Shown here: in pieces, positions 1 through 10,491 of the stretch
Position numbering within the stretch: the stretch's first letter is position 1
How the letters are laid out: each line of letters starts with the position of its first letter
NCBI GenBank assembly: GCA_015523565.1
Contig: WAKA01000211.1
Location: forward strand, 1-10,491
DNA length: 10,491 nt
Direction of reading: 5' to 3'
Origin: Candidatus Heimdallarchaeota archaeon
Lineage (GTDB): Archaea > Asgardarchaeota > Heimdallarchaeia > Heimdallarchaeales > Kariarchaeaceae
Made by a program: the position numbers and the translations under genes
The notes under the pieces: model-generated
Database searches by the model: none
What the model was told of the DNA's origin: nothing
The model's input: only the letters and a program-made list of their open reading frames with translations

Positions 1-1005
1 ACATTGCAGTTTAATGACCTTACAATTTTTGTTGGAGACACAAATGCAGGGAAATCAAATATAATTGAGTTCCTTGCATTTTTAGGATCTTTTGCCAATT
101 ATGACGAGGGAAATTTTAGATCTTATTTGGAAAAGTTTGTCAGATTCAATTCTTGGATCGATTTATTCTATGACCGCAATATTGACAATCAAATAGACGT
201 TTCAATTAGCTATTCCAAAGATGAAAAACAAAAACAATTACATTTAGTGATTATAAGTGACGGTGAAGGATTAGAAATAATTAAGAAATTAAAAAACCAA
301 AAGGATCAAACTCTTGCAGAGGTCGATTTTGAGGGAGATTTATTAATTTTCGAACAAGAGGAACTTGAAGATTTCAAATCTGTAAAATTCTATAATTTCA
401 GCAAAAATTTCAATTTTAATGAAGAACCTATGAGTAAAAAAAGAAGCACAGCTTTAAGACCCCCAGATGGAAACAATCTCTTTATGACGATTTGGGCATC
501 AAAAGAAAGAAGAGAGCTCATCAATGATCTGTTTTCTCTGTTTGGATATCGTGCAGTGTTTGACATTGGTAACAAAAAAATCTTATTTCAAAAGCAGGAA
601 GGAAACATTATTGTAAACTTTCCCCTATCACTCCTCTCCGATACATTGAAGGCAACAATTTTTTATTACATGGTTCTTTTATCGAACTCGCATTGCGTCC
701 TCTGTTTCGATGAACCAGAATCTTTCATGTTTCCTTCGCATATCCTAGACCTCGCAGAAGACTTTGCAAAAAATCCAAAAAGCAAGAAAAACCAAATCAT
801 TCTGACAACACACAATTCTTATTTCTTGGAAAATTTGATTACAAAAGCCAATCTCGATGCCATCAATCTTTTTGTTTGTCGGTACAAGAATTTTCATTCA
901 GAATTCAAAATGCTTTCCAAGGAGGAAATAATGAAAATCAATGACATTGATCTATTAATGAACATTGAAACGTTGTTTGAGGAGGAGGAGGAATATTTCA
1001 CATGA
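1..1005 (+). CDS. ABC/AAA-type ATPase of the AAA_15/AAA_21 (AbiEii/OLD/PARIS AriA-like) class, 5'-partial
   Basis: Walker A IFVGDTNAGKSN, degenerate ABC signature LSLLSDT, Walker B/D-loop VLCFDEPES, H-loop ILTTHNSY. The frame is open from base 1 and Walker A lies only about 10 aa in, so the true start is probably upstream of the window. AT-rich (15/60 GC in bases 241-300, hand count). Confidence 0.85.
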   Translation, partial: TLQFNDLTIFVGDTNAGKSNIIEFLAFLGSFANYDEGNFRSYLEKFVRFNSWIDLFYDRNIDNQIDVSISYSKDEKQKQLHLVIISDGEGLEIIKKLKNQKDQTLAEVDFEGDLLIFEQEELEDFKSVKFYNFSKNFNFNEEPMSKKRSTALRPPDGNNLFMTIWASKERRELINDLFSLFGYRAVFDIGNKKILFQKQEGNIIVNFPLSLLSDTLKATIFYYMVLLSNSHCVLCFDEPESFMFPSHILDLAEDFAKNPKSKKNQIILTTHNSYFLENLITKANLDAINLFVCRYKNFHSEFKMLSKEEIMKINDIDLLMNIETLFEEEEEYFT

Positions 1006-1457
1006 TGGTTTATGTTGAATGTTTTAATGACACCTATTTGTTTAAACAAATAAAAAAAATAAAAGGAAATCTAGAAATAGATCATGCAGGAAATAAAACG
1101 AGGGTCATAAAAAAAATAAAAAAAAACAAGTCTGGACTAGGGATTGTTGATAAGGACAATGATGATATGGAAAAAGAATTACCAGGATCAGTCTTTATAA
1201 GAAAAAAATATGGAATTTCAGTTTATAGCTATCATAAGTCCATTATTATTGAGTTTGAAATTGATTTGGAAAACTGGCTGTATACTGTCGCAAGGAACAA
1301 TAAATTAAAACCAAGTGATTATAATCTACCAAATTCCCTCAACAATGATCTCCCAGGACATGTAAAGAAAATGTATAAGAAAAAAGGATATTCTAAGTTC
1401 ATTTACGCCCTCTTGAAATCTGAAGAATTTCAATTTCTTCTGTCACAGATTCCCTAA
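1002..1457 (+). CDS. Small TOPRIM-like protein (DUF4435/RloB/OLD-TOPRIM-like), putative nuclease partner of the ATPase
   Basis: ATGA start/stop overlap with the ATPase (1002-1005). N-terminal VYVECFND resembles the TOPRIM hhVEGxxD motif, GLGIVDKD supplies a DxD motif, and a later DLENWL resembles the ExEN motif of OLD/DUF4435 TOPRIM domains. Confidence 0.65.
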   Translation: MMVYVECFNDTYLFKQIKKIKGNLEIDHAGNKTRVIKKIKKNKSGLGIVDKDNDDMEKELPGSVFIRKKYGISVYSYHKSIIIEFEIDLENWLYTVARNNKLKPSDYNLPNSLNNDLPGHVKKMYKKKGYSKFIYALLKSEEFQFLLSQIP

Positions 1458-1512
1458 TTTTTGAAAAGAACAAACACAACCCCTTGATTCATTTTATGAA
1501 ACAGAATCTTTT

Positions 1513-1844
1513 GTTTCAACCTATTACTAGGGTTCTCAGTCAATGAAACTTGACTTACAACCATTTTTAAAAAAAATCGTGTCATGGTTTCAACCTATTG
1601 CGAGGGTTCTCAGTCAATGAGACTACTTACTATATTAATCCAGAAATTGCAGACCTTGTAGTTTCAACCTATTACTAGGGTTCTCAGTTAATGAGACTTG
1701 ACTTACAGCTATTTTTAAAAAAAATCGGGTCATGGTTTCAACCTATTACTAGGGTTTTCAATCAATGAGACCCAGTTGGCAAGGGAGAAGACATGAGATC
1801 TTGTCCGGTTTCAACCTATTACTAGGGTTCTCAGTCAATGAGGT
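1513..1844 (-). CRISPR. Degenerate CRISPR mini-array, 5 repeats (37 bp) and 4 spacers; consensus on minus strand GTCTCATTGACTGAGAACCCTAGTAATAGGTTGAAAC
   Basis: Repeats at 1513-1549, 1587-1623, 1661-1697, 1735-1771 and 1808-1844, each with 1-2 substitutions from the consensus. Spacers are 37, 37, 37 and 36 bp. Minus orientation is inferred from the 3' TTGAAAC end and a leader homologous to that of the large array. Confidence 0.92.
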
Positions 1845-1900
1845 CGTTATGTTTTTTCTATTCTCAGCCACCCTAATAAGCTTTTTCAAAAATGCATATG
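1845..1900 (-). promoter_or_regulatory. Leader/promoter of the mini-array (BRE-TATA-like)
   Basis: Minus strand reads TTTGAAAAAGCTTATTAGGGTGGCTGAGAATAGAAAAAACATAACG and then the first repeat. This is a purine-rich BRE plus a TTAT box about 30 nt upstream of the repeat, and it shares TAGGGnGnCTGAGAAT with the array-2 leader. Confidence 0.7.
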
Positions 1901-2235
1901 ATGTTATTTTTTGTTTATTTCATGCATTTGTGCATTCGTCGTTTTGATTGTTTCAAGATGGATCTTGATTGTTCCAAGTTGGAAAATACGTTGCCTTAAT
2001 CCGATCACTTATGCAATCTGGAGGGGGTCGTGGTTGAAAGGTTTCCAGTCCTTCATTGGTCGGGTCAATGCAATCAATGGTATTTACAGGTTATTTAGTT
2101 GAAAGGGTTTGGTTTGTTAGACTGCGTGGCACATAGTTCGAGGGTAGTGAAGAGGCAGTGTTATTTTCGTTGAAATTTTGCAATAAGTTGTAGGTCTCCC
2201 AAACAGTACATAAACCCCAGAGTGGATGATAGCTT

Positions 2236-3060
2236 ATGTTCACGAATATAGGCGGTGGGGTCACACAGCTGTGCAAGTTTGGGTTGCCCACGTTGGATGA
2301 GATTGTAGGCGGGGGTCTTCCCCGTGGGACGACATGGTTGATAGAAGATGAGATTGGGGCGGATGCGGAGCCGTTCATCATGTCATTTCTTGCGTCAGGT
2401 CTTCAGGCGATGGACTATATTTTTCTTCTTTCGACGGAGCAGACATTTGACCATTACAGGAAGACATTCCAGACTTTTGGTCGGAATCCAGACATGGAGC
2501 TCCAGACGGGTCGGCTTCGTTTTATTGATGGGTTCAGCGGTTCATATCAGCTTGGTCTATCTACAGGTGTTGCAAACCCTGCGACCACGTCATTCATAGG
2601 GGGTGGGGGGATGATGGACATGGATCATAATGATGGGATAGAGACATTGCGTGACCTGACCCAACCGCGTGAGATCAACGAGGCGATCAGGCGATCGTTG
2701 TTGCATGTGCAGGAGGGACCTGCGACGGGGGTTCGTGGGGCGTGCATAAGTCTTTCCACGATTATTTATTCGGCGGGTGATTTCCGGGATGTTTATACGT
2801 TTATCCAGAATCGGCGTGCGATGGACAAGTTGAAGAACTCGACGACATTGCTATCGATACATGCGGATGCCCATGATGAGAAGATATTGCGAAGCATAGA
2901 GCATGCGGCGAACGGGGTGCTGAAGGTTCAGAGAGTGGAAAGCGGAGGCACGTCGGCATTGGAGATAGAGGTTGTTGCGTTCAATGAGAAACCTGAAAGC
3001 ATAGGCAGGAAGGCGGCATTCTTTTATGTTGGGGGTCGGCTTTCGCCAGTGGAGTTTTAG
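2236..3060 (+). CDS. RAD55/KaiC-like RecA-superfamily protein with degenerate Walker A (probably inactive ATPase; Elp4-like N-terminus)
   Basis: FGLPTLDEIVGGGLPRGTTWLIE is the typical KaiC/RAD55 N-terminal motif, but the P-loop reads DEIGADAE instead of GxxGxGKT. LRFIDGFS and IEHAANGVLKV match the later family motifs. TATA-like TACATAAA lies about 22 nt upstream of the ATG. Confidence 0.85.
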   Translation: MFTNIGGGVTQLCKFGLPTLDEIVGGGLPRGTTWLIEDEIGADAEPFIMSFLASGLQAMDYIFLLSTEQTFDHYRKTFQTFGRNPDMELQTGRLRFIDGFSGSYQLGLSTGVANPATTSFIGGGGMMDMDHNDGIETLRDLTQPREINEAIRRSLLHVQEGPATGVRGACISLSTIIYSAGDFRDVYTFIQNRRAMDKLKNSTTLLSIHADAHDEKILRSIEHAANGVLKVQRVESGGTSALEIEVVAFNEKPESIGRKAAFFYVGGRLSPVEF

Positions 3061-3068
3061 TGATACGC

Positions 3069-3210
3069 CAATGGAAAGTTGATTTAGTAGGTTTCAGGGA
3101 GAGACAGGTCAAAGGAAAGTTGATTTAGTAGATTTCAAGCAGAGACAGGTCAAAGGAAAGTTGATTTAGTAGGTTTCAGGTAAGGACAGATTAATGGAAA
3201 GTTGATTTAG
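3069..3210. repeat. Intergenic tandem repeat, 41-bp unit, about 3.5 copies
   Basis: The core GGAAAGTTGATTTAG starts at 3073, 3114, 3155 and 3196 (exact period 41). The unit is approximately CAAAGGAAAGTTGATTTAGTAGGTTTCAGGnAGAGACAGGT. It lies between convergent genes. Confidence 0.9.
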
Positions 3211-3260
3211 GCATATCAGGATAAGAGGTCAAATATCTGTCAAGGGGTTTGGAGGTTTAA

Positions 3261-3291
3261 GGGATAAAAAAAGATAAGGGATAAAAATAGG
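3261..3291 (-). terminator. Possible archaeal oligo-T terminator of the longin-like gene
   Basis: Minus strand reads CCTATTTTTATCCCTTATCTTTTTTTATCCC, starting about 14 nt after the stop codon at 3305. Confidence 0.35.
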
Positions 3292-3304
3292 AATGCATGT
3301 CATG

Positions 3305-3703
3305 TCAGATGACACCTTCATTGAGGAGGAGGATGTCAATTTTTTTCTCGACCTGCCTTATTTTGTCTGTATCGATGGAGAAGAGTTTTTTGGGGTTGCC
3401 GAACGCCTCATAGGTGACTTGGTTGATTTTTTCGAGGGCATGGGAAAGTTTGCGTTGGTCTACGTCTCCAGAGGCAATTGCTGCGGAGATATAGTTATAG
3501 TGTTTCTTGATTTCCACCTTGATGTCCTCGTCAGTGTCTAATTCGGATTTTAGTATTCTTGCGATGTTGACAAGTCTGTTCCCGCTTTCATGTGCGGCTA
3601 CAAGACCGCTTAGGATTTGGGGGTCAACGTCGTCCTTCTTTCCGAATGACCTGTGGACAAAGCAGGGGCCCAATGGAGATAATACCATTACATGCTGAAG
3701 CAT
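3305..3703 (-). CDS. Small longin/roadblock-like domain protein (Asgard-type)
   Basis: MLQHVMVLSPLGPCFVHRSF (beta hairpin with central G) is followed by VDPQILSGLVAA (helix), further beta strands and a C-terminal helix LSHALEKINQVTYEAFG, the pattern of longin/profilin-like folds. ATG at 3703 is preferred over TTG at 3721 because a TATA-like CTTATAC lies at about 3736-3742. Confidence 0.6.
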   Translation of the reverse strand: MLQHVMVLSPLGPCFVHRSFGKKDDVDPQILSGLVAAHESGNRLVNIARILKSELDTDEDIKVEIKKHYNYISAAIASGDVDQRKLSHALEKINQVTYEAFGNPKKLFSIDTDKIRQVEKKIDILLLNEGVI

Positions 3704-3826
3704 TTCAACTACCAATTGCAAATGTCATCAGGATGTATAAGAAAAATGAATACACGTCAGTGTTATTGAGGTATTATTTTTCTGTCGGGAGGGATCGGGG
3801 GGATACTGCTGTTTGGGATGGAAGGG

Positions 3827-4660
3827 CTATTCAATGAATTCAGGATATTTTCTGATCCATTCGCTCCATGATCCTGCATAGAGGGGGTAACGTCCCAATC
3901 CCAGATATTCTGCCAAGAGGATGTTGAAGCATGCGGTTACGCCAGAGCCGCAGTAGAATACTGAATTTTCGGAGATGACATTTTGGAATTTATGTTTGAG
4001 TTCGTCTTTTGGCAGAATGTCAAGGGTTTCAGAGAGGTTTTCTTTCCATGGCAAGTTTTTGGCTGTTGGGATTCTTCCTGCGAGGAAATCGGATCCGGCA
4101 TCCAATCCCATGTATCGTTCCCTGTTCCTTGAATCGATAGGGGTCATGTTTCCAGATTGGATATTTTCCTTCAATGTCCTTGCGTCAACCAGCGGGTAAC
4201 TTCCATTGTTCCATGATGTCGGCATATCCTTCAGTTTGGTTGGATTTCTGTTCCAATGGGATTCTCCCTTTTCGGTTGGCAGGTTCAGCCTTTTCCAGAG
4301 GTCAATTCCGCCCCTCATGACACTGACATTTTCGAAACCCAGAGTTTTGAGCATCCACCAGCATCTGGCGGCATATCCCCCACCGCCATTGTCATAGACA
4401 ATGATTTTATCTTGGACAGTCAATCCCAGATTTTCCAGATGTTTGATGAAACTTTCAATGGGAGGGAGTGGATGGCGTCCAGTCATTTCAGACACTTGAC
4501 CGCATAAGATCCCGTCAAGGTCAAGAAAGACTGCATGTGGGATATGTTGATTAGTGTAGAGGCGTTTTCCACCTTCAGGGTCTCCCAAAATGAATTGGGT
4601 ATCTATGAAAACCGCATCGTTGGTTTGAGAGGCATCAAGGGGGTGAATCAGGATATCCAT
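3827..4660 (-). CDS. sseA: Two-domain rhodanese sulfurtransferase (thiosulfate/3-mercaptopyruvate sulfurtransferase, SseA-type)
   Basis: HIPHAVFLD, GRHPLP, AARCWWML, GRIPTA, active-site loop YCGSGVTAC and C-terminal YAGSWSEW signature. Confidence 0.92.
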   Translation of the reverse strand: MDILIHPLDASQTNDAVFIDTQFILGDPEGGKRLYTNQHIPHAVFLDLDGILCGQVSEMTGRHPLPPIESFIKHLENLGLTVQDKIIVYDNGGGGYAARCWWMLKTLGFENVSVMRGGIDLWKRLNLPTEKGESHWNRNPTKLKDMPTSWNNGSYPLVDARTLKENIQSGNMTPIDSRNRERYMGLDAGSDFLAGRIPTAKNLPWKENLSETLDILPKDELKHKFQNVISENSVFYCGSGVTACFNILLAEYLGLGRYPLYAGSWSEWIRKYPEFIE

Positions 4661-4690
4661 TTATTCCACACACGGAGTCATTTCATATAA

Positions 4691-4820
4691 GTGTAGTGGG
4701 CATTCCATAGAAGTGTAGTGAACATTCCATAGAAGTGTAGTGGGCATTCCATAGAAGTGTAGTGAACATTCCATAGAAGTGTAGTGGGCATTCCATGGGA
4801 CGTAACAATGTTCCATAGAA
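4691..4820. repeat. Intergenic tandem repeat, 22-bp unit GTGTAGTG(GG/AA)CATTCCATAGAA, 5 copies plus degenerate tail
   Basis: Units start at 4691, 4713, 4735, 4757 and 4779, with strict GG/AA/GG/AA/GG alternation (44-bp higher-order period). In addition, the 29-mer GGCATTCCRTGGGACGTAACAATGTTCCA occurs at 4787-4815 and 4874-4902. Confidence 0.92.
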
Positions 4821-4944
4821 ATGCAGTTCAATGAATATAACGATCGCCCTCTAGAAGTAACTACCTTATATAAGGCATTCCGTGGGACGTAACAATGTTC
4901 CAGGGAAACGGGCATTACGCAATGGCAAGTTTACAGAAGTGTAA

Positions 4945-6144
4945 CTATTCAGGTTTGACAAGAACGGCGAACACAATCAGACCTATTCCTGCAATGGAAG
5001 ATGCCGTTATTGCCGCCAAGGCAGGGGATTGCTGCCAAAGGACGCTTCCGATTATTCCTGCGGGAATTATGGAAAAGGACCTGATGGTATAATATATGCC
5101 GACAGCCCTGCCTCTTTTATCGGAATTTGAGAGGTTTACGATAAGAGCCTTGCGTGCGGGTTCACCGAATTCCCTGAACCCTGCAAGGAAAAAGCCTATT
5201 GCGATCATTGGCAAGGAGTTGGCAAGGACAATTGCGGATGGGTAAAGTGCAAAACAGAGAAATCCCACGAATATGACGGGTTTGTTGCCCACTCTTTCTG
5301 CAAGGGCGGCGGCAGGCAAATATGAGAGGATTGCGACAGCCATTTGAAAGGAGACGAGCAGTCCAAAGGTTTGGGATCCGACAAATCCTACAACATACAG
5401 GACGATGAGGACTTTGACCATTGCCTGACCGAACCGAGCCAATGAGTCCGCAATCAACAGTATTTTTAGATTTTTTGGGAACGTCCTTTCACCGGTGCTT
5501 GATTTCTTGTCTTCAGTGGTATTTTCAGGAGTTGAGTTCTCAGTGGATATTTTTTTGGATTTTGAGACCAGAAGGATTGAGGAAATGCCTAGGATGATAG
5601 ATATTTCCAAGCCGAGCCTGACCCCAGGAATGATGCCCATTGAGGCAATAAGAAACCCGCCAATTGCAGGGGCGATGACTATTGGCAATCTTTTCAGGAT
5701 GGATTGCAGGGAAAAGGCATTTGTTCTTTTTTCTTTAGGGATATAATCCCCAATGATGGAAAAAAGGGTGGGTTGAAGCAACCCAGATGTCCCTTGGAGC
5801 AAAACAAGACCGAGGAAAAGGAATTGCCAAGTGGGGCTAAGCAAGTAGACCATGTAACCGAGGGTTCCCATGACCAGGAAAATCAATGCGGCATTTATTC
5901 TTCCGATTCTGTCTGACAGGATACCTCCAGGATATTGGGATATTGTTTCCAATAGGTCAGCCATTGACTTGAAAATTCCCAATGCGATGATCGATCCTCC
6001 CAGCGACACAAAATAGGTTGGCAAAAATTCAGACCAGAGCTGTTCGCCAAGGTTGATAAGGAGGATTGCGACAAAAAGTGCCAAGACATGGCGTTCAATA
6101 GCCAAGAATTCCTTGACCTGGGAAGAGAATGAAGTGGCATTCAT
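4945..6144 (-). CDS. MFS transporter (12 TM)
   Basis: MFS motif A GGILSDRIGR, second-half LAERVGNK and KRGRAVG, about 12 hydrophobic segments and a polar central linker. Confidence 0.92.
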   Translation of the reverse strand: MNATSFSSQVKEFLAIERHVLALFVAILLINLGEQLWSEFLPTYFVSLGGSIIALGIFKSMADLLETISQYPGGILSDRIGRINAALIFLVMGTLGYMVYLLSPTWQFLFLGLVLLQGTSGLLQPTLFSIIGDYIPKEKRTNAFSLQSILKRLPIVIAPAIGGFLIASMGIIPGVRLGLEISIILGISSILLVSKSKKISTENSTPENTTEDKKSSTGERTFPKNLKILLIADSLARFGQAMVKVLIVLYVVGFVGSQTFGLLVSFQMAVAILSYLPAAALAERVGNKPVIFVGFLCFALYPSAIVLANSLPMIAIGFFLAGFREFGEPARKALIVNLSNSDKRGRAVGIYYTIRSFSIIPAGIIGSVLWQQSPALAAITASSIAGIGLIVFAVLVKPE

Positions 6145-6165
6145 TTTTTAAGACTGCATGGGGGG

Positions 6166-6175
6166 TTTATAAAAA
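6166..6175 (-). promoter_or_regulatory. TATA box of the MFS gene (probably leaderless mRNA)
   Basis: TTTTTATAAA lies about 22 nt upstream of the ATG at 6144. Confidence 0.45.
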
Positions 6176-6235
6176 GAGTCATTTCAAGGCCTATTTGAAT
6201 TGCACCAAATATTTGTTCAGGTTAGAGCTTACTCA

Positions 6236-6375
6236 AATTACCTTGTCTGACTGCAATTTGATTATGAACCAGCTTGTCAATTGCCTTGCCTGATTGCAAT
6301 TTGATAAAAAGCCAGCTTGTTAATTACCTTGTCTGACTGCAATTTAATTATAAACCAGCTTGGCAATTACCTTGT
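6236..6375. repeat. Intergenic tandem repeat, 43-bp unit, about 3.3 copies
   Basis: AATT(A/G)CCTTG starts at 6236, 6279, 6322 and 6365 (exact period 43). The unit is approximately AATTACCTTGTCTGACTGCAATTTGATTATAAACCAGCTTGTC. It lies between divergent genes. Confidence 0.9.
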
Positions 6376-6446
6376 TTCCCGACTAATGACCAATTGGTTG
6401 ATTTCAAACCAAAAAGAGTTTTATTTGATGGATATTGCAGTCAACT

Positions 6447-7247
6447 ATGGAACCTGCACCCATGGAAGTGTTGTTTGAGGAAAACGAGGCAATTTCGCAC
6501 CAGTATGCGGGCAAGACATTCCACTCATTGGAGATGGGCAATGGCAAGCCCATTGTGTTCATTCCCGGCACAGGCGGGGATGAGAAGATTTTCAAGCGTA
6601 TCCAAGTCCCCCTGTCAAGGGAATACAGGACGATTGCATTTTCGCACATACACCTGAAGAAGGTTTCAGATGTTGTGGATGCATGGCATGAGGTTCTTTC
6701 GGACATGGTAGGGGAACCGTTCCATTTATTGGGTACATCAGTTGGGGGCAGGATTGTGCAGTATTATGCTGAGAGATATCCTGATGACTTGCTAAGTGTG
6801 ACAATAGGCAATTCATATGTAGACAATTCGACGATACGCAAAAAGTACAAGCTTACAGGTGTTGTCCTGCCAGTACTTCCCATGTCACTCATATCGAGAA
6901 TTGCGGCAAAAGGGATGCTCAAGGGGTTTGAACAGTATGAAAATGGGGCACAGGCCGCGATGTTCTTCCAAAAGCATGTGCGTCAATCCAGCAAAAGTGA
7001 GTTCATAGCCCGTGTACGTTGGAATCTTGAGAAACTCCCACCGCCAAAGATAGAAGTGCCGACCCATGTGATCTATTCAGGAGATGATCCTGTAATTGAC
7101 AGGCAGACAAGGGATCATTTGAATGAATATTACATGAATGCAGAAAAGACGAAAATCGATTGGGGGGGTCACTTCCCATACATTATAAACCCAGAGCCTT
7201 ACCTTGAAGGACTTTACGGCTTTGTCACCTCATTGGTGAAAAATTGA
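6447..7247 (+). CDS. Alpha/beta hydrolase, maspardin (SPG21)-like, catalytic triad intact
   Basis: Oxyanion loop IVFIPGTGG, nucleophile elbow HLLGTSVGG, acid in SGDDPVI and His in WGGHFPY. ATG at 6447 is preferred to TTG at 6435 because TTTTATTT lies about 21 nt upstream. Confidence 0.88.
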   Translation: MEPAPMEVLFEENEAISHQYAGKTFHSLEMGNGKPIVFIPGTGGDEKIFKRIQVPLSREYRTIAFSHIHLKKVSDVVDAWHEVLSDMVGEPFHLLGTSVGGRIVQYYAERYPDDLLSVTIGNSYVDNSTIRKKYKLTGVVLPVLPMSLISRIAAKGMLKGFEQYENGAQAAMFFQKHVRQSSKSEFIARVRWNLEKLPPPKIEVPTHVIYSGDDPVIDRQTRDHLNEYYMNAEKTKIDWGGHFPYIINPEPYLEGLYGFVTSLVKN

Positions 7248-7918
7248 TTGACTAGAAAGTTTCCCATGAGACCGCCAATGACAGCAAGCAGTATAATGGA
7301 TGGAATTGCAACCAGGTAGATTTTTCGGGGATTGCCCCTTTCCAGAGTGAAGGGTTTCACGAAAGAGAATATGGGGCCATAGATACCCATATACATCCCT
7401 GCATAAAGCCAAGCAGTATTCCAATCATGCAATCCAAGCATGAATTTCAAGAGAAAACCCCCGAACGCCCCCATGAAAAACATGTCAGATGGTTTCAAAA
7501 CCAAGTGCCGATGAATGAGGAAAATGAACAGGGCAAGGAAGAGGAATCCCGGAAAGTTCTCGACAAGGAGCTTGAGATACAATGTCTGGGTTGACACGTC
7601 ATTCTCATTGCTTTTGAAGAAAATGAAGAAGAGTACGGACTCATTGAAAAATGTGAGAATAAGGCTTGACAAAAAGAAGTACAACCAGAATGGGCTCATT
7701 ATCAGGATTTCATTTGTCTTTTCCCTCAATTTCCCAATGCCGACAAGCCATAGCAACAAGTATGTGGAAAGAAGGACTTGAGAACGGTCTTCATTGGCAA
7801 GTCCCAAGACAAACAGTGCACTCATGCTGAAAATGAAAAACGTGATGATCAAGCTGTTGGCCTTGTTGACAACCTGGCTTTCCTCGCATTGGTACCAATG
7901 ATAAATGTAAAAAGACAC
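7214..7918 (-). CDS. Hypothetical multi-pass membrane protein
   Basis: 234-aa ORF with about 7 hydrophobic segments. It overlaps the hydrolase 3' end by 34 bp (convergent), and TATA-like AATATAAA lies about 25 nt upstream of the GTG. Confidence 0.7.
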   Translation of the reverse strand: MSFYIYHWYQCEESQVVNKANSLIITFFIFSMSALFVLGLANEDRSQVLLSTYLLLWLVGIGKLREKTNEILIMSPFWLYFFLSSLILTFFNESVLFFIFFKSNENDVSTQTLYLKLLVENFPGFLFLALFIFLIHRHLVLKPSDMFFMGAFGGFLLKFMLGLHDWNTAWLYAGMYMGIYGPIFSFVKPFTLERGNPRKIYLVAIPSIILLAVIGGLMGNFLVNQFFTNEVTKP

Positions 7919-7989
7919 ATGTAACGATAGGTTCCCGCCTGATTTATATTTTCTTGTGGTTTGGAAGCGAGATTCCCATTATTTAGGAG

Positions 7990-8634
7990 TTAGATTCCCA
8001 TTTCTTCCAACCATGTGTTCAATTCCTCCAAAGAACCGACCACCTCAAGATTCTTGTTGGTGCCCAATGTACGGGATTTTCTCATTTTCTGGACAAGTCT
8101 TTGCAGGTGATGTGCATCCAGCATCCCCTTGGCGGCTTCAAGCACCACCCTTGGATAACGAAGGCTCATTTCGCCAAGTACATGATACCTCTCCTTGATT
8201 GTGATGTCCGCCTCCCCAATGATTGGAATTACCGTTTCGGGAGGAACCTTGGAATCATACCAACAAAGCACTGCCAATTCATGGACAGGCGGAAAGGGCA
8301 TCAGTTTTTCTGAAAGTTTCCGTGCGACCTGCCCTATCTCTGCGTGGAAAATCAGGGCAGTAACCAAAACATAGTCAGTGACGGCATAAGCCAGTTGAAG
8401 CTCCTTCTCGTTTCCCCCAATCCGTTGCTTGACCTGTCCAAGAAATTCATCGAGAGAGCCTATAAAATCAGAAGGTTCTTCCAGAACATCCGCATACCCT
8501 TCCACATCCCGCATCATCCTTTTTGCCGTTTCCATCAGCATTCTCCTTTCAGGAGTCTGTTTGGACACATACAAATGCAGTTGCTTCAGCAAATCCCCAT
8601 GTGCTTCCAAGACCATACATGATTTATGGCACAA
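7990..8634 (-). CDS. Hypothetical soluble protein
   Basis: 214-aa ORF with normal amino-acid composition, starting 9 bp after the stop of the upstream co-oriented gene. No recognised motif. Confidence 0.7.
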   Translation of the reverse strand: MCHKSCMVLEAHGDLLKQLHLYVSKQTPERRMLMETAKRMMRDVEGYADVLEEPSDFIGSLDEFLGQVKQRIGGNEKELQLAYAVTDYVLVTALIFHAEIGQVARKLSEKLMPFPPVHELAVLCWYDSKVPPETVIPIIGEADITIKERYHVLGEMSLRYPRVVLEAAKGMLDAHHLQRLVQKMRKSRTLGTNKNLEVVGSLEELNTWLEEMGI

Positions 8635-8643
8635 TTCCTTAAA

Positions 8644-9336
8644 TCATTGGTGATGCCTTTCATGGATGACTTGATTCAAATGGTCAATCCTTTTCACCTT
8701 TGAGGCAAGATATACAAGGAACAATAGGGATGAGTAGACAATGAACTTTTGCAATAGCTTGCTGTACCATGTGTTGATGTCTATCAAGACCAAGACCAAC
8801 ACAATGAATGCAAAGCCCAGATAATCAGCAGGTGAAAGAAACTCCCTGAAGTTGTGGCATATCTTCAGGATCCTGATGACAAGAAACGTGATCACCACGT
8901 AGTAGATGCCTATCGCCAAAAAGAAAATCAAGGCAGAAATTGCATGGGGAATATAGGTGGAGTTCTCGGCAGGGAGGAGCCCAACCCCTGCAAGAGCAAT
9001 TGAACTGACAATGGCCGCCCCAAAGGAGAACTTGAGATAACGATCATTTCCCGAAGGCACATTCCGTAGCAAAATCCCATTAATGGCCCAATATGTGGGA
9101 ATGAGCAAAATGGCAGTGATGATCACGGAATAGTTGAAGATAAAGGGATATCTTGCCTTGCCTGTCCCCAATGTGCTAAGAAAATCCCCGGAAATCGAAT
9201 ACCCCGGAAAAAGAAGGATCGAGAGAATGGAGGTGAATACAAAAAATCCGAGGACAAGCAATGTAAAACTTAAGATATGGTTATGCTCGTGATCCTCAAG
9301 ACCGAAGACCCGATGCAGTCTATCAAGAAATGCCAT
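8644..9336 (-). CDS. DUF998 / Frag1-DRAM-Sfk1-like membrane protein
   Basis: PGYSISGDFLSTLG, FIFN, GVGLLP and H-A-I-S-A motifs with about 6 TM segments, as recalled for DUF998. Confidence 0.7.
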   Translation of the reverse strand: MAFLDRLHRVFGLEDHEHNHILSFTLLVLGFFVFTSILSILLFPGYSISGDFLSTLGTGKARYPFIFNYSVIITAILLIPTYWAINGILLRNVPSGNDRYLKFSFGAAIVSSIALAGVGLLPAENSTYIPHAISALIFFLAIGIYYVVITFLVIRILKICHNFREFLSPADYLGFAFIVLVLVLIDINTWYSKLLQKFIVYSSLLFLVYLASKVKRIDHLNQVIHERHHQ

Positions 9337-9580
9337 GCGTAACTTATTGCATCGGGAATATTAATACGTTCAATAATAAAATTACAAGTGCCCATTATTG
9401 CCTGAAAGCGAAAAGTGCCAACTGATCAAGGATGGAACAAGTGTGCATTGCCTGGAAGTGAATATTCTCAAGAAACTGAAGCAGATTTCAATGGTGCAGA
9501 ATCGGGATCAAAAACCACCCCCAAAATTCTTGGAGGAGAATGGCTGGAAGTGGCCCTGTTCAAAACAGTGCAATGTACAT

Positions 9581-9633
9581 TACGTAATTCGAAACGTTTA
9601 TGTAGGGAGTCTGAGAATGAAGAATCACCCGTA
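9581..9633 (+). promoter_or_regulatory. Proximal leader/promoter of the large CRISPR array
   Basis: CGAAACGTTTATGTAGGGAGTCTGAGAATGAAGAATCACCCGTA directly precedes repeat 1, with a BRE/TATA-like element about 30-35 nt upstream. The region 9337-9633 appears non-coding. Confidence 0.7.
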
Positions 9634-10491
9634 GTCGCGAACGCCTAAAACCTAGAAATAGGATTGAAACCATTTCTTGCACTCATATACAAGATGCTTG
9701 GATATGTCGCGAACGCCTAAAACCTAGAAATAGGATTGAAACAAATTGAGATATTCGGTTGCGGGAGTTTGGGCTCACATAGTCGCGAACGCCTAAAACC
9801 TAGAAATAGGATTGAAACATGATCCAGTTTGGCGGGAAGATTTGAGTGATTCTTGTCGCGAACGCCTAAAACCTAGAAATAGGATTGAAACTAAAATTCC
9901 TATCTCTATTTTTTATAGCGTCCTGTCTCGTCGCGAACGCCTAAAACCTAGAAATAGGATTGAAACGTCAGCTTGAATTTCTTCGTATATTCTTTCATGA
10001 ATTGTCGCGAACGCCTAAAACCTAGAAATAGGATTGAAACACTGCTGAAAAATCAAGATACATATTAGCCATAATATGTCGCGAACGCCTAAAACCTAGA
10101 AATAGGATTGAAACTTGAGAACAGAAGAATATGTCCAGAACATGGATGCAGTCGCGAACGCCTAAAACCTAGAAATAGGATTGAAACCCAAAGAGCCTTG
10201 CGAAGCTGGTCATACTGGGCATACGTCGCGAACGCCTAAAACCTAGAAATAGGATTGAAACAGGTACAGGAGTGACACGGCACCGTCGTCAAGGTCTTGT
10301 CGCGAACGCCTAAAACCTAGAAATAGGATTGAAACACTCATCCCAATTCACAAGTTTTCTCTCCCTCATATGTCGCGAACGCCTAAAACCTAGAAATAGG
10401 ATTGAAACGTTATAAGGTCAGTCACAAACTGTGACCTGAACCTGAGTCGCGAACGCCTAAAACCTAGAAATAGGATTGAAACGTTATAAGG
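9634..10491 (+). CRISPR. CRISPR array, 12 identical 37-bp repeats GTCGCGAACGCCTAAAACCTAGAAATAGGATTGAAAC, 11 full spacers, truncated at window end
   Basis: Repeats start at 9634, 9706, 9782, 9855, 9930, 10004, 10078, 10151, 10225, 10299, 10372 and 10446. Spacers are 35-39 bp. A CCTA-GAAA-TAGG hairpin is followed by the 8-nt ATTGAAAC handle typical of Cas6-processed class 1 repeats. Confidence 0.98.

Follow-up and report, generated by a model that had tools for sequence, protein, structure and literature searches.

Why should a compact pair of genes, one for an ATPase and one for a 151-aa protein, end close to a CRISPR array with no cas gene in sight? A preliminary description of this DNA suggested that the pair may be a toxic effector held in check by, or working with, RNAs from the array. 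The window, that is, the whole stretch of DNA analysed here, is the entire contig C211 (10,491 bp), and its positions 1-1900 probably form the 3'-terminal part of a type III-B (Cmr) locus that has been split by the assembly, with the pair being a split OLD-family nuclease captured once as a cassette and the array being an ordinary one. The arrangement is real but mostly routine. It consists of the following features.

1..1005, plus strand: gene for an ABC-type (AAA_21/AAA_15, SMC/RecF-like) ATPase; the open reading frame runs off the contig start
1002..1457, plus strand: gene for a minimal OLD-type TOPRIM protein of 151 aa (P0001); its start overlaps the stop of the ATPase gene
1513..1844, minus strand: CRISPR array of five repeats of 37 nt and four spacers; repeats start at 1513, 1587, 1661, 1735 and 1808
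1772..1807, minus strand: leader-proximal spacer 4, which matches the type I-B cas3 gene of the same genome at 34/36 positions
1845..1935, minus strand: CRISPR leader; over its first ~50 nt it hardly differs from the leader of the main I-B array
1873-1880 (plus-strand coordinates), minus strand: conserved TATA-like CTTATTAG in the leader

The two genes are translationally coupled through an ATGA overlap, as originally described, and the stop codon of the TOPRIM gene occupies 1455-1457. The first repeat lies 55 bp past this stop codon, and the array is convergent with the pair; the five repeats and the leader at the right bear out the earlier account. The ATPase gene is truncated at its 5' end, and alignment with full-length relatives indicates that about 24 N-terminal codons are missing at the contig end. 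The AT-rich block reported earlier was found with the same counts, namely 15/60 GC at 241-300 versus 35/60 at 2641-2700. The GC content is 32.6% in the ATPase gene, 29.2% in the TOPRIM gene and 51% in the next gene, and across three loci the GC content of the pair is about 10 points lower than that of the cmr genes.

The ATPase (354 aa) has the ABC-type ATPase module of the OLD family, with a Walker A motif (GDTNAGKSN), a Walker B motif (CFDEPE) and an H-loop (TTHN). GxxNxGKSN, (D/E)EPE and THNPY are invariant or nearly so among 16 relatives of the ATPase. The open reading frame at 1..1005 matches the AAA_21 (7.6e-15) and AAA_15 (1.6e-11) profiles, and matches to SMC_N (9e-7) and recF (5e-6) are also found. 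The best match of the ATPase in PADLOC is the AriA model (6.9e-15), and the HEC-01A and AbiLi models match too.

Searches of Pfam (including its Toprim families and DUF4435), PADLOC and NCBIfam return nothing useful for the 151-aa protein, a sequence search of the PDB gives a best E-value of 0.13, and Foldseek finds no match in the PDB at or below 1e-3. A weak match to DUF3226 appears in just 2 of the 77 members of the TOPRIM family. The coherent structural answer comes from an exhaustive structural search alone, in which the protein matches the OLD protein of Thermus (Z 8.7), GajA (7.6), BpOLD of Burkholderia (7.3), PH0156 (7.0) and AriB (5.8), the best fold matches all being OLD-type TOPRIM domains. 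The TOPRIM motif residues E6, D10, H28, K32, D50-x-D52 and E90 are present, with the acidic set intact. E6 and D10 are invariant among the 77 family members, and D50, D52, E90 and K32 are at least 90% conserved. In the AlphaFold model (pLDDT 94), E6 follows the strand formed by residues 2-5 and D50-x-D52 closes the strand formed by residues 44-50, in keeping with the OLD-family pattern, in which a conserved Glu follows strand 1 and DxD follows strand 3. An OLD-type TOPRIM fold of the 151-aa protein is supported by these comparisons and models.

The 151-aa protein is predicted to bind the ATPase. The complex prediction gives a score of 0.64 as against 0.00 for the best control, with at least 95% contact agreement between runs and a partner pLDDT of at least 83. 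Of 80 solved complexes, 58 reach this mark, as do 2 of 110 mismatched pairs; these counts hold only roughly because our own alignments were fed into the prediction. Since the structures of AriA-AriB and GajA have already been solved, the pass may also reflect likeness to them. The predicted interface takes in TOPRIM residues 7-8, 30-34 and 52-54. The ATPase and the 151-aa protein, as modelled, together are a split OLD-family nuclease with putative nuclease activity, and the earlier assignment of the pair to the OLD/PARIS/Gabija kind holds by both profile and fold matches. By analogy with PARIS and Gabija, the ABC ATPase would act as a sensor that grips the active-site face of the small TOPRIM nuclease, and the nuclease, released or activated by a trigger, would cut DNA or tRNA.

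The preliminary description regarded the array as cas-less. This is an assembly artefact: the window is a whole contig, and the cmr genes are found on another contig of the source genome, C71, and in syntenic loci. In relatives whose proteins are 47-76% identical, a homologous pair directly follows cmr2-3-4-5-6-1. The pair starts 19-55 bp past cmr1 on the same strand, after cas10, cmr3, cmr4, cmr5 and cmr6, in loci L001, L006/L044, L007 and L047, and the full set of cas10/cmr2, cmr3, cmr4, cmr5, cmr6 and cmr1 directly adjoins it in L001, L006/L044 and L047. Repeats of the R1 type lie 3' of the TOPRIM gene in L001, L006/L044 and L007/L008, with a conserved leader beyond them where the contig extends far enough; the contig of L047 stops at the TOPRIM gene. 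C71 carries cas10/cmr2 to cmr6 with 60-73% identity to L001 and ends inside cmr6. No cmr1 is present in the assembly of the source genome, and no joining overlap was found among the ends of C71, C65 and C211. That C211 continues the locus on C71 is inferred from synteny. The order would then be cmr2, cmr3, cmr4, cmr5 and cmr6 on C71, a gap of ~1.3 kb, the ATPase gene, the TOPRIM gene and the convergent array with its own leader. The remainder of cmr6, the cmr1 gene and the ~24 initial codons of the ATPase gene would lie in this unassembled gap, and the pair would now be co-transcribed with the cmr operon. The pair thus sits between a cmr operon and that operon's own array, an arrangement that the preliminary description had itself named as speaking against its proposal. 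A Cmr1 homologue of the family-mate genome G038 was considered as evidence of loss of the pair and dropped, the gene order there being different (cmr1 then cmr2).

The two-gene cassette is found well beyond this locus. The ATPase gene adjoins the TOPRIM gene in every locus examined, and the family comprises at least 290 protein clusters. Stand-alone cassettes occur in Methanoperedens, Njordarchaeia, Bacteroidales and 11 loci of the class of the source genome; the family occurs in 15 genomes of this class, and 12 of them have the pair without cmr. Repeats lie nearby in 1 of the 14 stand-alone homologous pairs checked. The cmr-linked ATPases form one clade (support 100/100), and so do the cmr-linked TOPRIM proteins (100/99), which argues for a single capture. 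These observations point to a widespread cassette that in most cases lies far from CRISPR, with a single capture by this cmr operon. It would be an uncatalogued cassette of an ABC ATPase of about 350 aa and a minimal OLD-type TOPRIM protein of about 151 aa, a putative nuclease for which Pfam, NCBIfam and PADLOC hold no model, and in one lineage it appears to be a fixed terminal part of a cmr operon that encodes a Cas10 with no HD domain. The TOPRIM protein of L007 shows ~30% identity, beside an ATPase that is 59% identical and a Cmr1 that is 66% identical. A swapped-in TOPRIM gene was considered for this locus; the tree places the L007 protein within the cmr-linked clade on a long branch, and fast divergence is more likely.

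The default reading is that the pair is a self-contained defence cassette lodged in a CRISPR locus. The rival that survives best is that the pair is a true accessory effector of Cmr, in which binding of target RNA would activate the ATPase-TOPRIM nuclease by direct docking, by cyclic oligoadenylate or ATP consumption by a GGDD-active Cas10, or by exposed nucleic acid. The Cas10/cmr2 protein contains GGDD and no HD domain, and the pair would provide the DNase or RNase arm that such a Cas10 is missing. The in-operon position 19-55 bp past cmr1 is conserved in at least five diverged loci. Both trees place the cmr-linked clade on long stem branches (1.46 and 1.37), which a change of role would be expected to produce, and the catalytic residues are retained even though the TOPRIM protein diverges to ~30% identity. 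In crenarchaea, pairs of an ATPase and a ~160-170-aa protein, Cas_RecF/RFas, co-evolve with type III systems (PMC3973734; PMC6546367). However, every cmr-linked copy belongs to a single genus-level clade; the association therefore amounts to one evolutionary event and by itself does not distinguish a lodged cassette from a recruited accessory. Moreover, most family members and the majority of the family-carrying genomes of the class have the pair without cmr, neither protein shows a detectable CARF, SAVED or other known signal-sensing domain, and the locus of relatives already contains a CARF effector. On balance an accessory role is rather unlikely. The long stems, the short distances between the genes of the operon, the absence of HD from Cas10 and the older crenarchaeal reports nevertheless speak to some extent for a functional link.

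The array is, judged by its repeats and leader, a normal small CRISPR array of the Cmr locus and not a CreTA-like antitoxin, because its repeat family and leader are shared with the I-B array and spacers have been gained in a sister population. Its repeat is a variant of the type I-B array repeat (C65/C137/C182) with 4-5 mismatches, and the locus has the array with leader expected of III-B. Read on the minus strand, the array has the conserved leader at the right, and in relatives the degenerate repeats lie at the left. L008 differs from L007, of a sister population, by additional spacers at the right, the leader end. The claim that the array has a promoter of its own stands as far as the conserved TATA-like sequence in the leader is concerned, and the promoter itself is inferred from it. 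In leader and repeat the array would be a sister copy of the I-B array; most likely its transcripts are processed by the I-B Cas6 and then loaded into Cmr. In the source genome the array looks frozen and drifting: each repeat has 1-2 substitutions, and spacers 1 and 3 are duplicates that have diverged (34/37).

Spacer 4 raises the possibility of cross-regulation, in which the crRNA nearest the leader would direct Cmr to the I-B cas3 mRNA and so damp or sense type I expression. Its target is the part of cas3 that encodes the HD domain (C65:3868-3903), and 0 of 200 shuffles reach this match. The crRNA, made from the minus strand, would be antisense to the cas3 mRNA, and the flank of the target does not pair with the crRNA tag. 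The crRNA is mismatched at its positions 7 and 17, and both differences are synonymous transitions in cas3. Nevertheless, this is a single case, the spacers of the other loci have no matches to cas genes, and the repeats and the duplicated spacer have drifted by ~4-5%, equal to the mismatches of spacer 4. Drift of equal extent is consistent with an old spacer of self origin in an array that has become frozen, a classical signature of autoimmunity, and cross-regulation is improbable. The near-self spacer in a drifting array would then be a natural case in which a spacer was taken up from the cell's own genome before the array decayed. Further searches gave no match: neither an exact search of viral contigs with spacers 1/3, 2 and 4, nor a search of JGI metagenomes with spacer 4, nor a search of 82 other genomes of the class with spacer 4 allowing up to 3 mismatches. 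A 12-nt match of spacer 2 to the I-B cas8 gene extends to just 21/37 and was treated as chance. Rfam has no match in the window.

The proposal of the preliminary description, a CreTA-like module in which crRNA-like RNAs from the mini-array, used by Cas proteins in trans, repress a toxic pair, draws on the recurrence of mini-arrays beside the pair in all cmr-linked loci and on a stand-alone relative (L042) that abuts an array, but it is very improbable, since the four spacers match C211:1-1512, the leader region and C71 (including the promoter upstream of cas10) over at most 8-10 nt, which is within the shuffle range, the spacers are wholly different from locus to locus, the leader is a normal one in common with the main I-B array and spacers are acquired, L006 keeps the pair with a single repeat, repeats are absent from 13 of the 14 stand-alone pairs, synteny places cas genes next to the pair, and a published survey found type III mini-arrays to be without targets and conservation (Shmakov et al. 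2023, 10.1101/2023.03.03.530964). The physical link of the pair to CRISPR is real, whereas the toxin held by RNA finds no support in spacers, stand-alone pairs or leader. What had been proposed as an addiction module under RNA control, next to an array without cas genes, comes down to an assembly artefact and an ordinary CRISPR array.

Regulatory mini-arrays of the CreTA type resemble the present array in being short, partly degenerate and placed beside cas-linked genes. In contrast to them, the array has full-length spacers, a normal leader and spacer uptake in a sister population, and no spacer partially matches the promoter of a neighbouring gene as an antitoxin would.

The likeness to Gabija and class 1 OLD proteins is in the fold. 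The closest folds to the 151-aa protein are the TOPRIM domains of the Thermus OLD protein, GajA (OLD class 2) and the Burkholderia OLD protein, and the acidic pattern E...D / DxD / E is the same. A UvrD-like helicase gene lies beside the pair in two stand-alone relatives. However, ATPase and TOPRIM are split here and not fused as in GajA with a UvrD-like GajB, and no helicase gene is found in the window or in the cmr-linked loci.

PARIS also has two adjacent coupled genes for an ABC ATPase and a separate TOPRIM nuclease (AriA and AriB; OLD family class 4). The AriA model is the best PADLOC match of the ATPase, the 151-aa protein matches the AriB fold with Z 5.8, and the predicted complex places the ATPase over the active-site face of the nuclease. 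The two systems differ in size, the TOPRIM partner being 151 aa here as compared with about 300 aa (35 kDa) for AriB and the ATPase about 350 aa as compared with 55 kDa for AriA. The 151-aa protein matches no AriB or DUF4435 model, so that a partner of the AriB type is not recognised. OLD class 4 has been reported from bacteria only (PMC12796447), whereas the present family occurs in archaea and bacteria, and the pair described here is embedded in a cmr operon.

The Cas_RecF and RFas genes are accessory genes of crenarchaeal type III systems (Vestergaard 2014, PMC3973734; Shah 2018 clusters 17 and 83/84, PMC6546367), with VMUT_1481/VMUT_1493 and P186_0874/P186_0873 as examples of clusters 17 and 83/84. 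The likeness is by description only: an SMC/RecF-like ATPase of ~330-350 aa always accompanied by a ~150-170-aa protein with no database match, the pair lying beside type III cassettes, as it adjoins cmr1 here. The pairs described from Crenarchaeota mostly lie next to III-A and other type III modules, whereas the present pair belongs to an Asgard-class genome and to III-B. A TOPRIM fold is not reported for RFas (PMC3973734, PMC6546367). If the cassette is cued by Cmr, it would represent a new kind of type III effector coupling and would offer a fold and a mechanism for the long-uncharacterised Cas_RecF/RFas accessory genes. The boldest form of this reading, which we consider unlikely, is that an HD-less III-B system has acquired, within its operon, an output arm in the form of a split OLD-type ATPase-TOPRIM nuclease, triggered when Cmr recognises its target and needing no CARF or SAVED sensor, and that Cas_RecF/RFas is the same invention; if true, it would give type III systems a second, signal-domain-free way to couple to an abortive nuclease.

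An ABC-type ATPase gene and a 151-aa TOPRIM gene make up a minimal split-OLD cassette that by synteny belongs to a type III-B operon, beside a short CRISPR array. The window is the complete contig C211 (10,491 bp) of an assembly with 233 contigs, about 90% completeness and a GC content of 38.6%. Its left part is arranged as follows.

Start of contig (open) to 1005, plus strand: ORF of the ABC-type ATPase, with AAA_21 and AAA_15 matches
1002-1457, plus strand: ORF of the 151-aa protein, with an ATGA overlap with the ATPase stop
1513, 1587, 1661, 1735 and 1808, minus strand: five 37-nt repeats of the mini-array, the first 55 bp past the TOPRIM stop

Both genes are AT-rich (32.6% GC for the ATPase gene and 29.2% for the 151-aa gene), and the GC counts of 15/60 and 35/60 given in the preliminary description are exact on recount. 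The ATPase, for which AriA, HEC-01A and AbiLi are the top PADLOC models, has kept its Walker A, Walker B and H-loop motifs. Sequence searches of Pfam, NCBIfam, PADLOC and PDB gave no match for the 151-aa protein. Its family, with members of about 150-170 aa, none of them named, comprises 105 cluster representatives in an exhaustive search and at least 290 clusters in a profile search. Across 77 aligned members E6 and D10 never vary, and conservation is at least 90% at C7, H28, K32, D50, D52, E90 and W92.

The AlphaFold model of the 151-aa protein (pLDDT 94, pTM 0.87) gave no significant Foldseek match. An exhaustive structural search with the same model returned the Thermus OLD nuclease (Z 8.7), GajA (Z 7.6), the Burkholderia OLD C-terminal region (Z 7.3), PH0156 of DUF3226 (Z 7.0), Retron Eco2 (Z 5.8) and AriB (Z 5.8). 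Because a Z of 7-8 is by itself frequent in such searches, the TOPRIM assignment is based on the coherence of the top matches together with the motif positions, a Glu past strand 1 and a DxD past strand 3. Two family members also match DUF3226 weakly, and the protein had thus been called TOPRIM-like rightly. The full-length ATPase–TOPRIM pair of the cmr-linked locus L001 was used for complex prediction and scored 0.64 (best control, 0.00). Among solved complexes 58 of 80 attain this mark, and among mismatched pairs 2 of 110; both counts are approximate, because custom alignments were used for the present pair. The runs share at least 95% of contacts, the partner pLDDT is at least 83, and the predicted interface (TOPRIM residues 7-8, 30-34 and 52-54) is the active-site face. 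The prediction supports binding of the ATPase and TOPRIM proteins to each other, although, with AriA–AriB and GajA structures already solved, the pass may reflect likeness to these and not independent evidence.

The 151-aa protein has close homologues (61% and 47% identity) only on metagenomic contigs, in which cas10/cmr2, cmr3, cmr4, cmr5, cmr6 and cmr1 are directly followed by the ATPase–TOPRIM pair. A CARF gene and csx15 lie upstream of the type III-B operon in L001. The cmr-then-pair order is also present in two genomes of the window's genus (G044 and G046) and in locus L007, where a gene fragment upstream of the pair is 66% identical to Cmr1. The window's own genome carries cas10 to cmr6 on contig C71 (5,373 bp), which is 60-73% identical to L001 and ends within cmr6; cmr1 is absent from the assembly. 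Since the contig ends do not overlap, it is synteny that would place C71, a gap of about 1.3 kb and C211 in this order. Three independent assemblies of the locus share their first base, within the ATPase gene (window 1, L004:1 and L005:1), suggesting that the assembly graph has a strain-level break or branch point immediately upstream. The array therefore does not lack cas genes as had been proposed. The cmr operon ends in a split ABC ATPase and an OLD-type TOPRIM with intact motifs, and its Cas10 has GGDD but no HD domain.

In all loci examined, the ATPase and TOPRIM genes are direct neighbours. Beyond the window's genus the pair is a stand-alone cassette: it occurs as such in Methanoperedens, a Njordarchaeia MAG, Bacteroidales and another metagenomic contig, as well as in 12 of the 15 family-carrying genomes among 83 searched genomes of this class. 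Genes flanking the stand-alone pairs include defence-like ones (TIR, methylase, UvrD-like helicase) and housekeeping ones, and no Cas family was found among them. The cmr-linked ATPases form one clade (100/100) and the cmr-linked TOPRIMs another (100/99), both on long stems, which points to a single capture event. In three diverged loci the GC content of the pair is about 10 points lower than that of the cmr genes. The favoured reading, if by no means a secure one, is an autonomous cassette that only travels with the cmr operon; true functional coupling of the pair to Cmr is rather unlikely. The TOPRIM of L007 (L007:1964-2443) is only about 30-33% identical to that of L001 (L001:9392-9847), compared with 59% for the neighbouring ATPase and 66% for Cmr1, and still has its catalytic residues. 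Such rapid divergence within cmr loci could result from an arms race with inhibitors.

The mini-array (window 1513-1844) is an ordinary CRISPR array. Every repeat has 1-2 substitutions, which differ among repeats, and the leader-junction repeat has its final two bases altered (GT vs AC, plus strand). Spacers 1 and 3, identical at 34/37 positions, are diverged copies within a duplicated two-unit block, and the array appears to grow via duplication and drift, not uptake. Its repeat differs at 4-5 positions, 6 in the leader-proximal copy, from that of the type I-B array, which follows cas8, cas7, cas5, cas3, cas6 and csx15 on contig C65 and extends to C137 and C182. About 50 nt adjoining the last mini-array repeat are nearly identical to the I-B array leader, and this stretch, including a TATA-like CTTATTAG, is conserved in L001, L006, L007 and L047. 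The leader position, degenerate repeats at the TOPRIM-side end in relatives, and L008, which is the L007 locus with additional leader-end spacers, establish minus-strand transcription and confirm that the array is convergent with the pair. The extra spacers of L008 also show that arrays of this kind still acquire spacers; L006 has one repeat and the leader only.

Spacer 4 (leader-proximal, 1772-1807) agrees at 34/36 bases with the HD-domain region of the type I-B cas3 of its own genome (C65:3868-3903, locus L015; the site is identical at L054:8516-8551). Read from the minus strand, its crRNA would be antisense to cas3 mRNA, and there is no pairing between the crRNA tag and the 3' flank of the site. 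The two mismatched bases, at crRNA positions 7 and 17, are synonymous transitions. In cas3 genes further removed (78% protein identity) the site has 7 differences, and at a tolerance of 3 mismatches it is absent from all other genomes of the class. The repeats and the duplicated spacer have drifted by the same 4-5% as spacer 4. In the simplest reading, spacer 4 is probably an old spacer from self or a very close relative, followed by array decay. It is most improbable that spacer 4 serves to cross-regulate the type I system. An RNA-linked, CreTA-like addiction system finds no support, because any resemblance of the spacers to the pair and its flanks, to the leader region or to the cmr contig is within chance, and the spacers are unrelated from locus to locus. 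Mini-arrays near type III loci have been surveyed as lacking targets or positional conservation (10.1101/2023.03.03.530964), whereas the position of the present one is conserved.

Two assemblies with an identical cas3 have wholly different spacers at the trailer end of the I-B array (L054:12124-12590 and C65:7476-7822, the latter in the window's genome, G000); two variants of that array thus occur side by side in the population sampled. A second CRISPR array of a different family (GTCGCGAAC...ATTGAAAC; window 9634-10491) has 12 identical 37-nt repeats and is cut off where the contig stops. Spacer 11 of this second array overlaps one in the I-B array on C137 at 31/33 bases, so the two arrays remember the same invader region. 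Three unrelated intergenic tandem repeats lie at 3059-3210, 4657-4818 and 6236-6374, with periods of 41, 22 and 43 bp.

By analogy with PARIS, Gabija and OLD (for OLD-family classes, see PMC12796447), the ATPase would sense a trigger and hold or release the nuclease, and the released nuclease would cut DNA or tRNA to abort infection. Two stand-alone relatives with a UvrD-like helicase adjoining the pair resemble a split Gabija. In one, L037 (G035:C166, 659-4544), the ATPase, which may be frameshifted, the TOPRIM and the helicase follow in this order. In the other, L042 (G022:C211, 2393-3560 and 3590-5145), the helicase is upstream of the pair, which begins about 70 bp after an unrelated CRISPR array of 16 repeats, beyond its degenerate trailer end. 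In crenarchaeal type III systems, an SMC/RecF-like ATPase of about 330 aa always occurs with an unmatched protein of about 160-170 aa and is known as Cas_RecF/RFas (PMC3973734); the same pairing appears as clusters 17 and 83/84 (PMC6546367). As described, Cas_RecF/RFas would fit the window's pair.
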